Source: a virus
DNA length: 64,000 nt
IMG/VR virus record: IMGVR_UViG_3300023243_000009
Location: 74,668-138,667 of that record
Direction: 5' to 3' (one strand)
Part shown: positions 1-64,000 of the stretch, one piece after another
How the letters are laid out: every line of letters starts with the position of its first letter
How positions within the stretch are numbered: the stretch's first letter is position 1
Made by a program: the position numbers and the translations under genes
The notes under the pieces: model-generated
What the model saw: the letters and a program-made list of their open reading frames with translations, nothing else
Told to the model about the DNA's origin: nothing
Databases searched by the model: none

Positions 1-206
1 TTAGTACTTTGACTTAAGTCTAATTTTTTCCCTTTTTCAGGATGATTAATGGCTCCTGCCATTTGCACCCAATTAAAGTGGTGTGATGTATGAGTTACAA
101 TTTCTTTGGCAATAGTTGCAACACCAGAATGTACTCTAAGGTCATCACATAAGAGGAGTATTTTTTTCCTTTCTTTTTGTGGAAGATGTTTAAAACTTTT
201 ATTCAT
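1..206 (-). CDS. Glycosyltransferase-like protein, N-terminus only (runs off the window)
   Basis: Manual translation MNKSFKHLPQKERKKILLLCDDLRVHSGVATIAKEIV..., open to the window edge; resembles GT-B N-termini. Confidence 0.55.
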   Translation of the reverse strand, partial: MNKSFKHLPQKERKKILLLCDDLRVHSGVATIAKEIVTHTSHHFNWVQMAGAINHPEKGKKLDLSQST

Positions 207-236
207 ATAATAACTTTTTATTAATATAATAAATTT

Positions 237-416
237 CTATTCCGAGGCCAAATTATGGTTTGTTATTTTTCTCCTAAATTCCTCATCTTTCATATAAAGT
301 TCAATAGCACGTTCAGATAGTTTTTGAAATGAGAATTTCCTTTTGATACACTCAATTTTAAATTCTTCCCATAGATTCCCATCTATTTTTACACTTGTTA
401 ATTTTTGATTACTCAT
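237..416 (-). CDS. Small ribbon-helix-helix-like protein (59 aa, not in ORF track)
   Basis: Manual translation MSNQKLTSVKIDGNLWEEFKIECIKRKFSFQKLSERAIELYM... Confidence 0.6.
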   Translation of the reverse strand: MSNQKLTSVKIDGNLWEEFKIECIKRKFSFQKLSERAIELYMKDEEFRRKITNHNLASE

Positions 417-464
417 AGTTTGTATATTTGTATGTTTGTATTGTTTAATATAAATATATATAAA

Positions 465-1436
465 TTATTCAAAACATATCCCTTCACCACAATTCTCCTT
501 ATCTAATTTAAATGGACAGAAACCACAATTCCATTTGCTGGCGTTTTTAGGGTAGTCTATGTTTTTAATTTCCCCAGTTGAATTAAAACAGGTGGTTATG
601 AAATGGTTTATAGCATTTTTAGCTTTATTTAATTTAATTTTACCACTAGGGGGAACAAAAATTTGAACTCTGTATGATTGGTGTGGTGACATTAATTTCT
701 CATCATCCCAATCCAATACTTTACGTTTAACTATAAAAAATTCTATTTCTATGTTTTCTAACGGGATATTGTATTGTTCAGAGAAAAATTGCTTATATAA
801 AAGTAATTGATATTGTTTATCTTCATTTTTTTTATCTTGATCCCTCCACCCCCTAGTGCTTGTTTTAATGTCAATTATTTTAAAGGTGTTTGTAGGTTCA
901 TGGTATAACACAATATCTAAGTATCCGGTGTATAGTACGTTATTATATCCCTTATTTGGTGCTATTACTAATGGGAGTTCACAACCCACTAAATAAGTAC
1001 CTTTTTTTGTGAAATAAGAACTACGTTTTTTCTTAAACCAATTTAGAATACCTACCCCATCTTCAAAAAACTCCCTCATTTCAATTGCTGATGAGAAGTG
1101 TTCGTTTTTATTTGATTTATATTGTTTTTGGTATTCTTCTATAAAGGTTTTTTGGAAAGTGTCTTCCATATCAATTTCCCTATCTGCGGCGGCAAATGAT
1201 GTTTCGTACGCTACATTTAGATAATTTTGCATTACTTCATGTATAGAGGTCCCAAAAACAGTATGTATTGAAGATGTGAATCGTTTAATTCTTTCTTTAT
1301 ACTGAAGTTTCCATCTGTGGGGGCAATTCCTAAAAATTGACATCTGAGAATGGGATACATTCTTTTGGTAAGCATAATTCACCAGTGAGGGTGGATTATT
1401 TCTTATTTCTTTTACTATTTTTGGGATCTTTTTCAT
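465..1436 (-). CDS. PD-(D/E)XK (RecB/Cas4-like) exonuclease
   Basis: FGTSIHEVM, GYLDIV, IIDIKTS, QLLLY motifs; N-terminal Cys plus C-terminal CGFCPF..C cluster. Confidence 0.85.
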   Translation of the reverse strand: MKKIPKIVKEIRNNPPSLVNYAYQKNVSHSQMSIFRNCPHRWKLQYKERIKRFTSSIHTVFGTSIHEVMQNYLNVAYETSFAAADREIDMEDTFQKTFIEEYQKQYKSNKNEHFSSAIEMREFFEDGVGILNWFKKKRSSYFTKKGTYLVGCELPLVIAPNKGYNNVLYTGYLDIVLYHEPTNTFKIIDIKTSTRGWRDQDKKNEDKQYQLLLYKQFFSEQYNIPLENIEIEFFIVKRKVLDWDDEKLMSPHQSYRVQIFVPPSGKIKLNKAKNAINHFITTCFNSTGEIKNIDYPKNASKWNCGFCPFKLDKENCGEGICFE

Positions 1437-1441
1437 TCAAA

Positions 1442-1906
1442 TTATTTACGCCATTTATCTCTACCAACTAACAAACCTATTATTCCATAATTTGCTATAT
1501 CTATAAATGTATCTTCCATCCCTTCACCCTCAACAAAACTTTTTCCATTAACTAATAAATTTTTTAAACGTGATATTTTATCCGTTAATCTAATACACAA
1601 CCCAGTTAGTGAAAACTTCTTGTCATTGCTATTATTAACGATATCTCCGCCCAAAGCAATATTATTAAGTCCATAATCTAAGTGTTTTCTAGCAAATAAC
1701 TCGTATTGTTCATGTTGTATTTGTTTAAACTCATTGGATAGTGCCCCGTATTCGTTTTCAAATATTTGTACTGCATTTTGGGGTACTTCACCTCTCATAT
1801 TTGTAGGGTGAGTAAGATTTTCCCAATATTTTTTCCCTATGGGGAATTGGTTATGAGGTAATTTATTTTCCACATTCTCGAAATGTTTTGTTACAGCGCT
1901 ACCCAT
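1442..1906 (-). CDS. DUF1599 / nucleotide-modification-associated domain protein
   Basis: LFARKHLDYG...RLTDKISRL...EDTFIDIANYGII pattern. Confidence 0.7.
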   Translation of the reverse strand: MGSAVTKHFENVENKLPHNQFPIGKKYWENLTHPTNMRGEVPQNAVQIFENEYGALSNEFKQIQHEQYELFARKHLDYGLNNIALGGDIVNNSNDKKFSLTGLCIRLTDKISRLKNLLVNGKSFVEGEGMEDTFIDIANYGIIGLLVGRDKWRK

Positions 1907-2126
1907 TTATTTGTGTAAATTTTAAAAATTGAATTTTTAGTTTTTCTATTCTCTCATCAGCATCAATCAACATCCTAAGTGTCTCTTCAGCATTTTTATA
2001 AAAATCTTCGGTTGAATGATCACCAATTCCTGCTGCCTTATTTCCTAATAAATCAAAGGATAGCATGGCTTTTGCTCTATCTGCTTCTGCAGAAGTTAAT
2101 AACATTTTGTATAATAATGGGTTCAT
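1899..2126 (-). CDS. Hypothetical protein
   Basis: 75-aa ORF overlapping its neighbours in the operon. Confidence 0.65.
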   Translation of the reverse strand: MNPLLYKMLLTSAEADRAKAMLSFDLLGNKAAGIGDHSTEDFYKNAEETLRMLIDADERIEKLKIQFLKFTQING

Positions 2127-2536
2127 TTTATAATTTTTTTAATTTCTTTATTATCTAATCCTCTATTTGTTAATATACGAACAATATGTTCATTATCCAA
2201 AAAATATAAATATTCTTTTACTTCTCTTATAGATAGTTTAAAATGGTCCTTTAAGTGTATTAATAATTCATTATTTCTTTCTTTAACTTTAGATTTAATG
2301 TATTTACTCCATTTATTATTTTTAGGAATAAATTCGACATATACTGAGTATATTTCTTTTTTGTTTTGGGGAGGTATAACTTGTACCTCGTTCACCAATT
2401 CTAAAAAATCTTCATTCTGACTTAGAAATCTATGAACCATATAACTATTCCAAGTCTCCCAATCTGATTCTGAAAATGAATCAGTGGGAGATTTGGTAGT
2501 ATTAATTTGTTTTAGCCAATCAAATACAGTTTTCAT
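2123..2536 (-). CDS. Clamp loader small subunit (T4 gp62-like)
   Basis: FDWLKQI...WNSYMVHRFLS...KWSKYIK pattern; next to the large subunit. Confidence 0.7.
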   Translation of the reverse strand: MKTVFDWLKQINTTKSPTDSFSESDWETWNSYMVHRFLSQNEDFLELVNEVQVIPPQNKKEIYSVYVEFIPKNNKWSKYIKSKVKERNNELLIHLKDHFKLSIREVKEYLYFLDNEHIVRILTNRGLDNKEIKKIIK

Positions 2537-2537
2537 T

Positions 2538-2786
2538 CTAACACAACTCTTCTTTAAGTTCCTCTCTTAAATCTTTTGGGACCGAGTCTTTTAAGATTTT
2601 TTTTGTTACAGGATCAAAAAACACAGGGATAGGAAGAAGAGCATCCTCATCTGTTCCGGTAATAAATTTGGATACTTTACGTAAAATTACTCCTTGTACA
2701 AATACACTCCCTCCATCAGAGTTTTTAACTTCGGTAGTGTTTTTCAAATCAATTGGTGGCATTTGTGCCGATTGTGGGTTTTGCAT
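2538..2786 (-). CDS. Hypothetical protein
   Basis: 82-aa ORF tightly packed in the operon. Confidence 0.65.
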   Translation of the reverse strand: MQNPQSAQMPPIDLKNTTEVKNSDGGSVFVQGVILRKVSKFITGTDEDALLPIPVFFDPVTKKILKDSVPKDLREELKEELC

Positions 2787-2787
2787 A

Positions 2788-3708
2788 TTATTTGTTGTTT
2801 ATTAAATTTTGGATTAAGGACAGGGCATTTATTTCTTTATCTATACGGAAATTTGCTTTATATTGGTGGTCGTTTATTAACATAGCAACAGTACCCCCTC
2901 TATTTGGTAAATATTCTTCAGACCTTTCATATAGTGATTTAAATAATTCTTCATAATCATTAATATTAGAATCGGCAATAATTTGTCTTATAACTTTAAA
3001 TTGTGGTTTTGGTTTTGCCAATTCCGTTAAAACATCGTATATATAACTTGAAGAAATAATTAAATCATCATCCAATATTAATACTCCATCTATAGAACTA
3101 GATTGTATGGTATTTATCATCTTCCTAATATCAGGATATGTTTTATTTACGATTTTAGCTATATCTATTAAGTCATAGCTTATTTTCTCTTTATCACATA
3201 TTCCTGCTATATGAACCGCAACTTCTTTTTTAGTTGGGGGTTCTACTTTAAAAGTTTGACATCTAGATTGGATTGGATCAATAATACGTTCAATATAATT
3301 GCAAGTTAAAATAAATCTAGTACTACGTGAAAAGGTTTCAATCACATTCCTTAAAGATGCTTGTGCATTTATTGTTAAATAATCCGCTTCATCCAAAATA
3401 ACCACTTTAAGAGGTTTAAATGATGCCATTGAAGCAAACCCTGATACTTTATCCCTAATAGTTTCAATACCTCTTTCATCTGAGGCATTTATGTATAGGG
3501 ATTCGCAATCAAGATTGTTTACTATAATTTTAGCTAGGGTTGTTTTACCTGTACCCGCCCCGGCATAAAATAGATAGTTTTGTATGTCATTATTCTTTAA
3601 CTGTCTATCAATTGAAGATTTTAAGGTAGCATTACCTACAAAGTTTTCTAAAGTATTAGGTCTATAACGTTCATTAAGCAAAGTTTGTTCTCTATCAAAA
3701 CTCCCCAT
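2788..3708 (-). CDS. Clamp loader large subunit (RFC / T4 gp44-like AAA+ ATPase)
   Basis: ERYRP, Walker [17 protein letters not shown], Walker B VILDEAD, SRC motif. Confidence 0.93.
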
Positions 3709-3961
3709 AAATTGAATATTTTTTAATTGGTTTAGGTTCTATTTCTTTTTCTGATGTTGCAATAGTATATAATTCTCCTTTAAGTGGGGATAATTTAAAA
3801 TCCCCAACAAACTTAGTTTTTACAATATAAGCCTCTAAGGTATTGGTTAAAGATGTATAGATTTTACCTTCAGGACCGTCAGATACTAAGCGATATCTAT
3901 CACCGGGGGCTTGTCTTATAGCTATTAATTCTATTTTGATTTTGTCTATTTTTATTTCCAT
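3695..3961 (-). CDS. Hypothetical protein
   Basis: 88-aa ORF preceded by the recurring promoter motif. Confidence 0.6.
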
Positions 3962-4015
3962 AGATATAATATACGAAAAAATAATGGGGAAGCCATAAAA
4001 ACTTCCCCATATATT

Positions 4016-4183
4016 TTATTTGCTTTCAGCCACGGATGCCTTTCGGTATTCGGTTACTAGGTTTTTTATATTACCTAGACTTTTTCTAGCTTCTTGTTGT
4101 GATTTTTTTGTAGTTTTATTATGTTTTTCTACAAAAATGTTAAATAATTCTGTAATCTGTTCAAAAATTTCCTGCTTATTCAT
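4016..4183 (-). CDS. Small basic histone-H1/Hc1-like protein (55 aa, not in ORF track)
   Basis: Manual translation MNKQEIFEQITELFNIFVEKHNKTTKKSQQEARKSLGNIKNLVTEYRKASVAESK. Confidence 0.55.
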   Translation of the reverse strand: MNKQEIFEQITELFNIFVEKHNKTTKKSQQEARKSLGNIKNLVTEYRKASVAESK

Positions 4184-4205
4184 TGTTATAATCTAGTTTA
4201 AAATT

Positions 4206-5828
<1,623 letters not shown>

Positions 5829-5847
5829 TTTTTATTTTGTAAATTTA

Positions 5848-6017
5848 TTATTTATATTTCCATTTATAACCATGTCGTTTTCCGTTTGAATATAAAACAT
5901 CGTATATGTTTCCGGGAAATGCTAGATTTATATCTTTAGCAGAATCCCATTCTTTTATAGGATTTGATTCTAAATATGCAAAGATTTGATTTTCTTACAA
6001 AAATTTGATTTTCTTGA
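5848..6017 (-). pseudogene. Start-less remnant of a homing-endonuclease NUMOD1 C-terminus
   Basis: Open frame ...PIKEWDSAKDINLAFPGNIYDVLYSNGKRHGYKWKYK* with no ATG; resembles the C-terminus of the 35022-35666 endonuclease. Confidence 0.6.
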
Positions 6018-6311
6018 CTAATTAGAGTTTATTTTTGCTAAGACACTATTCTCAGGACCTACATAATATTCCTCACCATTGTATGGTAATTTAGTAAACC
6101 CCATGGTAGGTAATACTACTATGTCACCTGTTTTTAATTGTGTAGGTAGAAGTTTACCTGAAATTGTATATCTCCCTGGACCTACAGCGATTACTTCTCC
6201 TGTTTCATTTTTTTCTTTACCTAAGTCAGGTACAATAATTCCACCATACGTGGTTTCTTCTGCTTCTATAGGTTTAACTATAACTGCATCAAACAATGCT
6301 TCTAATGCCAT
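6018..6311 (-). CDS. groES: Co-chaperonin GroES
   Basis: GGIIVPD mobile loop, GEVIAVGPG; upstream of groEL. Confidence 0.95.
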   Translation of the reverse strand: MALEALFDAVIVKPIEAEETTYGGIIVPDLGKEKNETGEVIAVGPGRYTISGKLLPTQLKTGDIVVLPTMGFTKLPYNGEEYYVGPENSVLAKINSN

Positions 6312-6612
6312 CTGTGTATTTTTTAATGTTATTACTTATTGTTATATAATTGTTTATATACTCTTCTAATGAACTTACATCTTCTATATCCGCTTTCAAA
6401 TTTGAAATTTTTACTAAAGCTTGATCTAAATTTGTGAAATAATATAAAGATTTTTCATAAGTTTTTGTTTTTCCTTTGCTCCTAAAATGAGAAGAATCAG
6501 ATGTTACATTTTGTTTTACTGTGTAACTATATTCATCCTTTGTTATAAAAAAGGGTTCTAATAGAGGATCAGTAATAGTTTGGATTGATTTTCTTTGTTT
6601 AACTTCAGACAT
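6289..6612 (-). CDS. Hypothetical protein
   Basis: 107-aa ORF with an upstream promoter motif. Confidence 0.65.
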   Translation of the reverse strand: MSEVKQRKSIQTITDPLLEPFFITKDEYSYTVKQNVTSDSSHFRSKGKTKTYEKSLYYFTNLDQALVKISNLKADIEDVSSLEEYINNYITISNNIKKYTDGIRSIV

Positions 6613-6678
6613 ATGACTTGTTTATTTAGATGTCAATATACGAAAAATAATGTGCTAAGACACGCTATTTTGGTGAAG

Positions 6679-7404
6679 TTATTCATTTCTAGCTAGAAAA
6701 TATTCACTTTCTATATCTGGAGATTTGAAATCTAATTTTAAGGTAGATTTTGAAGAAAGTGTTAAGATACAGGTTTCTTGGTCTTTGTTAGCAGCGAGTA
6801 TATCTTTAAATATACTAGAATTGTAAGGGATTTCTAATTCTAAATCCTTTATATCTCCACCACCAATTTGGTATGTAATTTTATTTGAAAACCCTGTATT
6901 ATCTCCAAATATGAATTCACATATTGGGTTTTTATCTAAATCAGTAGTGGTTCTGATTAGCATGTTTTCAACTTCCCCTAAAGCATTTTTTGCTTTAATT
7001 AAATGGTCAATGTCTTCACTGTTAAGTTTTAACTTAAAATTGTAATCTTGGGGTTCGTCATACCATATATTTTTCCCTAAAATTAAAACATCAGCTAAAG
7101 AATATGTTAAATCGAAATGAGAATCTTTAATATATAATTTTGTAAATATAGATTTAAGTTTTTCCACCCCTAACATTAAATCCCCACTTGTAATAGACAT
7201 TAGTTTTGACAATTTCCCGGTATCAAATATCCCTAATTCACCATCCCCTAATGGGAAATCTTTCAATACTACTTTACACACTTTACCTGATTCCCCTGCA
7301 TATATTGTAAGTTGATTATTTTTAATTCTCCATTTTGCTTGATTATTCAACCCATTTAAATAATACTTAGAAATTAGAGATGTTAACTTTACTTTATTAA
7401 TCAT
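6679..7404 (-). CDS. DNA sliding clamp (T4 gp45-like)
   Basis: 241 aa, beta-rich, LGIFDTGKLSKLMS pattern; lies between PolB and the clamp loader. Confidence 0.75.
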   Translation of the reverse strand: MINKVKLTSLISKYYLNGLNNQAKWRIKNNQLTIYAGESGKVCKVVLKDFPLGDGELGIFDTGKLSKLMSITSGDLMLGVEKLKSIFTKLYIKDSHFDLTYSLADVLILGKNIWYDEPQDYNFKLKLNSEDIDHLIKAKNALGEVENMLIRTTTDLDKNPICEFIFGDNTGFSNKITYQIGGGDIKDLELEIPYNSSIFKDILAANKDQETCILTLSSKSTLKLDFKSPDIESEYFLARNE

Positions 7405-7443
7405 TTTATTGTTTTTTATATTAGTGAATATACAAAAGATATT

Positions 7444-8394
7444 TTATATCTCAAAGGATTTTAACACATTTAGGTGAGGATTTAAGTTAAGTTCCCATGA
7501 AAGGTCTGAAAAGAATCCTTCTAATTTGTTAAGTAAGATAGTTTCAAAGACTCTTTGTCTATTAGCATAAAGGGTTAGAAAGTTTTGGATTTTATCAGGG
7601 ATTTCATAATCAAAAAATGCTAATGCCTCTATTTTATATGGGTTATCTTTTAAGTAAATCCATTTAACTTTATCAGACATAGTAACTAAATTATAAGTTC
7701 TATCCAACTGCCACAGTCTTAATAAATCATTATAGCGAATTGCTGCTCTAACGGGTGCTGGTGCACGTTTTTTTATTTCCGTGAAAATCTCACCGGATCT
7801 GGGGGTATTTCCTGAATATTTTTCTAGCTTTTTGACTGAGGTAGGGTTTCCCAATTTTGCTAGTGGGATTGTACCGTCTAAAATTTGTTTTTTAAAAACT
7901 TTAATCTGATCTAGAATATCAATTTTTTCACCACCTTTAAGTACTTGGTGTAGTATATCATTAAAAAATTCTCCTAAAATAGGTGGGAAATTAGCTTTCA
8001 TAAATTCCAACCCCTTAATTTCTAATTCTTCCTTAGCTATACCTTCCTTTTTAGTAATCCATTGGGCATAACGACGAGTTGCCCTAAAGTATGCAGATCG
8101 GATAACAGCTTCTGTTTTCATCTCTAATCTATGTTTATTAACTACACCATTAGGTACGTTAAAACATTCTTTAGCTAAAGTGTTATATTGGTGTGTGATT
8201 ATGTCTTGATATTCTAATGCTACCCCCTCTAATAAATCATCTTTTTTACTATCTTCTAAACCTTCAAAATTGGGGTATAAAAAGTTTAATAGGGGTTCAG
8301 CATTAATGTATACTGAGTCTGTGTCCATGTAAGCGCAATAATTTTCATCATCACTATCACAGATAAACCAAGGTGTATCTTCTAAATGTTTCAT
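7444..8394 (-). CDS. Family B DNA polymerase, C-terminal half (motif C and thumb)
   Basis: YMDTDSVY, RRYAQW, KGLE motifs. Confidence 0.92.
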   Translation of the reverse strand: MKHLEDTPWFICDSDDENYCAYMDTDSVYINAEPLLNFLYPNFEGLEDSKKDDLLEGVALEYQDIITHQYNTLAKECFNVPNGVVNKHRLEMKTEAVIRSAYFRATRRYAQWITKKEGIAKEELEIKGLEFMKANFPPILGEFFNDILHQVLKGGEKIDILDQIKVFKKQILDGTIPLAKLGNPTSVKKLEKYSGNTPRSGEIFTEIKKRAPAPVRAAIRYNDLLRLWQLDRTYNLVTMSDKVKWIYLKDNPYKIEALAFFDYEIPDKIQNFLTLYANRQRVFETILLNKLEGFFSDLSWELNLNPHLNVLKSFEI

Positions 8395-8440
8395 AACTTA
8401 TTTCTTTTCATTTGGTATTTCTACTAACATAAACTTTAAT

Positions 8441-8704
8441 TTAAAATGATCTTTCTCCTGGGGAGAGGGGTAAATTAATGGGTTTGTTTCCATTGGAGTC
8501 TAAGTCATCTCTTCGTTCTATACTTACCTTATATTGAACTTTATTTACATTAAAAGTACCTCCTTGTTTAATCATTTTTTTAAAAAATAATTCTTGGGGT
8601 TCAGACCAATTTTCACTTTCCTTTATTAATTCTTCCTTTGTAACTAGTTTGTTATTAGCTAAAATCATCATATTTTTTCTAATAGATTGTTTTTTTAATG
8701 TCAT
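8441..8704 (-). CDS. Hypothetical protein between the two PolB halves
   Basis: 87-aa ORF whose start overlaps the PolB-N stop. Confidence 0.65.
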   Translation of the reverse strand: MTLKKQSIRKNMMILANNKLVTKEELIKESENWSEPQELFFKKMIKQGGTFNVNKVQYKVSIERRDDLDSNGNKPINLPLSPGERSF

Positions 8705-10434
8705 ATTTTTAATTTTCTTTTAAACTCTGTAGCTAAATTATTATCCCTCATAAGTTTATTCATGTGTGTGTTTGCACATAACGCCGATTCCTGAATGATT
8801 CTGTGGCCAGATAATGTAATAGCTTCACTAAGGATGGATAAATTCATTCCGTATCTAAAAGAAGGTAAAGCTGTAGCACCATAGAGTGAATTCAAGAGTA
8901 TTTTCATAGTGTATTGCATTAGGTGATTGTATTCTCCAGCTTCTTTATCACCTGCTTTGTATGCTTCTTTCATACGGTTTTTATACAAAACACGTTCATC
9001 AAACCATTTTTTTAAAATAGTAGATAAAACAGATTCTTTATCGGTTCTAAACATTGAACCATTAGCGGAGACTGCTAATTTTCCATTTTCAATTATGTTA
9101 ATTAAATCTTTAACTTTGACACTAGTTTGTTGTCTCCTACCATTTTCAACTTCTAACAATTCATCTGGGTCTTTGGCTTTTAAATCATTGAGTCCTAGTC
9201 TATTGTTTCTATCATCCCCATCTATAATGCGGCCTATAAATGTTTCTTTACCTATATTTATAGTCATAATAATTGATGGATACAAAGAAGTTAAATCTTC
9301 ATCAAACATATATTTATACAAACCCGCTTTAGGGCAAAATAAAAAACCACCAGCATAATTATTTTTTTTCTGTGGGTTTGGCTCTTTAGGTGGTGGAATT
9401 ATACCTTTTGATAGTAAATAAGCTGAAATTGCTCCATCTTGGGTTTTACTGTTAGCATAAACTTCACTATAATTATGTTTTCCTTTATGTGATAAATTTT
9501 TGGTTAAAGATATATATTGGAGCTTTTCATCTAATTTTTGAAGTATTTCTACGTCTCGAAAATTGTATTTTATAAAAGTATGAATATCTTTTTGGAATAA
9601 TTGATCTAGATTTCCTTTATATTCAATTTTGCCTAAATTTACATACTTTGCCCCAATAGCATCTAATTTCCAACTTGGTTCATCTTTCCAACTGTATTTT
9701 TTATGTAATCTCATATAATCTAATGATTCCACACCAATTAAATCAACATATTGATCTTGTTTATAGAAATAATCATTATTTTTCTTGACATTTACCAATC
9801 CTAAAGGAGATAACATATCCGCTAAATTTTTACCTAACACATTACACATTCTATAATAAAGATAAGGAATGTCAAAAAAATCACTATTGTATCCCACTAA
9901 AATGTCTGGGTCTATTTCTCTAAAAAATTCTAAGAATTTATATAATAACTCTTTTTCGGTTTTAAGGGGAATTATTTTTGTATTCCCATTTTCAGTTAAA
10001 GTAACATTATTCTTTTTATCTAAAATTAAAATTACCCATTCATCCGGGGTTTTATCCCAATAAGCGATAGAAGTAATAGGCATAGGAGCACCTTCTATAT
10101 ACTCTTCAGTTAAAGCCCCACCAATTTCACACTCAATATCAAAAAATAGTTCTCTATGACCTACCGAAGGAGTATCATTAATCCCATATTTCTCAATAAG
10201 GTATTTTTGTTCCGCTTTCATTTTATTAAAATGTAGATTAGGTGTATTTTTATCCCATTTTTGAATTTTTTTCAAGGATTCACCACTTAAACCTTTATAA
10301 TTACCATCCCCAGGAGAACATACTTGGTAAGCATAATCATACCATTCTATTTCATCGTAACCCGCTTCATCCCATAAGTGGATTTTATATTTATTGTTTC
10401 CTAATCTAGTAGAATAACATTTTTTATAAGACAT
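8701..10434 (-). CDS. Family B DNA polymerase, N-terminal half (3'-5' exonuclease plus motifs A and B)
   Basis: FFDIEC, YNSDFFDIPY, YNFRDV exo motifs; DLTSLYPSII; KILLNSLYG. Confidence 0.95.
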   Translation of the reverse strand: MSYKKCYSTRLGNNKYKIHLWDEAGYDEIEWYDYAYQVCSPGDGNYKGLSGESLKKIQKWDKNTPNLHFNKMKAEQKYLIEKYGINDTPSVGHRELFFDIECEIGGALTEEYIEGAPMPITSIAYWDKTPDEWVILILDKKNNVTLTENGNTKIIPLKTEKELLYKFLEFFREIDPDILVGYNSDFFDIPYLYYRMCNVLGKNLADMLSPLGLVNVKKNNDYFYKQDQYVDLIGVESLDYMRLHKKYSWKDEPSWKLDAIGAKYVNLGKIEYKGNLDQLFQKDIHTFIKYNFRDVEILQKLDEKLQYISLTKNLSHKGKHNYSEVYANSKTQDGAISAYLLSKGIIPPPKEPNPQKKNNYAGGFLFCPKAGLYKYMFDEDLTSLYPSIIMTINIGKETFIGRIIDGDDRNNRLGLNDLKAKDPDELLEVENGRRQQTSVKVKDLINIIENGKLAVSANGSMFRTDKESVLSTILKKWFDERVLYKNRMKEAYKAGDKEAGEYNHLMQYTMKILLNSLYGATALPSFRYGMNLSILSEAITLSGHRIIQESALCANTHMNKLMRDNNLATEFKRKLKI

Positions 10435-10492
10435 TGTAAAACTTTTATTTTATTAAATATAACAAGGCTCCCTTAAGGAGCCTAGTTTTTAT

Positions 10493-11053
10493 TTATTGGT
10501 TTGTATCTGATTTTAGATAATCTTTATCTAATTCCTCTTGTGTAAAGAATTGTCTTAGATCAGGTCGGAAGTATGAAATTGATTTCATGACCTTTCTATC
10601 TCTTGTTCTATATACTACGAATCTACCACCGACTTTTTCGAAATGACATGACTCAAACTGTTCTTCGCTTCTTTTGGTGACAGTATCCATGGCTTCTTCC
10701 TCAGTTGCACAAGTTTTTGACATATTACTTGCCTGTACCTCTTGATACGCGGGCCATATCTTATCCTTAAGACCGTGTAGCATAGTAGCGTTCCCCAAGG
10801 TAACATAAGTAATATCACAAATAGCATCCAAAACTTCCACGATGTTTCCACTTTCGCAAGCTTCTCTATATTCTTCAAGTTCTTCGAGTACGAAGTCGTA
10901 AACAAATTGCCATTCTTTTTTTTCGGGGATGATTGATTCATAAGCATTTGGTTTTCCGAATGTGTGGTTAAAAATTTCTACTTCATTTACAAAGGGCACG
11001 TCAGCTATACTATTAGGGGAATAATAAAACCCAAAATCTAATTGTTTCCCCAT
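10493..11053 (-). CDS. MazG-like / PRA-PH family nucleotide pyrophosphohydrolase
   Basis: EELEEY...EVLDAICDITYV, VQASNMSK motifs. Confidence 0.8.
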   Translation of the reverse strand: MGKQLDFGFYYSPNSIADVPFVNEVEIFNHTFGKPNAYESIIPEKKEWQFVYDFVLEELEEYREACESGNIVEVLDAICDITYVTLGNATMLHGLKDKIWPAYQEVQASNMSKTCATEEEAMDTVTKRSEEQFESCHFEKVGGRFVVYRTRDRKVMKSISYFRPDLRQFFTQEELDKDYLKSDTNQ

Positions 11054-11250
11054 TAAGCTATTATTTTTATAATTTTGGTTTTTACTATTTTATCTACTGT
11101 AAAATTGCTCTCACCCTCAAAGTCTTTGTACACTTTGGATTCCGCATCTGTTGGTGAAATTGCTTCCACTAAATACTTTTCAGTAACTCTTTGTATTTTA
11201 CCTTGTTCGTTTTCTAATGTAAGTTTTACATCTACTTGCCAATAATTCAT
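11053..11250 (-). CDS. DUF4494-like small protein (Bacteroidota-associated family)
   Basis: KVKL-like N-terminus, GKIQRVTEKYLVEAISPTDAE pattern. Confidence 0.6.
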   Translation of the reverse strand: MNYWQVDVKLTLENEQGKIQRVTEKYLVEAISPTDAESKVYKDFEGESNFTVDKIVKTKIIKIIA

Positions 11251-11278
11251 AATCTACTTGTTTTTAGTTTTTATTTAT

Positions 11279-11713
11279 TTAAAAAAATGTTTGATTTGGA
11301 GCTTCAACTTTAACAGCATCACCCAAATAATCTTGTATGTGGTTACTATCTGTTTTCTCCCAAGGGTAGATAAGCCACTCATCTCCTTTATGCTCCTCAG
11401 CCCATATTGTGGGTTTAAAACTACTAGTGTGGGGTTTATAGTGTAGTACTGCTGTATACACACCCGGTGAGTTATTTAATGTTGTTCCACTATCAGCAAT
11501 ATCATCTATTACTAAAGTATTAGGACCTACTACGTATACATAAGGTAAATCTAACATATGTGAAACCATTACAGCAGGGATTAAACCTCCCCTAGCAATA
11601 CCGTGTACTGAATCTATGTTTGGTGTCTCAGTTATAATCTTCTCACATAATGTTTTAACTAATGTTTCTACATCACCCCAACTTAATATTAACTTATTAT
11701 CTACCTTTAACAT
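11279..11713 (-). CDS. Type I (purine) phosphoribosyltransferase
   Basis: GIARGGLIPA and PRPP-binding LVIDDIADSGTTL. Confidence 0.88.
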   Translation of the reverse strand: MLKVDNKLILSWGDVETLVKTLCEKIITETPNIDSVHGIARGGLIPAVMVSHMLDLPYVYVVGPNTLVIDDIADSGTTLNNSPGVYTAVLHYKPHTSSFKPTIWAEEHKGDEWLIYPWEKTDSNHIQDYLGDAVKVEAPNQTFF

Positions 11714-12411
11714 GATTTTAAATATTTAAATTTACTATTCTCGTCTTTCAACATAATATACATTTTCCTTTTATGTATTCCAAATTTTTCCATACATTTT
11801 TTAACTGAGGGGTATATTTCTCCAGTTTCTATATTTTTAATATATTTACCTGTTTTTGGTCCTGCTCCTAATTTTAATTTTCCTTTACCCCCGGCACCAG
11901 GTTTAGGTTTTCCTCTTTGCTTCCAACAGGGTTTACCTTTTCTTTTACTAGGTATTCCCTTTTTTCCTAAACTTATATTCTTTTTATGTTCCTTTGTTTT
12001 AGGTTTTCCGAGCAATGCCTTACTTATTTTGGGTTTTTTAAGACCTTGAAGGGCTTCACTAACTAGAGGGTATGTTTTACCAGTTCGAGATTTGGAGATT
12101 TGCTTCCCTCTATTTAAATACTTTTGTGTTTTCGTAGGACCTCCGTCGCTCCCATAACTTTTATTAGTTAAATTATAAAAAAGAGGGTTATCCTTGGTAT
12201 TATAATATTCTAACCAATAAACCTCTTTAATCTTTAAATCCTCAATAGATAAGCAAGTTTCAATTGTTTTTTTGATGAAATTATTTTTACCATACTTTTG
12301 AATATCTTCTTTTAAAAGAACCCCCCCACCTAAATAGTAGGGGGAGTTATTTCTATCTTTACCTATATATTTCTTACCATTTACCAGATTAGTTGTTTCG
12401 TATATAATCAT
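11707..12411 (-). mobile_element. Free-standing GIY-YIG homing endonuclease with basic NUMOD3-like repeats
   Basis: IYETTNLVNGKKYIG...LG; K-rich HKKNISLGKKG repeats. Confidence 0.85.
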
Positions 12412-12476
12412 AATTTTTGTTATACATATATGAAACCCTAAGGAGAGTAATAAAAGTATACTAAGGGTTTAATTTA

Positions 12477-13178
12477 TTAATGACTATCTTTTAAATTATT
12501 AGCCATTGCAATAGAGTCGAAGTATTCTTTTCTTACTTCTGGTTTTTCCCTAAATACACCTGAGAGTTCATTGGTGACCATTGATGCTCCTCTATGTCCT
12601 GTACCTCTACATGATACACAGGAATGTGATGCTATAATTGAAACTGCAACTCCGATATTTCCCTCGCATATCTTATTTATAGCCTGATGGATAGCCACAG
12701 TTAATTGTTCTTGAATTGCACCTCTACGTCCAAAGTGTTCTACAAGACGATTTAATTTACTTAAACCCACAACTTGACCCCCTTCACCCGGGATGTATCC
12801 TATATGGACTCTACCTAATATAGATTCGTGGTGGTGACTACACATACTTGTTAAAGGTATATTACATTCCAAAACCATCCCCTGATAACCATCTGAGGGG
12901 AAAGATGTAATTGAGGGTGGGGAATTATATCTCCCAGCCCATTGTTCTAAAACATATTTTTTAGCAATACGTTTTGGTGTTTCCATTGAATTTGGATCGT
13001 TTCTCCAATCGCATCTTAATGCATCTAGAAACTGACCGAATGCCGAGGCGGCATCCTCTATCATTTGTTGTTTTTCTAAATGGGATAAGGGAAAACCAGA
13101 GGCAACACCATTAGCAAATCCTTCTTTTACCACTTCTAACTCTTCGTGGATTTTTCTTCTATCGTTAACATTGCTCAT
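12477..13178 (-). CDS. folE: GTP cyclohydrolase I
   Basis: ETPKRIAK, SMCSHH, GLSKLNR, QEQLT, HSCVSCRG. Confidence 0.96.
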   Translation of the reverse strand: MSNVNDRRKIHEELEVVKEGFANGVASGFPLSHLEKQQMIEDAASAFGQFLDALRCDWRNDPNSMETPKRIAKKYVLEQWAGRYNSPPSITSFPSDGYQGMVLECNIPLTSMCSHHHESILGRVHIGYIPGEGGQVVGLSKLNRLVEHFGRRGAIQEQLTVAIHQAINKICEGNIGVAVSIIASHSCVSCRGTGHRGASMVTNELSGVFREKPEVRKEYFDSIAMANNLKDSH

Positions 13179-13326
13179 TTATATAACTTTTTATTTTATC
13201 TATTAAAACTAATACATCATCGGGGTCCATTGTTATTGCACAACAGACGTTAATATTCTCCTCTATTTCCTCCAATATACGAAGGGCTTCTTGCTTATCC
13301 AAATTAATTGTTGTATTTAAACATTA

Positions 13327-14214
13327 TCATACGCATCGGTCTTGCTCAAATGCTATAATGTGTGGGCGCCAAGTCATGCGGTATCCGTTATCTCTAACCC
13401 AATCAAATACTAAAGGGTATGATTGAAATAATCCCTCCCTTGTATCACCACTAGGCATAAACCACACTTTTTCTTTAATCCAGTCATTCATCTCATCTAC
13501 TGTATAAGCATCAGTCCAAGATGTTGTCCCGTAAGTTCTTTCATGTAATTTTTCTACTAACTGATTGATGAATTCTTTTATTTCAGCTAAAGCCACTTCA
13601 TCTTTTCCGTCCCATACAGGTTTTAAATGGAAATCTTGATGATAAACTATCGAATCAGCAATTGCATCTATATTTAACCTAAGTTTATTATGTTGTTTTA
13701 TCATTTTTTCATCCGTAATACCACCTTGAGGTGTTCTAACACCAACAACGGGGACACTATTACTAAACTTAGGACTAATGCTAAGCAAATGAATAGGATA
13801 ATCGGTAGCAAGAAAATGAGATCCCTCAGTTTCAATAGTAATATAAATATTTTTTTCATGTGCAAAATGTGTTAATTCATTTACTAAAGCAGCATGCATA
13901 GTAGGAGAACCCCCAGTAAGCATCATTTCTTTGATGTGGGGATTATCTTTATACATATCAATTATAGATTGGAAATTGTAAATTCCTTTCTCGGGGTGTA
14001 TCGATGTATAAAAAGAATCGCACCATCCACCTTCACCAAAATAACATCTGTGGGTACATCCTGTTGTACGTATAACTACTGTTGGGTATCCTGCTCTAGA
14101 TCCTTCTGATTGTACAGCGGTGTAAACTTCTACAATAGGTAAAACCTTATCATAGTCTGGTAATCGTTTTAATTGTTTTTGTTCCATAATTTTTTTAAGT
14201 GGTTTTTGTTTCAC
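13327..14214 (-). CDS. queE: 7-carboxy-7-deazaguanine synthase (radical SAM)
   Basis: VQSEG, RTTGCTHRC...WCDS, LTGGSP, TIETEG, SPK. Confidence 0.9.
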   Translation of the reverse strand: MKQKPLKKIMEQKQLKRLPDYDKVLPIVEVYTAVQSEGSRAGYPTVVIRTTGCTHRCYFGEGGWCDSFYTSIHPEKGIYNFQSIIDMYKDNPHIKEMMLTGGSPTMHAALVNELTHFAHEKNIYITIETEGSHFLATDYPIHLLSISPKFSNSVPVVGVRTPQGGITDEKMIKQHNKLRLNIDAIADSIVYHQDFHLKPVWDGKDEVALAEIKEFINQLVEKLHERTYGTTSWTDAYTVDEMNDWIKEKVWFMPSGDTREGLFQSYPLVFDWVRDNGYRMTWRPHIIAFEQDRCV

Positions 14215-14220
14215 TATTTT

Positions 14221-14685
14221 TTATTCGCAATAATAGGCAGCATTTTTTCCATGTTCCATGAACTTCACCTTAGTAACCCTAACTCTATTAAACGTTTCTG
14301 TTTTAACAAATACATTTAATTTACCAAAGATATACTCTGCGAATTTTTCTGCTCCTGTAGAAGGTATTACTCTTACCTGAGCAACTCCTGCTTCTCCCAT
14401 TTGTTTAAATGCTTCTACTTCAGGATCATCTTCTGCTACAATCAAGGTATGATCGAAAGTATAATCCATCCAAGCTTTTGGTTGTTTACCATCAATTAAA
14501 GTAGATGCGCGTTTCATTCCACCGAAATCCCAAACCCAATTCCTATCGTCTAATTCACCCTCAAAGTAAACTTTGAATGAAATTCCATAACCGTGTATGA
14601 ATTTACACATTGTACCCTCTGCTCTCCATTGACGGAATACAGTGCTGAATCCGTCGAATACTTTACTTGATTGAAATTTACCCAT
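14221..14685 (-). CDS. queD: 6-carboxy-5,6,7,8-tetrahydropterin synthase
   Basis: CKFIHGY, WVWDFGG, FDHT, AEKFA, VKFMEH. Confidence 0.85.
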   Translation of the reverse strand: MGKFQSSKVFDGFSTVFRQWRAEGTMCKFIHGYGISFKVYFEGELDDRNWVWDFGGMKRASTLIDGKQPKAWMDYTFDHTLIVAEDDPEVEAFKQMGEAGVAQVRVIPSTGAEKFAEYIFGKLNVFVKTETFNRVRVTKVKFMEHGKNAAYYCE

Positions 14686-14929
14686 TATAGAAGTTTTGAA
14701 TTGCTTGTTCTGTATTTAACCCTAATAATCTATCTTTTGCTTCACCATTTTCTAGTAAGACTAGAGTGGGGATGTTTCGTATTGCGTATTTCGCCGTAAG
14801 CTCGGTATTTTGGTCTACATCAACTTTTTTGAAGTTGATTTTTCCTTCGGATTGTAATTTTTCCATTCGGGGTGCTAACTGTTTACATGGTCCACACCAG
14901 GTCCCTGTGAAGTACAATATTTCTCTCAT
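14678..14929 (-). CDS. Thioredoxin
   Basis: WCGPC active site, IPTL cis-Pro. Confidence 0.92.
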   Translation of the reverse strand: MREILYFTGTWCGPCKQLAPRMEKLQSEGKINFKKVDVDQNTELTAKYAIRNIPTLVLLENGEAKDRLLGLNTEQAIQNFYNG

Positions 14930-14954
14930 TTTTAGTTATTTAATTTATTTTGGT

Positions 14955-15119
14955 TTATACTAATTCTTCTACTATTCCTATTCCTTCACTTAATATAAGT
15001 AAACCTACTGCGAAATCCAAACTATAACATAAAGAAATGTAACCTAAGATACGGATACATGACTTAGTGAAGTTAATTCTTTGGTGAAGGTGGTCATTTG
15101 GGTTTTTTTGGTTGTTCAT
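14955..15119 (-). CDS. Small membrane protein (54 aa, not in ORF track)
   Basis: Manual translation MNNQKNPNDHLHQRINFTKSCIRILGYISLCYSLDFAVGLLILSEGIGIVEELV; promoter motif upstream. Confidence 0.55.
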   Translation of the reverse strand: MNNQKNPNDHLHQRINFTKSCIRILGYISLCYSLDFAVGLLILSEGIGIVEELV

Positions 15120-15202
15120 AATTTATGTGTTAATATACAAAAGAAGACTCGCATTGGCAAGTCTTCTTATACATTTATTTGAGATATTGGATAAAATTAT
15201 TG

Positions 15203-15275
15203 TGGTCCGTATAGGAATCGAACCTATGACCTTTTCGTTATGAGCGAACTTCTCTACCAGCTGAGATAACGGACC
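15203..15275 (-). tRNA. tRNA-Met/Ile2 (CAT)
   Basis: GGTCCGT/ACGGACC acceptor, loop CT CAT AA, GGTTCGATTCC. Confidence 0.85.
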
Positions 15276-15337
15276 TTGCCTTTTTTAGAGTTTTTAGGAT
15301 AGAACTCAAGGACAGAACGACCTGTAAAACTATTTAG

Positions 15338-15408
15338 AAGCGGATTGAGGACTCGAACCTCGCCTCAGGGTTATGAGCCCTACATGCTGCCAATTACACC
15401 AAACCGCA
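15338..15408 (-). tRNA. tRNA-fMet-like (CAT)
   Basis: Anticodon stem with three G-C pairs (GGG CTCATAA CCC), 1:72 mismatch. Confidence 0.75.
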
Positions 15409-15411
15409 ATT

Positions 15412-15486
15412 TGGCGGTCTATGAGGGTTTCGATCCCTCTACTCTACCGTGACAGGGTAGCATGATAGCCAGTTCACAAATAGACC
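15412..15486 (-). tRNA. tRNA-Asp (GTC), encoded CCA
   Basis: CTACC CT GTC AC GGTAG; G73; T-loop GGATCGAAA. Confidence 0.9.
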
Positions 15487-15702
15487 GGTTTTGCTTAGTG
15501 AGATTACTAAGCTAGATTTTAACGGTTTTATTTCCTTTCAAACAAACTCATAAGTGTCTTACCACATGAAACAAAGTCAAATTACTGGGAGACTCTATTA
15601 CCCGTCTTTATTCCTCAGAGAGCGGCGTTAAGGATGTCCACTCTAGTACCCCCATTTTGTTTATAGACTCCATGGATGTCTGTAAGTATCTCTTACTTAT
15701 TG

Positions 15703-15775
15703 TGGAGTAGATGGGACTCGAACCCACATACTTTACCTTGCAAAGGTACTGCTAAGCCAATTTAGCTACAACCCC
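15703..15775 (-). tRNA. tRNA-Ala (TGC)
   Basis: G3:U70 acceptor pair, loop TT TGC AA. Confidence 0.9.
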
Positions 15776-15948
15776 AATTAATTAAAAACTCTTTGTCCAA
15801 ATTTCAGTTATGGAATTACGCTCCTTTGTTTCAGAGAGTAGATAACCTCTACAATAAACACAACTGCTGATACAGCTTACATATTACTTGAGGTATTTTA
15901 CAAGTCTGAATACTATTGTTTATCTTCAAGCAAAGAATTTTTAATTTG

Positions 15949-16020
15949 TATTCCTGGAGGGTATCGATCCCTCTACTCTACCGTGAAAGGGTAGTGACTT
16001 AGCCAGTTGTCGACAGGAAC
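15949..16020 (-). tRNA. tRNA-Glu (TTC)
   Basis: CTACC CT TTC AC GGTAG; acceptor GTTCCTG/CAGGAAT. Confidence 0.88.
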
Positions 16021-16026
16021 ATTCAG

Positions 16027-16108
16027 CGGAAGAGATAGGATTCGAACCTACAAAGCTTTTACACCCGACTGTTTTCAAGACAGCTTAACAACCATTGTCC
16101 ACTCTTCC
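16027..16108 (-). tRNA. tRNA-Ser (TGA)
   Basis: Loop CT TGA AA, long variable arm, G73. Confidence 0.88.
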
Positions 16109-16287
16109 AATTGTAACTTTTAGAACACCTTAGAGTTACCAACTAATTCGACAAAACGATTCGAATGGCATCCGCGCCCATCTGTTTAACAATCCAATAC
16201 TCGAAAGATATTGAGGTTTAATATTAAACAGACCCGTCATCCGTGTGCTTCGTTCCCTATCCTATGCATCGGAATCAGGCCGTTTTG

Positions 16288-16359
16288 AGCGAATAGAGAG
16301 AATCGAACTCTCGTCCTCTGGTTGGAAGCCAGATGTAATAGCCATTATACTACATTCGC
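16288..16359 (-). tRNA. tRNA-Gly (TCC)
   Basis: TCTGG CT TCC AA CCAGA; GCG acceptor, U73. Confidence 0.92.
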
Positions 16360-16566
16360 GTAATAATTAAATTTTTTGTACTCAATGTACATCATAACTG
16401 TTGTTGTGTAAACAGTGAGTTAAGTTTTTATAATATTACCATGTGTGCACTAGTAATAAATTGTTCTTTACTTAACCTCTACTCTCCCTAGTTTCTATTT
16501 CGAAATTCACCTAGCTATCTGAGATTTATATACCAGGGGATCATACCCTAGTCTTCATTTAATTTG

Positions 16567-16638
16567 AGCCTCCACAAGGAATCGAACCCTGTTAATCCGG
16601 GTACAAACCGGGTACATTACCATTTATGCTTTGGAGGC
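16567..16638 (-). tRNA. tRNA-Thr (TGT)
   Basis: CCCGG TT TGT AC CCGGA; GCCTCCA/TGGAGGC acceptor. Confidence 0.9.
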
Positions 16639-17062
16639 AAATATAAGAGAGGTTCGGGTCTTTCGAGGTTTCTAGAAATATCTGGGACTGGAGATAAACC
16701 TTTATCTTATTCCAGCTTGTCCTAGCTTCACTTACTCTCTTAATATTATAAGTTAGAATGGTTGTTTGAATCCCTTTTCAGTTCACCCTTGAACGTCTAA
16801 CTTTATATTTTACTTCTAATTCTACCCAATACTTCTGTATGGACTAGTATCTAAACTTTTAACGCGTATTAATTATTTAGCGTAGTTATTAAATAAGTTT
16901 TCTCTTATCAGCAGGGCCGGCATATCTTCCTTGGTTGTTTATACCTTGGTTTCAAATCCTTAGCTTACTTTAATAACAATCAGAAGCTCTTTATCCTTAC
17001 GGTCCCGTAGTTTTGGCTGCATACCAACTCCACAGTTAGGCCAGGGCTTTAAAGAGATTTTG

Positions 17063-17214
17063 TAGTCCTAGTTGGAATCGAACCAACCTTTGATAAGTTA
17101 CTTACTCTAATGCTTTAACTTTCTCTTCAAACTAGTATAAGAAGTGTTAAACCAAAAGCCGTAACGTTACCCCACTAGTAAGAGTAGGGGCGACCTACTA
17201 CTACATATAGGACT
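17063..17214 (-). ncRNA. tRNA-like RNA with a greatly expanded anticodon domain (152 nt)
   Basis: Perfect 7-bp acceptor AGTCCTA/TAGGACT, T-arm GTTGG TTCGATT CCAAC, ~110-nt interior. Confidence 0.7.
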
Positions 17215-17226
17215 ATTTTAATTTTG

Positions 17227-17329
17227 TAGCTATGTTAGGATTTGAACCTAATCCGGCTTTACAATACTAAGTGAACTTATCGTTAAACTTAACCTTGGAG
17301 AGGTGCTATCAACCAATGATCTCACAGCT
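17227..17329 (-). ncRNA. tRNA-like RNA with an oversized variable region (103 nt)
   Basis: Acceptor AGCTGTG/CATAGCT, T-arm TTAGG TTCAAAT CCTAA, D-like ATTGGTT, hairpin ACCT CTCCA AGGT. Confidence 0.65.
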
Positions 17330-17523
17330 ATATTTTTTGCACTAACAGTAACTAGCTTATCCTTTTAAATCTGTTAATACTTCGGAATCTAACCGCTCAT
17401 ATCTCAAGTCCAGCGTAAGGACTAATGCTTATATGTTCTTGATATGCAACCTTCTAGGTATAAAGTTCCCACCACTTCACATCTAGAGTAATAAGTCGTA
17501 GATGCTACTCGAGAAGTTTTTTG

Positions 17524-17605
17524 TACGTTTGGAGAGATTCGAACTCTCACACCTTAAGGCACTAGATTCTAAATCTAGCATGTCTACCAATTCCAACACA
17601 AACGC
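17524..17605 (-). tRNA. tRNA-Leu (TAG)
   Basis: CTAGA TT TAG AA TCTAG, long variable arm. Confidence 0.92.
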
Positions 17606-17610
17606 AATTT

Positions 17611-17640
17611 AATCTTATCCAATTATGTCAATGATCTTTT
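17611..17640 (-). promoter_or_regulatory. boxA-like leader motif, copy 2 (GATCATTGACATAATTGGATAAGATT)
   Basis: Near-identical to 21505-21533; both sit immediately 5' of a tRNA run. Confidence 0.5.
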
Positions 17641-17647
17641 ATTAATC

Positions 17648-17848
17648 TTAAAACCTAAGTTTTAATGTTTTTAATTCGCTTTCGATACGAATTATATTCT
17701 TATCAGTTAAGGGAATTTGTTTTTTTGTTTCCTTACAAGTTTTTGTTCCAGATTTTAATTGATCTGATAATCTTGAATAAACTGTTCTTCTTCTATCTTT
17801 TGCTGATAATAGCATACTATGTGAAACTCCATTACTCTTTGATGACAT
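17648..17848 (-). CDS. Hypothetical protein
   Basis: 66-aa ORF with its own promoter motif. Confidence 0.6.
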   Translation of the reverse strand: MSSKSNGVSHSMLLSAKDRRRTVYSRLSDQLKSGTKTCKETKKQIPLTDKNIIRIESELKTLKLRF

Positions 17849-17913
17849 AACTTCTCGGTTTTTATATTTATTACTTATACGTGAATATACGAAACATACC
17901 CCACGTATCCTAA

Positions 17914-18141
17914 TTATTCTTTAATTATTTTTACAATATCATGATCAGTTTCTGGTATTCTATTTTTTAGAAATACAAACCCATCATGTGTTCTTGTTCC
18001 TTGACCTAATCCTTTATCTAAATAACCTACAACATGATCTAGATATTCAGTATCAGTTGTTGGTCTCAAATACATTAACTTAGCACCGTGTGAACTGATT
18101 AAAATATCACCTTTTTTACAATTTCTTAAATCTACGCTCAT
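17914..18141 (-). CDS. Hypothetical protein
   Basis: 75-aa ORF; its promoter is duplicated with the one at ~17885. Confidence 0.6.
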   Translation of the reverse strand: MSVDLRNCKKGDILISSHGAKLMYLRPTTDTEYLDHVVGYLDKGLGQGTRTHDGFVFLKNRIPETDHDIVKIIKE

Positions 18142-18243
18142 AACCTTTATTGTTTTTAATGTTCGAACCTTACGAACACGTGAAGATACGAAACATACCC
18201 CACGTATCCTAATATTTTTGCAATTACTGTTTAATTGCTTTTG

Positions 18244-18316
18244 AGAGTGAGACAGGAATCGAACCCGTTAAAAATTGGTTTTGCAAACCAACTGCCCAAC
18301 CATGAACATCCCACTC
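18244..18316 (-). tRNA. tRNA-Cys (GCA)
   Basis: TTGGT TT GCA AA ACCAA; U73. Confidence 0.88.
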
Positions 18317-18319
18317 TTT

Positions 18320-18829
18320 TTACATACCTAAATATGGTTTCCATTCATCCGGGATAAATGTTGTCTTTTTTAATAACATCAAATAATGCGGCCTTTGGGG
18401 TTTTGGTATTGGTTTACCATATTCCTTTAAAGTTAAATCCGCTTTTTCATTGTTACATCTTTTACAAGCAGTAACTAAATTATCCCATTTATTAGGCCCA
18501 CCTTTAGATTGAGGTATAACGTGATCTAACGTTAGAGTCTTGCGGTTTTCACAACCACAATACACACACTCATACCCATCTCTTTTGAATATATTCTCAC
18601 GTGTTAGAGGTACTTTATGAAAATTCATCTTCACATAAGTGTGTACTCTAATAATAGAGGGTTTAAAGATTGTTAATTCTGGGTTTACTACACCAAATGT
18701 TTCTGGGTATTCCGTTACTACATCAGCATTTCCCTTATATGAGATTACGAATGCCCTTTCTGTAGTAATAATACTCCTAGCAATATAACTAGTGTCAATT
18801 ACTAAGGTTTTGTCATAACGGTTTTTCAT
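18320..18829 (-). CDS. HNH endonuclease
   Basis: RENIFKRDGYECVYCG...LTLDHVIP.SKGG...WDNLVTACKRCNNEK. Confidence 0.92.
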   Translation of the reverse strand: MKNRYDKTLVIDTSYIARSIITTERAFVISYKGNADVVTEYPETFGVVNPELTIFKPSIIRVHTYVKMNFHKVPLTRENIFKRDGYECVYCGCENRKTLTLDHVIPQSKGGPNKWDNLVTACKRCNNEKADLTLKEYGKPIPKPQRPHYLMLLKKTTFIPDEWKPYLGM

Positions 18830-18839
18830 GATTAAATAA

Positions 18840-19019
18840 CTATGGTTTATATTGTGTGTTTCTAAACGTTTTCCAATTTATCTCTTTACGTTTATTCCTA
18901 CCATTACATCCACTATTGGGACCACATAATGGACACCCTAATACTTGTCCGGAGTGGTACATTTTGTACGTACGAGAATTGGTTGTTGTTTGTTGAAATT
19001 TTTTTACTTTTTTTAACAT
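18840..19019 (-). CDS. Small basic Cys-containing protein (59 aa, not in ORF track)
   Basis: Manual translation MLKKVKKFQQ...GCPLCGPNSGCNGRNKRKEINWKTFRNTQYKP. Confidence 0.55.
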   Translation of the reverse strand: MLKKVKKFQQTTTNSRTYKMYHSGQVLGCPLCGPNSGCNGRNKRKEINWKTFRNTQYKP

Positions 19020-19093
19020 GTTTGCTCTGTTTTTAGGTTAATTTACCTAAAGAGCATCGAATTTTTTTTTCATTTTTAAATTATTTAATTTTG

Positions 19094-19162
19094 CACGCCA
19101 TCAAAGAATCGAACTCTGTCCTACGGGGTTGGAATCCGTTTGGTTACCATAACCTATGACGC
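19094..19162 (-). tRNA. tRNA-Trp (CCA)
   Basis: Loop TT CCA AC, G73. Confidence 0.8.
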
Positions 19163-19232
19163 ATATAGAAAAACTGTTCAGATTCAATCCTGCCGAAGCT
19201 GTCCAGATTGGGGATCCTGTTTTTCTATTTTG

Positions 19233-19305
19233 AACCCCTGCCCAGATTCAAACTGGGATTGGAAGGATAGAAGCCTACTGTTTTATTCAGTTAAACTACA
19301 AGGGC
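19233..19305 (-). tRNA. tRNA-Arg (TCT)
   Basis: Loop CT TCT AT; acceptor GCCCTTG/CAGGGGT. Confidence 0.8.
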
Positions 19306-19312
19306 ATTAATG

Positions 19313-19385
19313 AATTCCCGGAGAGATTCGAACTCTCAATCTCTCGATTCGTATTCGAGGGCATTGCCATTTATGCTACGGAAAT
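19313..19385 (-). tRNA. tRNA-Arg (ACG)
   Basis: CTCGA AT ACG AA TCGAG. Confidence 0.85.
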
Positions 19386-19407
19386 ATTTGGAGGTTTTTC
19401 CTTATTG

Positions 19408-19487
19408 TACCCGTGATAGGATTCGAACCTACAAGCCGAAGCAATCGCGTTTAAGACGACCATGTTTTCCAATTTCATCACACGGGC
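19408..19487 (-). tRNA. tRNA-Leu (TAA)
   Basis: Loop CT TAA AC, long variable arm GC TTCG GC. Confidence 0.9.
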
Positions 19488-19586
19488 ATAAAGCCAACCC
19501 CGTAGGTTAGCAGGACATCTTTAGGTAATGTCTTTGCAAGAATTTTCATCTCTGACCAATTCGATCACCCTTTGGGCGTCAATAGG

Positions 19587-19660
19587 GGTGTAAGGTGGGT
19601 TTCGATCCCACTACCCTTCGGATCACAACCGAACGCTCTTCCGATTGAGCTACAAACACC
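19587..19660 (-). tRNA. tRNA-His (GTG)
   Basis: TTCGG TT GTG AT CCGAA, G-1, C73. Confidence 0.9.
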
Positions 19661-19761
19661 ATATTTGTAAGGCTCCCACTTTCCTTACTTGTTAGTCTAA
19701 AGTTTTATCTTTGCAGAAGCAGGTGACTAAATTATCCTTTAACCCGAGTGGTTTTAAATAG

Positions 19762-19833
19762 TATCAATAGATAGGATTGAACCATCGACCTGTTCCATAT
19801 GAAAGAACCGCTCTACCACTGAGCTATATTGAT
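19762..19833 (-). tRNA. tRNA-Ile2/Met (CAT) with an irregular T-arm
   Basis: GTTCT TT CAT AT GGAAC; canonical AGCTCAGTGGTAGAGC D-arm. Confidence 0.75.
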
Positions 19834-19839
19834 GTTTTG

Positions 19840-19925
19840 AGGAAGAAATCGGAATCGAACCGAATGCCTTTTACAGCACGATTATCTTAGCAGGATACCC
19901 TAATCACCATCATAGTTTATCTTCC
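19840..19925 (-). tRNA. tRNA-Ser (GCT)
   Basis: Loop CT GCT AA, long variable arm. Confidence 0.88.
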
Positions 19926-19930
19926 TTTTG

Positions 19931-20003
19931 TCGAAGTGGTAGGTTACGATCCTACTACCTTTGTCGTATCAGGACAATGCTCTACCAATTGAGCTACACT
20001 CCG
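19931..20003 (-). tRNA. tRNA-Ile (GAT)
   Basis: TTGTC CT GAT AC GACAA; T-loop GGATCGTAACC. Confidence 0.88.
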
Positions 20004-20009
20004 GAATTG

Positions 20010-20083
20010 CTCCTCAGGTAGGGTTCGAACCTACTACCTACGCATTAACAGTGCGCCGCTCTAACCAGATGAGCTACTGAGGA
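20010..20083 (-). tRNA. tRNA-Asn (GTT)
   Basis: GCGCA CT GTT AA TGCGT; TCCTCAG acceptor, G73. Confidence 0.93.
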
Positions 20084-20090
20084 ATTTTTA

Positions 20091-20171
20091 GTTACGATTA
20101 AAGGACTCGAACCTTCATTGGACATATCTGCCGCTACTGCTCATGAGACAGTCAACGCACCTGCATCGTAA
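20091..20171 (-). ncRNA. Atypical tRNA-like RNA (CAT loop, no D-stem, long variable region)
   Basis: TTACGAT/ATCGTAA, ACTGT CTCATGA GCAGT, GAAGG TTCGAGT CCTTT. Confidence 0.6.
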
Positions 20172-20176
20172 TGTAA

Positions 20177-20252
20177 TGGTGGTACTGATTGGTATCGAAC
20201 CAACTACACCTAGATTTTCAGTCTAGTGCTCTACCGTTTGAGCTACAGTACC
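20177..20252 (-). tRNA. tRNA-Phe (GAA), encoded CCA
   Basis: CTAGA CT GAA AA TCTAG. Confidence 0.93.
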
Positions 20253-20339
20253 AAATAAGAATGTGGTGGGACCCGATGTAATTTAACCACACCCTTTATA
20301 CATTGTCCTAGGTTGTATAAAGGTACATCTTCACTATCG

Positions 20340-20419
20340 TGGGCGATGGTGGACTCGAACCACTCCCTTTCGGACGGAATTTACAGTCCCGCTGTCGTAT
20401 CCGAACGACTTTCAACCCC
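20340..20419 (-). tRNA. tRNA-Tyr (GTA)
   Basis: CGGGA CT GTA AA TTCCG, short variable arm CC GAAA GG. Confidence 0.85.
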
Positions 20420-20495
20420 CATTTTCTAATCTTAAAATAATCTTTACCAAGACTTTTACACCTTGTTTTATTTCTAACGTTTAAAACTAGAATTA

Positions 20496-20567
20496 GTTAA
20501 CGTACAAGAATCGAACTTGCTTCTCCCGGCTCATTGCCGGGCGTGGTCACCATTCCACTAACGCCAA
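20496..20567 (-). tRNA. Atypical tRNA with anticodon ATG (His-like), A33
   Basis: Full cloverleaf; CCCGG CA ATG AG CCGGG; C73. Confidence 0.6.
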
Positions 20568-20666
20568 AAACTATAATTAATTGGAACTACAATTCCTAAC
20601 CTCTATAGAGTAGTCTGTGTTTAGATCACTATTGTAGTAATGATTCTCTTCACCCAACTATTTTTG

Positions 20667-20737
20667 TACCTCCTGATGGAATCGAACCATCGCACTTTGC
20701 ATGTAAAACAAATACGCTACCATTACGTCAAAGAGGT
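20667..20737 (-). tRNA. tRNA-Val (TAC)
   Basis: TTTGT TT TAC AT GCAAA. Confidence 0.87.
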
Positions 20738-20750
20738 AAGTTTAATTTTT

Positions 20751-20815
20751 TAGTTATGATAGGATTCGAACCTATATCTTGCGGACCGCCATGTTAACCG
20801 TTACACCACACAACC
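20751..20815 (-). ncRNA. tRNA-like RNA lacking an anticodon loop (65 nt)
   Basis: GGTTGTG/CATAACT, D-loop AACGGTT, anticodon arm reduced to GCGG T CCGC, intact T-arm. Confidence 0.65.
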
Positions 20816-20847
20816 CCGGAAATTAATAACCTCAACTTGCAAATTTG

Positions 20848-20919
20848 TACCCCTGTTAGGAGTCGAACCTAACCCCACTGTTTAAAAGACAGTTGCCTAC
20901 ACCGGTTTGCTACAGGGAT
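20848..20919 (-). tRNA. tRNA-Lys (TTT)
   Basis: ACTGT CT TTT AA ACAGT. Confidence 0.88.
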
Positions 20920-21115
20920 AGAAGTAAATAAAAGATTGGTGTATCAATAACCTCCATTTAAATGTTTTGATATCATTACATTTAAACCTGTTTCACAGTT
21001 ACCCCTTTGGCTAAGAGAGCTTATTATGATATTAAGCTTAATCTTTTATTAAAACTATTGCGGACTCTTTTCGAACTTTGCGGGCTCGTATCATTCCTTC
21101 TTTTGATAGTTTTTG

Positions 21116-21187
21116 TCGGGTAGACAGGAGTCGAACCTGCCGCCTCTCGCTTCCAAAGCGAGCTTCTCACCTCGAGAATACTACCCG
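21116..21187 (-). tRNA. tRNA-Pro (TGG)
   Basis: CTCGC TT TGG AA GCGAG; CGG acceptor. Confidence 0.92.
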
Positions 21188-21254
21188 AATTAATCTACTT
21201 TTAGCCTGGTTATTTTAGCTAAGCCTTTTAGCCAGGTTATTTTGTAAATTATTG

Positions 21255-21326
21255 TTGGTCTGGAGAGAATCGAACTCCCATTAATTGAGTCAAAGTCAAA
21301 TGTAATAACCGTTATACCACAGACCA
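21255..21326 (-). tRNA. tRNA-Gln (TTG)
   Basis: TTTGA CT TTG AC TCAAT; U1:A72. Confidence 0.9.
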
Positions 21327-21414
21327 ATAATGTAAGAGTTGGGCTCTTACTACCTCAATTAAGCATATCAGCTGGACCATTATGCCAGCGTTCGAATCAG
21401 AATTGATAGTTTTG

Positions 21415-21501
21415 AAGAAGGTGTGGGATTCGAACCCACGGATCTTTTACAATCACTAGTTTTCAAGACTAGCACAATAAGCCAGACTCTGTCAACCTTC
21501 C
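21415..21501 (-). tRNA. tRNA-Ser (TGA), second copy
   Basis: CTAGT CT TGA AA ACTAG, long variable arm. Confidence 0.9.
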
Positions 21502-21504
21502 TTT

Positions 21505-21533
21505 AATCTTATCCAATATGTCAATGAACCTTT
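21505..21533 (-). promoter_or_regulatory. boxA-like leader motif, copy 1 (GTTCATTGACATATTGGATAAGATT)
   Basis: Lies between the promoter and the first tRNA; repeated at 17611. Confidence 0.5.
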
Positions 21534-21550
21534 TTTACTTTCTACCCCAT

Positions 21551-21582
21551 GAAGATACGAAATCTACTCCGGGTAACCTAAT
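21551..21582 (-). promoter_or_regulatory. Bacteroidota sigma70-type promoter of the tRNA array
   Basis: TTAGG-N~14-TTTCGTATCTTCA, matching the motif found upstream of many genes here. Confidence 0.6.
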
Positions 21583-21599
21583 TTTTTTGCATAAATTTT

Positions 21600-21634
21600 A
21601 AAAAAAAACCCGAATCTTTTCAGATCCGGGTTTT
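21600..21634 (-). terminator. Rho-independent terminator
   Basis: AAAACCCGGATC TGAAAA GATTCGGGTTTT TTTT. Confidence 0.85.
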
Positions 21635-21660
21635 ATATAAATGATATGTATTTTAAACTA

Positions 21661-21816
21661 TCAACTCATAATGTACCCGGAAATATGTCTCGGTTGCTTA
21701 TATTCGCTATTAAATGTAAAGCCACAAATCACATCACTACATAACGATAACGTCCATATATTAAGGACCTGCATCGAGGCATGTAGATTTGTAAATATGT
21801 TTTGAAGTGTTTTCAT
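21661..21816 (-). CDS. Small leader-like peptide ORF (51 aa, not in ORF track)
   Basis: Manual translation MKTLQNIFTNLHASMQVLNIWTLSLCSDVICGF...; terminator directly downstream. Confidence 0.4.
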   Translation of the reverse strand: MKTLQNIFTNLHASMQVLNIWTLSLCSDVICGFTFNSEYKQPRHISGYIMS

Positions 21817-21886
21817 GTTTATTTTTATTCTATAATAAATATATGAAAAAGATATTAAGTCGCCAAGGAATTTTTTTCTTTTTCTT

Positions 21887-22426
21887 TTATTTTTTAATTA
21901 TTTTTTTTAACGCATTTACATAGTTGGGATCCTCCGCATAATATTGAGATAGATAACTATAATATTCTTGTTCTGTTCTAATTTTATATAAATAAGTTGA
22001 ATAATACAGGGCATAATCTAGTACCGAGTCTTGCCAATTGTTATAATGAGCATGTGATCTCTTAGTTCCAACTGCTAAATTAGCTCTTGATCTTGCTTCT
22101 TTCATCCCAAATAAATTATTATTTTCCAAAAATATGTGGGAAGAGAAATTAGAGGACTCGAGTTTAGCTTGTGCCAATACAATATGGGGAAATTTAAAGT
22201 TTAAACTATATATTTTCTCTTTTAATTTTTCTTCAGAAAAAGTATTTGCTTCTCGTATTATAATAAGCCTATCTTCTAAGGATATATTTTCTGTTTTTTT
22301 GTTATTATTGTAAGTAAGACCAAATATGGTTACTAACCCTAATACCGCCCCAAACCCCAATAAGGATCTGCTTGTTATACTAGTTTTTTCATATAACATC
22401 GTTTCTTGATTAAATTTATAATACAT
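21887..22426 (-). CDS. Membrane-anchored glucosaminidase (GH73-like)
   Basis: N-terminal TM segment; AQAKLES, NNLFGMK, YAEDPNY. Confidence 0.8.
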   Translation of the reverse strand: MYYKFNQETMLYEKTSITSRSLLGFGAVLGLVTIFGLTYNNNKKTENISLEDRLIIIREANTFSEEKLKEKIYSLNFKFPHIVLAQAKLESSNFSSHIFLENNNLFGMKEARSRANLAVGTKRSHAHYNNWQDSVLDYALYYSTYLYKIRTEQEYYSYLSQYYAEDPNYVNALKKIIKK

Positions 22427-22523
22427 AACCTTAATTGTTTTTAATTGTTATTATACCTGAATATACGAAAGATATTATGGGAAACCAAATTTATTGAATA
22501 TTCAGTTTATGGGTTTAATTTTT

Positions 22524-22742
22524 CTAATTTATTAACTTTAACCAACCCCATTTTATGCCTTTAGTCATTCGGTTTTTAATTGTAATGTAATCTCCTGATT
22601 TTTCACATGCTATAAAGTCACGTAATATTATTTCTTTTCTTTGTTGGTTGAATTCACCCTCATCTTCAACTACTATTTCGTAATTTTTATTTCTATACCT
22701 ATAAACTACCATGTTATATAGTTTTTGATAGAGTATACACAC
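22524..22742 (-). CDS. Hypothetical protein
   Basis: ORF in the operon; true start probably the internal MVVY. Confidence 0.55.
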   Translation of the reverse strand: MCILYQKLYNMVVYRYRNKNYEIVVEDEGEFNQQRKEIILRDFIACEKSGDYITIKNRMTKGIKWGWLKLIN

Positions 22743-23040
22743 TATTAGAAGTTCTAAACTTCACATAACCCTCAGATTGCTCAAGGATTTCAGTTACGGT
22801 AGTGGTTTGCCAAGTAAAAAATTGATTAAAGGGTGACATTATTAACGTAAAACCTACTTCAGGTAATGTATGCATAGCTTTAACACCCTTGCCATTTTCA
22901 TTAAATTCCAACCATCTTACGTCTTTACTATTTTTGGTTAACCCGTCTCTTTCCCTAACTAGTTTGTAATTAAATTCTGTTTCTATACCTTGTTCTTTTA
23001 GAATATTAACCGGTATTTTTATTTGTTTTATTTTACTCAT
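22714..23040 (-). CDS. Hypothetical protein
   Basis: 108-aa ORF, coupled stop/start. Confidence 0.65.
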   Translation of the reverse strand: MSKIKQIKIPVNILKEQGIETEFNYKLVRERDGLTKNSKDVRWLEFNENGKGVKAMHTLPEVGFTLIMSPFNQFFTWQTTTVTEILEQSEGYVKFRTSNSVYTLSKTI

Positions 23041-23348
23041 ACTATACCATTATTATTGATTTCCTCAAGTCTATCTAATATTATAAATTGTTTATCTAAT
23101 AAATTTTGTATATATTTTTTTGTAATTGTTGGTGATTCGATATCACAATATAAAATAAAAAGGAGATTGTGTGTTTTTTTAAATAATTTTTCACCAAATA
23201 ACCAATACCTTTTTCTAACTTTAATAATGGGTAACGTGTCGTAAAAATAGGTATTATAACCCGTAAAGTCCCTACCATGTTCTAACTCACCACCAAATTC
23301 TTTAACACTGTATAGGAACTTTCGACCTTTATACTCTAATTGTTTCAT
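23037..23348 (-). CDS. Hypothetical protein
   Basis: 103-aa ORF, coupled stop/start. Confidence 0.6.
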   Translation of the reverse strand: MKQLEYKGRKFLYSVKEFGGELEHGRDFTGYNTYFYDTLPIIKVRKRYWLFGEKLFKKTHNLLFILYCDIESPTITKKYIQNLLDKQFIILDRLEEINNNGIV

Positions 23349-24025
23349 ATCTCTAAAATATTTCCATTACTACTCAATCTACCAAATTTTCCATCAGTAA
23401 CCACGGAACCGTTTGAAAATACTGTATCCAAACCATCAACAGTTCGAGTCCCAGCATTGATAATGTCTTTACAGTTATGTATGTGACCGAACAACATGAG
23501 TTGAGGGTTGATTAATTTAACAACGTTCCATAAACTTTTACACCCACAAAACTCCATTACGTTCATTCTATCAATACCCATATCCAATATTCCTTTTGGT
23601 GGGCCATGGGTTACAATAATATCCACATCCTTATCAATTATACCACTCCAAATTCTATCTAACTTGTTTCTTGCTTTGTTGAATGACCAACCATTACCAA
23701 ATGATGGTGTTAATGGTGAACCAAATATTTTGATTCCTTCAATAGTAATATGCTCATTCTCTAAGTAGTGAATACCATTCACTTGAATATCAGATATGGA
23801 TACCAATCCTTTTTCAATTGAACTATCGTGGTTACCTGCTACAAATATTTTATGTTTGATAGGTAATTCAGAAAACCAATCTATAAAGTTTCTAACTTCA
23901 GGTTCATTGTTATAAGGATCTCTAGGGTTAGAACAGTCACCACTAAAGATGACCATATCTATTCCTTTTGGTATTTCTAATAAACCGTGGTATGTGTGAG
24001 TATCCCCAATATGCCAAATCTTCAT
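23345..24025 (-). CDS. Metallophosphoesterase (copy 1)
   Basis: GDTH, SGD, AGNHD, THGPP, FGHIH. Confidence 0.9.
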   Translation of the reverse strand: MKIWHIGDTHTYHGLLEIPKGIDMVIFSGDCSNPRDPYNNEPEVRNFIDWFSELPIKHKIFVAGNHDSSIEKGLVSISDIQVNGIHYLENEHITIEGIKIFGSPLTPSFGNGWSFNKARNKLDRIWSGIIDKDVDIIVTHGPPKGILDMGIDRMNVMEFCGCKSLWNVVKLINPQLMLFGHIHNCKDIINAGTRTVDGLDTVFSNGSVVTDGKFGRLSSNGNILEI

Positions 24026-24186
24026 TACTTCTATTTTTTAGGTCTACCTCTTTTTGAGGTAATAATATTGTATTTTTTATATTTATCTTCTATAATATAA
24101 TAGAGATCTATTATTTCCCCACTACATTCTACACATTCATATATTGCTTAGTTTCTATCAAATTTAACATGTTTTATTTATTTTAA

Positions 24187-24390
24187 TTATGCTTCTTCGT
24201 GACCAAATGCATTTACCCATTCTTCTGGTGTAATACCTGAGATTATAAACTCTCTTTCATCTGAGCTTATATTTGTAAATACATTTTGAGCTAATTCTCC
24301 TCTTTCATGTCTTACTAATTGCTCATTAGTTGCATCCAATTCCATGGTGTTTGTTTTACCGGATAACTGTGATTTTCTTGTGATTTTCAT
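24187..24390 (-). CDS. Hypothetical protein
   Basis: 67-aa ORF ending DEREFIISGITPEEW. Confidence 0.65.
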   Translation of the reverse strand: MKITRKSQLSGKTNTMELDATNEQLVRHERGELAQNVFTNISSDEREFIISGITPEEWVNAFGHEEA

Positions 24391-24953
24391 AATGATACTT
24401 TTATATTTCCTGTATCTTTTGTTGTTAACATAACATGAGAATCCACTGTTATACTACTTCTTGTTTCATCTGCTTTCCAGAACTCATGTCTTATTACCTG
24501 AATTATATCATACGCTTCTCTACAAGATTCATCTACTTTTGGGTTATGTATTCCCCAACTCCCATTTTTTCCTACTGAATAATCCTGTATTAAGTTATTT
24601 CTAACTTCGGCAAGTTGGTTATCAATATTATCCCTAATTTGGTGATATTTTGTGTAGTTGGTAGATAATTTAACATCCTTTAATTTTTTCCAAACATGCT
24701 CCTTATTCCAATACCCATCCTTCACACTTCCTGATATTAATGCCTTCCCCTCTTTTATTTCAAGGATTTTTCCTTGAGGGGTTCTGTCTCCTACTTCAAT
24801 CTCTTTAACAGGGCTACAAACCTCATATAAATGTTTTTCAAATGTTGGGTGTTCTTTAATCACATTAAATTGACCCATTCCTATTCTTGAGTAAAAGTCT
24901 AATGCTTTCTGTATTAACCTTAATTGATTATTATTTACTTCTAATGTTGACAT
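24387..24953 (-). CDS. Hypothetical protein
   Basis: 188-aa ORF with an upstream promoter motif. Confidence 0.65.
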   Translation of the reverse strand: MSTLEVNNNQLRLIQKALDFYSRIGMGQFNVIKEHPTFEKHLYEVCSPVKEIEVGDRTPQGKILEIKEGKALISGSVKDGYWNKEHVWKKLKDVKLSTNYTKYHQIRDNIDNQLAEVRNNLIQDYSVGKNGSWGIHNPKVDESCREAYDIIQVIRHEFWKADETRSSITVDSHVMLTTKDTGNIKVSL

Positions 24954-25029
24954 AACTTTTATTTAAAATTTAACTTATAAGTAAATATACGAAAGAAAAC
25001 ACGGGTAGCCAAACCCCCGCGCATTACTT

Positions 25030-25710
25030 TCAATTTATTTCTAATATGTTCCCATTACTACTCAATCTACCAAATTTTCCATCAGTAACCACGGAACCGT
25101 TTGAGAAAATTGTATCTAATCCTCTTACTGTTCTAGTACCAGCGTTTATGATATTGTTGTTATCATGAATATGACCAAATAACATTAACTTGGGTTTTAC
25201 TATTTGAACTTTATTCATCAGTGATTTATCCCCACAATTTTCAAGGTTTCCTCTTCTATCATAAGATAAATCTAACATTCCCTTAGGAGGACCGTGCACT
25301 ACTATAATATCTGAGTCATCCTCTATTATATTATCCCACATTCTATCCAGTTTATGTCTTTCTTTCATGAAAGACCATTGCCCAAATTGGGGTGTATAAG
25401 GAGAACCAAATATCTTTATACCCTCGATAGTAATATGAGTATTTTCTAAATAATAAATATCTTTTTTATCGAAATCTTCTTTAGTTACTAAACCTTTTTC
25501 TATTGAACTATCATGATTCCCCGCAATAAATACTTTATATTTAATTGGTAATGAACTAAACCAATCTATAAATCTTCTTACCTCAGGCTCATTGCTGTAA
25601 GGGTCTCGGGGGTTTGAGCAATCACCACTAAAGATGACCATATCAACACCCTTTGGTATTTCTAATAAGTTGTGGTACGTGTGAGTATCCCCAATATGCC
25701 AAATTTTCAT
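25030..25710 (-). CDS. Metallophosphoesterase (copy 2)
   Basis: Same motifs and same 226-aa length as copy 1; termini near-identical. Confidence 0.9.
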   Translation of the reverse strand: MKIWHIGDTHTYHNLLEIPKGVDMVIFSGDCSNPRDPYSNEPEVRRFIDWFSSLPIKYKVFIAGNHDSSIEKGLVTKEDFDKKDIYYLENTHITIEGIKIFGSPYTPQFGQWSFMKERHKLDRMWDNIIEDDSDIIVVHGPPKGMLDLSYDRRGNLENCGDKSLMNKVQIVKPKLMLFGHIHDNNNIINAGTRTVRGLDTIFSNGSVVTDGKFGRLSSNGNILEIN

Positions 25711-25759
25711 AACTTCTATTTTTTAGGTCTACCTCTTTTTGAGGTAATAATATTTTTTT

Positions 25760-26080
25760 TTATTTTATTTCTTCTAAGTCTTCTTTTAATCTACTTATAA
25801 ATGAATCCTCCCCATCATCTCCGGATAGGTACCAATCTACTCTTTGTGCATATATCTCGGCTTGTCTTAATACCTTAATGGCCTTTTTAAATTCCTCTTG
25901 AACATCCTTTCTATAAATACGATTATATCTTTCCTCTGGGTATTTTTCAAGATAAGCATCAGCAAAATAAGAAAGCTCGTATTCAGGTATATCTTTACCT
26001 TGATTATCTAGTTCTGTTTGGATATCATCCGCTATATCTCTAATTTTAAATTGGTTGTATTCAAAGTGTCCTCCGCTCAT
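25760..26080 (-). CDS. Hypothetical protein
   Basis: MSGGHFEY...RVDWYLSGDDGEDSF pattern typical of phage proteins. Confidence 0.65.
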   Translation of the reverse strand: MSGGHFEYNQFKIRDIADDIQTELDNQGKDIPEYELSYFADAYLEKYPEERYNRIYRKDVQEEFKKAIKVLRQAEIYAQRVDWYLSGDDGEDSFISRLKEDLEEIK

Positions 26081-26082
26081 AA

Positions 26083-26277
26083 TTATTTATTTTTAAATTT
26101 AGTATTTTTCCAAAGGTGTAAAAACTCATTTCTTTCTATTTGACTTGGTTCCGGGTCTCCTTCATCCGGGGTTATCGATATGTAATCGGAGTTGGGAGTT
26201 GCTTGTAATTCATAAGCCCGTCTGTCAGCCGTTACGATCAATAATATATCATCTATTTCTCTACTATAAAGCTTCAT
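26083..26277 (-). CDS. Hypothetical protein
   Basis: 64-aa ORF in the operon. Confidence 0.55.
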   Translation of the reverse strand: MKLYSREIDDILLIVTADRRAYELQATPNSDYISITPDEGDPEPSQIERNEFLHLWKNTKFKNK

Positions 26278-26288
26278 TTTTATTAAGT

Positions 26289-26693
26289 TTAATATTTATT
26301 TAAATCTCTTAATAATCGAGTTAGTGAGTTTTGTATGTTATTTTTGATCTCATTCTCCATGTTGTTTCTTATTACCTCCATCCGATTATCAAAGGATTTA
26401 GTAATTTTTCGTAAAATGATAGAGTTCATAGGGATAATATAACTATAAACATGATTGATTATTTCTATAGTTTCTTTACCTATAATAATAAATAAATTTC
26501 CTTTTTCTTGTCTTAAATATCTTTTACCACTTAAGGGGGCTATGTGCAAGGTAGTTTTTTCATTTTCTATAATTTTTTTGCAAATAAGATATATAGATGT
26601 TTGTTGAGGATCCCTTTTGGGGATATGGTTTGGGTCTACTAATTTTTTAATGTGTATAAATGTTTTTTGACCTAATCTTTTAATATAATGCAT
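26289..26693 (-). CDS. Hypothetical protein
   Basis: 134-aa ORF with an upstream promoter motif. Confidence 0.65.
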   Translation of the reverse strand: MHYIKRLGQKTFIHIKKLVDPNHIPKRDPQQTSIYLICKKIIENEKTTLHIAPLSGKRYLRQEKGNLFIIIGKETIEIINHVYSYIIPMNSIILRKITKSFDNRMEVIRNNMENEIKNNIQNSLTRLLRDLNKY

Positions 26694-27264
26694 AACCTTA
26701 ATTGTTTTTATTTGTTATTATGTTTAAATATACGATAAATCCTTCGGGTAGCCAAATTTATGACATAGTAATTTTATCTAATTCTTGTTGGAGTTTTTGA
26801 ATACGTAATTTTGTTAGAGGTGTTTTAATAGATGATTTTAATTCTAAAATAGTTTTACTAATTACTTCAATTTTGTTTAATTTTTCTTGAAATTCCATAT
26901 TGTAGGTATGTTTAAATGTTATACTTGAATATACAAAAAAAGACTCGCATAGGCAAGTCTTTATGTAATTGTTTCAGAAAAAATGTTGATGTATAAGGAT
27001 TTAAATAAAAAAATATCATCCTTAAAAGAATTAATAAGTAGTAACGTTTACACAGCTATCTTCAAGAAGCCTAAATAATTAATTATCTTTTCTCTCTGTT
27101 GCCCATGTGCTAGCGTAGGCGGATAAAACGGTTACTACTAATTAACCTTTTGTAAGTAGGGGTTTTAATCCTTCCTTACGTAAAAGACTCATCCTGGTAC
27201 GCTCAAGGAAGTAAAGATTAATCCCCTGAGCGTGATGAGTACTGTTTATTATCCTATTAGGGGT

Positions 27265-28137
27265 CTACTTGTTATGTTGTGCAAGTATTTGTTTTACGTG
27301 TGCTTCTGCCACTTCGTAAGATACTGGTCCTGTTTCATCTGCATAACTCGCAGGATCAGGACGTCCTAATTTGATAAAGGCTTCGATACGTTCTACTGAA
27401 CTTGCTGATTTGTAATCTGAGTACCATTCTCCCTTCATAGAATTGTCATTACCATCAACTGAACCTATAAAAATTGGTTTATATGAAGTAAGTGTTCTTT
27501 TATAAACCTCGTCGAAGGTTATTCCAAATTCTTCACATAATATTTCTCCATCTTGTAATATTGTAAATTTATTACCTTTAATATAGGGTGTAAAATAACC
27601 TACTCTATCTGCATCCCAATTTCCTTCTCTAAAGGCTTTATCGTCTGCATCTCTAAACTCTTGTCGGCAATCAGGATAAACTTCGAAATCTCCAGCATGA
27701 ATCCCCATAGCGATATCACAATTTTCCCCTGTTCTATTTGCTATTGATAAGGCAACCGCTTGTGTAATAGAAGCAAATATTTTATTACGATTAGGAACAA
27801 CTGTTTCTTTCATGTTGTCGTTTTCATAATGCCCTTCAGGTACATCATTACCTCCTTCTACTAATGCTGAATCCAATAAATCTGATAAACCATCTAATTT
27901 AATTTGACGGTAAGTGATTTGATGGTATGTAAAAGTATTTGGATGTTCTGATTCCCCATGTCTGTTTAGATATCTTACTAATGATTTAGCTCTATCTAAT
28001 TCTACTCTGTGTTTTTGACCATAATCGAAGCTGATGGCGGTACAAGTGTCGTAATCTTTTAATGCTCTTAATAATAATGTGCTACTGTCCATTCCACCTG
28101 AGAGACTAACCACACAATGTTTTTTTGTTTTACTCAT
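27265..28137 (-). CDS. queC: 7-cyano-7-deazaguanine (preQ0) synthase
   Basis: SLSGGMDSS, FDYGQKH, TVVPNRN, GIHAGD, YPDCR. Confidence 0.93.
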   Translation of the reverse strand: MSKTKKHCVVSLSGGMDSSTLLLRALKDYDTCTAISFDYGQKHRVELDRAKSLVRYLNRHGESEHPNTFTYHQITYRQIKLDGLSDLLDSALVEGGNDVPEGHYENDNMKETVVPNRNKIFASITQAVALSIANRTGENCDIAMGIHAGDFEVYPDCRQEFRDADDKAFREGNWDADRVGYFTPYIKGNKFTILQDGEILCEEFGITFDEVYKRTLTSYKPIFIGSVDGNDNSMKGEWYSDYKSASSVERIEAFIKLGRPDPASYADETGPVSYEVAEAHVKQILAQHNK

Positions 28138-28191
28138 TTTATTTAATTTAATTTATTGCCAGGTATTAAAAGCGTATAGGCAAACGCTATT

Positions 28192-29271
28192 TTACAATTG
28201 ATAATCTTGTAGATCACCTGTAGAAGGTTCTACTTCGGATTGTTCATATACTCTATTCCCAAAATAATCGTCTAAAAATTCTCTACGATATAAGTGGACA
28301 TTTCCTTTATATTTTGGATTTTCAATAGCCCTTTCCTGAATTGTTTCTTTTAATTGTACTGCTACAATACAAACCTCTTTTCCTAATTCACTACCTGCGG
28401 CTTTTCCTAGGTAATCATAAAGTGACATCATATCGGATGAATCATTTTTTTTTGTACTCATGATTGTTTTTATATTTAAATTATTAATTTCTCTGAATTT
28501 ATTTACATTATATCCAACTCTAGAAATACCAATTTCATCCAACTCCATATCAAAGTAGTTATTGATATTTGCGGTTGGTTTAGTGTTTAAACCATAACTT
28601 TTGTATTCAACCCCTTCTAAAGCTGACATTACGGGGTTTGAGGTGTCAATGGATTCTATTTGAGGGTGGTTATCATACCAACCAAATTCTTGTGGTATTG
28701 AACAACCCAATAAATGTAACTTAATATCTTTTAAATGGCGTAAATTTAGTAAACCTTGTACAAATCGTACTCTACCCAATGCCTTTCCCATATCCGCGTT
28801 ACTATGTGGGAAAAAATCATTATACCAAGTAGCACCGTAAGATACACATAATTTTTCATATCCTAATTCCCTTAACAATCCAGCACACAGATATGCGTCA
28901 TTTTTATCCTTACCTTGGATTACTGCTATTTTCTTGGTTTTTTTAGGGAATTTAAACTGTTTCCAATACTTGGCCTGTGCCGCGGTTTGATGACAATCCA
29001 TCCAAACATCAGGTACTATGAATTCATCTGGTTCTAATTCTTTAACCCAAAAAAGTAAACGACTATGGTCATAACCGTGCCCCCCGTTTTCATCTTTAAG
29101 TTCATGTAAGGAATTATCCATAATAACATACCTCCCTTTAGCTTTTGCTTCTTTAAAATATTTTAAATATTCTTTATCTTGGTCCAATAAATGGGGTAAG
29201 CAAAAATCATACTCATTAAACTCAGGAGAAATATTGAGTAGGAATTTTGGCACTTCGTGGTTTACTATCAT
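28192..29271 (-). CDS. TGT/DpdA-like transglycosylase-fold protein with a C-terminal extra domain
   Basis: IMDNS, FIVPDV, AVIQG, HLLG, SIDTS motifs; adjacent to queC. Confidence 0.7.
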   Translation of the reverse strand: MIVNHEVPKFLLNISPEFNEYDFCLPHLLDQDKEYLKYFKEAKAKGRYVIMDNSLHELKDENGGHGYDHSRLLFWVKELEPDEFIVPDVWMDCHQTAAQAKYWKQFKFPKKTKKIAVIQGKDKNDAYLCAGLLRELGYEKLCVSYGATWYNDFFPHSNADMGKALGRVRFVQGLLNLRHLKDIKLHLLGCSIPQEFGWYDNHPQIESIDTSNPVMSALEGVEYKSYGLNTKPTANINNYFDMELDEIGISRVGYNVNKFREINNLNIKTIMSTKKNDSSDMMSLYDYLGKAAGSELGKEVCIVAVQLKETIQERAIENPKYKGNVHLYRREFLDDYFGNRVYEQSEVEPSTGDLQDYQL

Positions 29272-29290
29272 AATTTATAACTTTTTATAT

Positions 29291-29515
29291 TTAATATATT
29301 AATTCATCGGTATTGATGTCATGATCATCTAATAAACCATTCAACGCTTCTCTATAAGTTTCTAAATTAAAGTCTGAGTCATCATGTTTCCATTTTCTCC
29401 AAAAGTTATGTGTTAATTCCCATATAAAAGATGCCATATCTGAGGATTTCATAGCTATTTTCATTGCCATCTCATCATCTCTGTCGTCTAAATCGTATTC
29501 TAATATTCCTTTCAT
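29291..29515 (-). CDS. Hypothetical protein
   Basis: 74-aa ORF. Confidence 0.6.
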   Translation of the reverse strand: MKGILEYDLDDRDDEMAMKIAMKSSDMASFIWELTHNFWRKWKHDDSDFNLETYREALNGLLDDHDINTDELIY

Positions 29516-29520
29516 AATCT

Positions 29521-29877
29521 TTATTTATATTTATCAATATACGAAGAAGGTGTTGTTTCTCCACTTTTTCTTAAAGAGTTATTTATAGGTTTAAGTTCTA
29601 CTTCAACTTCAATATTAGGGTTTGATAAATTAACTAATTTGATAATTTGTAGAGCTTTATCATTAAATTTAGAGCTTGTTAAGACAAATGTAACTTCTCT
29701 GACTATTTTTTTATTATCATATGAAATTTCGACGGCGGATAGAGTTGCACATAATTCTCCCATATAATATATACCGGTTTCTTTATACGTTAGACCCTCA
29801 GTAGAAATGTTTTTTAAAGGGTTTGAGGCGCACCTTGTAAATAATAATAATAATATTACTAATACTACTTTTTTCAT
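29521..29877 (-). CDS. Putative lipoprotein
   Basis: MKK + hydrophobic stretch + Cys (FTRC). Confidence 0.55.
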   Translation of the reverse strand: MKKVVLVILLLLFTRCASNPLKNISTEGLTYKETGIYYMGELCATLSAVEISYDNKKIVREVTFVLTSSKFNDKALQIIKLVNLSNPNIEVEVELKPINNSLRKSGETTPSSYIDKYK

Positions 29878-29880
29878 GAC

Positions 29881-30357
29881 TTATAATTTATTTGTTTTAT
29901 ATTTATCTTTTATAATGTAATAAAAATCTATTAAGGATCCCCTAGATTTTAACATTTCTTCTTCAACTTCTTCTATACTTAATTTACAATGTTTAGTAAA
30001 TAAAGACATGAGTTCAGACAATTTATTATTTTCATCTTTTTCAAAATCTTCTAATAAACGTTTTCGACGTGTGCGTAGTAAAGAGGACATTTCGTTGAAT
30101 TTACCAATATCAGGATAGCATTCCCCCCATATTTGGTTTATTTCATGTTCACACCATTCCGCTTGATACTTGTAGTGTGAATATTCAAAATCACCATTTA
30201 AAATTCTATCTCTAAGGGATTGTTTATGGTGTAAGGGTGGTTTTGGGTTATCGTACATCCTCCACCAACGAAATTGGTTATATTTTAATTTGCGAAGATT
30301 AGAGAATTTTTTATCTAATTGTTCTTTAGATAAAATTGGAGAATACAAATTTTTCAT
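29881..30357 (-). CDS. Hypothetical protein
   Basis: 158-aa ORF with a palindromic promoter upstream. Confidence 0.65.
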   Translation of the reverse strand: MKNLYSPILSKEQLDKKFSNLRKLKYNQFRWWRMYDNPKPPLHHKQSLRDRILNGDFEYSHYKYQAEWCEHEINQIWGECYPDIGKFNEMSSLLRTRRKRLLEDFEKDENNKLSELMSLFTKHCKLSIEEVEEEMLKSRGSLIDFYYIIKDKYKTNKL

Positions 30358-30415
30358 GTTAACCTTTATTTATTACTTAAATATACGAAGGCTCCACTAG
30401 GGAGCCAAATATATT

Positions 30416-31492
30416 TTAATAAGTTTTAACATCCTCTTCAGAATCTAGAAGAGATTGTAGGAGGTTAATTTCATTTATGATTTTGTTTCTCCTCCACCCT
30501 GAGAGGGGTTGTGTAAGGGTGTTTTTTAGTTTAGAAATTTTTTGATGTGCTGAGATGATTTCTTCCTTATCAACAATACCATCCTGGTTGGTATCTAGGA
30601 TATTAAATTCTTTTTCTAGTGGGGATGTTACATCTTCAATTTCATCTAGATCTGAATCAACTAAAACTTTTTCTTTATGTTTAGGGTAAGCTCTATCAAA
30701 CGCAAAATTAGATGCAATTACAAGAGCAATGGCTAAAGGGTCAAATACAAATATGATTACAAGTAAAAGTATGTTAATAATCTTATCCATAGGTGCACCT
30801 GTAAGACCGGATAGGTATTGTAGTGGTCCTAATTCCCCTGCCAAATCAATATTGTTTTCTAGTTCTAATATTTGGAGTTGGTATTTTTGTAAACTATCCG
30901 CCGATACTTCCCTTTTAGATTGAACTTGTTTTCTATTTTCTTCTTCCACCCCGATACGCTGTTGGGAAAGTCTAAGCTCTGTAGTAGAGACGGTGGTTCT
31001 AAAGCCCCCAACCACCGATGCGTCTTTAATCTGGATTGAGGTAGATTTTGCGTTACTGAGAGAAGAGATATTACTAGAAATTCTTTTAAGTTCTGAGTCA
31101 TGACGTATAACATCTGTTTCATAAAAATCTTTTTTCTGTTCTAAGAATTTAGTTTGGTTTTCTTTTATTGTAAATTTGCTGTAAGTGTTTTGATACGCCG
31201 AGCTTAAAAACCCATAAATACCCATACTAGTAATCAATACTAGTACTACAGTTGCGATTGACAAATATACCCTTAATGTTTTACTTAATTCACTCCAATA
31301 TTGGTATAATAGAGATGCGGTTACTAACTTAGCAAATTCTAGAGAACTTGCCATCAATATGACTGCAAATTGTGCTCCCGCAAATAACTTACTTAACCCA
31401 CTAACCGAGTAATATGCTGCTGAACCCGATACTGTTAGGGCTGATAACCCTATAAGGAATGGGAATAGTCCTTTTTGAATATTTTTTACCAT
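30416..31492 (-). CDS. Multi-pass membrane protein with coiled coil and an EF-hand-like motif
   Basis: 3-4 TM helices, long coiled coil, DTNQDGIVDKEE. Confidence 0.65.
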   Translation of the reverse strand: MVKNIQKGLFPFLIGLSALTVSGSAAYYSVSGLSKLFAGAQFAVILMASSLEFAKLVTASLLYQYWSELSKTLRVYLSIATVVLVLITSMGIYGFLSSAYQNTYSKFTIKENQTKFLEQKKDFYETDVIRHDSELKRISSNISSLSNAKSTSIQIKDASVVGGFRTTVSTTELRLSQQRIGVEEENRKQVQSKREVSADSLQKYQLQILELENNIDLAGELGPLQYLSGLTGAPMDKIINILLLVIIFVFDPLAIALVIASNFAFDRAYPKHKEKVLVDSDLDEIEDVTSPLEKEFNILDTNQDGIVDKEEIISAHQKISKLKNTLTQPLSGWRRNKIINEINLLQSLLDSEEDVKTY

Positions 31493-31528
31493 AGATGTAA
31501 TATAAAAAAAGATTAGAATGATTCCAAC

Positions 31529-31948
31529 CTATTTTTCTCTTTCTCCTTTATGTTTGTCTAATTTATCTAGGATTTGGACCAATAATTCATTTTTTATAAT
31601 ACCTAACATTGAAGCATTTTTAAAAATTGAAATTAATTGAAATACTAAAAAGGGTGCTATAATGGTTTCACTTAACCAGCTAGTCCCGGTAAATCCTTTT
31701 TCAATTGTTAAAATAGCAGAAAGAATTATGACCCAAAAGCCAAATGTTTTTAATACTTTTAATGCTCTAAAGGTTTTAAATCCTTCTCTTTTGATACCTG
31801 CCCATACACCAAAAAAACCATCAGCAAATATCACAAAGGATACTGAGAGGTATTGTTCAATATTGTTAATAGTTAGGTTCATGAAATACGAACATATAAA
31901 TGCTAATACGGTTGTCAATGATAGTGTTATTAAAAGGGTTGTTTTCAT
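31529..31948 (-). CDS. Holin-like membrane protein
   Basis: Three TM segments; directly downstream of the endolysin. Confidence 0.65.
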   Translation of the reverse strand: MKTTLLITLSLTTVLAFICSYFMNLTINNIEQYLSVSFVIFADGFFGVWAGIKREGFKTFRALKVLKTFGFWVIILSAILTIEKGFTGTSWLSETIIAPFLVFQLISIFKNASMLGIIKNELLVQILDKLDKHKGEREK

Positions 31949-31962
31949 CTTATAACTTTATT

Positions 31963-32580
31963 CTATTTTACGTATTCGTAGTATTTTTTAGTTTTCTGGT
32001 TTCGATCTTCTAACCCATGAATTCCACCATTAATTCTTTTTGTAAGAGATAATATGGATTTATCATTAATCCCTTGATCACAGATGGCCCATAATTTATT
32101 TCTTTCAAAAAAGAACATAGCGGATTCAAAAGAGAAATCTGTTGCCACTAAATCGGGGTTATCCATTATTTCGGGTTTGTCTATATATTCTGCAAAGGTT
32201 TGATAATTAGCTCTACCTGTTAATTGTAATGCTCCTCTACCTCTAAATTTCCAACCATCACCCGAAGCTTCGTTCCCATTAGCCATTCTAGAGGCATATA
32301 CTAGGTTTGCAATTTTTTCGGGGTTACGGGCATATAAATTAGAATCTTTACCTGTGTTTTTAAAATATTTAGAGAAAATCTTATTTAACCCGCTGGCAGA
32401 ATAGTTTAAATTTTCTGAGAATAATTTAAAATTACCTGTTTCGTGGGAGGTTTGTGCAAAGAAATGAGCGGCTCTTACAGGAGTTAGTTTATAAAACTCC
32501 ATTGCTTTTTTCATTGTACCTGGCCCAAAAACACCGTCTGATGTTGTTCCAATTTTTTTCTGTAGGTTTTTTAAACTCAT
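31963..32580 (-). CDS. Endolysin, GH19 chitinase-like, with a short PG-binding N-terminus
   Basis: DGVFGPGT; FFAQTSHET; FRGRGALQLTGRANY; INGG. Confidence 0.9.
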   Translation of the reverse strand: MSLKNLQKKIGTTSDGVFGPGTMKKAMEFYKLTPVRAAHFFAQTSHETGNFKLFSENLNYSASGLNKIFSKYFKNTGKDSNLYARNPEKIANLVYASRMANGNEASGDGWKFRGRGALQLTGRANYQTFAEYIDKPEIMDNPDLVATDFSFESAMFFFERNKLWAICDQGINDKSILSLTKRINGGIHGLEDRNQKTKKYYEYVK

Positions 32581-32601
32581 AAAATAATTTTTATATTTGT
32601 A

Positions 32602-33363
32602 TTAAGAATCTAATTTAGAAAAACCGTTTGGAACAACTCCTTCACAAATTAAGGTTGCTACTATTGGAGATACTACTGAACCTACAAATATACCTACTCC
32701 TGCTGGTGTTGATAATGCTGCTGTTGCATATATTGGATTTGCTTTACCTACTACATTAGTAAGTACCTTTGTTAGTAACTCTTTATTACATTTTCCTTTT
32801 ACTCCAGGTATTAAAAAGATACCATCAGCTAAAAGTTTACCAACTACGGTAGATACTGCCATCATTGCTGCTTTCTCTCCCATTGTTGCCATTGTTGCTA
32901 GCATAGTAGCACTAATAGTTGTAGAAGTTACAGTACCGGGATCTGTTGGTGCTGGTTTAGGAGTGAAGTACATTACACACCCTGTTGTAAGTGCCATATT
33001 TAATCCAATGTAACAAGCGTTTTCATCCAACCAATCTACTGCTACGTTAGCTGTATCTTCTACTACTTCCAATCCATCTTTAGCAAAATCAATTGCTTGA
33101 GCACTACCCGCTTTCCAAGTATCATCTTCTACATCTAATCCTTGTTTTGCAGCTTCTTCAGTATTCTTAGCAACCACATTAGTTGTGTGTACTACTGCTT
33201 TAGTAGAATCCTTATAGATGTTTGTAGTTGTTTTAGCAACATCATTCACTGTATCTACAATTACATCAATTGGATTAGGTATTTTTGGTACACTTGGTAA
33301 TTTTGGTACACTTGGTATTTTTGGTACACTTGGTAGTTTAGGTTTTTTAAATGGATTCTTCAT
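32602..33363 (-). CDS. Hypothetical protein with (P-K-I/L-P-S-V)n N-terminus and hydrophobic C-terminus
   Basis: 253-aa ORF with 18-bp tandem repeats. Confidence 0.6.
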   Translation of the reverse strand: MKNPFKKPKLPSVPKIPSVPKLPSVPKIPNPIDVIVDTVNDVAKTTTNIYKDSTKAVVHTTNVVAKNTEEAAKQGLDVEDDTWKAGSAQAIDFAKDGLEVVEDTANVAVDWLDENACYIGLNMALTTGCVMYFTPKPAPTDPGTVTSTTISATMLATMATMGEKAAMMAVSTVVGKLLADGIFLIPGVKGKCNKELLTKVLTNVVGKANPIYATAALSTPAGVGIFVGSVVSPIVATLICEGVVPNGFSKLDS

Positions 33364-33376
33364 AATCTATATAACT

Positions 33377-33577
33377 TTATTTATCTTTATTATTATTCAT
33401 ACCGAAATAAGTACCCACTATGGCTACTAATCCGGTAATAGTTACTTGTAAAAGGTGTATTATATTTTCGTTTATGGGTCTACTATCTTCCATGGCTATA
33501 TGGAAATCTCCTACTACTATAATTAATAGTAATAACATTATGCCCGTAACTAATATCAATACAACTCTTTCTTTCAT
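33377..33577 (-). CDS. Small two-TM membrane protein
   Basis: Two hydrophobic helices. Confidence 0.6.
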   Translation of the reverse strand: MKERVVLILVTGIMLLLLIIVVGDFHIAMEDSRPINENIIHLLQVTITGLVAIVGTYFGMNNNKDK

Positions 33578-33586
33578 TTTAGTAAT

Positions 33587-33841
33587 TTATTCTTTCTTAC
33601 CAAATATTTTACCTGCTTCCGCTATCCCAAAAGAACCTAGAGTTATGATTACAAATGAATTGTAAATAAGTTCGTTTATTACTAAGTCTTTTCCAAAATA
33701 ACCCGTGATAATATCTACAAAGGCAAATATTACCATTACAGTGAAAGATAAGAAACCAACCACTGATTTCTCGTTAATATCGTTTTCGTCTTTAAAAATG
33801 TCTTTAAAAGCCATCCATTTATTTTTTATAAAGTTTAACAT
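33587..33841 (-). CDS. Small two-TM membrane protein
   Basis: Two hydrophobic helices; ATATTTATA motif upstream. Confidence 0.6.
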   Translation of the reverse strand: MLNFIKNKWMAFKDIFKDENDINEKSVVGFLSFTVMVIFAFVDIITGYFGKDLVINELIYNSFVIITLGSFGIAEAGKIFGKKE

Positions 33842-33915
33842 GGTATAACTGTTTTAAATTAACAACTCGATTTTATTATAAATATAACAAATAATTTAAA
33901 TATTAAATTTCCCTC

Positions 33916-33949
33916 AAAAAAAAATACCCCTAATTACTTAGAGGTATTT
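33916..33949 (-). terminator. Rho-independent terminator after nrdA-C
   Basis: AAATACCTCTAA GTAA TTAGGGGTATTT TTTTT. Confidence 0.75.
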
Positions 33950-33996
33950 AATTTTTTTGTTTAAATTTTTTCACTGAAAGTGTTTAAAAACACATC

Positions 33997-35010
33997 TTAT
34001 CCTTCACAACTCACACAAAGAGCTTGTCGGGAGCCTAAGTCACCTTTGATAACTGAATCTGTTCTTAAATAGTAAAGTGTTTTAATGCCTAATTTCCAAC
34101 TCTCTAAGTGGACTTGATTAATCCATTTAGGTGAATCATTTACATCAAAACTTAAATTTAGAGATTGAGTTTGATCAATATATCTTTGTCTAATCGCTGC
34201 TTGACGTACTAATTCTAATTGATTAATTTCAGGAAAGGTTAAGAATAATTCTTTTTCATCAGGAGATAGGACATTATCAGGTAATCCTACTACAGACCCA
34301 TTATCTCTTAACATTTGGTCCCAATATTCTTCTTGGTTTTCACCTTTACTTTCCAATAATACTTCTAATACTTTATTTTTTCTAATAAAAGTACCTTTAG
34401 CACCATTAAAGGTATAGATATTAGCAGGAAGTGGTTCAATACCTGCAGAGATACCACCGGTTATTACAGAATTAGATACTGTAGGGGCAATTGCCAACAG
34501 ATGTGTATTTCTCATGCCCGTACCCTTACACCATAATGGTTCTCCATATTCTACAGCCAGGTCCCGGGATGCTCTTTCCGCTTTGATTCTAATATCGCTA
34601 AAAATATTATGAGTGTGGGCGGTGGATGCTATTGAATTGAAGGGTAATCCTTTTTGTTGCAAAAACGTATGCCACCCCATTACACCCAAACCTAATGCTC
34701 TACCTTTTCGGGCATGGGCATTCGTCCTAGTTAATGAATCTATACCATTAGATTTTTCTATAAATTCTTGCATTACACCATCCAAAAACCAGGTAGACAT
34801 TTCCACAGTATCTGTGTCTTTCCATTCTTCGTATTTTGCTAAATTTAAAGATGATAAACAACAAATAAAAGAATGTTCTTCATCTGTAAATAAGGTAATT
34901 TCAGAACAGTTATGAACTACAGCACCATTAGCATAGAAATTTTTATTGTCCTGTACCGTTATATCATATACCGGTTTTTTATTTGATAATTTCGAAATTT
35001 TTAATCCCAT
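33997..35010 (-). CDS. nrdA: Split-intein C-part (34 aa) fused to the C-terminal half of class Ia RNR alpha
   Basis: VYDITVQDNKNFYANGAVVHN/C intein end; CSEI, LLAIAPTVSNS, SAGIEP, DQTQSLNL, TLYY, CVSCEG. Confidence 0.93.
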   Translation of the reverse strand: MGLKISKLSNKKPVYDITVQDNKNFYANGAVVHNCSEITLFTDEEHSFICCLSSLNLAKYEEWKDTDTVEMSTWFLDGVMQEFIEKSNGIDSLTRTNAHARKGRALGLGVMGWHTFLQQKGLPFNSIASTAHTHNIFSDIRIKAERASRDLAVEYGEPLWCKGTGMRNTHLLAIAPTVSNSVITGGISAGIEPLPANIYTFNGAKGTFIRKNKVLEVLLESKGENQEEYWDQMLRDNGSVVGLPDNVLSPDEKELFLTFPEINQLELVRQAAIRQRYIDQTQSLNLSFDVNDSPKWINQVHLESWKLGIKTLYYLRTDSVIKGDLGSRQALCVSCEG

Positions 35011-35021
35011 TTTTTTAATTT

Positions 35022-35666
35022 TTATATTTTATATTTCCATTTATACCCATATATTGTGGGTCTTTTTCCTTTGGCACATTCCCCAATAGCGGCTCCTGTT
35101 TTTTTATTTAAAGAATGAGCCGCCTTAATTATAGATTCCCATTCTTTTATAAAATTTAATTCTAAATCATATTGTAATATAGGTTTATTATTTTTACCTA
35201 AATTATTTAATCTTGCTTTTTCTCTAGACTCTGGGGATTGGGTTTTCCCTTTCATTGGGGATATTCTACCTTTATGACCCTTAGATTTACCCTTATGGGC
35301 AATTCTTAAATTTTCACAATGCCATTTTGGTTTTTTTCTACCATATGGGTAACCAACTCCCTTTCTGCTTTTATTGTAAAATAATTCGCTTTCAAAAGCA
35401 TTATACTGTCCTATGTAATATTCCTCCATTTCTTTCATTACTTTAGAATTAAGGACATTCTCTAATATTTCTCTTTTAAAATTATCTACACCATATTTTT
35501 TTAAAGCTAACTTTAAATAAGTTCCACTCCCTAAGTATCCATCATTTAAATCTTTACAAGTATGGGAACCTATATATTTTTTCTCATTTACTAAATTAGT
35601 TGTTATATAAACTATGAATTTAGGAGTTGGCTTTTCTTTCGTGATACTTTCTTTTAACATTTTCAT
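35022..35666 (-). mobile_element. GIY-YIG homing endonuclease (NUMOD3/NUMOD1) between the nrdA halves
   Basis: VYITTNLVNEKKYIG..H, YLGSG, GYKWKYK. Confidence 0.88.
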
Positions 35667-35763
35667 CTACTTTTGTTTTATTTTTCCAATAATAAGTTTT
35701 ACTATATTCAAGTTGTTTTTGAACACGTTCATCCTCGGTTTGATATTTTTTTATACGTCCCAT
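35620..35763 (-). CDS. Small basic ORF overlapping the endonuclease start (47 aa, not in ORF track)
   Basis: Manual translation MGRIKKYQTEDERVQKQLEYSKTYYWKNKTKVDENVKRKYHERKANS; ATATTTATA 8 nt upstream. Confidence 0.5.
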   Translation of the reverse strand: MGRIKKYQTEDERVQKQLEYSKTYYWKNKTKVDENVKRKYHERKANS

Positions 35764-35797
35764 TATCGTTTATAAATATATAGATCTAAGAAAAAGT

Positions 35798-36127
35798 CTA
35801 AGAAAATTTTAATTGTTTTTTTAAGTTTTTTAATTCATTTTTGTATAACTTTTTAAAAGTTGGAGTGGTCGATATAAACTCATTTTTATCCGTTAGAATA
35901 TTATACTCTATTTCCCCAACAATCTGATCATCAGATACATCTAGAAACCAAACTTTCTGCCATTCCTTTTGTATAAAAATCAATAAATCTTTTTTATTAT
36001 CAAACATACAAAAATAATCCCCTACCTCCAAATTTCTAGTAGATTGATTTTTAGACAACCCCAAAAACATACCTTGAGAAGTTAATATTTTTTCTGTATG
36101 ATGGTTTTTAGTAAATAAGTTCATCAT
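35798..36127 (-). CDS. Hypothetical protein within the nrdA gap
   Basis: 109-aa ORF overlapping the intein-N stop. Confidence 0.45.
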   Translation of the reverse strand: MMNLFTKNHHTEKILTSQGMFLGLSKNQSTRNLEVGDYFCMFDNKKDLLIFIQKEWQKVWFLDVSDDQIVGEIEYNILTDKNEFISTTPTFKKLYKNELKNLKKQLKFS

Positions 36128-37226
36128 CTTCTATTAAATTTTGAGCCTCAATCCAACCTCTATTTTTAGTTAATATTTTATGTTCTGGAGTGCATTGTAT
36201 TTTAAATCCCGTTACTTCATCCTCAATCTCTAATAATTCAGCTTCAGGGTTGGTTACTCCATAATTGGTAATAAGTTTATATTCCTTTTCCAAAGTCTCA
36301 AGATTATAACTTAAAACATAAACTTCAGAATGGGTTTGAAGTAAAAACTCAAGGTCTTGAATTTCTATTTCTTGTTTTTTATCTCCTATTTTAATGTTAA
36401 TTTTAGTATCCCCAGTAACACATATATTGGTCATTGTTACTTCTAGATTATTTAGCATGTAAGCCATTGGATTTTGTTTATTTACATTATCTTTGTACAT
36501 AATGTAAGGTTCACCTGTTTCCATTCTTGATTTTAAGACTTTAGCCCAAGTATTTAAAGCTTCAGAATCCCGTGTTTCTAATCTACGCATAAAATGATCA
36601 TCTACAACAACACATTGGTGTAAATTTAAACATTGTCTGTTTGGGTCTCCTTTTGGTCTTCTAATTTCTAAAAATTCATTAATATCCTCGTGATTGATGT
36701 CTAAATTAACTGAAGCTGCTCCTCTTCTAACATTGCCCTGATTTGTAGCTATAATAGATGAATCGAATATTTTAGCCCAAGGTACAACCCCTTCAGATTT
36801 CCCATTTCCCGAGATTTCAGTACCGCGTGGTCTGATGCGAGATAAGCCAATACCTACCCCACCACCGGAGGCGGTTAATTTCATTAGTTCTGCGTTTGTT
36901 AAACCTATTCCACGTATAGAATCGGGTGTATCTATACCAAAACATGAAATTGGTAACCCACGGCTTGTTCCCATATTTGATAAAACGGGGGATGCCAGGC
37001 CTAACCAACCATTCCACATTATTTTAAAGAATTTGGATGCTAATTCTGGTTTTTTTAACCTAAAAGCGGAGGCATTTGCTACTCTTTTATATGCTGTTCT
37101 TACTGTTTCTCCAGGTAGTAAGTAACCCTTGCTGATTGTTGCTAATGAGATTTCATCCATGTATTCAGGGTAATCTTTACCTGCAATCCAATTACTATAA
37201 TCTGCTATTAGTGAATTATTGTCCAT
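36108..37226 (-). CDS. nrdA: N-terminal half of class Ia RNR alpha fused to a split-intein N-part (104 aa)
   Basis: ASPVLSN, PISCF, GGGVG, RRGAASV, TGEPY; then TNI/CVTGDT...CTPEHKILT intein blocks A and B. Confidence 0.93.
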   Translation of the reverse strand: MDNNSLIADYSNWIAGKDYPEYMDEISLATISKGYLLPGETVRTAYKRVANASAFRLKKPELASKFFKIMWNGWLGLASPVLSNMGTSRGLPISCFGIDTPDSIRGIGLTNAELMKLTASGGGVGIGLSRIRPRGTEISGNGKSEGVVPWAKIFDSSIIATNQGNVRRGAASVNLDINHEDINEFLEIRRPKGDPNRQCLNLHQCVVVDDHFMRRLETRDSEALNTWAKVLKSRMETGEPYIMYKDNVNKQNPMAYMLNNLEVTMTNICVTGDTKINIKIGDKKQEIEIQDLEFLLQTHSEVYVLSYNLETLEKEYKLITNYGVTNPEAELLEIEDEVTGFKIQCTPEHKILTKNRGWIEAQNLIEDDELIY

Positions 37227-37243
37227 TTTTTTGTTTTAGTTTA

Positions 37244-38233
37244 TTAAAATAAGTCGTTTACATCCCAATTCTGTACTCCTTTTGAATAATTAGTTACCCT
37301 TACGGCGAAGAAATCGGAGTGCTGTTTTCCAGCAGATAAACTATCAAACCATTTCATTCTTTTAATAGAAGCTGCATCTATACCATTTACAATAGAATCA
37401 TATCCTAAATCTTGCATTTTAGTATTAACTCTATATTTGATAAAAGATACTAAATCGTATTTTGAGCATCCCTCTAAATCTCCCATTGCATATACTTTGT
37501 CAATGAAGCCTAATTCAAGTTTTAAAGATAATTTAGCTGCTTCTTCAATTTCAATTCTTAATTCAGGGGTATTTAGGTCAGGGTTTTCTACCATTAATTG
37601 TCTAAATAACCAACATCCTGCTTCTGAGTGTAATGATTCATCTCTGATGCTCCATTCTACAATTTGTCCTACTCCTTTTAATTTATTTTGTAATTTAAAA
37701 GATAATAAAATAGCAAAGGATGAAAATAAATTAACACCCTCGGTAAATGCAGAGAAGATTGCTAAGGATTTTGCTCGGGCAGACCAATCTGGTTCCCCAT
37801 TATGTGAATCTCTCACATCCATTAAAGCTTGAATTTTTGCCATTGTAGCTTCATCTTCTAAAAATTCAGAAAAATTATCTAAACCTAATTCTTCATTTAA
37901 TAGAGAATAGGCTTCAGCATGTATAGTTTCAAATGCCCCGAATGTAACCGCCATTTTAATAATCTCGGGTTTTCTGAACCAAGAGGTAACTAAATTGGTC
38001 CAATAATCATTTACTACAGTTTCAGTTTGTGCAAATCCTTTTAGGATTGAACCTACAATATTTTTTTCATTTACTGTTAAATTTTGTTTCCAATCATTTA
38101 CATCTGACATCATGGGAACTTCTGTGTGGAGCCAATGTGCTTGGTGTTGTTTTAACCAATAATCGTGGGCTTCAGGGTATTCGAATGGCTTGTAAACTAT
38201 TCTTTCTTCTTTAATGTCTCTTTTTTTACTCAT
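37244..38233 (-). CDS. nrdB: Class I RNR beta subunit
   Basis: ETIHAEAY, TEGVNLFSSF, IRDESLH, DFF. Confidence 0.95.
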   Translation of the reverse strand: MSKKRDIKEERIVYKPFEYPEAHDYWLKQHQAHWLHTEVPMMSDVNDWKQNLTVNEKNIVGSILKGFAQTETVVNDYWTNLVTSWFRKPEIIKMAVTFGAFETIHAEAYSLLNEELGLDNFSEFLEDEATMAKIQALMDVRDSHNGEPDWSARAKSLAIFSAFTEGVNLFSSFAILLSFKLQNKLKGVGQIVEWSIRDESLHSEAGCWLFRQLMVENPDLNTPELRIEIEEAAKLSLKLELGFIDKVYAMGDLEGCSKYDLVSFIKYRVNTKMQDLGYDSIVNGIDAASIKRMKWFDSLSAGKQHSDFFAVRVTNYSKGVQNWDVNDLF

Positions 38234-38247
38234 GATTTAATAATTAA

Positions 38248-39624
38248 TTATTCGTTACCTAATTCAAAAAACCTTTCTCTTAATAATTGTTTATCTGTAG
38301 CATTTACACCCGTATCAAACTTATTTGATTGGTGGGCAGGGGTTAAATGCTCGTCCCCATTACTCGTATCTTGGTAATCGTATACTTCAAAATGTCCAGT
38401 TGAAGTGTTAGCATTTACACCAAATGTAAGACCGTCAATACCATATCTATTTTTCATTATATGGAATCTTCCGGTATTGTTAACTTTATCTTCTTTTTTA
38501 CGTGAAAGAGACATACAGAAATCAGTAATCATAATCTTATCATAAGACCCGGCTGCTTTATCCCCTTCAATAATATCATCTTTTGCACCTGCACGATTAA
38601 CTTGAGAAACTGACCAAATAGGTATATTTAACTGTTTTGCTAATCCCTTAGTGCTTGTATAAATATCATCAATTTCATCTTTACGCTCACGGTTGGTTTT
38701 TCTTGATGCAAGAAGATCTACATAATCTATAATAATCATATCAGGTTTTATCCCTAAGCTAATACACTTAGATATATGAGATTCAATGGTTGATACTGTT
38801 GCTCTACCTGTAGGGTATTCCTTTACAATCAAACTTCCAGGTAATTGAGGTAGAATTTCTTCTACTTTATCACGGTGGGAGTCTATTTTATCAACTGGTA
38901 TTTTGGTGAAAAAAGCATCGTATCTTTTAGCTACATATTCTTCACCTAATTCTAGAGTATAATGTAAAACATTATACCCCAATTTAACAGCATACCCTCC
39001 TAATGCTACTAATGACCAGGATTTACCACCCCCAGGATTACCAAATATAAGACCGAAATCACCATTACCTAAACCTCCCTGTAGGATAGTATTTACGCGT
39101 TCCCAAGGAGTAGGAACAGTAGTTCTTGAATTTTCTCTATAACGAGATTCAATGTCTTTAACATATTCATGCCCCAAATTTTTATCTTGCCCCGATTTTA
39201 AAGCACTATCAATCAAAAAACGAATCCCATCATAATCCCCGGCTTGTAACATATCAACCGAAGACATTAATGCCTTTTTCAATTGTTGGTTTTTACAAAA
39301 ATTAGTAAATTCTTCTTGAACATATTCTAAATCATCATCAGAAGAAATATAGGCTTGTTTAAGTTGCTCTCTAATTGAAATTTGTAAAACCTCGTTGTCT
39401 ACTTTTTGTAATTCTACTTTTAAAATATCTAATGAGGGTGTTGTGTGGTATTTTTGGTAATATTTTAAAATTTCTCTAATAATCCACTTCATTGCACTAT
39501 TCTCAAAATCATCTTCCGAAATAATATCGTGGATGTTAATTAGAAATTCTTTATGACTTAATAAAGATGATAACACTTTTATTTGGAAGTCATTTCCATA
39601 CTGGTTTACTGAGGAAAGGGTCAT
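38248..39624 (-). CDS. Replicative DnaB-like helicase (T4 gp41-like)
   Basis: GNPGGGKS, HYTLEL, IIIDYVDL, SVSQVNR, KNRYG. Confidence 0.92.
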   Translation of the reverse strand: MTLSSVNQYGNDFQIKVLSSLLSHKEFLINIHDIISEDDFENSAMKWIIREILKYYQKYHTTPSLDILKVELQKVDNEVLQISIREQLKQAYISSDDDLEYVQEEFTNFCKNQQLKKALMSSVDMLQAGDYDGIRFLIDSALKSGQDKNLGHEYVKDIESRYRENSRTTVPTPWERVNTILQGGLGNGDFGLIFGNPGGGKSWSLVALGGYAVKLGYNVLHYTLELGEEYVAKRYDAFFTKIPVDKIDSHRDKVEEILPQLPGSLIVKEYPTGRATVSTIESHISKCISLGIKPDMIIIDYVDLLASRKTNRERKDEIDDIYTSTKGLAKQLNIPIWSVSQVNRAGAKDDIIEGDKAAGSYDKIMITDFCMSLSRKKEDKVNNTGRFHIMKNRYGIDGLTFGVNANTSTGHFEVYDYQDTSNGDEHLTPAHQSNKFDTGVNATDKQLLRERFFELGNE

Positions 39625-39653
39625 TTATATAACTTTTATTTTTAATATTAATA

Positions 39654-40691
39654 CTAATTGTATTTAGTAAAGGGGGTAAAGATTTCTTTTAACCATATGT
39701 CTAAATTTCTAATCATACCCCCAAGTTTATCTTCATTATAAAACTGAATAAACATTTCGGGATAGAAATCAGGTAAGTCATTTTTAATTAAAGTGTCGAT
39801 GTGTGCTTTACCCCTATCATCTATCATAGGATTACTTAGATCCATTACCTTGTAATTAATCTCTATTCTACTTCTTTCTTGAAGTATACGTGAATATACA
39901 ATATGTTCTTTAAATTTTCCGGCTGATATCTCAAATATATTTTCTAAAGTTAATTCTTGGGTTTTTAATTCCGGGAATTTTTTAAATAAACCTTTAGCTC
40001 CTAAACCCTTGATACCTTGGATATTATCGGATGAATCTCCTAATAATGTTTTCATTAAAATAAAATTTGAAGGTAAAAGCCCAAATTTCTCCTCTACCAC
40101 CTTTGGAGTATAATATTCTTTTTCCATAGGTCGGTACACAATAATTTTATCCGTAACTAACTGAAGGAAATCTTTATCAGAGGATACAATAAAGCAAGTA
40201 GAATTAAATTTTTCTACCAACTTTTCGGATAATACCGCTATGATATCATCTGCTTCTACTTTATCAAGTATAGTAGTTTTAACAGGTAATAGTTTTAGGT
40301 ATTGAATAATCCTTACAATTTGATCGATTTTAGAATCATGTTCATCTTCTAGATTGTCAAATGCCTCCCAATTAGTAATACGTTGTAAATTTCTAGTTCC
40401 CTTATATTCAGAGATTAGATTTTTTCTACTCGAGGATGAACCCGCGCCATCAAACACCACATACACAGATGTGGGGTTTGTTTGACGGATCATAGCTCCT
40501 AATGAACGAAAAAAACCACCTAGTCCCCCAACATGCACCCCATCGGGGTTAACCATATTCATCATAGCAAAATTTCTAAAAAATAGGTTTAACCCATCTA
40601 ATATTAAAACTCTATCATGTCTTTTTAATTGAGGCTCTTCCCCTTGTTCCTGGATATTATCCAGGAGACTAAATAATTCTTTGTTGTTCAT
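39654..40691 (-). CDS. 5'-3' exonuclease / RNase H (flap endonuclease family)
   Basis: LDGLNLFFR, VVFDG, YKGTR, EADD, SSDKDFLQL, GDSSDNIQGIKGLG. Confidence 0.92.
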   Translation of the reverse strand: MNNKELFSLLDNIQEQGEEPQLKRHDRVLILDGLNLFFRNFAMMNMVNPDGVHVGGLGGFFRSLGAMIRQTNPTSVYVVFDGAGSSSSRKNLISEYKGTRNLQRITNWEAFDNLEDEHDSKIDQIVRIIQYLKLLPVKTTILDKVEADDIIAVLSEKLVEKFNSTCFIVSSDKDFLQLVTDKIIVYRPMEKEYYTPKVVEEKFGLLPSNFILMKTLLGDSSDNIQGIKGLGAKGLFKKFPELKTQELTLENIFEISAGKFKEHIVYSRILQERSRIEINYKVMDLSNPMIDDRGKAHIDTLIKNDLPDFYPEMFIQFYNEDKLGGMIRNLDIWLKEIFTPFTKYN

Positions 40692-40694
40692 ATT

Positions 40695-41774
40695 TTATTC
40701 TGGTTCTACTTCAAAATGGGACATACCTTGGCTTTCATCTCCTTCTTCAACAACCTGGAAGTCATCTCCACCTAAAAATTTACTCCATTCTTGAGAATAT
40801 TTGGCTTTATATGCTTTCAGTTCCTTCTCATCATCATTAATGAACCCATGAGGAGTCATAATAATTTTACCTCTAGTAGTTACACCGTTAACGTGGTTTT
40901 TATCAATTTGTAAATTAGTACGTTTAGCAAATTCAACCTGTTTCCCATCTTTAATTGCTTTGATTTTAGAGGTCCCGGCATTAGATATATTTCCAAATGT
41001 AACTACGAATGTTGCATCGTACCACATAGCCATACCCCCTTTATTCATCATCTTAGGTTGACCCATAGGTGATTCAGCTTTAGCAGTCCAGACTTTATTG
41101 ATACAGCACAAAGTATTGGTATAAGGTGCTGATTCTTTACGAGACAATACAATACTTTGATTAACTGTATTACCAAATTGTGTTGACATTGCACCTGCAT
41201 TCCATTCATTGTTATTTTTCAATTTTTCAACTGACATAGCACAAGGAATAGAACCAATTGAGTCCCAAAAGAAACATAAATCATAAGGTAAATTACCTTT
41301 TTTCTGCTCATTTGTTAAATCCATAATAAAGGCAGCTACATCTTCTATAGTATGAACTGTCTCTCTATCAACGTAGATAAAATTACCATCATAGTCAAGA
41401 ACTTCACCTGTATCCTTATCTTTAATAATATTAACTTCTAGCCCCATTTGTGAAGCGTGTTCCCAATTCCATTTCATTTCCGTAATGATGAAGACGGGTA
41501 ATACCCCCATTTTCTGTGCTGATACGGCTGCTTCAAGCAAAGCAGTTGTTTTACCAGTATCAGAATGTCCTCTAAGTAATGAAATGTGTCCCATAGGTAT
41601 ACCAGGTATTCCAGCGATTTCTTGAAAAGCAGGGGATAATGGTATCCATTTTTGATCCTTAAATTTGATGTTTTTATCTAATCCCTTCTTGCTTTTAAAT
41701 TTATTTAAATCAAATTTACTTTGTATTTCAGCGGACACTGCCGCTGAAAGGGATTTAGGTGGTCTTTTTGCCAT
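40695..41774 (-). CDS. UvsX/RecA-like recombinase
   Basis: RGHSDTGKTT, FFWDSIGS, KGG. Confidence 0.85.
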   Translation of the reverse strand: MAKRPPKSLSAAVSAEIQSKFDLNKFKSKKGLDKNIKFKDQKWIPLSPAFQEIAGIPGIPMGHISLLRGHSDTGKTTALLEAAVSAQKMGVLPVFIITEMKWNWEHASQMGLEVNIIKDKDTGEVLDYDGNFIYVDRETVHTIEDVAAFIMDLTNEQKKGNLPYDLCFFWDSIGSIPCAMSVEKLKNNNEWNAGAMSTQFGNTVNQSIVLSRKESAPYTNTLCCINKVWTAKAESPMGQPKMMNKGGMAMWYDATFVVTFGNISNAGTSKIKAIKDGKQVEFAKRTNLQIDKNHVNGVTTRGKIIMTPHGFINDDEKELKAYKAKYSQEWSKFLGGDDFQVVEEGDESQGMSHFEVEPE

Positions 41775-41777
41775 ATA

Positions 41778-42614
41778 TTAAAAAGGTAGATCATCTGTTT
41801 CTAAAGTTGGATCTCCAAATAAAGTATCAAATTGGTTTCCTTTAGATTGTTTAACTCTTGGTGTTGATGTATTTAATGAAAAATCAGTTTTATTAGACTC
41901 AAACCCTACTGATGGTTCTGAGATTATATCACCTTCCCTGTTTGCGTCTTCGGGTGATAACCATTTTTCAAGGGCAGATTTCATCTCTTCAAATGAATAT
42001 TTCTTAAATAAATCTTCAGGGTTTGGTTGGTCTTTCATCCAAGTTTCAACTTCTTCTTTATTTTCACTTAATGGTGTTGATTTTAATCTAACACGAACCG
42101 ATGATTTATTATAAGCGGTACCTGTAGATTCTGGTCCTACTGTCTCCACTGTTAAATCTCTCCCATTTACAATGTCAGTATAATCTCCAATTTCATCATC
42201 CACCGCAAGGGCTAATAATTCTTCATATACTTGTTTTCCAAACTGCCACAATCTAGCACCTTTATCTTCTTCACCTCTAACTACTACAGGGATAAAAATA
42301 CGGTTTTTAGGGTCTAATTTTTTAGCAAGTAAATAATTTTCCTTGTTATACTCTTCTCTAAGTTTTTGTGCAAACAATGCAATTGGGTCCTTCTCACCAA
42401 AATTTAAGGGTGAAACCATAACCTTATTAGTAATACCATAGTAGAATTTTAATTCCTTAAATGGGTTTTTAGGGTTAAAAACAGAGGGTACAATTCTAAT
42501 TTGGTGCTTTCCTACTTTAGGTGACCAAAAAATGGTAGTGTAATCTGTTTTTAAATTTGAGGTTTGTTTTTGTTGAAGACCTTCTAACTTCTTTTTCAAT
42601 ACTGATAAATCCAT
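41778..42614 (-). CDS. Single-stranded DNA-binding protein (T4 gp32-like)
   Basis: HQIRIVP, VVVRGEE..G.RLWQFGK, acidic DDLPF tail. Confidence 0.8.
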   Translation of the reverse strand: MDLSVLKKKLEGLQQKQTSNLKTDYTTIFWSPKVGKHQIRIVPSVFNPKNPFKELKFYYGITNKVMVSPLNFGEKDPIALFAQKLREEYNKENYLLAKKLDPKNRIFIPVVVRGEEDKGARLWQFGKQVYEELLALAVDDEIGDYTDIVNGRDLTVETVGPESTGTAYNKSSVRVRLKSTPLSENKEEVETWMKDQPNPEDLFKKYSFEEMKSALEKWLSPEDANREGDIISEPSVGFESNKTDFSLNTSTPRVKQSKGNQFDTLFGDPTLETDDLPF

Positions 42615-42698
42615 AACTTTACTTTTATTTGATAACTGTTTGTAATAATTAAATATATGAAACCCCTTCCGGGGTTCCTAATTTGTTTTGTTTTTTCT

Positions 42699-43037
42699 TT
42701 AGACGTTGTATGATATAGCATAAAGTGTTTTTCCTCCTACTTCCAAAGTGAAATTATATGCATCACCAAAAATATCTTCTACTTTGCTTTTATCAAAAGA
42801 GAAATCTAAACCTGCTTCACCAAATCCTGCTATTGCATTGTCTAGTTCACCTTCACTATCTCCACCTACTTCAATTTCCATCCCATTATACTCTTCTTTA
42901 TCATCTTCATCAAATCGAAGCTCTTGGGCTAACTTACCTATAAATTCTGCTTTATTTTGTTTAAGGAAGGAAAGGATGTTATCTTCTCTAATTTCTCCTT
43001 CTGCTAAGTATTTTCTAAATGTGTTTAATTCTTTCAT
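42699..43037 (-). CDS. Hypothetical acidic protein
   Basis: 112-aa ORF starting MKELNTFRKYLAEG. Confidence 0.55.
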   Translation of the reverse strand: MKELNTFRKYLAEGEIREDNILSFLKQNKAEFIGKLAQELRFDEDDKEEYNGMEIEVGGDSEGELDNAIAGFGEAGLDFSFDKSKVEDIFGDAYNFTLEVGGKTLYAISYNV

Positions 43038-43513
43038 TATAACTCTATTATTTTATGTATTTTAGTATTCAATTGTGCCAACTCGTTGTTTTGAGTAAGT
43101 AATATACAATTTTTATAGTGTTTCCACTCAATTCTATATCTAGGATCTACCACACCACCATTCAAACTCTTAATCAATTGATTTAAAGCATTTATAGTAT
43201 ATAAGGTATTAGAATCCTTTTTCCTATGCACTAGAATAGTATTATCTGGGATGGTATTAACATTCCCTTGATCTACATTGTATGTAACTACATATTCGTC
43301 TTTATCTTCAATGGCAAGTACAAATATCTTATTGTACATTATGTCATATTTAGATTTTATATCTTCTATTAACTTATCTAATTCCTCGGTATTAGTAAAA
43401 GTTGCAAATAATTTATTGTTCAAATCACCAACATTTTTCAATTCGGTTATAATATCATAACTCGAATTATACATATATGGGGATTTATCTAAAGTTGTAA
43501 CTGCTTCCTTCAT
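43037..43513 (-). CDS. Hypothetical protein
   Basis: 158-aa ORF containing LVHRKKDSNTLYTINALN. Confidence 0.65.
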   Translation of the reverse strand: MKEAVTTLDKSPYMYNSSYDIITELKNVGDLNNKLFATFTNTEELDKLIEDIKSKYDIMYNKIFVLAIEDKDEYVVTYNVDQGNVNTIPDNTILVHRKKDSNTLYTINALNQLIKSLNGGVVDPRYRIEWKHYKNCILLTQNNELAQLNTKIHKIIEL

Positions 43514-43558
43514 TTTCCTTTACTTTTAATTTATAATTTATATGTAAATATACAACCC

Positions 43559-43740
43559 TTACTTAGACCCACCTAATATTTTTATATGGGGTTTCAATTC
43601 GTCTTCTATATAATTTTTAACTAATATATTATACTCCCCATTAATTGGAGAATTAAAATTATTTTTCTTACTCCAATTTTCTAAAGCAGGAATAAAGTGT
43701 AAATTTCTTGTATTTCCCCACATTTAGAACATTTCTTCAT
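43559..43740 (-). pseudogene. Internally deleted HNH homing-endonuclease remnant
   Basis: MKKCSKCGEI start followed out of frame by NLHFIPALENWSKKN. Confidence 0.55.
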
Positions 43741-43762
43741 TTTATTATACACATTAGAAAAA

Positions 43763-45055
43763 CTAGGGGGAGACCAGAGAATGGTAATTTTCTCCTTCCT
43801 TATAATTTAATTCAAACCCATAATTCGTATATATGTTCTTAATTATATTTAGGACAACACCCATTTCACTATCCCTTATGTCTAAAAGTATTGAATCATA
43901 TACATATAAAATTAGTTTTGAATCAAAACCCCTTAACTTACTAAGCACCTCCCATAAAATTGTTACTTGCATAGAAGATTCAAGACATTGTAATAAATAA
44001 TTTAAAATTTTCCCAGGGTTCATATTAACATGATTGATTTTAGATAAAATATAACCAGATATGGGACATACTATATATCCTTGCTTATTATATTCATCCC
44101 ATAAATTTTTTTTATATAATGATATTTTTTGGAAAAATTCTAAATCTTTATATTCTTCTAAAGTACTACTATTTATTTGTTTTAGAGTTAATATTTTTGC
44201 CTCTTTCCTCCCTAAGCCGTAAATTTCCCCTAAGTATTCATATATACCCCCAGAGGGTATTTTATAATCTATAAGTTTAGATAAAATAACCACATGCATA
44301 CTTTTAACATCGAGTTCCACAAACCTGTTATTACGTGGTATAAAACTTTTTCTGCATCCATTTTCTTTATTAAGTGCGGCATAATTTACGTTTTTAAATT
44401 TATTTGAGGGTCTTGTTGTTGTTGTTTTTAAGTTATATTGAGTGTAGACGTATTCCTCACCTGATAGGGGGTGGAAATATTCTTCGAAGGTTGGTACATG
44501 TACTTTAATTCCACTTCGCTCGATTGCGTTGAATACCATTGATACTTTATTATTAAAGAATTCATTGTATTTTGTTTTACATTGGTTTATAGTTGTTTTT
44601 AAATCTCTGAATATCGTTTCACATAATTCATAATGTTTAACAACCGGGATAATTTGGTTTATATTTGGGTTATCACCATGTTGTCTATAATATAATTCAT
44701 GTGTTTGTGTTGTAGGTCGTATATACGTAGTGGGGGGTGGTGTGGTGTTCCAAAGTGTTTTTAGAGGAAAATAATGTAATATTTCCTTTTTATCTCTACA
44801 ATATAGAACTTCAAAGTTTTTTAGTATGTCAAATATGTCTGTTTCATACGTGTTTAATTCGTTTAAAGTTTCACTATGGTTGACCCCTAACATAAACCCC
44901 TTGCTTGATTCATTTGGTCTAATATACACTAAAGATATGTGGTTTTGTGTTGGGTGTATATTATCATTGTATGGTATTACTTCTATGAATGCCTCCTTAT
45001 AACCACTATTGTGGAAACACCTTAATTGCTCTTCTGTTTCTATTAACCAATACAT
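43763..45055 (-). CDS. Family A DNA polymerase-like protein (short, degenerate motifs)
   Basis: TTTTRPSN, FVELD (motif A), LYVYDSILLD (motif C-like); motif B region lacks YG. Confidence 0.7.
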   Translation of the reverse strand: MYWLIETEEQLRCFHNSGYKEAFIEVIPYNDNIHPTQNHISLVYIRPNESSKGFMLGVNHSETLNELNTYETDIFDILKNFEVLYCRDKKEILHYFPLKTLWNTTPPPTTYIRPTTQTHELYYRQHGDNPNINQIIPVVKHYELCETIFRDLKTTINQCKTKYNEFFNNKVSMVFNAIERSGIKVHVPTFEEYFHPLSGEEYVYTQYNLKTTTTRPSNKFKNVNYAALNKENGCRKSFIPRNNRFVELDVKSMHVVILSKLIDYKIPSGGIYEYLGEIYGLGRKEAKILTLKQINSSTLEEYKDLEFFQKISLYKKNLWDEYNKQGYIVCPISGYILSKINHVNMNPGKILNYLLQCLESSMQVTILWEVLSKLRGFDSKLILYVYDSILLDIRDSEMGVVLNIIKNIYTNYGFELNYKEGENYHSLVSP

Positions 45056-45167
45056 TTATAACCTTTTGTTGGTAATGTAATAAGGCTCCCTATGGGAGCC
45101 TAGTTATTTGTTGTTTGTTATTTGTTATTTGGTATAAATATATGAAAGTAAATTAAGATATCAACAT

Positions 45168-45779
45168 TTATTTGCAGAATTGGTCGTATCTTTTTTTAAA
45201 GTAAGATGTAAAACCTCTTAACCTATTATCTCTTTGGGATTTTTCAACAATATTTTTATTTGTATTATACACTTGATTTCTATCTCCGGTTATGTCCCAG
45301 GGTAATGTAATTGGTTCATATAATTGATATGCTACCATTTCATCTCTATTTACATATTTTTGATATTGTTCTTTGTTTACCTCTATGAATTTAGGTTCGT
45401 TTGTTTTACTTAAAAAATATCTTTGAAATTCACCTAATTTATAATCGGATTCTGTTGGTTGAGGATAGATTCTGATGGGTTGAGATGGTGTAACGGTATT
45501 TGGGAGGGGGGTGTTTAAATAATCCCAAGTCCATATTGTTGTTTTTGTTTTAGAAATTAGGGAAAGATTGGCAAGGCCTAAACTTTGATCATTTATAATT
45601 TTTGATTCTAGTTCTATTAAAAGTCTTACAGGTTGGTCTTGTGGGTTTTTACCCGTATAATAGGCACCAGTAGATGTTGAAAAATAAGAACCAATATATT
45701 CTTCTCCTGTGGCTTCAATTATAAATTCTTCACCAGATGTAGATAAATTTGTTTTTATTTGTGATTTTGGGAAATACAT
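45168..45779 (-). CDS. Hypothetical late/virion protein
   Basis: 203 aa; last gene of the baseplate cluster. Confidence 0.65.
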   Translation of the reverse strand: MYFPKSQIKTNLSTSGEEFIIEATGEEYIGSYFSTSTGAYYTGKNPQDQPVRLLIELESKIINDQSLGLANLSLISKTKTTIWTWDYLNTPLPNTVTPSQPIRIYPQPTESDYKLGEFQRYFLSKTNEPKFIEVNKEQYQKYVNRDEMVAYQLYEPITLPWDITGDRNQVYNTNKNIVEKSQRDNRLRGFTSYFKKRYDQFCK

Positions 45780-45789
45780 AAATTAAGTA

Positions 45790-48700
45790 TTAAAAAAGGT
45801 TGTTGAAAATTGATGTTGCTGCTAAAATATTAGATTGAGTATCACTTACACTACTGATTTGGTACTCCCAATGCCAAGCTTCCCAACTTTCATCTCTTGT
45901 TTTTGGATTTAGACGTTTAAAACCAAATTTTATTGCGTTTTTTGCTAACCATTTGTATTGGGGGTCTTGTGGTTTTATTGCGGAAAAAGAGAGAGTTGCA
46001 AAATCTACAGCTACACCAAAACCATGATTTGATGATCCTGGGGATGCTGCTGCACCTTTTCCAGATATTGGTTGGCATTTTGCACCTCTTGCTGGTAGAT
46101 TTGAGCAATTTTGTTTAAAGACTCTTTCTTGATCATCATACGTCCTATAAGCACTGTTGATTTTAAATTGAATGTTATCTTTTTTAGCTTGTTCTAATAA
46201 CTTATCTAAGGCTAAAGATGCTTCGGTGAATAAACGGATTCTCTTTTCATCACTTTGAATATATCCTTTATATTCAAATTCATTATTAATAGTACGTAAT
46301 TTATTATTTGGGATTTCTCCGTTTGTATATGTAGTTCCTAATATTTGTTTAGTTGTTCCTCCTCTATTCCCACTAAAATCTGTTACTATGACTTCAGGAA
46401 GATCTCCACTAACATTTGTAACACTTGATATGCCATTAGAAGTATTATCTTTTAAATTAGACGTAGAAATTGTTCCTAATACGGTATCCCAATTATTGCC
46501 AGATATTCTATGGTTTATTTTGGTAACTAAAAAATCAAGAGCTTCCCCATAGTTAGGAGGTAAAAATCTAGTATCTATATTTAATTTATTATATATCTTT
46601 ACACCCGAAAGTCCTTCCAAAGTAAGATCAAAAGATACAGGGATAAACCCTATGTTGCCTGAGGCTTCTTGGGTTTCTTTAAATTGGTTTTGGGATAAAG
46701 TATCTATATAAGATTTAAAGGTGGATTTACCCCTATTTATTAAATCATCATCAATAAATAATTTATTATATTTTTTTGATATGTTAAATTCTTTTTTTGC
46801 AGTTCCATTACTAAAAGTATAAGGGAAATTTGCACCGAATATATCATGTAAACAACCTGCATATGTATTTTGTGTTATTCTTTCTATTTCATTTTCCTCA
46901 TATGTTTTAGCATCTAATTCTATTTTTTTCTTAGTAGTATCTTGTACAAATTTTCTAGCAACATCTTCTTTAGTACCTAATTGATCTTTATAACCAATCC
47001 ACTTACGACCACTTGTAGTAGGGTAACTGGATGAATAAGGTAAAATCCATTTAGCATTACTTGAGTCACTCTCAAGGGTTGCTAAGGCATAATTATATGC
47101 ATCCTTTTTATATTGAATTAAATCTGTACCGGTAGATGTTTTATCTTTAGAAGAGAGGAATGGTATGGGGTCTTTATATTGGAGTTGAAATCTATCTTTT
47201 AAACCTATATTCCATTTAGAAAAAGCAGTAGCATCAGAATTTTTAGTTGATTTACCATCGGCTGTAGCCCCAATAGAAATCATACTAGCCATAGAGTTGT
47301 CTATTTTTGTTTGAAATTTTATATCTTTTAAAAAGTTGGATTTTCCACCATTATAACCAAAAACTTCTATTTTTGGATTTGTCTTTGGTGATGGTGGGGA
47401 TTTTTGGATAAATTTACTTAACCCCGGGATTGGGTTTTGGTCTATAATAACTAAAGTTTTATCATCTTTAATTACAGGTTCTAAATTGTTAAATCCTCCT
47501 AAAGATTGATTTAAACCATTACATATGGATTCAACTAAAGTATAAAGACTTAAGTTTCCATTTTCATCTACATTATCTTTTAAAATTTTTAGAAGAAAAT
47601 TAACATTTAAATACACATTCATTAATTTGCCGGCAGTAAAACCATCTTTTTCTACCATAAACTTTTGGGGTAAACCTACATTGATTTTACTAAAGGGTGA
47701 TTTATCTTTTAAATTTTGATAAGAATCTAAAAAGTTTTTCCCCCACTTCATTGTAAATAAACACACTTTGGGGTCAAATGGAAGTTGATTAAAATATGTT
47801 TTTATATAATTATCTTCAGGTGATGTTTCTATGGATATAATACTTTCATTTTCTGAAGCTTTAGGGATTACTAGGTCTGTTAGATTATCTAAAAAGAGTC
47901 CAAGTCTTATAAAATAATTGAATTCTCCTTTAGGTAAAGGTTTACCATATACTGCTTCAGTTACACCTGGGATATCTTTATATGAAATTAGAGGGGAATC
48001 TTTAGTATTTTTATCATGATTAATTATTTTTTTATTAAGATATCGACTTACTACGTCATTACCCATAGAAAGATAATTTAAAGATTCCTCATCAAAACCT
48101 TTAGCTTTTAATTTAGTTTGATTTAAGGTTAATTCCTCTTTACCTGCTATTGGGGCACTAGTGTTAACCTTTAAAGATTCTACTACATCTCCAACTGTAA
48201 TTAAGTTTATTGTTATATCATAACTACCATCGGGATTAAAATTCCATGTAAAGTTATTTACTTTACCGAAAAACCCATCATAATTACCATGATATATATC
48301 GCTTCTATATCTTTCTATAGCTTGAATCATTTTAGAAGGGGTATAAGTTTCGTTTTTAAACCATAAATCTTCTATAATGGTATTTCCTGTCTCTTCTATA
48401 GTAAAGGTACCATCTTGTTTTATTTCCTTAATATATTTATCCCATCCCCATTCTAACATCATAGTGTAACCTAATCTTAAGTAAAGCATTTCTATAATAG
48501 AAAATTGGTATCTATTGAATGCTTTTAAAGTTACAGTTGCTTTACGAATTGAGCCTCTATTTACACAATCTATAGATACATCTATTATACCTGGGGTGGG
48601 TTGTAGGCCCATTTCTGTACCTCCAAAACCGTAAGAAGAATCTACATCTAACCAAGATTGTTGGGAGGTTTGTATACCCCTTCTAAAAGTATAATCAGAA

Positions 48701-49080
48701 AAATCTTGAGTTCCTTTTTTAAAGTTAAGATTAGATAAAGTATTAAATAATACAAAGTTTTTAGCTAAACCCTGACCATTATATTTAATATAACCAATTT
48801 TTGAAGACGGATCACCTAAATCTTTAGATATAGAAGTTAATCTAGATATTCCCGTACTTTTTTCAGGTAGATTTTTCCCATCAATTTTATCAACTAAAGC
48901 TACACCTGAAGCCATTTTGACCCAAGCATTTCTATTATTTAAATAAGTTAATAGTGTTGTGTTGTTTGTTCTATTTATAGAAGATCCTACACTCCCCGCA
49001 CCATTTAATTTTTGTCTTATATCTATTTGATCAAAAACGTATTGTTTAAATTCTTCACCTAGGATATTCCCTTGTTCCAT
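45790..49080 (-). CDS. Baseplate-hub-like protein with a C-terminal M15B (VanY-like) peptidase
   Basis: NSAYRTY..Q, PGSSNHGFGVAVD, EAWHWEY at the C-terminus; 1096 aa. Confidence 0.75.
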   Translation of the reverse strand: MEQGNILGEEFKQYVFDQIDIRQKLNGAGSVGSSINRTNNTTLLTYLNNRNAWVKMASGVALVDKIDGKNLPEKSTGISRLTSISKDLGDPSSKIGYIKYNGQGLAKNFVLFNTLSNLNFKKGTQDFSDYTFRRGIQTSQQSWLDVDSSYGFGGTEMGLQPTPGIIDVSIDCVNRGSIRKATVTLKAFNRYQFSIIEMLYLRLGYTMMLEWGWDKYIKEIKQDGTFTIEETGNTIIEDLWFKNETYTPSKMIQAIERYRSDIYHGNYDGFFGKVNNFTWNFNPDGSYDITINLITVGDVVESLKVNTSAPIAGKEELTLNQTKLKAKGFDEESLNYLSMGNDVVSRYLNKKIINHDKNTKDSPLISYKDIPGVTEAVYGKPLPKGEFNYFIRLGLFLDNLTDLVIPKASENESIISIETSPEDNYIKTYFNQLPFDPKVCLFTMKWGKNFLDSYQNLKDKSPFSKINVGLPQKFMVEKDGFTAGKLMNVYLNVNFLLKILKDNVDENGNLSLYTLVESICNGLNQSLGGFNNLEPVIKDDKTLVIIDQNPIPGLSKFIQKSPPSPKTNPKIEVFGYNGGKSNFLKDIKFQTKIDNSMASMISIGATADGKSTKNSDATAFSKWNIGLKDRFQLQYKDPIPFLSSKDKTSTGTDLIQYKKDAYNYALATLESDSSNAKWILPYSSSYPTTSGRKWIGYKDQLGTKEDVARKFVQDTTKKKIELDAKTYEENEIERITQNTYAGCLHDIFGANFPYTFSNGTAKKEFNISKKYNKLFIDDDLINRGKSTFKSYIDTLSQNQFKETQEASGNIGFIPVSFDLTLEGLSGVKIYNKLNIDTRFLPPNYGEALDFLVTKINHRISGNNWDTVLGTISTSNLKDNTSNGISSVTNVSGDLPEVIVTDFSGNRGGTTKQILGTTYTNGEIPNNKLRTINNEFEYKGYIQSDEKRIRLFTEASLALDKLLEQAKKDNIQFKINSAYRTYDDQERVFKQNCSNLPARGAKCQPISGKGAAASPGSSNHGFGVAVDFATLSFSAIKPQDPQYKWLAKNAIKFGFKRLNPKTRDESWEAWHWEYQISSVSDTQSNILAATSIFNNLF

Positions 49081-49082
49081 AA

Positions 49083-49385
49083 CTAGTTATTATTTAATTC
49101 ATTAAATAAAGATGTAATTTGACTTATATTTGTTGGTATTCTTAATTGAGAACCAACGGGTGGATAATATGAATTTTGTTTTAATTGTGGGTTTGCTATA
49201 GAAATTACCCACCATAGTGAGGAATTACTATAATAAGTTTGAGCTAAAGTATCAAATCTGTCTCCCACAGTTGTATAAACGTAAATATCACTAAAACTTA
49301 AAGGAATATCCGGATATTTAGTTATTGTTCTAAATGTCTTTCCTTTAGTTGAGATTGTTGTTGGTATTTGTGTATATCTACCCAT
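49083..49385 (-). CDS. LysM-like baseplate wedge protein (gp53-like)
   Basis: GDRFDTLAQTYY....WWVI..AN. Confidence 0.7.
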   Translation of the reverse strand: MGRYTQIPTTISTKGKTFRTITKYPDIPLSFSDIYVYTTVGDRFDTLAQTYYSNSSLWWVISIANPQLKQNSYYPPVGSQLRIPTNISQITSLFNELNNN

Positions 49386-49406
49386 TTAATTTTAAATTTA
49401 TGTTGG

Positions 49407-51362
49407 TCATACCAACCCAGTTGACAATGAAGTTGAAGAAACTAAAGGTTGGAGTGTTAAGGGTTTAAAAGTAGAGGTTAACGGAAAAGGGATGGGTTTA
49501 ATCTTGGTATTTAAATTATAATTTGTTGTTAAACCATTACTTAATGCTATATATCTTTCATCACCATATTTAGTTAATTCTCCTTCATTATTCTTACCAA
49601 ATGTATTCTTTTGTACAGCAGGTACAAAATCATGGATTGGGATAAATTTGAATCCTGTTACTTTAATCATGTGGGGTAATTCTTTTACACTATCATCTGA
49701 TTCTACTTCTAGAGGTGAAGATTCTTTTGCTGACCCATAAGGGATTGCAATTTCCCATGGTGACTCTTGAGGCACATCGTATGTAATAGAGGTCATTATT
49801 CCAACCTGTTCGTATAAGTACCCACCAATTGTTAATTTTACTAAATTACCACGCATATATCCTAATTTTGAATAATCAGGAGCACATACTGAGGCTAAAT
49901 AGTTTAATTTTTGATACATAGGTATTAGTTCTGCTTTTGATTGGGCAACTACCGTCCAAGATAATGAAATTGATCTGTCAAACCCATTATATCTATAAAA
50001 GTTTTCACCTCTTCCCATAAATTTTTGGGATTGCCAATCTGCAGAATAAGAATCACTCATCGAATCTATAAAAGCTCGGAAATGAATATTAGTTTTTTTA
50101 GTAGGGTCTTCATTATCTATAACACCTATTCTAAATTTAACAAGGTCATTTACAGCAGGAACATTTGATACATTTTGATTAGGTAATGTTTTATATATTT
50201 GCCTATAATTAATAGTATCTAATACTACACTATCATCTTTTTCTTTCTTTCCAGGGTTTCCTAAATTTACTCTTATTTCTATATTTCCTGCTTTATTATA
50301 ATCTAATCTAGAATATCCTTTGGGGTTTAGGATATTAGGTCCTATTTTAGGTTCAAACCTAGAAGATGTTTTTAATATTATTTGTTCCTGAGTAAGAGTG
50401 TTACTTCCTGCTATTTGGGTATTAGTTTTAAGAGTACCGGGGAGATATACACTATTTAAAAGGGGTATGTTAGTATCAGCCTTTATAATATTATTTTGTG
50501 ATGGATCATGTACTACGCTAAAATATTTACCAGTAGCTCCAAATTTATATGTAATATTATTTATCCTATCTTGTATTCCTTGAGAATGTTGAGGTCTTAA
50601 GTTTGTATATTTACTAGGATTATAAGTTATAGTAGTAACATCATCACCTATATTAAATGTTTCTGTTGATATTCCTAAAGTAAGAAAATTTTGTCTATAA
50701 TTTAAATTAGAATTGTTTATACCTGTTCTATCCTTAGCAATTTTTATATTAGTTTTACCAACTCCTAAAACAGAACCAGGTCCCCCATTGTAGGAATAAA
50801 GATTTATTTGATTATCCTTTTTTGAGTTTACAAATTCTAAATAACCCTCTAATCTACTTTTGCTTTTTTTGTTAACTAAATCTTTATAATAAGGTTGACC
50901 TAAAGGATCAAAATCTAATATAGAATTAATAAAATTATTGTTTCCTTTCCCAATCCCCTTAAGTGGATTTAAACCTTGTTTATTTAAATGTAATCCTAAA
51001 GGAGCCCCTGCAGCCCCTAATATGGTAGAAGTAGGCAAATAGATACCGTTATTTAATATGGCACCTTCTCCATTGGTTGCTACCGAGCTACGCGATAATA
51101 TATTTTGTTTTACAGTAAATAATAAACCATTTGGTGATTTAAAATCAAAAAACATCTGTGTTAAACGAGATATATCTTTTAAAATTCTACCAGGTGTTAA
51201 TAATCCTCCTCTTAAGAGAAAGTCAGGACCTCCCGTAGAACCTAAATCCCCTTCATTTGAAGGAAGTTTAGATTTAATATAAGGTTGGTTACTACTTCCC
51301 CCTCCTATTCTATCTTTACCATAACGTAAAGATTTTAAATTCGTTCTTAAATTAACTAACAT
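49407..51362 (-). CDS. Baseplate / tube-initiator-like protein
   Basis: C-terminal FRAFID.MSDSYSADW...GRGE.FY.Y.GFDR domain. Confidence 0.6.
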   Translation of the reverse strand: MLVNLRTNLKSLRYGKDRIGGGSSNQPYIKSKLPSNEGDLGSTGGPDFLLRGGLLTPGRILKDISRLTQMFFDFKSPNGLLFTVKQNILSRSSVATNGEGAILNNGIYLPTSTILGAAGAPLGLHLNKQGLNPLKGIGKGNNNFINSILDFDPLGQPYYKDLVNKKSKSRLEGYLEFVNSKKDNQINLYSYNGGPGSVLGVGKTNIKIAKDRTGINNSNLNYRQNFLTLGISTETFNIGDDVTTITYNPSKYTNLRPQHSQGIQDRINNITYKFGATGKYFSVVHDPSQNNIIKADTNIPLLNSVYLPGTLKTNTQIAGSNTLTQEQIILKTSSRFEPKIGPNILNPKGYSRLDYNKAGNIEIRVNLGNPGKKEKDDSVVLDTINYRQIYKTLPNQNVSNVPAVNDLVKFRIGVIDNEDPTKKTNIHFRAFIDSMSDSYSADWQSQKFMGRGENFYRYNGFDRSISLSWTVVAQSKAELIPMYQKLNYLASVCAPDYSKLGYMRGNLVKLTIGGYLYEQVGIMTSITYDVPQESPWEIAIPYGSAKESSPLEVESDDSVKELPHMIKVTGFKFIPIHDFVPAVQKNTFGKNNEGELTKYGDERYIALSNGLTTNYNLNTKIKPIPFPLTSTFKPLTLQPLVSSTSLSTGLV

Positions 51363-51384
51363 ATTCTACTATAAATATTGAATG

Positions 51385-53625
51385 TTATTGGATTGCGTAT
51401 CTGTTTACAGACATTGCTGTACCCATATCTGTTGAGTCTAGTTTTATTGTACCTTGTTTAGATAGGATTTGACGTAATAGGGTATTTGTTTCCTTAGCTT
51501 CTGAATTGTTTCCTCCTCCTAGATTAGTGCCCGCTACTACAGTATCGTTATTGTTAAGAGCAATTGTGTCTTTACCTTTTTTAATTATGGTTTCTCCATA
51601 TCCTGAAGGGATTATAGCATCATCTGCTCTGGATGCTCTACTAATATCTGATGCTCCTCCTGTAATTGCTCCTACAATTGCTCCAGGGATGGCTCCAACA
51701 CCCCCAAATGCTGCTCCCGCTATTGCTCCTGTTGCGGCACCCCCTAAAATCCCCATAATAGGTTCTAAGAATTTCACTATTTTTCCTACAAGATTAAATA
51801 TCATACCTAAAAATTCAAATACGGGCATTAAAGCAGTAGCTACGTCTGCAAATATTTCTTTAAGTTTTTCTACAGAGGCATTAAATTTGTCTTGAACAGT
51901 TTGGGCTTCTAATCTATCTGCTAGTTCATCTTTACCTAATGCTCTTAATTCTTTAGCTGTTTTACCTTGTATATCTTGTTTAAATAATATGTCAGCAAGT
52001 TCATCAGATTGCATGCCCATAGCTTTAGCTATGGCTTCTTGTTGAAGAACATTCATTTTCATGAAGCTATCAAAATCTCCTGCTTCTTTTCTTAATTCTT
52101 TAGCTAAAGTAACTTGATCACCATTTAAAGCAGCTAATCTAGCTTTTTCTAGATTAATATCCCGACCCAACAATAGTTCAGCTTCTAGTTCTGATGTTAT
52201 TGATGATTCAAAATCTAATAAAGATTTACCTGCGCTTGCTACTTGTTGTAAAGAAGCACCAAATAGTTTAGATTGTGTAATGGCCTTTGCTATATTTGCA
52301 GGATTTGCTCCTAAATTTGCTCTAACAGTTCCTGTTACTTTACCTGTTTCTTCTAATATTTCTCTTAAATCAAATTGAACTCCTTCTTGACGTTGAAGTT
52401 CATAACTAGTTCCTAATACATCTTTATAATTTGATTCGAAGCTTTTACCTGTTAACGTTGAGGCTGCAGCCAAATTACCGGCTGCTTCAGATGATACACC
52501 TACTACATTTGTAAGTTTAGTCATTGTAACTAACGTACTAGATGCAAAATTAGTTATAAAACCAAATTGTTTGTTTAAATCACTAAATGTTTTTAATAAT
52601 TTAGAAGCAGTAATATTTATATCTCCTGATTGTTTGGCAGCTGTGGATAAATTTGATCTAAAACTAGCAGCTTCATTTGCAGATAAAGCCATTCCTTTTT
52701 GAAGTTCAACTGTTTCTTTGTTAACTCTACCAAAGGCGGATAATAATTCTAGAATTATAGTAAGAGGACCTAATACTTTTTTGAAAACCGCTCCTATTGC
52801 CGGACCTAAAGTTTTAAGCCCAGCCATAAAAGGGTTTAAATTTTTAGTTAAACCTAAGGATTGAGCCCTAGCAGCAGCAGCAGTACCTGAAAGTGCTTTT
52901 CCATTTTTTCCAAACAACCCAAATTGGGCCCCTAATTCTTTAGTAAGACCTTCCCCAGTTCTAAGCATTTGAAGTTGTTCTTTAGAAGCACCTTTGACTG
53001 AACCAAACATTTGGAGGTTACTAGCAGCTTGTTTTCTTGAAGATTCGGCGGCGTCATCAAAAGGTTTTGAAAATTTACTTAATCCTGGGATTTTATTTGC
53101 TATATCAGATAAAGCACCAAAAGTTTTGGCTCCAAAATTATCTGCTACTTTTTGGGAATCTTCTTGTACTATTTTTAATTCTTTTTTAAGAAGTTCTGCT
53201 TCTTTAACTTGAATTTTTAAATTTTCAGATATGTTTTGGGATAATTCATCTTCTTCTTTAGAAAACTTTAATTGTTGTTGTTTTAAAAATATTACATCTT
53301 TATCTAATTTAGATATATCTTTAGTAGTTTTAGTTAATTCTTTCTCATTACCTAAAATATCTATAGACAAACCATAACTTTCCTTATTTAATCTATTAAT
53401 ACTATTAAGAGTATTTAATAATAATCTCCTTTCAGTAGATTGAAATTTTAATTGTTTTAATTGATCCGAAAGAACATTACTTATATCTTGTTGACTAGAT
53501 AAAGTTTGAGAATTGATACCTATTCTACGGGATAAAATATTAAGTAACTCTTGTTCTAAGGATAATTGCTCCTTAATTTCGTTATTTAATGATTTTTGGT
53601 TATTTAATTCTTGTTCGGTAGCCAT
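51385..53625 (-). CDS. Tape-measure-like protein
   Basis: 746 aa, helical, Ala/Gly-rich, C-terminal hydrophobic Gly repeats; follows the tail chaperones. Confidence 0.7.
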   Translation of the reverse strand: MATEQELNNQKSLNNEIKEQLSLEQELLNILSRRIGINSQTLSSQQDISNVLSDQLKQLKFQSTERRLLLNTLNSINRLNKESYGLSIDILGNEKELTKTTKDISKLDKDVIFLKQQQLKFSKEEDELSQNISENLKIQVKEAELLKKELKIVQEDSQKVADNFGAKTFGALSDIANKIPGLSKFSKPFDDAAESSRKQAASNLQMFGSVKGASKEQLQMLRTGEGLTKELGAQFGLFGKNGKALSGTAAAARAQSLGLTKNLNPFMAGLKTLGPAIGAVFKKVLGPLTIILELLSAFGRVNKETVELQKGMALSANEAASFRSNLSTAAKQSGDINITASKLLKTFSDLNKQFGFITNFASSTLVTMTKLTNVVGVSSEAAGNLAAASTLTGKSFESNYKDVLGTSYELQRQEGVQFDLREILEETGKVTGTVRANLGANPANIAKAITQSKLFGASLQQVASAGKSLLDFESSITSELEAELLLGRDINLEKARLAALNGDQVTLAKELRKEAGDFDSFMKMNVLQQEAIAKAMGMQSDELADILFKQDIQGKTAKELRALGKDELADRLEAQTVQDKFNASVEKLKEIFADVATALMPVFEFLGMIFNLVGKIVKFLEPIMGILGGAATGAIAGAAFGGVGAIPGAIVGAITGGASDISRASRADDAIIPSGYGETIIKKGKDTIALNNNDTVVAGTNLGGGNNSEAKETNTLLRQILSKQGTIKLDSTDMGTAMSVNRYAIQ

Positions 53626-53662
53626 ATAATTTGGTATATGTTATAAATATAGAAAAGAGCAA

Positions 53663-53929
53663 CTATTTATAGCTGCTCTTCCCTTTATACTGTTCACTAG
53701 CTTTTGCAAATTCGGGTGCATTAACTTTCCCATCTGGACCTATTAAATTAGTTTGACCCTCTGGTGTTTTGCCTTCAGATGCTGATTTTTCTTCTTCATA
53801 AAATTTTTTAATTTCATTAAATGTAAATTTACGGAGCCATATTGGCATATTATATATTGTACCATAATCGTATCCGCCCTTACCATAAAATATAATTTGA
53901 TGAATTTGTGAGAATAAACTCATTCTCAC
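53663..53929 (-). CDS. Tail assembly chaperone-like protein
   Basis: IYNMPIWLRKF motif; located upstream of the tape measure gene. Confidence 0.6.
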   Translation of the reverse strand: MRMSLFSQIHQIIFYGKGGYDYGTIYNMPIWLRKFTFNEIKKFYEEEKSASEGKTPEGQTNLIGPDGKVNAPEFAKASEQYKGKSSYK

Positions 53930-53942
53930 TTGGGGTACTATA

Positions 53943-54668
53943 CTAGATGTCAGGCCAAAAAAAGCTAAGTCCTATAGGGACCATAACCTCCTCTCCATTA
54001 TCTAAAACGTAATTTAGATCTACATCTGGTTGGTTGTTTCTAATATATTCTCTTAATGCTCTGGAATCTCTTGCAAGTAAATAGTTGTCTACAAATTCTC
54101 TAATTTCTTTTGTTCCTGTTTCACCTTCAACGGAAGTAATCATGTATTTTAAACGAGTAGAGAGTTCAGGTGAAGATTCTTTGTTTAATTTCTTTAAACC
54201 TGCTAATTCTCTTTCGATTTTAATTTCATCATGTCCCGTTAAAATCTTAAAGGTGATTTTAGTTTCTGAGTTTGGTAGAGTAAAATGGAATTCGTTTTTT
54301 CCTTGAGTAATTGAAGGTTTATCTAATGGTTTGTTTTCAAGTGTAGATAAATCTATAACTTGTTCTTCACCTTTGATGTTTACTTTATAATCTTTACCAT
54401 ACCCCAGTACACGAGTTGCAATTAAAACTGCGTTTTTATCTCCTACGATTAAATCCTTGATGTCTATTTTAGATACAATAACAGATTCTAAAAGTTTGTC
54501 TAATACGTTTCCTTTTTGGATGTAGGATTGATTGGATAAAATATCTTCTTCCTTAGCGGTCATATATTTAATCTCTACTTTACCACTTGAAAGTGGGTTA
54601 TCTAAAGGGTATATTAATCCTTTAGAGGGTAATTCGATTTCTTCTGTTGGGAATTTAAATTCGGCCAT
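53943..54668 (-). CDS. Baseplate hub assembly protein (T4 gp26-like)
   Basis: IELPSKG..Y, YMTAKEEDIL, DL.VGDKNA.L. Confidence 0.75.
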   Translation of the reverse strand: MAEFKFPTEEIELPSKGLIYPLDNPLSSGKVEIKYMTAKEEDILSNQSYIQKGNVLDKLLESVIVSKIDIKDLIVGDKNAVLIATRVLGYGKDYKVNIKGEEQVIDLSTLENKPLDKPSITQGKNEFHFTLPNSETKITFKILTGHDEIKIERELAGLKKLNKESSPELSTRLKYMITSVEGETGTKEIREFVDNYLLARDSRALREYIRNNQPDVDLNYVLDNGEEVMVPIGLSFFWPDI

Positions 54669-54743
54669 AATCTTTATTAGTTAATAACTTTTTTATCGTT
54701 GATAAATATTAATATAAGAAAGAAGTGTTAGGAATCCAAACTG

Positions 54744-55395
54744 TTTTTTAAATAAAGATATTTCCTTTTACTCCAGGTACCATTTTTTTGATTTCTTCTT
54801 TAGAGTATTTTTTAGAAATGGGGGTATTTCTTAAATTAAGATAACCTCCTACTTTTAAACCTTGAGGTAGGGTGGTTATTGAGGTATCATTTAAATAAAG
54901 ATAACCTCCTACTTCTAAATTATCAGGTAGAGAGGTAATTGGGGTATTAGCTACCCCTAAATATCCTCCTACTTTTAAATTATCAGGTAGAGAGGTAATT
55001 GGGGTATTATCTACCCATAAATCTCCTCCTACTTTTAAATTATAAGGTAGAGAGGTAATTGGGGTATTAGCTACCCATAAATATCCTCCTACTTTTAAAT
55101 TATCAGGTAGAGAGGTAATTGGGGTATTAGATACCCATAAATCTCCTCCTACTTTTAAATTATCAGGTAGAGAAGTTATTTTAGTATTTCGTAAAACTAA
55201 ACCTCCTCCTACTTGTAAATTATTAGGTAGAGAGGTTATAGGTGAATTTGATAGGTCTAGTTCTCCTTTTCCTCCATTTTTAATATATTGTTGTATTTTT
55301 TTTTGGGTAGCAATTAAAAAATTATTAGCACGTTCTTCAGCAGAACGACGAGGTACTAATATTTTATTTTCGAGTATGTCTAGTAGTTTTATCAT
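54744..55395. repeat. 652-bp direct repeat, copy 1 (identical to 56155-56806)
   Basis: Identical translation and, by eye, identical DNA at offset 1411. Confidence 0.9.
54748..55395 (-). CDS. 20-residue leucine-rich-repeat protein (copy 1)
   Basis: About seven repeats of NL.VGG.L.(V/L).NTPITSLP encoded by 60-bp tandem units. Confidence 0.8.
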   Translation of the reverse strand: MIKLLDILENKILVPRRSAEERANNFLIATQKKIQQYIKNGGKGELDLSNSPITSLPNNLQVGGGLVLRNTKITSLPDNLKVGGDLWVSNTPITSLPDNLKVGGYLWVANTPITSLPYNLKVGGDLWVDNTPITSLPDNLKVGGYLGVANTPITSLPDNLEVGGYLYLNDTSITTLPQGLKVGGYLNLRNTPISKKYSKEEIKKMVPGVKGNIFI

Positions 55396-55396
55396 A

Positions 55397-56146
55397 TTAT
55401 GAAATACCTATAATGTTGGTATATGTTTTAATATCACTTGATTTAATTTGTTTATCTAAACCATCATATCCATCTATTTTACCACCATCTAAAACCGCTA
55501 GAGCTACAACAACCATGTTTTTCCATTTTTTGGGAAAAGATTGTTGTAATTGTTTTATCATTTGTTGGGATTTTGTTTTAATATAATAAAAAGTTACATT
55601 GTTTTTGTAGTAATAATCATTGAAGTGGTCTGGGGCTTTATATGTAGTACACCATGATGAGTCTTTGGAACCATCTCCGCAATCCCTGAATGCAAATTGT
55701 GATAATCCTAATTTACGAGAGGCTTCATGTGTGTGTGGTGACATTATAAGTAAATCGGAGTTGTCTAGTACTGTGTCGTAGTCAGATTCTAAGTCTTTAA
55801 CGGATACTCCTTCTCCTGTTTTGTTGATTTGGTCTACTTCATCGGATAGATCTTTAAAGGATTTAATTTGGTAAATATCCTTAGTTTTAGTTTTACCTTT
55901 TTCTAGGAAAGTATTAAATTCTTCAATAGTATTCCGTAAATCATCTATGTCTGTAACTTGTTTATTTACCCATTGTTTTGCCATCCATCCAACGTATTTA
56001 CGTGTTGGAGTTGGGTCAGTATCAACCAATGTCTTAAGTTCGTCATTCGTTAATTTACCTGAATCAACGTATTGTTTTGCTTGTTTTACATTCTCTAATA
56101 TGGAATGTTTGTTTTCGGTAAGTAGTTTTGAGTTGTTAAATTTCAT
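55397..56146 (-). CDS. Hypothetical protein (DPT..KY..W / P.T.EAS..LG / WCT motifs)
   Basis: 249 aa, sandwiched between the two LRR copies. Confidence 0.65.
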   Translation of the reverse strand: MKFNNSKLLTENKHSILENVKQAKQYVDSGKLTNDELKTLVDTDPTPTRKYVGWMAKQWVNKQVTDIDDLRNTIEEFNTFLEKGKTKTKDIYQIKSFKDLSDEVDQINKTGEGVSVKDLESDYDTVLDNSDLLIMSPHTHEASRKLGLSQFAFRDCGDGSKDSSWCTTYKAPDHFNDYYYKNNVTFYYIKTKSQQMIKQLQQSFPKKWKNMVVVALAVLDGGKIDGYDGLDKQIKSSDIKTYTNIIGIS

Positions 56147-56154
56147 AATATAAA

Positions 56155-56806
56155 TTTTTTAAATAAAGATATTTCCTTTTACTCCAGGTACCATTTTTTT
56201 GATTTCTTCTTTAGAGTATTTTTTAGAAATGGGGGTATTTCTTAAATTAAGATAACCTCCTACTTTTAAACCTTGAGGTAGGGTGGTTATTGAGGTATCA
56301 TTTAAATAAAGATAACCTCCTACTTCTAAATTATCAGGTAGAGAGGTAATTGGGGTATTAGCTACCCCTAAATATCCTCCTACTTTTAAATTATCAGGTA
56401 GAGAGGTAATTGGGGTATTATCTACCCATAAATCTCCTCCTACTTTTAAATTATAAGGTAGAGAGGTAATTGGGGTATTAGCTACCCATAAATATCCTCC
56501 TACTTTTAAATTATCAGGTAGAGAGGTAATTGGGGTATTAGATACCCATAAATCTCCTCCTACTTTTAAATTATCAGGTAGAGAAGTTATTTTAGTATTT
56601 CGTAAAACTAAACCTCCTCCTACTTGTAAATTATTAGGTAGAGAGGTTATAGGTGAATTTGATAGGTCTAGTTCTCCTTTTCCTCCATTTTTAATATATT
56701 GTTGTATTTTTTTTTGGGTAGCAATTAAAAAATTATTAGCACGTTCTTCAGCAGAACGACGAGGTACTAATATTTTATTTTCGAGTATGTCTAGTAGTTT
56801 TATCAT
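56155..56806. repeat. 652-bp direct repeat, copy 2
   Basis: Identical to 54744-55395. Confidence 0.9.
56159..56806 (-). CDS. 20-residue leucine-rich-repeat protein (copy 2)
   Basis: Identical 215-aa protein. Confidence 0.8.
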   Translation of the reverse strand: MIKLLDILENKILVPRRSAEERANNFLIATQKKIQQYIKNGGKGELDLSNSPITSLPNNLQVGGGLVLRNTKITSLPDNLKVGGDLWVSNTPITSLPDNLKVGGYLWVANTPITSLPYNLKVGGDLWVDNTPITSLPDNLKVGGYLGVANTPITSLPDNLEVGGYLYLNDTSITTLPQGLKVGGYLNLRNTPISKKYSKEEIKKMVPGVKGNIFI

Positions 56807-56816
56807 TTGTTAAATA

Positions 56817-56844
56817 TAAAAAGGCTTGGCTATAAAGCCAAGCC
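56817..56844 (-). terminator. Rho-independent terminator after the tail tube gene
   Basis: GGCTTGGCT TTAT AGCCAAGCC TTTTT. Confidence 0.8.
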
Positions 56845-56871
56845 AATTTAAGATTAATTGTAAGTATAATT

Positions 56872-57360
56872 TTAGAAATTTAACACGCAATAATCAGGTT
56901 GAACTGTCATTGTAATTTCTTGAGCAGCATTTTCAGTATCCCAGTTATACTCTCCAAAACTAGCATCTGTAATTAATGCTCCTTTGATGATCCATTCTGA
57001 TACTACATCTCCTACAGGACCTAACACGTTAAATGTTAAATCTTTTTTATAGAAATCACTATAACCATCTCTACCAGTTACAGATTCGTGATGTAATCTT
57101 ACCCATTCCATTACTGATTGTGCACCTGAAGGTGTGATTGGGTCAAACAATGTGAACTGGATAGTTCCCCATTTAGTTTTACCTTTTACATATCTTTCAA
57201 CGTTAATATGGTTAAGAGCTACGGTTCCTTGGGTTAAAGTTACGGCTCCCATTCCTTTTACAATGTATGATGGAAAACCATCCATGTACATTATAAACCT
57301 ATTCTTTTGTTTAGGTTCGAAGGAGGTATAAAATATTTCGTTTGGGTCTAATACTGCCAT
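56872..57360 (-). CDS. Tail tube protein (T4 gp19-like)
   Basis: FEPKQKNRF, YKKD, LGPVGDVV.EW.I.GA, DYCVLNF; follows the sheath gene. Confidence 0.88.
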   Translation of the reverse strand: MAVLDPNEIFYTSFEPKQKNRFIMYMDGFPSYIVKGMGAVTLTQGTVALNHINVERYVKGKTKWGTIQFTLFDPITPSGAQSVMEWVRLHHESVTGRDGYSDFYKKDLTFNVLGPVGDVVSEWIIKGALITDASFGEYNWDTENAAQEITMTVQPDYCVLNF

Positions 57361-57405
57361 TTTTTATATGTTTTTATTTTGTTATAAATATATTAAAGTT
57401 AGATC

Positions 57406-59124
57406 TTATGAAGGGAATGTTGCTCCCGTTGGTAACACATTAAAGTCTAATATAATGAATTCAGCTGTTTTAGTTGGCTGAATGAATATTTGACCTAATA
57501 ATTCATTTCTATCAATAACATCGGCGGTATTATTTGTATCATCCATTACCACTTTAAAAGTATATAAACCTTGACGTTGTTGAACACTTTCTAAATATGG
57601 GTTAACTTGAGATAAGAAATTATTTCGGGTTGCAAGAGTGTTTTGTTCAAATACTAAAGTATCCGCAACTTGAGAAATATATGATTTCAAAGAAATTAAC
57701 AATCTTCTTACGTTTACTCTATCTAAAGCACTAGACCTTTTCTGTAGAGTTTTCTGTCCAAATACTACCACCCCAGTTCCTGGGAATGTGGCTATTGGGT
57801 TTACATTAGCCCCGTATAAAGCATCTCTTTGTCCCGCTGTAATTTTCTTTGCAGCTCTAACTACCTGACCTAAACCACCTCTTGTAACACCTGCAGGTGC
57901 GAACCAAGGTTCACTTGTTGCGTCAGTGTATGCGTATACTCCAGGAATCATGGTTGATGCTGGGACGAATTGTAATTGGCCTGTATTTGGGTCAACTGTC
58001 TGAACCCATGGCCAATATGTAGCAGCGTAACTATTATCAAATCCCGAAGCGGCAGTAATAGCCTGAGAAGACACAGCATCATAAACCGTTAAATCTATTA
58101 TTGAGATATTATCTCCCCTACTAATACTATTATTAACTAAGTTTGTGATTTGGGTAGCGTGGTTTGGTAATTTACTTATCAAACCCGGTACTGAGATTAT
58201 GTTAAACTTATAATCATCAACATTTGAAAGTAATGCAATAGCCTTATCGTAATCTGATCCTACTAAACCTTGAGTATCTATATTACTAATAGAAGTATAA
58301 AATTGATTTCCACCACTGTTAGTAGTTTCATTGGAACCAGCAGCACCTTCAAATGAACCTGAAGCTATAGCTGGCATGAAGTCAATGTACGTATCTTTTA
58401 CAGTACCATCATTATCAAAGTAATTAGGAGTTGGTTTATTTACAGATTTTACTCTTACATATCTAGAGGCATTAGGGTATGAACCTACTTCTTGGATGTA
58501 ATACCCATCATCTGTTTTTAAGGTTTGATCCATATCTCCAATTACTTTTGAAATATAATTTGAGGAATAAGGGTCTAATGATAGGTTGTTGTAAGATTCT
58601 AATACTGATTTTTGTTTGTTGTTATCGTTTCCTCTACGGATTAATAAACTAAAAGTTCCGGATTTTGCATTTGATGAAGCAATTTCCCATCTAATATTAT
58701 CTGCTGAACCTAATTCTAAAGAACCATTTGCAGATTCCGTGCTAGTACTATTCATAATAATACCCTCAGATATAGTTTCTAATGCAAATGCCTCAACAGC
58801 CTCACCATTAGATATGGTAGTAGATGTTGCAGGTGAGAATGAACCTGAAGTTACTCTGGTTACTAATAATGAATTACCCCCATTTTGGAAGTAGTTGTTT
58901 GCTGCAATCGAAGTTAGATAAGAATACACGTTTGATCCACTTTCTACAGTAGTACCAAATACAGATGTATACTGGCTGTATGAAGTAACAATAGTTGGGA
59001 TTTCAACGGGACCTCTAGAAGTTGGACCAATAATTGCTGCTCCAACTTCTACTGGACCTTGTGTAATCTGGGATTTGTCATTTTCCCTTGCTAAAACGCC
59101 TGGAGATAATAAAGTTTCTGCCAT
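57406..59124 (-). CDS. Contractile tail sheath protein (T4 gp18-like)
   Basis: LSPGVLARE, YWPW, PWFAPAG, VNPI, LDRVNVRRLL. Confidence 0.93.
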   Translation of the reverse strand: MAETLLSPGVLARENDKSQITQGPVEVGAAIIGPTSRGPVEIPTIVTSYSQYTSVFGTTVESGSNVYSYLTSIAANNYFQNGGNSLLVTRVTSGSFSPATSTTISNGEAVEAFALETISEGIIMNSTSTESANGSLELGSADNIRWEIASSNAKSGTFSLLIRRGNDNNKQKSVLESYNNLSLDPYSSNYISKVIGDMDQTLKTDDGYYIQEVGSYPNASRYVRVKSVNKPTPNYFDNDGTVKDTYIDFMPAIASGSFEGAAGSNETTNSGGNQFYTSISNIDTQGLVGSDYDKAIALLSNVDDYKFNIISVPGLISKLPNHATQITNLVNNSISRGDNISIIDLTVYDAVSSQAITAASGFDNSYAATYWPWVQTVDPNTGQLQFVPASTMIPGVYAYTDATSEPWFAPAGVTRGGLGQVVRAAKKITAGQRDALYGANVNPIATFPGTGVVVFGQKTLQKRSSALDRVNVRRLLISLKSYISQVADTLVFEQNTLATRNNFLSQVNPYLESVQQRQGLYTFKVVMDDTNNTADVIDRNELLGQIFIQPTKTAEFIILDFNVLPTGATFPS

Positions 59125-59186
59125 TTTATAATATGATTAAAGTTTTGTTTTTGTTTATTATAAATATGACACAAGAGCTTAAAAAA

Positions 59187-59438
59187 CTATTCTACTTTGG
59201 TAAATTCCCCAGTTTCAATATTTATATTACCAATACCGTATTTTTCTTGTAGATCTTTACCTAACTTGTTTTGGGATTCTTGTAAATCTGCGAGTTTGTT
59301 AAGTAAATCATTTTTTTGACCTTCTAAGATAGCTTTTTGAACTTCTACCTGTCCTAATGACATGGTAATTTGATTCGAATTAACTTGGATGTCTTTTAAC
59401 TCTTGTAATTCTTTTTCTGTTAAATTTGTTGTTTCCAT
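59187..59438 (-). CDS. Small coiled-coil protein
   Basis: 83 aa ending KYG.GNINIETGEF. Confidence 0.6.
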   Translation of the reverse strand: METTNLTEKELQELKDIQVNSNQITMSLGQVEVQKAILEGQKNDLLNKLADLQESQNKLGKDLQEKYGIGNINIETGEFTKVE

Positions 59439-59508
59439 TTTGTTTTAAATTTGATTATTTTTTCGGTGGATTGAATATACTAAATATATTTCAATATTCC
59501 AAATTATT

Positions 59509-59847
59509 TTATAAAGTTTCTTCTACAAGTGTATTCCAAGGAGCAGGTAATACTACATTTACAGGAGTTACTTTAATTGTAATTTGATTTGAAATATTTT
59601 CTTGCATTGATTCCATATCCAATTGACCTTCCAACCATCCTGTTACTTGCTCTTCAGTAAGTTCAGTAAAAGGTGTAAAATCTTCAGGATTAGGTGTTCC
59701 AACAGATTGTGCTCCGTATATTTCAGCGGATACACTATTTTCGTCTGTTCCACTATATCTCCAGTGGATTGTTTGGACGATATTTTCTAGTCCCTCTTCA
59801 TCTATTTTACAATCTAATGCGTTTATGGTCCATTTGTAAGTAATCAT
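59509..59847 (-). CDS. Conserved tail-fibre-associated small protein
   Basis: YKWTI...IHWRY...FTPFTELTEEQV..W pattern. Confidence 0.55.
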   Translation of the reverse strand: MITYKWTINALDCKIDEEGLENIVQTIHWRYSGTDENSVSAEIYGAQSVGTPNPEDFTPFTELTEEQVTGWLEGQLDMESMQENISNQITIKVTPVNVVLPAPWNTLVEETL

Positions 59848-59887
59848 GTTTTATTTATTATTTGTTATTTATTATTACCTCTCTAAT

Positions 59888-61207
59888 CTACCAAAGACCA
59901 AGACATATGTTTGTTATATCTAAAAGACCGCTACTACCATTTCCTGAAATATTTGTTACAGTTTGTGTTCCAGGAGCTACTATAGAACTTCCATCAACAT
60001 CTCTAAGCCAAGCACCGAAGTAAAAAGTATTAGTCCCAGAAGAATTGGTACTTTGATATGCACCTATTTCTGTACCTGTAGCGGGAACTCTAACTTCTGT
60101 ATTATTTATTGAATTAGTTTTTCCTAAAGCAATGTTTACAATTAAACCGGTATAGCTAGTATTAAACTTAGAGGCAACTACACTTGTGCTTAGACTTGTT
60201 GTGGAATTACTACTATTTATAACTTTATCAGATAAGCTGCCTGCTGTGGCATCTCTTATACTAAACATACCAACAATATAGTAAGTTCCGGCAGAATTTA
60301 CATATGTAACTGTTCTGCTTCCTGTTTGGTTAACTACACATTTAAAAACTTTTATACCTCCATAATAAGTGGATGTCCAGGAATTACCACTAGTGTCAGT
60401 TATAGACCCAGCACTTAATCCAGTACTACCGTCTGATACAACAAAATACAACACATCATCATTAGATGAAACTGTAAAGCTTAAGGACTTATTTGTATTT
60501 GAATTAAACCCTGAGGATATACCTACATAAGGTCTTGTAATAGAGGAAACAGCAGTACATACACCATTAACATCTAGTTCAAAAGTATTACCATTTGAAT
60601 AAACTCTAAACCAAGTTTTTGTAGATGACCAATTTGGGATAGAACCAGTCGAGCTAGCGCTACCGCGAACTAAATCCCCTACCGCTGGATAAGTGCCTGC
60701 CCCATTATGGTAGTAAAATGTATTTGAAAGTAAGGTAGCTACCGCACTAAAATCTTCGTTTTCAGTTGAATCAAAATTTTTCCAGTTATTACAAGAATCT
60801 ACATCTGTAACAATCCCAGAAACTACTGTTAAAAATTGGTTGTATAAAATCTTAAACCTCCCATCACTTAAACTCCCGCTCCCGTCAGAGTTTGGTCTAA
60901 CAGCGTCTCCTACAGAGGGCTGGAACCCATTACCACTATGGTAGTAGGTTTGGCCGGTCGTATCTAAACAGGGGACAAAGCTTCTTGAAATACCGCTAGA
61001 GTATGCCACCCAAGTAACTGCGGGTGTAGCATTATAATTTCTAAAGTTTAATAAGTTGTTTAAGGGTGGTCCATCATAGAGAGGGTCATATTTACTAGTC
61101 ACAGCATCTGCAAAACAATCTACAAGATCGTTTGTCGTGGGTACTACAACGTTTACTACATCTTGTAAAGTAAATGTAGTTGTATTTGGAACTGACAGTG
61201 GTGGCAT
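59888..61207 (-). CDS. Putative virion / fibre-associated protein
   Basis: 439 aa, S/T/G-rich, repeated YYH.G.G..P.VGD.VR modules. Confidence 0.55.
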   Translation of the reverse strand: MPPLSVPNTTTFTLQDVVNVVVPTTNDLVDCFADAVTSKYDPLYDGPPLNNLLNFRNYNATPAVTWVAYSSGISRSFVPCLDTTGQTYYHSGNGFQPSVGDAVRPNSDGSGSLSDGRFKILYNQFLTVVSGIVTDVDSCNNWKNFDSTENEDFSAVATLLSNTFYYHNGAGTYPAVGDLVRGSASSTGSIPNWSSTKTWFRVYSNGNTFELDVNGVCTAVSSITRPYVGISSGFNSNTNKSLSFTVSSNDDVLYFVVSDGSTGLSAGSITDTSGNSWTSTYYGGIKVFKCVVNQTGSRTVTYVNSAGTYYIVGMFSIRDATAGSLSDKVINSSNSTTSLSTSVVASKFNTSYTGLIVNIALGKTNSINNTEVRVPATGTEIGAYQSTNSSGTNTFYFGAWLRDVDGSSIVAPGTQTVTNISGNGSSGLLDITNICLGLW

Positions 61208-63999
61208 TATTTCTCTAATTGTTTAATTCTATTTTCTAACTCCGCTATCTTTGATATTAACAAGTCAATATACTTAACCGACTTAAACCCTTCGCTATCT
61301 GTAACTATAAACTCTGGATGTTCTACTTCCAACTCTTGAGCTATAACCCCTACTCTATACCCTTCATCTGAATCTTTTATGTTAAATGATTTCCAGTTTG
61401 CTTTTATTTTCTTAGGTTGTATTTCTACTATATTTTCTTTTAATCTTTCGTCAGAGGATAATATAAAGTTTGTTGCGGTAACTGTACTAGTGAACCTACC
61501 TGTGCCCGTTACGTCTAGTTTATATGTGTTGTTTGTGTTGCCTATAGATACATTACCACCTGACTGTATTATCATTCTAGTGTTTACATTAGCTATAGAT
61601 ACTGTGTTAGTATTAAATCTAATTGTACCATGACTAGATAGATTTAATTCAGAATTATCATATTGCCCTACTACACCTACTACATCACCATCATCCCAAA
61701 ACTCTAGGATAGCATCTTTGTCTGTACCTCCTGAGTCTATTATAACTTGAGGAACTCCTGTTGTTCCATTACCTTTAACGTGTAACTTAGCAGCCGGACT
61801 AGTCGTCCCAATTCCCACAAAACCATTTGTATGAATACGCATTTTCTCAGCTGAATTAGACTGTGTAAAAGTAATGGGTGATGTATCGCTTGTTGCAAAG
61901 CCTATTTGTGCCCCTTCCGTATAAATACCTCTTATTCCATCAGCTGCGTTAATACGAAACCCTCCTAAATTACTATATCCAATAACCTGTAGTGCAGCTC
62001 TCTGAGCAGAGTTGCCATCATATATTTTGACTATAGGTGTTGTTTCTGCTGTGTTTCTTGTTACATCTAGTTTAGCCCCAGGACTAGTTGTCCCGATCCC
62101 GACGTTGCCGCCGGACTTTATGGTTAGTTTTTCTGTTGGTGTGCCAGTTAAAGTTGGATTAGTTAATATACTAAAATCTCCACCACCGGAACCGTCTCTC
62201 TTGTGTCTTAGAATAGTGCCAAGTGTTCCTGCCGTAGTGTTACCGGCTATCATCTTTATGTCTACAAAGTCGTTAGCGTTGCCTGCTGTTTGTATTAGTT
62301 CTAAAAATGTACCGCTTGAACCCGACCTAATGTCAAGTTTGGAATTAGGAGCTGTAGTCCCAATACCGACGTTACCGTTATTAACGGGGTTTAATAATAT
62401 ATGTCTGACGCCTGAGTAGTAAGATTGACCTCCTATTTCAAAATTATTAGTAGTAGTATTTTGAACTCCTACGTTCCAATAAGGTATTACACCTGTTGCT
62501 CCAAAGCTAACTTTGTTAGCGCTTTGAAGTCTTATATTTCCAGCAACATCTAACTTGCCGAAAGGATTATCTGTACCAATCCCGACGTTGCCTCCGTTTG
62601 GGTTTAAAAGTAAGTTTCTTGAAACACTTAAATCAGCTGGATTTTGCGCTTGAATCCAAGCAGGATAACCTTGCGCAGAAGCATTAGCAATACCTATATT
62701 TAACTCAACACCTGCCCAAGTAGTATCTGTATGTCCTATTCTAAACCCTCCTGTTGGGCTCGTCCCCGTAGCAATAGGGTAAACCATTTCAGCTCCCGTT
62801 AAAGCAATATCTAGTTTATTTCTAGGGTTAGTCGTTCCAATCCCGACGTTGCCGCCGTTAAAAAACGAATCTCCTGCAGCGGTAATGTAAGTGGAAATAG
62901 TATCTGCGCCATTAGTTAATTCTAAAACACCTGCAAAATTACCTATTTTTAATTGACCCCTTACCCTGTTGGTTGCTCCATCTGGATTATAAACTACAGT
63001 AATACCATCAACATTCGCGCTTTGCGCAGAAGGTGAAACAACTAAATTAGATTGAGCAGGATTAGTCGTCCCTATCCCGACGTTTCCGTTATTGTCAATC
63101 CTCAGTCTTTCACTTGAAGCAGTAGCTAAAGCAATCTCACCACCAGTACTTATAGCGTTAATAGTGTGCAAGGCTCCTGCTGAACCGTTAACTGTAGAAC
63201 TTGTAAACTTTAAAGCTCTACCACCAGAGGCACCTCCACCCACTTTTAAGTAAAGACCTTCTGAACCTTTATCAATAACCAATTTTGCATCTGGAGTGGT
63301 CGTTCCGATACCTATGTTACCATTACCTAATACAATTAATCTTGTATTACCAGTATCATCTGCAAAGCCACTTGTTAGAGTTACACCAGACCTTACTTGA
63401 AAGGCTGTTCCATCATTTCTAGTTGTTCCAACCATCACACCTGCATTAGAAGCATTACCCCAAGCATTCACAATAGAACTATGGCTTCCAACTGACTGGT
63501 CTGTCACTATTCTTAAACTAGGATTTCCATTTGTATCAGGCATCCATATACCACTAGAAGCTGGAGTGTTAGTATCTACAAGTAGTACTCCGTTTTGTAA
63601 ATGTAATTTTTGTGACGGACTAGTTGTCCCGATCCCAACGTTACCGTTATTAACGGGGTTTAATAATATATGTCTGACGCCTGAGTAATAAGATTGACCT
63701 CCTATTTCAAAATTATTAGTAGTAGTATTTTGAACTCCTACGTTCCAATAAGCTATTACACCTGTTGCTCCAAAGTGAACTTGGTTAGCGCTTTCAAGTC
63801 TTATATTTCCAGCAACATCTAACTTACCGGAAGGACTAGCCGTCCCAATGCCAACGCTAGTTCCATTATCATAAACTAAGCTATTCCCTAAAGTAGTAGT
63901 TCCTGTAAATTTAGGTAAATAGTTTGTAGTACCTGTACCTGTTATGGGGTTTGTTAAAGCTGTTTGTGCTCCTATATCTCCGGGGGTTAAAGTTCTAGG
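61207..63999 (-). CDS. Long tail fibre with GNVGIGT modules and a C-terminal S74 intramolecular chaperone (5'-truncated by the window)
   Basis: Frame stays open upstream of the annotated ATG to the window edge; SSDERLKENI...GVIAQELE...P. Confidence 0.88.
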   Translation of the reverse strand, partial: PRTLTPGDIGAQTALTNPITGTGTTNYLPKFTGTTTLGNSLVYDNGTSVGIGTASPSGKLDVAGNIRLESANQVHFGATGVIAYWNVGVQNTTTNNFEIGGQSYYSGVRHILLNPVNNGNVGIGTTSPSQKLHLQNGVLLVDTNTPASSGIWMPDTNGNPSLRIVTDQSVGSHSSIVNAWGNASNAGVMVGTTRNDGTAFQVRSGVTLTSGFADDTGNTRLIVLGNGNIGIGTTTPDAKLVIDKGSEGLYLKVGGGASGGRALKFTSSTVNGSAGALHTINAISTGGEIALATASSERLRIDNNGNVGIGTTNPAQSNLVVSPSAQSANVDGITVVYNPDGATNRVRGQLKIGNFAGVLELTNGADTISTYITAAGDSFFNGGNVGIGTTNPRNKLDIALTGAEMVYPIATGTSPTGGFRIGHTDTTWAGVELNIGIANASAQGYPAWIQAQNPADLSVSRNLLLNPNGGNVGIGTDNPFGKLDVAGNIRLQSANKVSFGATGVIPYWNVGVQNTTTNNFEIGGQSYYSGVRHILLNPVNNGNVGIGTTAPNSKLDIRSGSSGTFLELIQTAGNANDFVDIKMIAGNTTAGTLGTILRHKRDGSGGGDFSILTNPTLTGTPTEKLTIKSGGNVGIGTTSPGAKLDVTRNTAETTPIVKIYDGNSAQRAALQVIGYSNLGGFRINAADGIRGIYTEGAQIGFATSDTSPITFTQSNSAEKMRIHTNGFVGIGTTSPAAKLHVKGNGTTGVPQVIIDSGGTDKDAILEFWDDGDVVGVVGQYDNSELNLSSHGTIRFNTNTVSIANVNTRMIIQSGGNVSIGNTNNTYKLDVTGTGRFTSTVTATNFILSSDERLKENIVEIQPKKIKANWKSFNIKDSDEGYRVGVIAQELEVEHPEFIVTDSEGFKSVKYIDLLISKIAELENRIKQLEK
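62369..62556. repeat. ~188-bp near-identical fibre module (second copy at 63638-63825)
   Basis: Direct comparison of the two segments shows only a few substitutions. Confidence 0.85.
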
Positions 64000-64000
64000 T

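Follow-up and report, generated by a model that had tools for sequence, protein, structure and literature searches.

The nearest precedent for the RNA modules described here is found in bacteriophage T4, whose tRNA precursor gives rise to eight tRNAs together with the species I and II RNAs (PMC2330249), the latter two being cut from the same precursor; in the T4 annotation, rnaC and rnaD adjoin tRNA-Arg. The locus analyzed here belongs to an uncultured, large, T4-like phage from a salt lake, whose host is probably a member of the Flavobacteriia. It lies in a window of 64,000 nt (the whole stretch of DNA that was analyzed) and forms an array of ~6.3 kb, running on the minus strand from 21501 to 15202, in which standard tRNAs and odd tRNA-like genes alternate with modules of another kind. 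The gaps between the tRNAs are not junk: they are some 20 separate, mostly unrelated small structured RNA genes. We consider it likely that the stretch is an operon of mixed content, tRNAs and small RNAs, whose modules are accessory cassettes released by tRNA processing.

ARAGORN at its default settings finds 25 tRNAs (15202-21501), 25 of 25 on the minus strand and none with an encoded CCA, and Rfam adds two genes, a 65-nt tRNA-like gene (20751-20815) and a tRNA-Cys-like gene (18244-18317), so that the 26 tRNAs counted in the initial annotation were about right; the tRNA-like extras beyond the 25 standard genes number two to four. As had also been claimed, all array genes point in a single direction, and every feature given below is on the minus strand. 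The 23 non-tRNA modules (61-235 nt) are free of ORFs, as proposed, but this does not extend to the protein-coding insert at 17606..19092, which carries, besides the tRNA-Cys-like gene, four ORFs: a 169-aa HNH endonuclease (18320-18829; PF01844/PF14279 HNH) and three small ones of 59 aa (18840-19019), 75 aa (17914-18141) and 66 aa (17648-17848). The insert with its HNH gene has a parallel in T4, whose tRNA cluster carries segB.

The array is bounded by two strong intrinsic terminators, and its minus strand contains no strong terminator in between. The one belonging to the upstream unit (21605..21634; a 13-bp stem with GC, then a T run) marks where the tRNA/ncRNA transcription unit begins, and the other stands at the array end (15141..15168; a 12-bp stem, then a T run). 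The promoter and boxA-like motif that the initial annotation had placed ahead of the array were not borne out: no sigma-70 consensus promoter stands out for the array, and near its start the transcribed strand carries no boxA-like motif, matches to the boxA consensus being at chance level. A conserved 25-nt motif read from the sequence, CATTGACATATTGGATAAGATTAAA (21502..21526), abuts the first tRNA and recurs at 17608-17633 ahead of tRNA-Leu(TAG), which puts one copy before each array half; the stretch aligns at two places of the relative L202, and the motif is a candidate promoter or leader.

Taken together, the modules out-fold both shuffled sequence and coding DNA, with a mean folding z of -1.42 for the 23 modules vs. 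-0.05 for length-matched coding segments from the same window (Mann-Whitney p = 1.8e-5). Terminal helices, scored as the best pairing between the first 22 and last 22 nt and compared with shuffled ends, are likewise enriched over the set (Fisher combined p = 4e-7), seven of the 23 modules reaching p < 0.05 and a further three falling at 0.05-0.10. On both measures the spacers are non-random, as had been asserted, and five of the six stems offered as examples hold up: AAAAATTCTTTG/CAAAGAGTTTTT is real and covaries over 21 homologues; AAAACTAT/ATAGTTTT shows compensatory change in the relative L052; GAAAAAC/GTTTTTC and AAAGATT/AATCTTT are both significant terminal helices that are kept in relatives; and AGAGAG/CTCTCT is the closing helix of the e2 family, in which 7/7 pairs covary. 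The sixth, AAACG/CGTTTT in module C, finds no support in the alignment.

Modules A, B, C and e2 represent families common to many IMG/VR phage contigs, and collecting homologues, as the initial annotation had recommended, revealed clear compensatory base changes in each; Rfam has no match for any of the four. Module A (15487..15701; 215 nt) has the invariant elements UUUCAUGUGGUAAGACACU and AAACCGUUAAAAUCUA, and its 5' end pairs at long range with the loop of its 3' hairpin; this pairing occurs in five covarying versions, beside at least eight versions of the 3' stem. Its 25 loci found by nhmmer (the 19-mer is in 20 IMG/VR loci) include no match in cultured phages, and the module is always flanked by two tRNAs, of varying identity and at constant spacing in most copies. 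Module B (15776..15947; 172 nt; z = -3.4), with a 12-16-bp closing helix and the invariant core CUGUAUCAGCAGUUGUGUUUAUUGUAGA, has a family of ~40 loci (the 20-mer is in 39 IMG/VR loci and three MAG contigs). Both sides are changed in 13 of its 23 pairs, values reached by 0 of 500 shuffles, and slid controls are far lower; its P2 has one invariant G-U as well as A-U to G-U changes. Of 40 copies, just 10 have flanking tRNAs and the other 30 lie outside tRNA arrays, which rules out tRNA-dependent release as the usual route for this family.

Module C (16109..16286; 178 nt), traced by a 21-mer, nhmmer and alignment, is a conserved family with ~12 loci (12 by nhmmer, the 21-mer in five IMG/VR loci) and both sides changed in nine of 33 pairs; its neighbors are Gly/Ser here vs. 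Phe/Asn in the relative L087. The pseudoknotted module e2 (16639..16750; 112 nt) is widespread, at ~70 loci (the 18-mer is in 66 IMG/VR loci), and combines its closing helix with UAGUGAAGCUG, a GGGUUU/AAACCC pseudoknot and CGAAAGACCCGAAG. Two pseudoknot pairs covary along with those of the closing helix (P1), a score that 0 of 500 shuffles reach, and in 37 of the 66 loci a tRNA starts at +31 to +39 of the motif start, which places the end of e2 13-18 nt upstream of the tRNA.

Six modules beyond these four also show compensatory changes relative to near kin. In SerGln (21327..21413; 87 nt; two hairpins; z = -1.8), five of 20 predicted pairs are changed on both sides and none is broken in L202 (72% identity); in module a (17330..17522; 193 nt) the corresponding figures against L202 are eight of 41 and none (75% identity), and the RNA library X24, whose contigs come from a related phage and may include DNA, contains one of 231 nt from a relative that spans 17329-17526. 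ThrGly (16360..16565; 206 nt), closed by AAUUAAAU/AUUUAAUU around five internal hairpins, differs from L185 (75% identity) in both partners of 12 of its 46 pairs, the closing helix included, with none broken. Met3His (19660..19760; 101 nt) has a conserved 79-nt core at ~84% identity in L185, L202, L199 and L193, and in four of its 20 pairs both partners have changed; ProLys_a (21051..21114; 64 nt), closed by AAAACTAT/ATAGTTTT (terminal helix p = 0.007), shows compensatory changes in L052 in its inner stems as well as in its closing one. The conserved hairpin Met2Met1 (15276..15336; 61 nt), which abuts the downstream tRNA and is present at seven loci, has GAGUU/AACUC here and AGAUU/AAUCU in L194. 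ProLys_b (20920..21050; 131 nt) has an 11-bp terminal helix (p = 0.002), z = -3.4 and 88% identity with L202, and ArgTrp (19163..19231; 69 nt) a 10-bp closing helix, ATAGAAAAAC/GTTTTTCTAT (p = 0.001), its differences from L194 (96% identity) being confined to a loop.

Seven modules have no homologue, or no informative one, among the fetched loci, and are judged here by folding statistics. HisTyr (20421..20495; 75 nt) has a 13-bp terminal helix (p = 0.002) and z = -2.6, and nothing in the fetched loci is clearly homologous to it; GlnPro (21188..21253; 66 nt), for which none was found, has an 8-bp terminal helix (p = 0.023). HisLeu (19488..19584; 97 nt; four hairpins; z = -2.6) and ValHis (20568..20665; 98 nt; z = -2.0) have none in these loci. 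Module e1 (16751..16821; 71 nt), closed by AAGUUAGA/UCUAACUU, is kept in L202, L185 and L194, the last of which has e1 without e2. TyrPhe (20253..20338; 86 nt; z = -0.9), the weakest case, with no homologue in the fetched loci and a terminal helix that is not significant, and module d (16822..17056; 235 nt, without an ORF; z = -0.65), missing from L202 and without homologue in the fetched loci, are indistinguishable from background; module d is unsupported.

Four further modules are tRNA-framed RNAs, one of them without an anticodon loop. In this last (20751..20815; Rfam tRNA, 49.7 bits) the acceptor, D and T arms are present and the anticodon arm has given way to a 3-nt loop on a 3-bp stem; ARAGORN matches it only at a lowered threshold and with a 2-nt "anticodon"; in L087 the mini-stem GCG/CGC has become GCC/GGC and the acceptor stem is wholly replaced with pairing kept. 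PheAsn (20084..20176), also matched by ARAGORN at lowered threshold only, has a 7-bp acceptor stem, a T arm, a long variable arm, a poor D arm and a conserved CAU triplet at the anticodon-loop position, with compensatory changes in T stem and variable arm in four homologues. Modules b (17222..17329; 108 nt; acceptor, D and T arms around an oversized middle; 96% identity in L202/L185) and c (17057..17221; 165 nt; z = -2.3) share their tRNA-frame build with T4 rnaC; in module c an acceptor stem of 7 bp and a T arm enclose a ~100-nt branched insert that replaces the anticodon arm, and the module's differences from L202/L185 (92% identity) are compensatory or lead to G-U pairs, the latter in the acceptor stem. 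A divergent class II tRNA-Ser(GCU)-like gene (19834..19929), missed by default ARAGORN, is called Ser(gct) at -ps80 and scores 32.6 bits with the Rfam tRNA-Sec model; its acceptor and T-stem changes relative to L052 are compensatory.

Modules b, c and e keep 91-96% identity with L202, against ~76% for the adjoining HNH gene, and on this comparison appear to be under selection, conserved above the local background. G-U pairs, which would be C-A on the other strand, are tolerated in the pairings, so the constraint acts on one strand; these comparisons establish the RNAs as conserved, structured and strand-specific. Covariation, presence in other phages and conservation above background thus agree on a battery of distinct structured ncRNAs, as the initial annotation had supposed, but searches for the classes it named (GOLLD, ROOL, HDV/theta, twister, pistol and hammerhead) found none of them; neither an HDV-like ribozyme nor a Ro protein gene was found.

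The tRNA-derived origin of several units (20751-20815, 20084-20176, modules b and c), the fast gain and loss of tRNAs in arrays and the seven modules without informative homologue would all fit spacers that consist largely of tRNA genes in decay and of neutral filler, with hairpins left over or due to chance. We consider this very unlikely, since A, B, C and e2 combine covariation with wide conservation, the tRNA-framed units surpass the neighboring protein gene in conservation and diverge through compensatory or G-U substitutions, and none of A, B, C, e2, ThrGly and module a is hit by the Rfam tRNA model even at E = 10; this reading is refuted for 10 or more of the modules. Nor do we favor, as unlikely, spacers acting in cis as processing aids or insulators, preventing tRNA misfolding or offering RNase III, E or P sites, and degraded afterwards without function in trans. 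Each unit is isolated by a closing helix, e2 and Met2Met1 keep a fixed short distance upstream of a tRNA, and nucleases might act on the long A-U-rich closing helices, which reach 16 bp in B; yet the same tRNAs are spaced by 3-8 nt without spacer in the close relatives L194 (whose array is collinear but lacks most spacers) and L052 (where 5 nt separate the tRNAs for Glu, Ala and Asp), so tRNA maturation can do without the spacers. Pseudoknots, loop-loop pairings and invariant cores of 19-28 nt also far exceed what an insulator needs, module B is mostly remote from tRNAs, and every spacer is a different family.

Mobility at the DNA level is a further reading, and the modules do come and go with sharp ends. 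ThrGly (joint 16359>16563), ValHis (20563>20662), GlnPro (21187>21247, in the relative from run X24), ProLys_a (replaced by 30 other letters) and e2 are skipped at tRNA ends in strain variants, and such presence or absence of single modules, with breaks at tRNA ends, marks them as accessory cassettes. Together with terminal inverted repeats, the HNH gene in the array and the use of tRNA T-arm sequences as homing targets by T4 SegB, this could suggest mobile cassettes with MITE- or attC-like termini, perhaps moved by the HNH enzyme, in which RNA structure is incidental. That reading is quite unlikely: G-U tolerance constrains one strand, a recombination site has no use for internal pseudoknots and conserved loops, and the terminal helices covary with no single recognition sequence retained. 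RNA function and mobility are, however, compatible rather than mutually exclusive.

In the mixed operon that we favor, the array would be one operon, or two divided by the HNH-endonuclease insert, and each module would fold independently, most being sealed by a terminal helix or tRNA-type acceptor stem and module A by its 5' end pairing with the 3'-hairpin loop, so that the closures would hold the two module ends together. Host tRNA-processing enzymes would cleave the long transcript at each tRNA (RNase P producing the tRNA 5' ends, and RNase Z or E with exonuclease trimming the 3' ends), releasing the intervening RNAs as discrete molecules whose closed ends would guard against exonucleases. 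Co-transcription, processing and stability of the module RNAs are what we infer from the architecture, and release by tRNA 5'/3' processing is plausible since the modules lie a few nucleotides from tRNAs and the same module occurs at the same spacing between different tRNA pairs in relatives. Their functional class is a matter of speculation, as are the decoy, ribozyme and regulator roles put forward in the initial annotation; they may bind or divert host proteins or RNAs, for example, or serve in counter-defense. The occurrence of one and the same module between different tRNAs in related phages and the whole-module differences between co-occurring strains suggest a role at the phage-host interface rather than in tRNA maturation.

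The array lies in the final 64 kb of an IMG/VR virus record of 138.7 kb and 85% completeness. ARAGORN finds 25 tRNA genes from 21501 to 15202, every one on the minus strand, to which Rfam adds a 65-nt tRNA-like gene at 20751-20815, and two strong intrinsic terminators on the same strand bracket the whole at 21634-21605 and 15168-15141. At a relaxed threshold Rfam also reports, both on the minus strand, a tRNA-Cys-like gene at 18244-18317 (46.7 bits with the tRNA-Sec model, threshold 47) and a class II Ser(GCU)-like gene at 19841-19925 (32.6 bits with the same model and threshold). The tRNA-His at 20496-20567 (minus strand) has the unusual anticodon AUG according to ARAGORN and is missing from L194, one of the related phage loci; neither it nor the tRNA-Tyr at 20339-20420 is reported by the Rfam tRNA model even at E = 10. 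Between 19092 and 17606 the array is broken by four minus-strand ORFs, one of them an HNH endonuclease gene inserted mid-array (18320-18829) and the others three small ORFs beside it (18840-19019, 17914-18141 and 17648-17848). Genes for FolE, QueD, QueE and QueC flank the array together with one for a family B polymerase; the former belong to the preQ0/7-deazaguanine pathway and lie on the minus strand at 12477-14685 and 27265-28137, directly downstream of the array and nearby. The DNA runs containing the window sequence are salt-lake metagenomes, and a Flavobacteriia host fits, since one of the RNA families is present on a MAG contig labelled Lutibacter.

The sequence between these tRNAs holds conserved, strand-specific and independently folding RNAs that abut the tRNAs within one terminator-bounded unit. 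When the non-tRNA sequence was split at tRNA ends and at the indel boundaries seen in relatives, 23 modules resulted, whose minimum free energy lies on average 1.42 SD below dinucleotide shuffles, against a mean of -0.05 for length-matched coding segments from the same window (Mann-Whitney p = 1.8e-5). In seven modules the longest helix that joins the first 22 nt to the last 22 is better than with shuffled ends at p < 0.05, and in three more at p < 0.1 (Fisher combined p = 4e-7); a 7-8-bp tRNA-type acceptor stem closes four further units. The view of the initial annotation that the spacers are not random is thus borne out by both folding energy and terminal helices, which exceed their shuffled controls, and five of the six closing stems it gave as examples are real, while the alignment lends no support to the sixth (AAAACG/CGTTTT, in family C). 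Comparison with homologues brought out compensatory pair changes in four families (A, B, C and e2) and in several other modules. Six cassettes (a, b, c, d, e1 and e2), each present or absent independently of the others, make up an ORF-free gap of 884 nt. Seven modules (GlnPro, ValHis, HisTyr, TyrPhe, HisLeu, d and e1; the compound names give the flanking tRNAs) had no informative homologue, and TyrPhe and d did not differ from background.

Related arrays were gathered by scanning IMG/VR with neighboring proteins and conserved words, which gave close (L202, L207, L185, L210), middle-distance (L194, L221-L223, L193, L199) and far relatives (L052, L087). In BLAST searches of cultured phages the array was matched at the level of its tRNAs only: the spacers were not found in any cultured phage, and module A gave zero matches. 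The four families are mutually non-paralogous, and each has a single copy in the window.

Family A (15701-15487, minus strand, 215 nt) contains an invariant 19-mer found in 20 IMG/VR loci, a number that an nhmmer profile raises to 25. For most copies in loci that are long enough, the upstream tRNA ends about 130 nt before this word and the next one starts about 67-73 nt after it, and the flanking pair varies widely (Ala/Asp, Gln/Glu, Asn/Thr, Asp/Ser, Met/Met, Gly/Asp, Leu/Leu). A GAGAU segment on the 5' side pairs with the AUCUC loop of the 3' hairpin, a long-range pairing that has five covarying versions among the copies (GAGAU/AUCUC, GAGGU/ACCUC, GAGG/CCUC, AAGAC/GUCUU and UUAGA/UCUAA); for the 3' stem itself at least eight sequence variants are seen. 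Reading by eye within a partial fold adds two further elements with compensatory changes, a 5' H-type pseudoknot and a two-part stem bearing an AUAAA bulge; RNAalifold on a plain MAFFT alignment recovers only a few helices. The invariant core (15553-15572, minus strand) includes a mini-ORF, AUG UGG UAA (Met-Trp-stop), identical in 25 of 25 copies, which probably coincides by chance with the RNA-level constraint, though it is reminiscent of minigenes.

Family B (15947-15776, minus strand, 172 nt) has an invariant core, of which a 20-mer is present at 39 IMG/VR loci and in three MAG contigs. Just 10 of 40 copies have tRNAs beside them, the remainder lying in intergenic gaps of 200-400 nt. Among 21 distinct sequences, 13 of the 23 tested pairs change on both sides and 92% of cells pair; none of 500 shuffles reaches the observed values, and sliding the partners lowers pairing to 35-55%. 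A closing helix of 12-16 bp and the 3' hairpin covary. The constraint is strand-specific, since the changes in helix P2 are only from A-U to G-U and one G-U is invariant. The copies have no recurrent neighbor gene, so B does not serve as cis-regulator to a single gene family; it is a free-standing RNA gene, kept within the tRNA operon by some phages. One IMG/VR contig, L217, has two B copies about 260 nt apart (9335-9511 and 9775-10003), one of them strongly diverged. Another copy (L214:2651-2912) has a T-arm-like hairpin (GGGTGTTCGAGTCCCC) inserted in its 3' variable region, which indicates that modules can be nested.

Family C (16286-16109, minus strand, 178 nt) is known from about 12 loci and shows changes on both sides in 9 of 33 predicted pairs across five sequences; it sits between Gly and Ser here and between Phe and Asn in L087. 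Family e2 (16750-16639, minus strand, 112 nt) has a conserved word, AACCNCGAAAGACCCGAAG, with 66 IMG/VR loci, in 37 of which a same-strand tRNA starts 31-39 nt past the start of the word; the upstream tRNAs, of many identities, end 64-98 nt ahead of it. Across 39 e2 sequences all seven closing pairs covary, as do the two variable pairs of a GGGUUU/AAACCC pseudoknot (G-C/A-U and U-A/A-U/C-G), a covariation score reached by none of 500 shuffles.

The other modules were compared mostly with single close relatives. Changes on both sides with no pair broken were seen in ThrGly (12 of 46 predicted pairs), module a (8 of 41) and SerGln (5 of 20); Met3His has 4 of 20, with three pairs broken in at least one sequence, and compensatory changes are also present in ProLys_a and Met2Met1. 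Modules b, c and e share 91-96% identity with L202 against about 76% for the adjacent HNH gene, which indicates strong constraint. Both b and c have a tRNA frame, made up of acceptor stem, D-like arm and T arm, that encloses an oversized middle. The 65-nt gene at 20751-20815 has the shape of a tRNA (49.7 bits with the Rfam tRNA model) in which the anticodon arm is a mini-hairpin of 3 bp and 3 nt with no anticodon loop; compared with L087, the mini-hairpin covaries and the acceptor stem is wholly replaced yet still pairs. A pattern scan for further anticodon-less genes of this type picked up nothing beyond L087's own record and one ordinary tRNA-Asn. The unit at 20084-20176 combines a long variable arm with a poor D arm; a CAU triplet is retained in its anticodon-like loop, and compensatory changes were seen in four phages.

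The modules behave as cassettes. One module can sit between differing tRNAs in different phages; L194 has a collinear array without most of the spacers, some relatives space the same tRNAs by just 3-8 nt, and in L052 the Glu, Ala and Asp tRNAs are 5 nt apart. Strain variants in the lake metagenomes omit ThrGly, ValHis, GlnPro, ProLys_a or e2, with joints at or a few nt from the tRNA ends. Three other readings each cover part of this picture: that the modules are processing insulators, that they are decayed tRNAs, or that they are mobile cassettes at the DNA level. For the well-supported modules, two observations contradict all three: the conserved structures are complex and strand-specific, and some relatives do without spacers. 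DNA-level mobility, perhaps aided by the HNH gene, may well coexist with RNA function, and this gene may drive the mosaic gain and loss of the cassettes next to it.

GOLLD and ROOL are large, complex, ORF-free RNAs of phage genomes that often lie near tRNA arrays. These and several self-cleaving ribozymes (HDV/theta, twister, pistol and hammerhead) had been named as candidates in the initial annotation, and none matches any spacer in Rfam 15, where searches of the whole region and of two sub-regions of 0.8-1.2 kb, at gathering thresholds and at E <= 10, returned only tRNAs and noise. Within the reach of covariance models, this excludes riboswitches, YrlA, GOLLD, ROOL and the known self-cleaving ribozymes. 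For GOLLD and ROOL there is no match even at E = 10, and the 884-nt gap falls into its six cassettes; nor do A, B, C, e2, ThrGly, a, d and other spacer modules match the tRNA model at E = 10. YrlA, a Y RNA (RF02553) that acts with Ro/Rsr, resembles the modules in its long stem formed from the two RNA ends and its tRNA-like module; it scores only 24.8 bits (threshold 69), across ordinary tRNA-Ile/Asn, and no Ro/TROVE gene (PF05731) was found in the 138.7-kb record, an absence made uncertain by the record's incompleteness. HDV-like theta ribozymes adjoin phage tRNAs and are tied to tRNA end formation (PMC10879173), and are thus, like the modules, structured RNAs directly beside phage tRNA genes. 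Their G-C-rich P1 differs from the A-rich starts of the modules, and the nested double pseudoknot of this class (P1, P1.1, P2, P3 and P4, with a C in J4/2, directly 3' of a tRNA) gave no Rfam HDV-family hit. A loose HDV-type descriptor matched once, at 15885-15798 within B, with weak G-U pairs, and was rejected because it conflicts with covarying helices, the P5 hairpin among them.

The nearest precedent is phage T4, whose tRNA precursor yields eight tRNAs together with the species I and II RNAs and whose cluster includes a homing endonuclease (PMC2330249). The T4-type layout, an ORF-free RNA gene in a phage tRNA cluster, on the same strand and abutting tRNAs, is found here: species 1 (rnaC, 139 nt) and species 2 (rnaD, 119 nt) lie 1-6 nt from the neighboring gene, the HNH gene resembles segB, and in rnaC, as in modules b and c, a large insert is enclosed by a T arm and a closing stem. 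In T4, however, two RNAs lie at the end of the cluster, whereas here about 20 are interleaved with the tRNAs and vary as cassettes between strains, and unlike the T4 pair most are not tRNA-shaped and several are pseudoknotted. Against rnaC/rnaD, blastn gave nothing longer than T-arm-length matches, and nhmmer profiles of A, B and C found nothing in the T4 locus. With T4 as the precedent, we infer a similar release here: RNase P would cut at every tRNA 5' end and the tRNA 3'-end machinery at the 3' ends, freeing the modules, and their closed ends would stabilize the released RNAs. In the one metatranscriptome run, module a and some other parts are spanned by contigs of a relative, which carry no strand, end or level information and may include DNA.

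The initial annotation placed the array behind a promoter and a boxA-like motif. An rrn-type boxA is not supported: no such motif lies on the minus strand at 21500-21650, matches to GCTCTTTAACAA-like sequences with up to two mismatches are at chance level in the whole window (8 against 9.2 expected), and a sigma-70 promoter scan gave fewer hits than shuffles. A motif of about 37 nt (ATTAGGATACGTGGGGTATGTTTCGTATCTTCACGT and variants; 18177-18213, 17877-17913 and 21545-21581, minus strand) precedes small ORFs and the array and is a candidate phage-specific promoter unlike the sigma-70 consensus. A 25-nt repeat, CATTGACATA(T/A)TTGGATAAGATTAAA, occurs on the minus strand at 21502-21526 and 17608-17633 and stops 0-3 nt short of tRNA-Ser and tRNA-Leu(TAG), which open the two halves of the array; its first copy lies in a stretch that aligns to L202 as well.

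Stable non-tRNA RNAs in a phage tRNA operon are a kind of feature known since T4. To our knowledge, no non-tRNA product of a phage tRNA cluster has been well known since the 1970s apart from the two T4 RNAs. A 2023 catalogue of structured RNA candidates from IMG/VR (Fremin et al., PMC10690425) shares our data source and type of evidence, covariation in phage intergenic regions; as its text presents them, its thousands of unnamed entries, tRNA-like candidates included, are 29-151 nt long (mean 67) and are not described individually. That text does not describe RNA-filled tRNA arrays. The number, diversity and cassette behavior of the modules and the four defined families exceed the published accounts we found, with the catalogue judged by its text.

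At least four modules belong to families that extend across dozens of uncultured phage contigs, covary, are partly pseudoknotted and have no Rfam entry. These are concrete RNA classes that can be tested, with sequences and boundaries defined and structures partly so. The modules are dispensable for the tRNAs and differ between strains that occur together, which makes a trans-acting role at the phage-host interface probable, although this is speculative. A wider reading, which we offer tentatively and regard as rather unlikely, is that tRNA operons serve quite generally to express and process a large unrecognized set of trans-acting RNAs, with A, B, C and e2 founding new classes and cassettes being swapped against defenses or to retune host translation. 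The pseudoknotted folds of A, B, C and e2 would then be of a complexity seen in ribozymes, aptamers and protein-sequestering RNAs, phages would trade RNA cassettes much as they do anti-defense protein genes, and units that lack an anticodon or are built on a tRNA frame would act as natural "tRNA scaffolds" or as decoys for nucleases that target tRNAs. For annotation, the "spacers" of phage tRNA arrays should not count as empty; this window is a rich example of an RNA-filled array, with about 20 RNAs to T4's two, and it suggests that tRNA processing is a general route for the release of small RNAs. That single modules are present in one strain and absent from another suggests an accessory role where phage and host meet, the place in which new RNA-based mechanisms of counter-defense or host takeover are to be expected.

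Follow-up and report, generated by a model that had tools for sequence, protein, structure and literature searches.

Probable separable non-coding RNA cassettes between tRNA genes of an uncultured AT-rich phage

The window, the whole stretch of 64,000 nucleotides of DNA analysed here, is part of a 138.7-kb IMG/VR virus record (IMGVR_UViG_3300023243_000009, positions 74,668 to 138,667); it has a G+C content of about 30% and its large ORFs are all located on the minus strand. The genome encodes a tail sheath protein, a DNA polymerase, a DnaB-type helicase and GroEL. The source phage is an uncultured AT-rich myovirus, and its nearest cultured relative is the Flavobacterium phage immuto, with a tail-sheath identity of 53%. 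A tRNA array on the minus strand spans approximately 21.5-15.2 kb and contains 25 tRNA genes according to ARAGORN and 23 according to Rfam, for an overall count of 25-26. The array is bracketed by terminator-like hairpins at 21634-21605 and 15168-15141 on the minus strand, with none in between on this strand. Within it, a block at 16644-17056 on the minus strand is flanked by a 152-nt tRNA-like RNA and by tRNA-Thr(UGU). The features of this region are as follows.

18320-18829, minus strand: HNH endonuclease gene inside the tRNA array (Pfam HNH_5, E = 5e-16)
17063-17214, minus strand: 152-nt tRNA-like RNA, the upstream neighbour of the block, conserved in the related loci L007, L008 and L070
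16813-17056, minus strand: module A, about 245 nt, with two domains that were never seen apart
16987-17056, minus strand: domain 1 of module A, an irregular hairpin of about 70 nt with a fold predicted both from the window alone and by RNAalifold
16813-16986, minus strand: domain 2 of module A, a 174-nt four-way junction in the consensus fold of alignment A3
16750-16803, minus strand: module B, a 54-nt three-way junction with an 8-bp closing helix
16644-16742, minus strand: module C, 99 nt, a member of a pseudoknotted phage RNA family
16566-16638, minus strand: tRNA-Thr(UGU), the downstream neighbour, called by both Rfam and ARAGORN and starting 5 nt past the end of module C

Four further segments of the array were recorded, all on the minus strand. 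A 103-nt element at 17224-17326, with a paired acceptor-like end and the T-arm-like sequence GGTTCAAATCC, was conserved in L007, L008, L070 and L085 and gave no call by ARAGORN or Rfam. An ORF-poor segment of about 190 nt at 17330-17520, right after tRNA-Leu(UAG), was conserved in L008, L085 and L005 and missing in L007, L003 and L002, and looks like another separable cassette. The tRNA-His with anticodon ATG that ARAGORN called at 20496-20567 had no Rfam match at the gathering score, and a 65-nt tRNA match at 20751-20815 was found by Rfam only.

The first-pass annotation had described the block as free of ORFs, and there was indeed no credible ORF across 16644-17056. The ORFs of at least 20 aa at the block were a 53-aa ORF antisense to tRNA-Thr and a 20-aa ORF at 16960-17022 on the minus strand. 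The latter was rejected as a gene, its ATG being gone in all relatives, as was a 16-aa ORF spotted by eye, which sits in a non-homologous insert of module A. The folding energy of the whole block was similar to that of shuffled sequences, with z values of -0.55 for the minus strand and 0.04 for the plus strand; it is the comparative data described below, not thermodynamics, that exclude chance structure.

Models for GOLLD, ROOL, RNase P and group I introns had been suggested as candidates for the block, and a search of the window with Rfam 15 at the gathering score returned tRNAs only. At E <= 10, neither the segment 16400-17600 nor a 101-nt query (16975-17075) gave anything relevant in the block. 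Specifically, the GOLLD, ROOL and OLE models had no match at the gathering score in the window or at E <= 10 in 16400-17600, Rfam gave no match to RNase P RNA, the group I intron or tmRNA, ARAGORN reported no tmRNA, and none of the ribozyme models in Rfam 15 matched the block. Paralogs of modules A, B and C were not found elsewhere in the array or genome. In blastn searches against cultured phages, the flanking tRNAs found matches and the block did not. No cultured phage carrying the modules was identified, either by blastn of the block and of a long-form member of the module C family, which had no match, or with the CMs R1 (module C family) and R2 (module B site) described below, which gave no significant match in immuto.

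To compare the block among related phages, contigs were gathered from IMG/VR and metagenomes using the HNH gene of the array and a sequence pattern for module B. The comparison set consisted of 12 distinct versions of the interval from tRNA-Leu(UAG) to tRNA-Thr(UGU), in which the modules are distributed as a mosaic.

L003 and L002: module B only, in an interval of 66-67 nt, the minimal state
L007, L005 and L059: module B plus other cassettes, without modules A and C
L008: the same as the window but for module A, which is cleanly missing (245 nt)
L006, L004 and L070: modules A and B, followed by an unrelated 40-nt hairpin in place of module C
L069: modules B and C
L085: the 5' part of the 152-nt tRNA-like RNA, joined by a deletion to what is left of module A, its last 22 nt (L085:3690-3740)

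All four combinations of presence and absence of A and C were thus found (B alone, A+B, B+C and A+B+C), and the spacer between the Leu and Thr tRNA genes is a hot spot of cassette insertion. Each cassette has its own terminal helix of 7-9 bp and is gained or lost as a unit among the related phages. The deletion in L085 further means that the 152-nt tRNA-like RNA and module A are both dispensable in that phage.

These data bear directly on the possibility of one large, ornate RNA of about 410 nt or more, resembling GOLLD or ROOL and with A, B and C as its domains. GOLLD and ROOL are single RNAs of about 580-800 nt or more, whereas the units found here are three in number, separable, and 245, 54 and 99 nt in size. 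The modules are contiguous and on one strand with no terminator between them, which is what a single RNA would look like, and the two families offer a precedent, since both are pseudoknotted RNAs of phages or prophages that make intermolecular contacts, have no known function and often lie near tRNA islands (PMC12286853). Against this, relatives with all four A/C combinations make a single 410-nt RNA untenable. Module C moreover is found by itself at other places in arrays and in phages that are unrelated, no covarying pair connects the modules, no Rfam model matched at E <= 10 and the folding energy is ordinary. We therefore regard one large RNA as extremely improbable. The first-pass annotation had left the choice between one large RNA and four small ones; several small RNAs agree with the comparison, as three independently inherited units and not four.

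The four helices that had been named as closing the modules fared unevenly, in that three of them are real and conserved and the closure proposed for the second module is not. The first is CTCTTTA/TAAAGAG at 17056-17050 / 16993-16987, which closes domain 1 of module A and shows compensatory changes in the relatives. Compared with L006, L004 and L070, the double changes in domain 1 were C-G to U-A and A-U to C-G. Also within domain 1, the proposed CC GTAA GG hairpin and the potential GGC/GCC and CCC/GGG pseudoknot pairs were invariant between relatives. Domain 1 starts 6 nt past the 3' end of the 152-nt tRNA-like RNA, and the same 6-nt distance from the 3' end of a tRNA or tRNA-like RNA is seen in every copy of module A; in L006 and L004, domain 1 comes directly after tRNA-Leu(UAG).

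This position is of interest since theta ribozymes, HDV-like elements of gut phages, sit directly beside phage tRNA genes at the tRNA 3' ends (PMC10879173), and one or more of the modules could accordingly be self-cleaving ribozymes that process the tRNA transcript. The start of domain 1, 6 nt past a tRNA-like 3' end, is the kind of position that theta ribozymes occupy (PMC10879173), and module C is compact and pseudoknotted with conserved unpaired purines. However, the models for the HDV, hammerhead, twister, pistol and hatchet ribozymes had no match at E <= 10, even with the 101-nt query, and the nested double pseudoknot of theta ribozymes (P1, P1.1, P2 and P3) was not recovered above chance level by a descriptor. 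The HDV-like descriptor found nothing at the junction, and its 12 matches inside module C compare with 0-41 in shuffled sequences. The outer helix of domain 1, with its compensatory changes, joins its 5' and 3' ends, and the HDV topology is incompatible with domain 1 because these ends are paired with each other. Taken together, this leaves self-cleavage with hardly any probability as an explanation of the modules.

For domain 2, the proposed closure CTTC..TTGTT/AACAA..GAAG did not hold, since relatives have unrelated sequence in place of the segment with its 3' half. The closing helix that is conserved is CTTCTGATT/AATTAGAAG at 16986-16978 / 16821-16813. It encloses three branches, of which the first contains a hypervariable insert of about 70 nt (about 16963-16891) that is non-homologous between two lineages, as represented by the window and L006. 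The second branch is a hairpin at 16880-16851, and the third a hairpin at 16847-16822 that abuts the closing strand and has a variable tip, replaced in L004. A single pair in domain 2 (columns 190/215 of alignment A3) goes through the states A-U, G-U and G-C.

Only four distinct sequences of module A were available (window, L006, L004 and L070), representing about two lineages. Two scans with exact patterns for further homologs returned known contigs only, and a looser pattern for domain 1 gave 24 matches, all of them unrelated. When the L006 sequence was placed on the window's own MFE fold, taken as the prior structure, 8 of the 9 changed pairs were still paired, 3 of them by double substitution, which by a rough estimate is unlikely under neutrality. 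A formal covariation test on the four sequences was not significant, as 78 and 30 of 500 shuffles reached the observed values. Module A is compatible with selection for base pairing, and it is dispensable in close relatives.

Module B, in contrast to A, was present in 12 of the 12 distinct close relatives, always between tRNA-Leu(UAG) and tRNA-Thr(UGU). It is located just 5' of tRNA-Thr, with only module C or a short hairpin intervening where these are present. The closing helix named in the first-pass annotation, AAGTTAGA/TCTAACTT at 16803-16796 / 16757-16750, encloses two hairpins, as had been described: one of the form GTTC-N6-GAAC, and one of 3 bp with a T-loop-like loop of 9 nt (ATTCAAACA). 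The module is 85-100% identical across the relatives, in which the tRNA-Thr itself has diverged much further, a comparison to be read with the reservation that the metagenome search pattern preset hairpin 1 as well as part of the closing helix, which are conserved there by construction. In the second hairpin, the GGT/ACC stem is changed to GAG/CTC in L002.

At the same site and in the same tRNA order, the more distant loci L009-L012, L015 and L016 contain an element of 75-88 nt, here called B'. It folds into a four-arm cloverleaf with MFE values of -20 to -24 kcal/mol (L011, L015, L016 and L010). The cloverleaf is closed by a helix of 9 bp and contains a D-like arm, an arm of 5 bp topped by a 6-nt loop, and a T-like arm of 3 bp with AUWC... 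in its loop and CGG/CCG or GGG/CCC as its stem. Module B is the version of B' without a D arm. In most of the searched loci that carry B, the CM R2, which was built from B' only, gave a match to B where one was expected, with E values from 4e-4 to 0.3; in the window and in three relatives with the 3' end of module A, the match extends into that A sequence. Alignments across the two forms should be read with caution, as MAFFT misplaces the 5' strands when B is aligned with B' and the CM alignment borrows the 3' strand of A in some rows. R2 had no match in 70 unrelated phage loci.

The resemblance of these elements to tRNAs lies in the cloverleaf of B', with its 9-bp acceptor-like and 3-bp T-like helices, and in the occupation of tRNA-sized slots with tRNA-like spacing, which the modules share. 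Elements that mimic tRNAs in processing are known, as in the mascRNA type. R2 also matched a genuine tRNA-His (L011:5292-5370, 28.7 bits), a hint that B' is derived from a tRNA. Neither B nor B' was matched by the tRNA model RF00005 at E <= 10 or called by ARAGORN; the central loop of both has 6 nt and not 7 as in a tRNA anticodon loop, and both are without the discriminator-CA tail seen on the real tRNAs of the array. Module B is hence best described as a clade-restricted, tRNA-shaped, non-decoding element that is tied to tRNA-Thr.

Unrelated end-paired cassettes were observed next to these elements in two loci: one before B at L059:188-270 on the minus strand, closed by AACAGGT/ACCTGTT, and one between B' and tRNA-Thr at L012:6955-7066, closed by AAACTATTA/TAATAGTTT. 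The 3' closing strand of module A (AATTAGAAG, 16813-16821), the 5' strand of B (AAGTTAGA, 16796-16803) and the 5' strand of B' (AATTAGAG) resemble one another, and TTAGAA of module A could pair instead with TTCTAA in the 3' strand of B. The likeness of these strands may be a trace of the origin of A or reflect an alternative fold.

Another way to read the modules is as decaying remnants without a present function, for example pseudogenes of tRNAs or scars left by mobile elements or homing endonucleases. Module A fits this reading best, being clade-restricted, replaced by non-homologous sequence in its centre and partly deleted in L085. Short direct repeats, CAAAAT/TAAAAT, flank its insertion or deletion, an HNH endonuclease gene (18320-18829) lies in the same array, and the CM for B' recognizes a tRNA-His. 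Decay does not predict that B should be conserved to 85-100% beside a more diverged tRNA-Thr, that B and C should have compensatory changes or that 8 of 9 changed pairs in A should remain paired, and we consider such an origin for the modules very unlikely.

Module C in the window is closed by the helix TAAGAGAG/CTCTCTTA at 16742-16735 / 16651-16644, which had been recognized previously and corresponds to the 8-bp closing helix P1. Inside it, four elements can be distinguished.

16725-16733, minus strand: 5' core AAGTGAAGC, directly after P1 (family consensus TAGTGAAGC)
16696-16701, minus strand: terminal-loop strand AGGTTT, one side of a long-range pairing
16666-16671, minus strand: tail strand AAACCT, which follows the variable hairpin directly on its 3' side and is the complement of the loop strand
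16653-16664, minus strand: 3' core GAAAGACCCGAA, an exact match, before the 3' strand of P1

The loop and tail strands form 6 of 6 Watson-Crick pairs. The window copy shows every feature of the family (P1, AAGUGAAGC, AGGUUU/AAACCU and GAAAGACCCGAA), each readable straight from the sequence, and it scored 80.6 bits with the CM R1, in the training set of which it was included. It is a single copy in the 138.7-kb genome. Two of the four differences between the C copies of the window and L008 make up a compensatory change from A-U to G-C in the top stem. The hairpin TC GAAA GA that had been proposed here did not survive the comparison, as it is part of the 3' core region and its flanking pairs are lost in L069. 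Two short matches between the 3' core and E. coli 23S rRNA were noted: GAAAGACCC is identical to positions 2057-2065, which we take to be in the peptidyl-transferase loop, and AGACCCGAAACC, found in some members, to positions 668-679. These short matches are probably coincidental.

With a profile of three close copies of C, further copies turned up downstream of tRNA-Leu(UAA) in L002 and of tRNA-Ser in L018. Scanning IMG/VR with the 3' core yielded at least 119 loci, and 39 of the 119 matches listed also had the 5' core within 220 nt; with loci from other searches added, there were at least 41 distinct members with both cores. R1 gave 63 matches, 57 of them distinct, in 100 sources, with E values from 1e-23 to 2e-3. 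The number of distinct members is thus at least 57, and the IMG/VR phage contigs with the family number at least 58. Since members of C, like those of B, were retrieved by exact sequence patterns, the columns covered by the patterns are conserved by construction, and this applies to the invariance of the 3' core among the retrieved C members, which was preset in the search pattern. The features of the family are a P1 helix of at least 8 bp that flanks two purine-rich cores, a near-invariant 5' core, (U/A)AGU(G/A)AAGC, and a hypervariable hairpin with a loop, RGGUUN, that pairs with NAACCY just 3' of the hairpin.

Base pairing in the family has been maintained despite extensive sequence change. 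Among the 41 members, the closing helix is 8-12 bp long and has 36 different sequences, and the complement between loop and tail is present. In alignment A6, which is model-fitted, 88% of the cells were paired as compared to 67% in shuffled alignments, with 0 of 500 shuffles reaching the observed value, and to 44-57% when the partners were slid; P1 in the model-fitted alignment was 94% paired, with double changes in 8 of its 9 pairs. A MAFFT alignment that included the long-range helix gave 86.8% paired versus 72.4% in shuffles (0 of 500). The long-range helix was 97% paired; its first pair was G-C in 24 of the 41 members, A-U in 16, G-U in 1 and A-C in 0, and its sixth pair was Watson-Crick in 35 of the 41, with three pair types. 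The hairpin varies from 45 to about 100 nt in length, and the loop is about 14 bp or more away from its partner strand. Because that strand is located at the hairpin's own base, the pairing of loop and tail needs a sharp bend, an alternative fold or an intermolecular contact.

Thirty of the 41 distinct members belong to tRNA arrays, where they share the strand of the tRNAs in every case and show no isotype preference, and for many of these the extracted interval is 0-8 nt from a neighbouring tRNA. The other 11 have no tRNA within 1.5 kb, several of them lying a few nucleotides after an ORF on the same strand. A scan of prokaryote genomes with the C core found the full architecture in 1 of 120 matches, for which reason the family looks essentially viral. 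It is absent from Rfam 15: at the gathering score, no Rfam family overlapped the members in 15 loci carrying C, where tRNAs and an unrelated permuted tmRNA were the only matches. The latter (RF04321, 64 bits) is located at L103:6477-6635 on the minus strand, in a contig with a member of the C family. Among the papers listed in a literature search for the core motifs, none was on phage RNA, and no paper with these motifs was found.

Covariation among homologs, on which the first-pass annotation had made its reading depend, was seen for modules B and C. Judged by the substitutions among their relatives, these two modules are under selection for base pairing.

The modules might also be cis-acting spacers in the precursor, either leaders or insulators against tRNA misfolding or guides for RNase P or RNase E, that are degraded after processing. 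Module B fits this best, as a leader of tRNA-Thr, since it is always just 5' of this gene, even in the diverged version of L006 and L004, and module C usually ends a few nucleotides before a tRNA. Yet more than a quarter of the C members (11 of 41) have no tRNA within 1.5 kb and come just after ORFs, and the neighbours of the remainder show no preference for any isotype. The near-invariant 5' core, the fixed 3' core and the covarying long-range pairing of C exceed the needs of a spacer, and module A is missing in most relatives with the flanking tRNAs unchanged. A role as disposable spacers therefore appears unlikely to us.

By context only, the closest known analogs of the modules would be rnaC (species 1, 139 nt) and rnaD (species 2, 119 nt), which are annotated as small stable RNAs in the tRNA cluster of phage T4. 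We know of no function for either of them. Like the modules, they are non-tRNA RNAs, of about 120-140 nt, beside tRNAs and a homing endonuclease gene, and the HNH gene within the window's array parallels segB in the T4 cluster; the likeness is one of context. In structure, rnaC has a canonical T arm, a feature that is missing from modules A and C and represented in B only by a T-loop-like hairpin. R1 had no match at E <= 1 in the T4 tRNA region (L214), R2 had none there either, and neither rnaC nor rnaD contains the C cores.

We consider it probable that the block consists of three independent non-coding RNA cassettes, A, B and C, in tRNA slots of the phage tRNA operon, and that it is not one RNA. 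The cassettes would be co-transcribed with the tRNAs, as suggested by the terminator-like hairpins that bound the array and are missing inside it, and could then be excised by the tRNA-maturation machinery. RNase P, in cleaving the following tRNA at its 5' end, would define where a cassette ends on the 3' side, and RNase E or RNase Z together with exonucleases may trim it to the closing helix, so that the cassettes would accumulate as separate small stable RNAs in the manner of rnaC and rnaD of T4. For module C, action in trans by way of the conserved single-stranded cores is most likely, a view favoured by the existence of stand-alone copies. Module B would be a degenerate tRNA-shaped element fixed to tRNA-Thr, with a role linked to this tRNA, and module A a lineage-specific accessory insertion.

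A more specific proposal is that C, and perhaps A and B, are processed by host enzymes in the same way as tRNAs, and that the loop-tail pairing of C is intermolecular and builds RNA-only assemblies, or that the RNAs serve as decoys for tRNA-directed defence nucleases of the host. We think this improbable; if true, copies of C would dimerise or form head-to-tail chains, as do ROOL and GOLLD.

Independent cassettes in tRNA slots, which is the reading we prefer, would have consequences for how such loci are annotated. The tRNA arrays of phages are usually annotated as tRNAs and spacers, and the spacer studied here appears to hold at least two RNA genes under structural selection. The defined cores, the 6-bp long-range pairing and the natural gain and loss variants provide handles for experiments. 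More broadly, the puzzle of the T4 species 1 and 2 RNAs, now 50 years old, would be extended to a broad class of portable, non-decoding RNAs that occupy tRNA slots.

Follow-up and report, generated by a model that had tools for sequence, protein, structure and literature searches.

Small stable RNAs encoded in the tRNA cluster of bacteriophage T4 have been known for decades. Two of them, RNAC (species 1, 139 nt) and RNAD (species 2, 119 nt), lie in tandem on the same strand as the tRNAs and abut them, and the large structured interior of RNAC is enclosed by a T arm and an acceptor-like stem. The function of both RNAs is reported as unknown (PMC3014915, PMC9697503). In tmRNA (SsrA, RF00023/RF04321), the tRNA-like domain consists of an acceptor stem and a T arm, and a long helix takes the place of the anticodon arm. 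YrlA and the other bacterial Y RNAs (RF02553) are tRNA mimics fused to an effector helix; YrlA, which also occurs in phages, ends in the Ro-binding stem, and its acceptor-like stem is closed. Class II tRNAs and the engineered tRNA scaffold are tRNA frames that bear a large extra arm, the frame serving for processing and stability, and in the laboratory scaffold the cargo RNA takes the place of the anticodon arm. ROOL and GOLLD are structured RNAs often found within tRNA arrays of phages and bacteria, and both form homo-oligomers using kissing loops among other contacts (PMC12990946).

The DNA analysed here, a stretch of 64,000 nt referred to as the window, forms the right-hand 64 kb of an IMG/VR virus record that is 138.7 kb long and has an estimated completeness of 85%, and the sequencing runs containing it are salt-lake metagenomes. 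All large ORFs of the window lie on the minus strand, and the genome carries a myovirus gene set (tail sheath, tape measure, family-B DNA polymerase, GroEL, and QueD). Flavobacterium phage immuto, the nearest cultured relative, has a tail-sheath identity of 53% and is without the element described below. ARAGORN predicted 25 minus-strand tRNA genes between positions 15200 and 21500, and two more were recovered with Rfam models (Table 1), giving about 27 tRNA genes on the same strand as the element; this array serves all 20 amino acids once tRNA-Cys is counted. Within the array we observed a tRNA-shaped RNA gene (the element), at which neither ARAGORN with introns disallowed nor Rfam made a call, RF00005 giving no match even at E ≤ 5.

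Among the known systems, T4 RNAC and RNAD are the closest analogue of the family to which the element belongs. As in T4, the element is an RNA gene that shares both the cluster and the strand of phage tRNA genes, and as in RNAC, a T arm and an acceptor-like stem enclose a large structured interior. The tandem of RNAC and RNAD also has a counterpart in the window, where a 103-nt tRNA-shaped RNA lies immediately upstream of the 152-nt one. By its position and shape, the window RNA falls into the RNAC type of non-tRNA RNA genes that lie in a cluster and have a tRNA-like acceptor stem and T arm, a functional class without a model. In contrast, RNAC has no sequence or model similarity to the family: R1, the covariance model of the family built in this analysis, scores rnaC at 16.4 bits, a tRNA-like level. 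Furthermore, the acceptor stem of RNAC contains two U.U mismatches, its hairpin arrangement differs from that of the family, and the hosts and phage lineages differ.

Table 1 Features of the element and of the surrounding tRNA array. Coordinates are those of the window; RNA position p of the element is 17215 minus the window coordinate.
Feature	Position	Strand	Basis or remarks
tRNA-shaped RNA gene (the element), 152 nt	17063-17214	-	Sequence; R1 match 92.6 bits, E 5.6e-25; alignment A2
Acceptor stem, 5' strand AGUCCUA (RNA 1-7)	17208-17214	-	Pairs with 17064-17070
Extended D hairpin (RNA 11-37)	17178-17204	-	D stem GUAG/UUAC; covariation, strain variant
D-hairpin apex GG-UCGCC-CC	17187-17195	-	GG/CC with UCGCN loop in 27-28/28
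Single-stranded linker UAGUGGGG	17170-17177	-	Family consensus GAGUGGG; D-loop-like A-G-U-G-G-G
Long arm at the anticodon-arm place (RNA 46-121, ~76 nt)	17094-17169	-	Folds, covariation, arm consensus
Apical loop UUAUACUAGUUU, 12 nt	17129-17140	-	Caps stem CUUC/GAAG of the long arm
T arm GUUGG-UUCGAUU-CCAAC (RNA 128-144)	17071-17087	-	Perfect; T stem covaries
Acceptor stem, 3' strand (17064-17070), discriminator A73 (17063), and encoded C74 (17062)	17062-17070	-	
Second tRNA-shaped RNA, 103 nt	17227-17329	-	12 nt upstream of the element; apparently non-decoding
ORF-free block, 253 nt	16804-17056		Strong folding; directly downstream of the element
tRNA-Cys(GCA)	18244-18317	-	Rfam tRNA-Sec model only, 46.7 bits (gathering score 47); missed by ARAGORN
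HNH endonuclease ORF, 169 aa	18320-18829	-	Within the array, directly upstream of tRNA-Cys
tRNA-His with unusual anticodon AUG	20496-20567	-	ARAGORN; besides normal His(GUG) at 19585-19659
tRNA, 65 nt	20751-20815	-	RF00005, 49.7 bits; missed by ARAGORN

The fold runs, from 5' to 3', through a 7-bp acceptor stem, U8-A9, a capped D hairpin, the strand GAGUGGG, the long arm, 3-6 linker bases, the T arm, and N73-C. In the window copy, the acceptor stem is a perfect 7 bp (AGUCCUA/UAGGACU), one extra base follows U8-A9, and the D stem is formed by RNA 11-14 paired with 34-37. At its base, the long arm has the helices UAA/UUA and GUUAC/GUAAC, followed by an internal loop that is rich in purines and contains AGUAA, and by distal helices including UUUAAC/GUUAAA. 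The discriminator A is followed by C-AAAA, and CCA is not encoded. The trailer N73-C-AA(A/U) occurs in most of the 25 array tRNAs called by ARAGORN, and that of the element is alike.

An earlier note, made from the letters of this DNA, had described a tRNA-like RNA in which the acceptor stem and the T arm are perfect and A73 precedes C-A, and the sequence of the minus strand agrees with all of these. The note had also proposed that a domain of ~110 nt replaces both the D and the anticodon arms. A foreign domain is indeed present and no anticodon arm was found, its place being taken by an arm of 72-84 nt across the family; however, the foreign part is about 76 nt in the window copy since the D hairpin lies outside the long arm, and the D arm is retained as a covarying D stem closing an extended hairpin. 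As for the two interior helices drawn in the note, TTTAAC/GTTAAA is kept in the minimum-energy fold and matches an arm helix in related members, whereas TACTCT/AGAGTA found no support: TACTCT belongs to the D hairpin, and AGAGTA to the 3' strand of the long arm.

Subsequently, homologues were examined. An exact 26-nt search with the 3' half of the element gave no match in viral contigs, and when the element was compared by blastn with 50,697 records of cultured phages, only its T arm gave matches. Among the 80 loci of QueD-anchored relatives, only L023 had a large tRNA array and a homologue; the homologue occupies another place of its array and has the motif GGUCGCCCC in common with the window copy. 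Pattern scans on GGUCGCCCC, UGGG, and the T loop retrieved the family, which comprises 28 distinct homologues of 139-153 nt in 33 viral contigs. A relaxed viral scan and a metagenome scan gave only chance matches among the matches listed, and a complete scan with a relaxed T loop and exact GGTCGCCCC gave no new members. The family is almost absent from prokaryotic species genomes, as 185,579 of them yielded a single true match, on a 530-bp contig binned with a Rhodothermales genome. With R1, the members scored 90-142 bits and ordinary tRNAs at most 30 bits; the score of the window copy (92.6 bits) spans the full model, all the listed family features are present in it, and each genome has one copy of the RNA. 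The family is not represented in Rfam 15, and full-text literature searches found no description of it.

The carriers are uncultivated phages with unrelated backbones of 123-269 kb. At most of the loci holding the 28 sequences, the element lies 5-10 nt from flanking tRNAs of the same strand, the common neighbours being Thr then Asp, Asn then Ile, or Met, and in one group of phages of about 125 kb it is accompanied only by tRNA-Met and tmRNA. Clustering of the neighbouring genes over the family loci gave no conserved protein, four family-bearing genomes had no CCA-adding enzyme common to them, and the gene content of the carriers gave no pointer to a pathway.

We aligned the 28 sequences with MAFFT (alignment A2). 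RNAalifold recovered the acceptor, D, and T stems from A2, with compensatory changes in 14 of 19 pairs. A 32-pair structure, which also takes in the base of the long arm, was then scored on A2: 89.5% of the cells were paired (69.5% in shuffles), double changes were observed in 26 of the 32 pairs and 168 cells (18.7 pairs and 49.7 cells in shuffles), and the covariation score was 0.622, compared with 0.236 for shuffles and 0.12-0.17 for slid partners. In the acceptor stem, all seven pairs are standard in 28/28 sequences, with double changes at each pair; both the acceptor and the T stems covary with 100% of their cells paired, and every acceptor, D, and T pair is retained through compensatory changes in the 28 homologues. 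Variants of the D stem include GUUG/CAAU, GCAG/CUGU, and CAGG/CCUG. Moreover, a related strain in the salt-lake contigs differs from the window copy at 12 positions, among which are compensatory changes in the D stem (11:37 from G-C to A-U; 14:34 from G.U to G-C) and a change of A1 to G1, giving G1.U72 as in half of the family. Covariation in homologues was a check named beforehand in the earlier note, and the interior proved to be conserved and covarying as well.

UGGG is invariant in the 28 members, also in scans that left it unconstrained, and A2 shows no variation in the T loop or in the GG/CC on either side of it. New members from a scan without the T-loop constraint carried the identical T loop, and a scan in which the T-arm motif was fixed at its first seven bases and free at its last four gave no further members and returned known ones with the same motif. 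Since the scans that left these motifs free returned the same motifs, the invariance of UGGG and the T loop is not a search artefact. A pseudoknot between CCCC of the D cap and GGGG of the linker was also considered and set aside because GG/CC is clearly local in members with a long D hairpin, e.g. L457.

No identity element of the acceptor stem or discriminator is conserved in the family. The discriminator is A in 20, U in 5, and G in 3 members, the pair 1:72 is variable, and the pair 3:70 is C-G in 11, U-A in 9, A-U in 4, U.G in 3, and G.U in 1. A C follows N73 in 28/28 members and CCA is encoded in 0/28. Neither an anticodon nor a reading frame is conserved among the 28 members. Because the discriminator and the pairs 1:72 and 3:70 vary so freely, aminoacylation of the element appears doubtful; the G3:U70 identity of alanine tRNA, which the earlier note had found missing, is indeed absent from the window copy. 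Taken together, we are confident that the element is genuine, does not decode, and belongs to a conserved RNA family.

The long arm is 72-84 nt across the family. Its basal helix of 4-5 bp covaries (UUAA/UUAA, UUAG/CUAA, CUAA/UUAG, and UGAAU/AUUCA), and so does its apical stem, which is CUUC/GAAG in the window, CUAC/GUAG in L486, CUCC/GGAG in L450, and CUCU/AGAG in L470. Between them, an asymmetric internal loop is conserved with some variation as 5' GAYG and 3' WGUA; by eye, it may recall a bulged-G or loop-E motif. Readings of the UGAUG motif as a K-turn, box C/D, or hammerhead were rejected by eye, the partner strands CUGA or GAAA being missing. Three arm subtypes were distinguished. The apex of types I and III is centred on AU(A/U)CUAG, whereas that of type II is GUGUACAC or UACGUA (GUAC/ACGU-centred). 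In the window copy, a type III apex sits on a type II base, GUUAC/GUAAC, at which relatives show GUGAC/GUGAC with a G.G mismatch. As the apex differs between the subtypes, the tip of the arm is not a binding site common to all members.

We considered whether the element is an ordinary tRNA with an intron or a giant variable arm, the window copy becoming tRNA-Lys(CUU) once RNA ~43-124 is excised or looped out. Every contiguous segment of 50-99 nt was removed from all 28 members and the products were passed through ARAGORN. A tRNA-Lys(CUU) cloverleaf was drawn for 400 deletion variants of the window sequence, and ARAGORN finds Lys(UUU) in the array while Lys(CUU) is missing from it. In this cloverleaf, however, the anticodon stem has to contain a C.U mismatch and the D stem is a weak one of 3 bp, and the other members gave inconsistent anticodons (Leu, Arg, Ala, Thr, Ser, and others) or none. 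Thus, no consistent splicing product emerged from the 28 members, an ordinary tRNA left after splicing being the outcome that the earlier note had named as incompatible with its own reading. The related strain has ACU in place of CUU as its would-be anticodon and a broken pair 30:38, whereas the same substitutions are compensatory in the D stem of the family. The supposed insert is also the most conserved, covarying part of the family, and no archaeal-type splice motif was seen in it by eye. ARAGORN in intron mode, another check proposed in the note, called no tRNA at the element. The self-splicing tRNA introns known to us are all longer than the ~80-nt insert. An interrupted or giant-armed tRNA is hence a very improbable account of the element.

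The element might instead be an aminoacylatable carrier or a mini tmRNA-like rescuer, whose charged CCA end would deliver an amino acid or an arm-encoded tag to ribosomes or a transferase. The comparison with the tRNA-like domain of tmRNA, already drawn in the earlier note, holds for the architecture, in which a long helix at the anticodon-arm place accompanies the acceptor stem and T arm and to which the D-loop-like GG strand can be added, and it does not extend beyond architecture. The tmRNA genes reported in marine myophages (PMC9004378) would fit a tmRNA-like reading. Five type I members share a start-less frame after UGGG, ...LLP(D/N)IL(D/G)(K/E)(A/V)W-stop, with some synonymous changes. 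In these five sequences, however, variable columns are distributed 6/6/7 over the three codon positions by hand count, that is, without codon periodicity. By eye, the frame is not kept outside type I; in L450, the one member followed in detail, all three frames stop 1-8 codons after UGGG, and the window frame differs from that of type I. Furthermore, the peptide stretch coincides with the apical hairpin, the stem of which covaries as an RNA helix in type III members (CUUC/GAAG, CUAC/GUAG, and CUCC/GGAG). The peptide idea was rejected; of the members examined, the five of type I were the only ones with a tag frame.

Other features also separate the family from tmRNA. It has a real D stem and no conserved tag frame or pseudoknot ring, G3:U70 occurs in only 1/28 members besides the variable discriminator and pair 1:72, and its length of 139-153 nt compares with 374 positions of the Rfam tmRNA model. 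That model (RF00023) matches only 18 nt of the element, in the T arm. SmpB is absent in four family-bearing genomes, and the family coexists with genuine tmRNA in some phages, the group of L085, L097, and L439 already having a tmRNA gene beside the element. We therefore regard a carrier or rescuer as improbable.

The tmRNA of this group is a permuted, two-piece one (L097, 242-504; L085, 8664-9052; L439, 3041-3426) in phages of about 125 kb, and it adjoins tRNA-Met and the element. ARAGORN calls a tmRNA in all three, with tags ending in ...RRFAA and ...LRAVA, and that of L097 scores 64 bits with RF04321.

The earlier note had further mentioned Y-RNA-like mimics. The family resembles YrlA in that a tRNA mimic is fused to what may be an effector helix, yet the Y-RNA topology does not apply: the ends of the family RNA form the acceptor stem and not a Ro-binding stem. 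A Y RNA was rejected, as the element gave no RF02553 match and neither Ro60 (TROVE) nor RtcB was found when both were searched in the window genome.

A decaying tRNA pseudogene or a feature acting at the DNA level, such as a homing-endonuclease target or a cassette boundary, would have no RNA function. HNH endonuclease genes do occur within these arrays, and the element and its neighbours come and go between strains. On the other hand, the 28 sequences come from unrelated phages, and compensatory changes in 26 of 32 pairs are what selection on an RNA fold leaves behind; this covariation excludes a pseudogene. The single copy per genome and the invariant single-stranded motifs are also at odds with decay or a DNA-level role, which we consider highly unlikely. 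With no conserved anticodon or frame, G3:U70 in a single member, and no excision common to the family, the element is therefore regarded as neither an intron-containing tRNA nor a tmRNA nor a pseudogene.

The tips of the long arms raise the alternative of a self-assembling RNA, in which palindromic apical loops would pair copies by kissing loops and the tRNA frame would serve for processing only. In about 18 of the 28 members, the longest self-complementary run of the central arm lies at the arm tip despite differing sequence; the tip palindromes are ACUAGU, UACUAGUA, AUACUAGUAU, UCUAGA, GUGUACAC, and UACGUA, and the window copy has ACUAGU in its 12-nt loop. Homo-oligomers are formed by ROOL and GOLLD, which also reside in tRNA arrays, and palindromic base-pairing is listed as a motif of other RNA dimers (PMC12990946). 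The palindromic apical loops of the family hint at a possible self-association of a like kind, although ROOL and GOLLD are 550-830 nt long, are not tRNA-shaped, and are in Rfam without a match at the element. Palindromes of 6 nt are common in AU-rich sequence, however, so the palindrome statistics are weak; a hairpin with a palindromic loop of 4 nt is palindromic in its stem too, so that the signal may be intramolecular; and five members have only CUAG at the tip. We consider such self-assembly unlikely.

By a modest margin over even, we favour the reading that the element is a gene for a stable, non-decoding tRNA-shaped RNA, a member of an undescribed family in phage tRNA arrays, acting as follows. 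The tRNA top half is what RNase P, the 3' trimming enzymes, and the CCA-adding enzyme recognise. The element would be co-transcribed with the flanking tRNAs, and its intact top half, in which the 7-bp acceptor stem would be stacked on the T arm and the D-loop-like GAGUGGG strand could meet the T loop, would open it to RNase P, 3' trimming, and CCA addition by the host enzyme. As judged from this shape, the RNA would be excised from the array transcript and stabilised like a tRNA; the shared trailer and the tight spacing argue for such tRNA-like excision and finishing. The RNA cannot take part in decoding because the long, conserved, irregular arm of 72-84 nt replaces the anticodon arm, as sequence and covariation show. 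The conserved parts foreign to tRNA suggest a defined three-dimensional core that binds something conserved: the D cap GG-UCGCN-CC, the GAGUGGG strand, and the basal GAYG/WGUA loop would together be the effector, binding a conserved partner not encoded by the phage nearby. The long arm is most likely the working part of the RNA.

Since no phage protein travels with the element and its carriers are diverse, the partner probably belongs to the host and handles tRNAs; by analogy, the most likely candidate is a host factor recognising the tRNA body. The RNA may thus act as a tRNA mimic or decoy, e.g. towards tRNA-directed defence or processing enzymes, with the frame as a natural scaffold. Like class II tRNAs and engineered scaffolds, the family would be a tRNA frame bearing a large extra arm; unlike them, it is natural and conserved, and its arm stands at the place of the anticodon arm instead of the variable loop, with no anticodon loop left. 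Phage tRNAs reportedly evade tRNA-targeting defences, and the decoy reading draws on analogy with them and is not a result. Of the two uses offered in the earlier note, the tRNA mimic is the better reading of the element; a decoy or mimic function is nevertheless put forward tentatively, as one possibility with less than even chances. A more specific version, in which a tRNA-scaffolded decoy, possibly a kissing-loop dimer, would be a phage counter-measure that captures, with an authentic tRNA top half and the conserved arm, a host factor binding or attacking tRNAs, is speculative and rather unlikely; the candidate factors would be acceptor-end-modifying toxins, tRNA nucleases, or a translation or processing factor.

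If this counter-measure reading were true, it would give a first function to the class of tRNA-cluster RNAs that includes T4 RNAC and RNAD. Should the RNA be a decoy or regulator of the host tRNA-binding machinery, phage control of translation or defence would likewise gain an RNA-based layer. The 28 sequences from unrelated phages are a better handle on this class than one T4 example, as the family provides a conserved core that can be mutated, an RNA bait for the partner, and natural strains with and without the element to compare. Furthermore, tRNA finders and Rfam miss these genes; seemingly empty stretches of tRNA arrays are therefore not spacers.

Modules of the array act as cassettes, and some strains have the element while others are without it, as with an accessory cassette. 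One strain is without 16804-17332, i.e. the element, the upstream tRNA-shaped RNA, and the 253-nt block. In another, related strain, the 253-nt block is missing and two other bases are found at the junction. The sole RNA run found covers tRNA-Leu and 17254-17526 and not the element, and is therefore uninformative on the expression of the element. The HNH gene within the array recalls segB of the T4 tRNA cluster, and the arrays of L023 and L085 also hold HNH genes.

The 103-nt RNA upstream of the element has the acceptor stem AGCUGUG/CAUAGCU, a D arm with the loop AUUGGUU, an extra arm of ~37 nt, and a T arm; an invariant hairpin, ACCU-CYCCA-AGGU, presents a 5-nt loop at the place of the anticodon loop. 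This RNA gave no match to R1. Homologues were found in L085 (9454-9538) and L475 (4484-4576), both of which carry the main family, and their acceptor and D stems covary. Finally, R1 gave further weak matches (20-25 bits) of an oversized 160-170 nt in L478 (46-211), L470 (2307-2478 and 4959-5119), and L475 (5378-5545). These lie in the arrays of family-bearing phages and are probably further, different tRNA-shaped RNAs.

Follow-up and report, generated by a model that had tools for sequence, protein, structure and literature searches.

How a phage obtains a working RNR alpha from a broken nrdA is the question raised by the 64,000-nucleotide window analysed here (positions 74,668 to 138,667 of IMG/VR record IMGVR_UViG_3300023243_000009), in which nrdA is carried as two ORFs, an intein N-fragment closing the upstream one and an intein C-fragment opening the downstream one. 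We consider it very probable that this is a fractured gene whose product is made as two polypeptides and joined by means of a split intein, splicing being what we infer from motifs and homology. The source is an uncultured salt lake phage (30% GC) with Flavobacterium phage immuto as its nearest cultured relative.

The operon occupies one strand (-) in the order nrdB, nrdA-N, ORF109, ORF47, GIY-YIG gene, nrdA-C and terminator (Table 1). The nrdB/nrdA order matches that of phage immuto, and nrdB also lies upstream of the split nrdA in related loci (54-59% identity). A preliminary description had proposed that a 104-aa intein N-part with CVTGDT and TPEH motifs forms the end of nrdA-N and that, some 1.1 kb downstream, a separate ORF begins with a 34-aa intein C-part (...VVHN) followed by CSEI. 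Coordinates and motifs of the former were confirmed, as was the structure of the latter, and the gap between the two ORFs measured 1,097 nt. The GIY-YIG gene said to lie between the halves is indeed there, as a free-standing homing-endonuclease gene with GIY-YIG and NUMOD features, and so are the "1-2 extra ORFs", i.e., ORF109 and ORF47, although both are conserved coding frames and not filler.

Table 1. Features of the split nrdA operon, with positions numbered within the window.
Feature	Coordinates	Strand	Description
nrdB (RNR small subunit)	37244..38233	-	329-aa ORF, directly upstream of nrdA-N
nrdA-N + IntN ORF	36108-37226	-	372 aa
NrdA N-extein	36423..37226	-	268 aa, C-terminal end ...VTMTNI; Pfam Ribonuc_red_lgN and Ribonuc_red_lgC positions 2-129
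Intein N-fragment (IntN)	36108..36422	-	104 aa + stop; C1 (CVTGDT), block B TPEH
ORF109	35798..36127	-	conserved 109-aa gap protein; start overlaps nrdA-N stop by 20 nt
ORF47	35620..35763	-	small Lys/Arg/Glu-rich ORF; 47-nt overlap with endonuclease start, in another frame
Predicted GIY-YIG homing endonuclease	35022..35666	-	214 aa, free-standing, NUMOD motifs
IntC + nrdA-C ORF	33997-35010	-	337 aa
Intein C-fragment (IntC)	34909..35010	-	34 aa; block F VYDITV, block G ...VVHN
NrdA C-extein	33997..34908	-	303 aa + stop; begins at +1 Cys of CSEI, ends CVSCEG
Terminator-like hairpin after nrdA-C		-	33922..33949; 12-bp stem + T-run; from a consensus scan only

The two same-strand ORFs are collinear with the uninterrupted 569-aa NrdA of immuto, against which the two exteins meet precisely at TNI|CSEI (...VTMTNI|CSEIxLxTDEEHSF in the alignment) with no residue lost or duplicated; the proposal that the insertion sits at the thiyl-Cys NxCxE site and that TNI-CSEI would be rebuilt thus agrees with an intein-less homologue. 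Ribonuc_red_lgC (Pfam) is divided between the two ORFs (2-129 / 375-523), and the C-extein matches the alpha chain of PDB 6dqw (E 2.4e-87) in an alignment that pairs CSEI with CSEI. The exteins retain the catalytic motifs as well as the CxxC tail at the C-terminus. The insertion lies just N-terminal to the thiyl cysteine of NxCxE, and the intein itself is split at the canonical endonuclease-insertion site.

Both intein halves matched Pfam Intein_splicing, IntN over profile positions 4-93 and IntC over positions 125-155 of 155. Their scores (27.3 and 26.9 bits) fell below the gathering cut-off of 35.8, as is expected because each is a half-domain. IntN matched the NrdJ-1 intein (PDB 8ubs; E 1.4e-12, residues 22-103 aligned to 22-105) and ends at the NrdJ-1 split point; IntC matched PDB entries weakly, at the C-termini of the DnaX, gp41-1 and DnaB inteins. 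The residues of a class 1 intein are present (C1, block B T-x-x-H, block F Asp, C-terminal His-Asn and +1 Cys), and all splicing residues are conserved across 11 aligned loci (block B reads THEH in locus L019).

On these grounds we propose that one operon encodes NrdA(1-268)-IntN and IntC-NrdA(269-571), and that the acidic IntN (net charge -12) and the basic IntC (+3) would come together as a HINT domain of class 1. Trans-splicing would draw on the class 1 residues just listed, form the TNI-CSEI peptide bond and free the +1 Cys as the thiyl-radical cysteine. As this cysteine must be released to act in that role, unspliced NrdA would be catalytically dead.

Seventeen IMG/VR contigs have the same split layout, as does one additional contig from a metagenome; in the 17 loci, intact ORFs encode the two exteins and the two intein halves. 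IntN is 78-83% identical in these 17 loci and IntC 76-82% identical in related loci; in the comparison of intein with enzyme, identity was 89-91% for the intein halves versus 80% for the enzyme. The dN/dS ratio was 0.094 for the intein and 0.106 for the exteins, so that, as estimated from these alignments, selection holds the intein halves as tightly as it does the enzyme. The dS values were 0.57 and 1.17, respectively; dS approaches saturation beyond 1, and the alignment behind the intein value is short (414 nt). In AU tests the extein data rejected the intein tree (8e-38) and the intein data rejected the extein tree (2e-5), in a design that favours rejection, each data set's own ML tree being compared with the other's. 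The conflict between the two trees points to movement of the cassette between phages, and IntN-ORF109-(cargo/endonuclease)-IntC behaves as the unit exchanged among related phages.

From locus to locus the endonuclease is found intact, truncated or decayed, missing, or present twice, whereas the intein halves are intact throughout; the endonuclease appears to invade, decay, be lost and invade again in cycles. Other genes have come to use the gap as a landing pad; a Pfam search of the variable cargo ORFs in related gaps returned only DUF6576, in one ORF. The endonuclease in the window matched the phrog_314 homing endonuclease over the whole protein (E 3e-34), and blastn showed its gene to be similar to T4-type segB/segD. 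Pfam scores lay below the cut-offs for GIY-YIG (22.0 vs 22.6 bits), SegE_GIY-YIG (22.8 vs 25), NUMOD1 (20.4 vs 22.8) and NUMOD3 (15.3 vs 20.4), and the domain order is that of a predicted GIY-YIG homing endonuclease, i.e., an N-terminal GIY-YIG domain and a C-terminal NUMOD-type DNA-binding region. This free-standing enzyme may be the homing engine of the cassette, with both its activity and its target as predictions. Dassa et al. 2009 (PMC2677866) describe a regulatory hairpin and a late-promoter element upstream of gap endonucleases; here, the fold of 35640-35810 was no better than that of shuffled sequences (z -1.56), and sigma-70-like sites occurred at chance level.

Within IMG/VR, ORF109 occurs in all 17 related loci and in no other sequence; none of its 131 close homologues is named. 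Its dN/dS is 0.27 and its tree follows the intein tree; by these measures ORF109 is conserved under selection as part of the cassette and travels with the intein. It is also homologous to residues 354-459, the C-terminal domain, of P0175, the gap nuclease of a distant fractured nrdA whose locus was found among metagenome contigs. IMG/VR scans for P0175 and for the distant ORF109 homologues P0172 and P0173 gave no matches; P0164 is another distant homologue of ORF109. The first gap ORF of Campylobacter phage CPt10 was considered as a homologue and rejected (E 0.85). Structure prediction gave a first model (pLDDT 62.6) and a second, confident AF2 model (pLDDT 92.1), neither with a convincing fold match: the best VIA Z was 6.1 for the first, with Foldseek E>0.1, and 5.7 for the second, with E>0.1 in Foldseek searches of PDB and BFVD. 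The ESM Atlas held no usable match to ORF109. We tentatively suggest that ORF109, as a third selected component of the cassette, might derive, as a free-standing protein, from the C-terminal domain of an earlier PD-(D/E)xK-type gap endonuclease, although we regard this as somewhat unlikely; that domain would then have been retained after loss of the nuclease and arrival of a GIY-YIG enzyme. Possible roles for ORF109 include binding of the nrdA homing site, for targeting or for protection against cleavage, and chaperoning of the IntN-tagged NrdA fragment.

ORF47 is 70-80% identical wherever the 5' end of the endonuclease is present. Its variation is third-position biased, the ratio of synonymous to nonsynonymous changes is best in its frame (95:104 vs 41:191 and 44:177 in the others), and the Atlas contains many clusters of ORF47-like proteins of 45-53 aa. 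ORF47 is conserved as a short coding frame and is linked to the endonuclease. In tblastn searches, neither ORF109 nor ORF47 matched any of 50,697 cultured phage records.

The NrdA pieces could instead assemble non-covalently, with the intein halves as mere interaction tags and no ligation. Friedrich is said to have described in 2007 such a fracture of Aeh1 nrdA by mobE; there too the gene is split by a free-standing homing endonuclease and the pieces lie in one operon. Crona 2011 (PMC3045599), and likewise Dassa 2009, give the mobE-fractured Aeh1 NrdA as functional unspliced, a precedent to which charge-complementary halves, which would also favour simple association, can be added. Aeh1, however, has no intein, its NrdA assembles non-covalently via short tails and its endonuclease is of the HNH type. 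In the salt lake phage, the intein directly precedes the thiyl Cys, so that, if unexcised, it would leave 138 foreign residues in the active-site finger loop; moreover, the splicing residues are kept in all loci (dN/dS ~0.09), a conservation that association alone does not need, and the NrdA-2 and NrdJ-1 inteins, to which this one appears to be homologous, do splice. Assembly without ligation is, in our judgement, quite improbable.

Another explanation is that nrdA is a decaying pseudogene destroyed by insertion of a mobile element, as proposed for CPt10, where the corresponding locus carries a disrupted-gene or pseudogene annotation and is treated as degenerating by Dwivedi 2013. Decay is difficult to reconcile with exteins and intein halves that are intact in 17 loci under strong purifying selection (dN/dS ~0.1), with the catalytic motifs and CxxC tail kept and with nrdB retained alongside, and we consider it highly unlikely. 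It could also be argued that the split is unreal at the protein level, being either an assembly artefact or a self-splicing RNA intron whose removal restores a contiguous cis-intein; no point in favour of this was found. Logan contigs assembled from other salt-lake samples, among them a 2021 run, read through from the IntN stop across the entire gap into the IntC start with 0 mismatches and no alternative joint, which, together with recurrence of the split in 17 IMG/VR contigs, rules out an assembly artefact. A group I or II intron was rejected as the intervening element, since cmscan against Rfam families (33500-37800, E<=1) returned only a chance Phe_leader match; in addition, the three gap ORFs are conserved at the protein level, one of them overlapping the IntN stop, and the split point is that of NrdJ-1 and NrdA-2. 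The probability that we assign to an artefact or RNA intron is negligible, and trans-splicing of a fractured nrdA is the reading that we retain.

This architecture has been known since 2009, and the locus adds another example. As had been supposed, it matches published fractured genes with split inteins: Dassa et al. 2009 describe seven fractured NrdA loci (GOS NrdA-1 to NrdA-7) interrupted at the same site. These encode the same host protein, class I RNR alpha, are likewise of phage origin and contain, in their gaps, a free-standing endonuclease of the GIY-YIG or another type. NrdA-2, which trans-splices (Pinto et al. 2020, PMC7090010), is inserted just N-terminal to the thiyl Cys (SNL/CNE, compared to TNI/CSE here) and split at the same position (106 + 33-34 aa vs 104 + 34 aa here), and shares an acidic IntN and a basic IntC with the salt lake intein; a by-eye count on the printed sequence gave identities of ~50% for IntN and ~64% for IntC. 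Conversely, the GOS phages are cyanophage-like and marine whereas the present one is Flavobacterium-phage-like, and no endonuclease/IntC coding overlap exists here, where an 11-nt spacer separates the two. The additional conserved 109-aa gene and 47-aa ORF also distinguish this gap from the GOS NrdA loci as described in the available text of Dassa et al. 2009, which makes no mention of such ORFs.

The closest solved structure to IntN is the NrdJ-1 split intein (PDB 8ubs, 9omb), which has the same fold class, split point and an RNR host, although that host is the class II NrdJ rather than class I NrdA. The salt lake intein thus appears to be a diverged homologue of NrdA-2 (going by the by-eye identity) and NrdJ-1. 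The suggestion that this may be a new orthogonal intein pair is open to doubt where NrdA-2 is concerned, given the shared site and split point and the identity to NrdA-2; IntN is also related to NrdJ-1. Yersinia phage vB_YenM_TG1 and CPt10 also carry NrdA-N+IntN, gap gene(s) and IntC+NrdA-C on one strand, with IntN 32-42% identical to that of the salt lake phage; their NrdA, on the other hand, has an ATP-cone, their gap genes are unrelated to those found here, and their halves are annotated as separate genes or a pseudogene and not as split inteins.

The locus adds one more natural NrdA-type split-intein pair to a family that is used in protein engineering. With more than 17 loci, the clade allows a fractured gene to be compared cleanly across a series, and the ever-present ORF109 gives a testable clue to further components that a split-intein cassette may need or carry.

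The split nrdA locus consists of five collinear ORFs, all encoded on the minus strand. In Pfam, nrdA-N matches Ribonuc_red_lgN and the first quarter of Ribonuc_red_lgC, and nrdA-C matches the last part of Ribonuc_red_lgC; the Intein_splicing profile matches the C-terminus of nrdA-N (profile positions 4-93) and the N-terminus of nrdA-C (profile positions 125-155). The intein N-fragment (IntN) has 104 aa and carries CVTGDT ... CTPEH ... EDDELIY, and the C-fragment (IntC) has 34 aa, ends in VVHN and is followed by CSEI; their net charges are -12 and +3, respectively. A gap of 1,097 nt separates the IntN stop from the IntC start codon; the GIY-YIG ORF located there is a homing endonuclease according to PHROGs (phrog_314, E 3e-34) and is accompanied by two small ORFs, ORF109 and ORF47. 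The coordinates and motifs of the split intein in the preliminary description, as well as its placement of a GIY-YIG gene and extra ORFs between the halves, were thus all correct (ORF listing, Pfam, IntN and IntC sequences). Elsewhere in the window, a 253-aa open frame next to a 7-deazaguanine gene cluster contains a second gene resembling a GIY-YIG endonuclease, which shares 38% identity with the gap endonuclease over residues 16-119.

Positions of the split nrdA locus and of related features in the window and in other sequences
Feature	Sequence	Position	Strand	Remark
nrdA-N	window	36108-37226	-	372 aa
ORF109	window	35798-36127	-	gap ORF
ORF47	window	35620-35763	-	gap ORF
GIY-YIG ORF	window	35022-35666	-	214 aa
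nrdA-C	window	33997-35010	-	337 aa
Second GIY-YIG endonuclease-like gene	window	12109-12414	-	G000:C1:86776-87081
Second gap endonuclease	L013	2691-3311		206 aa
Second gap endonuclease	L019	5354-5974		206 aa
Cargo ORF	L006	5615-6163		
Cargo ORF	L010	5631-6086		
Cargo ORF	L011	5615-6286		
Cargo ORF	L013	3628-4455		
Cargo ORF	L014	2624-3322		
Cargo ORF	L016	884-1858		
P0175 gene	L040 (metagenome contig Ga0180429_10011471)	2410-3831		sole gap gene
Split nrdA locus	L022 (vB_YenM_TG1, NC_028820.1)	137532-141179		

The source record is a 138,667-bp IMG/VR virus with an estimated completeness of 85%, and window DNA occurs in sequencing runs of 24 metagenome studies of salt lakes. The cultured phage closest to it at the DNA level, Flavobacterium phage vB_FspM_immuto, shows the same order of helicase, nrdB and nrdA, with an uninterrupted nrdA (569 aa). 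Alignment of the window halves to immuto NrdA gave a junction without a missing or duplicated residue (...VTMTNICSEIALHTDEEHSF in immuto; ...VTMTNI-(intein)-CSEITLFTDEEHSF in the window); therefore, the +1 Cys is the Cys of the N-x-C-x-E motif, as previously proposed, and the window CSEI also aligns to the CSEI of the solved alpha chain 6dqw (E 2.4e-87). The window NrdA has no ATP-cone, and its best solved relatives are the short alpha chains 6dqw (585 aa) and 6dqx (574 aa). If these chains belong to the class Id RNRs of Flavobacterium johnsoniae and Actinobacillus ureae, the window NrdA would be class Id-like and carry a split intein.

Overall, the sequence data make it highly probable that a functional split intein would trans-splice and rebuild NrdA at its catalytic cysteine, that the GIY-YIG enzyme would supply mobility, and that phages would exchange IntN-ORF109-...-IntC as a cassette. 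The preliminary description had named two findings that would refute the split, namely that the gap is an artefact of assembly or that it is an RNA intron. In four runs not flagged as source, Logan contigs extend across the IntN stop, the complete gap and the IntC start without a single difference or alternative joint, 17 IMG/VR contigs recovered with IntN have the same split, and Rfam group I/II intron models did not match positions 33500-37800 even at E<=1; both explanations are thus effectively excluded, and the split stands. It is also very unlikely that nrdA is a pseudogene, as dN/dS is about 0.1 on all parts. Slightly less improbable, but still unlikely, is the non-covalent assembly of the NrdA pieces without splicing, as in Aeh1, against which the intein sits at the active-site Cys and every splicing residue is conserved.

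Among 11 loci, the intein halves were better conserved than the enzyme (mean identity: IntN 88.6%, IntC 90.9%, N-extein 80.4%, C-extein 79.5%), and the window was about 80% and 81% identical to the other loci in the intein halves versus 65% and 60% in the exteins. Purifying selection on the intein (dN 0.054, dS 0.57, dN/dS 0.094; Nei-Gojobori, non-window pairs) is as strong as on the enzyme (dN 0.124, dS 1.17, dN/dS 0.106), and the synonymous divergence of the intein is approximately half that of the exteins, for which dS > 1 represents near saturation. Moreover, the extein and intein ML trees conflict; when the own ML tree of each data set was compared to the foreign tree, the intein topology was rejected by the extein alignment (AU 8e-38) and the extein topology by the intein alignment, which has only 414 nt (AU 2e-5). 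The lower intein dS and the tree conflict argue that the intein-bearing cassette moved between phage lineages more recently than these lineages diverged. The intein is also functionally constrained, and constraint and movement are both compatible with homing and with trans-splicing being essential for an active RNR. The ORF109 alignment likewise rejected the extein tree (AU 3e-5) and did not reject the intein tree (AU 0.07), and ORF109 is therefore part of the cassette.

In a 5.8-billion-protein collection, dozens of NrdA-N proteins of approx. 369 aa stop at the same intein point; contiguous relatives were both fewer and more remote (two proteins, 37-39% identity, one with an HNH domain). IntN, ORF109 and IntC were found in every gap-spanning locus, while the endonuclease varies (tblastn mapping, ORF listing). 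Among the related IMG/VR loci, it is full length in L009, L012, L014 and L016-18, represented by its last 66 or 98 codons only in L004/5/8 and L010, and absent in L006/7 and L011; L015 has a different GIY-YIG endonuclease, and L013 and L019 have two endonucleases. These states fit the expected homing cycle of invasion, decay, loss and re-invasion inside a fixed split. The second enzyme in L013 and L019, a different GIY-YIG/NUMOD endonuclease, lies between IntN and ORF109, where it replaces the usual overlap and alters the ORF109 N-terminus. Many relatives also contain variable cargo ORFs (60-324 aa) between ORF109 and the endonuclease, none of which occurs in the window; these overlap the ORF109 stop and have only their N-terminus in common (MKKSELKQIIKEE...). 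Three carry a YHFT/YHRT-type motif, and the sole Pfam match was DUF6576, in the L014 protein. The split-intein gap thus seems to serve as a site at which accessory genes can settle.

The start of ORF109 and the stop of nrdA-N overlap by 20 nt, which suggests translational coupling of the two genes; the overlap is also present in relatives, except for L013 and L019 with their inserted second endonuclease. ORF109 forms a tight, isolated family: it has 131 close homologues without a name or Pfam domain, occurs in IMG/VR in split-nrdA gaps only (17/17), and gave only five hits when 1.84 billion representatives were searched exhaustively with a profile. Selection is purifying and looser than on the intein (dN/dS 0.27, dS 0.31). 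The single distant match was P0175 (470 aa), residues 354-459 of which cover all of ORF109 (hmmsearch, E 6.6e-4; hhalign, 95.5%, E 1.5e-8), and tblastn in a small local database confirmed the homology (E 2e-9 to 1e-6). P0175 shows a PD-(D/E)xK-like core (TPDF...YIELKG) with weak matches to Bax1 (6p66, E 0.01), phrog_190 and phrog_945, and, by eye, a NUMOD3-like stretch; it belongs to no Pfam family and may represent an undescribed type of gap endonuclease. Its contig, L040, carries another fractured nrdA (nrdB; NrdA-N+IntN; P0175; IntC+NrdA-C), with an IntN 46% identical to that of the window and with the last 14 nt of the P0175 gene (473 aa on this contig) overlapping the IntC start. The alignment to the C-terminal 105 aa of P0175 and this gene order show that the homologue of ORF109 is the C-terminal domain of a putative nuclease that resides in the gap of a distantly related member of this intein family. 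In the window's gap, tblastn detected no remains of the nuclease part, and the simplest reading would be that ORF109 is a stand-alone remnant kept from an earlier endonuclease. A confident AlphaFold model built with a diversified alignment (pLDDT 92.1, pTM 0.85) predicts an antiparallel sheet of six strands that leads into a long C-terminal helix; comparisons to PDB and BFVD (Foldseek) and to 48,161 chains (VIA-align; best Z 5.7) revealed nothing above noise.

ORF47 (47 aa, rich in Lys, Arg and Glu) begins 34 nt downstream of ORF109 and shares 47 nt, read in a different frame, with the beginning of the endonuclease gene. Identity is 70-80% in all loci with an endonuclease 5' end, among them L015 with its different GIY-YIG gene. 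Variation in ORF47 is biased towards third positions (10/9/17), and the synonymous to nonsynonymous ratio is more favourable in its frame than in the other two. Similar proteins of 45-53 aa form many clusters in the ESM Atlas. ORF47 probably encodes a genuine small protein or is a leader ORF linked to expression of the endonuclease.

Dassa et al. 2009 (PMC2677866) describe seven NrdA loci (NrdA-1 to NrdA-7) with GIY-YIG or Vsr-like endonucleases, as well as a negative N-intein and a positive C-intein for NrdA-2, the same charge polarity as in the window. NrdA-2, with the junction SNL/CNE, splices in cis and trans and is orthogonal within the tested set (Pinto et al. 2020, PMC7090010). Compared by eye to the halves printed in the supplement of that paper, the window intein appears clearly homologous and is split at the same point, with about 50% (IntN) and about 64% (IntC) identity. 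The solved NrdJ-1 intein 8ubs also matches the window IntN (E 1.4e-12; residues 22-103 to 22-105), and, given these similarities, orthogonality to NrdA-2 and NrdJ-1 should not be assumed. Among cultured phages, Yersinia phage TG1 has the layout of the window, i.e., NrdA-N+IntN (532 aa), a "homing endonuclease" (316 aa) without a match in Pfam, and IntC+NrdA-C (354 aa), as does Campylobacter phage CPt10, in which nrdA is "disrupted" by two CDSs and has been viewed as a degenerating gene (Dwivedi 2013). The records annotate these two split-intein nrdA loci as separate genes or a pseudogene. The fractured-nrdA architecture is therefore already known, in agreement with the preliminary description, and the window locus adds another member. 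Within this family, follow-up is worthwhile for the conserved ORF109 and for the set of compared loci, in which mobility of the cassette and turnover of the endonuclease are documented.
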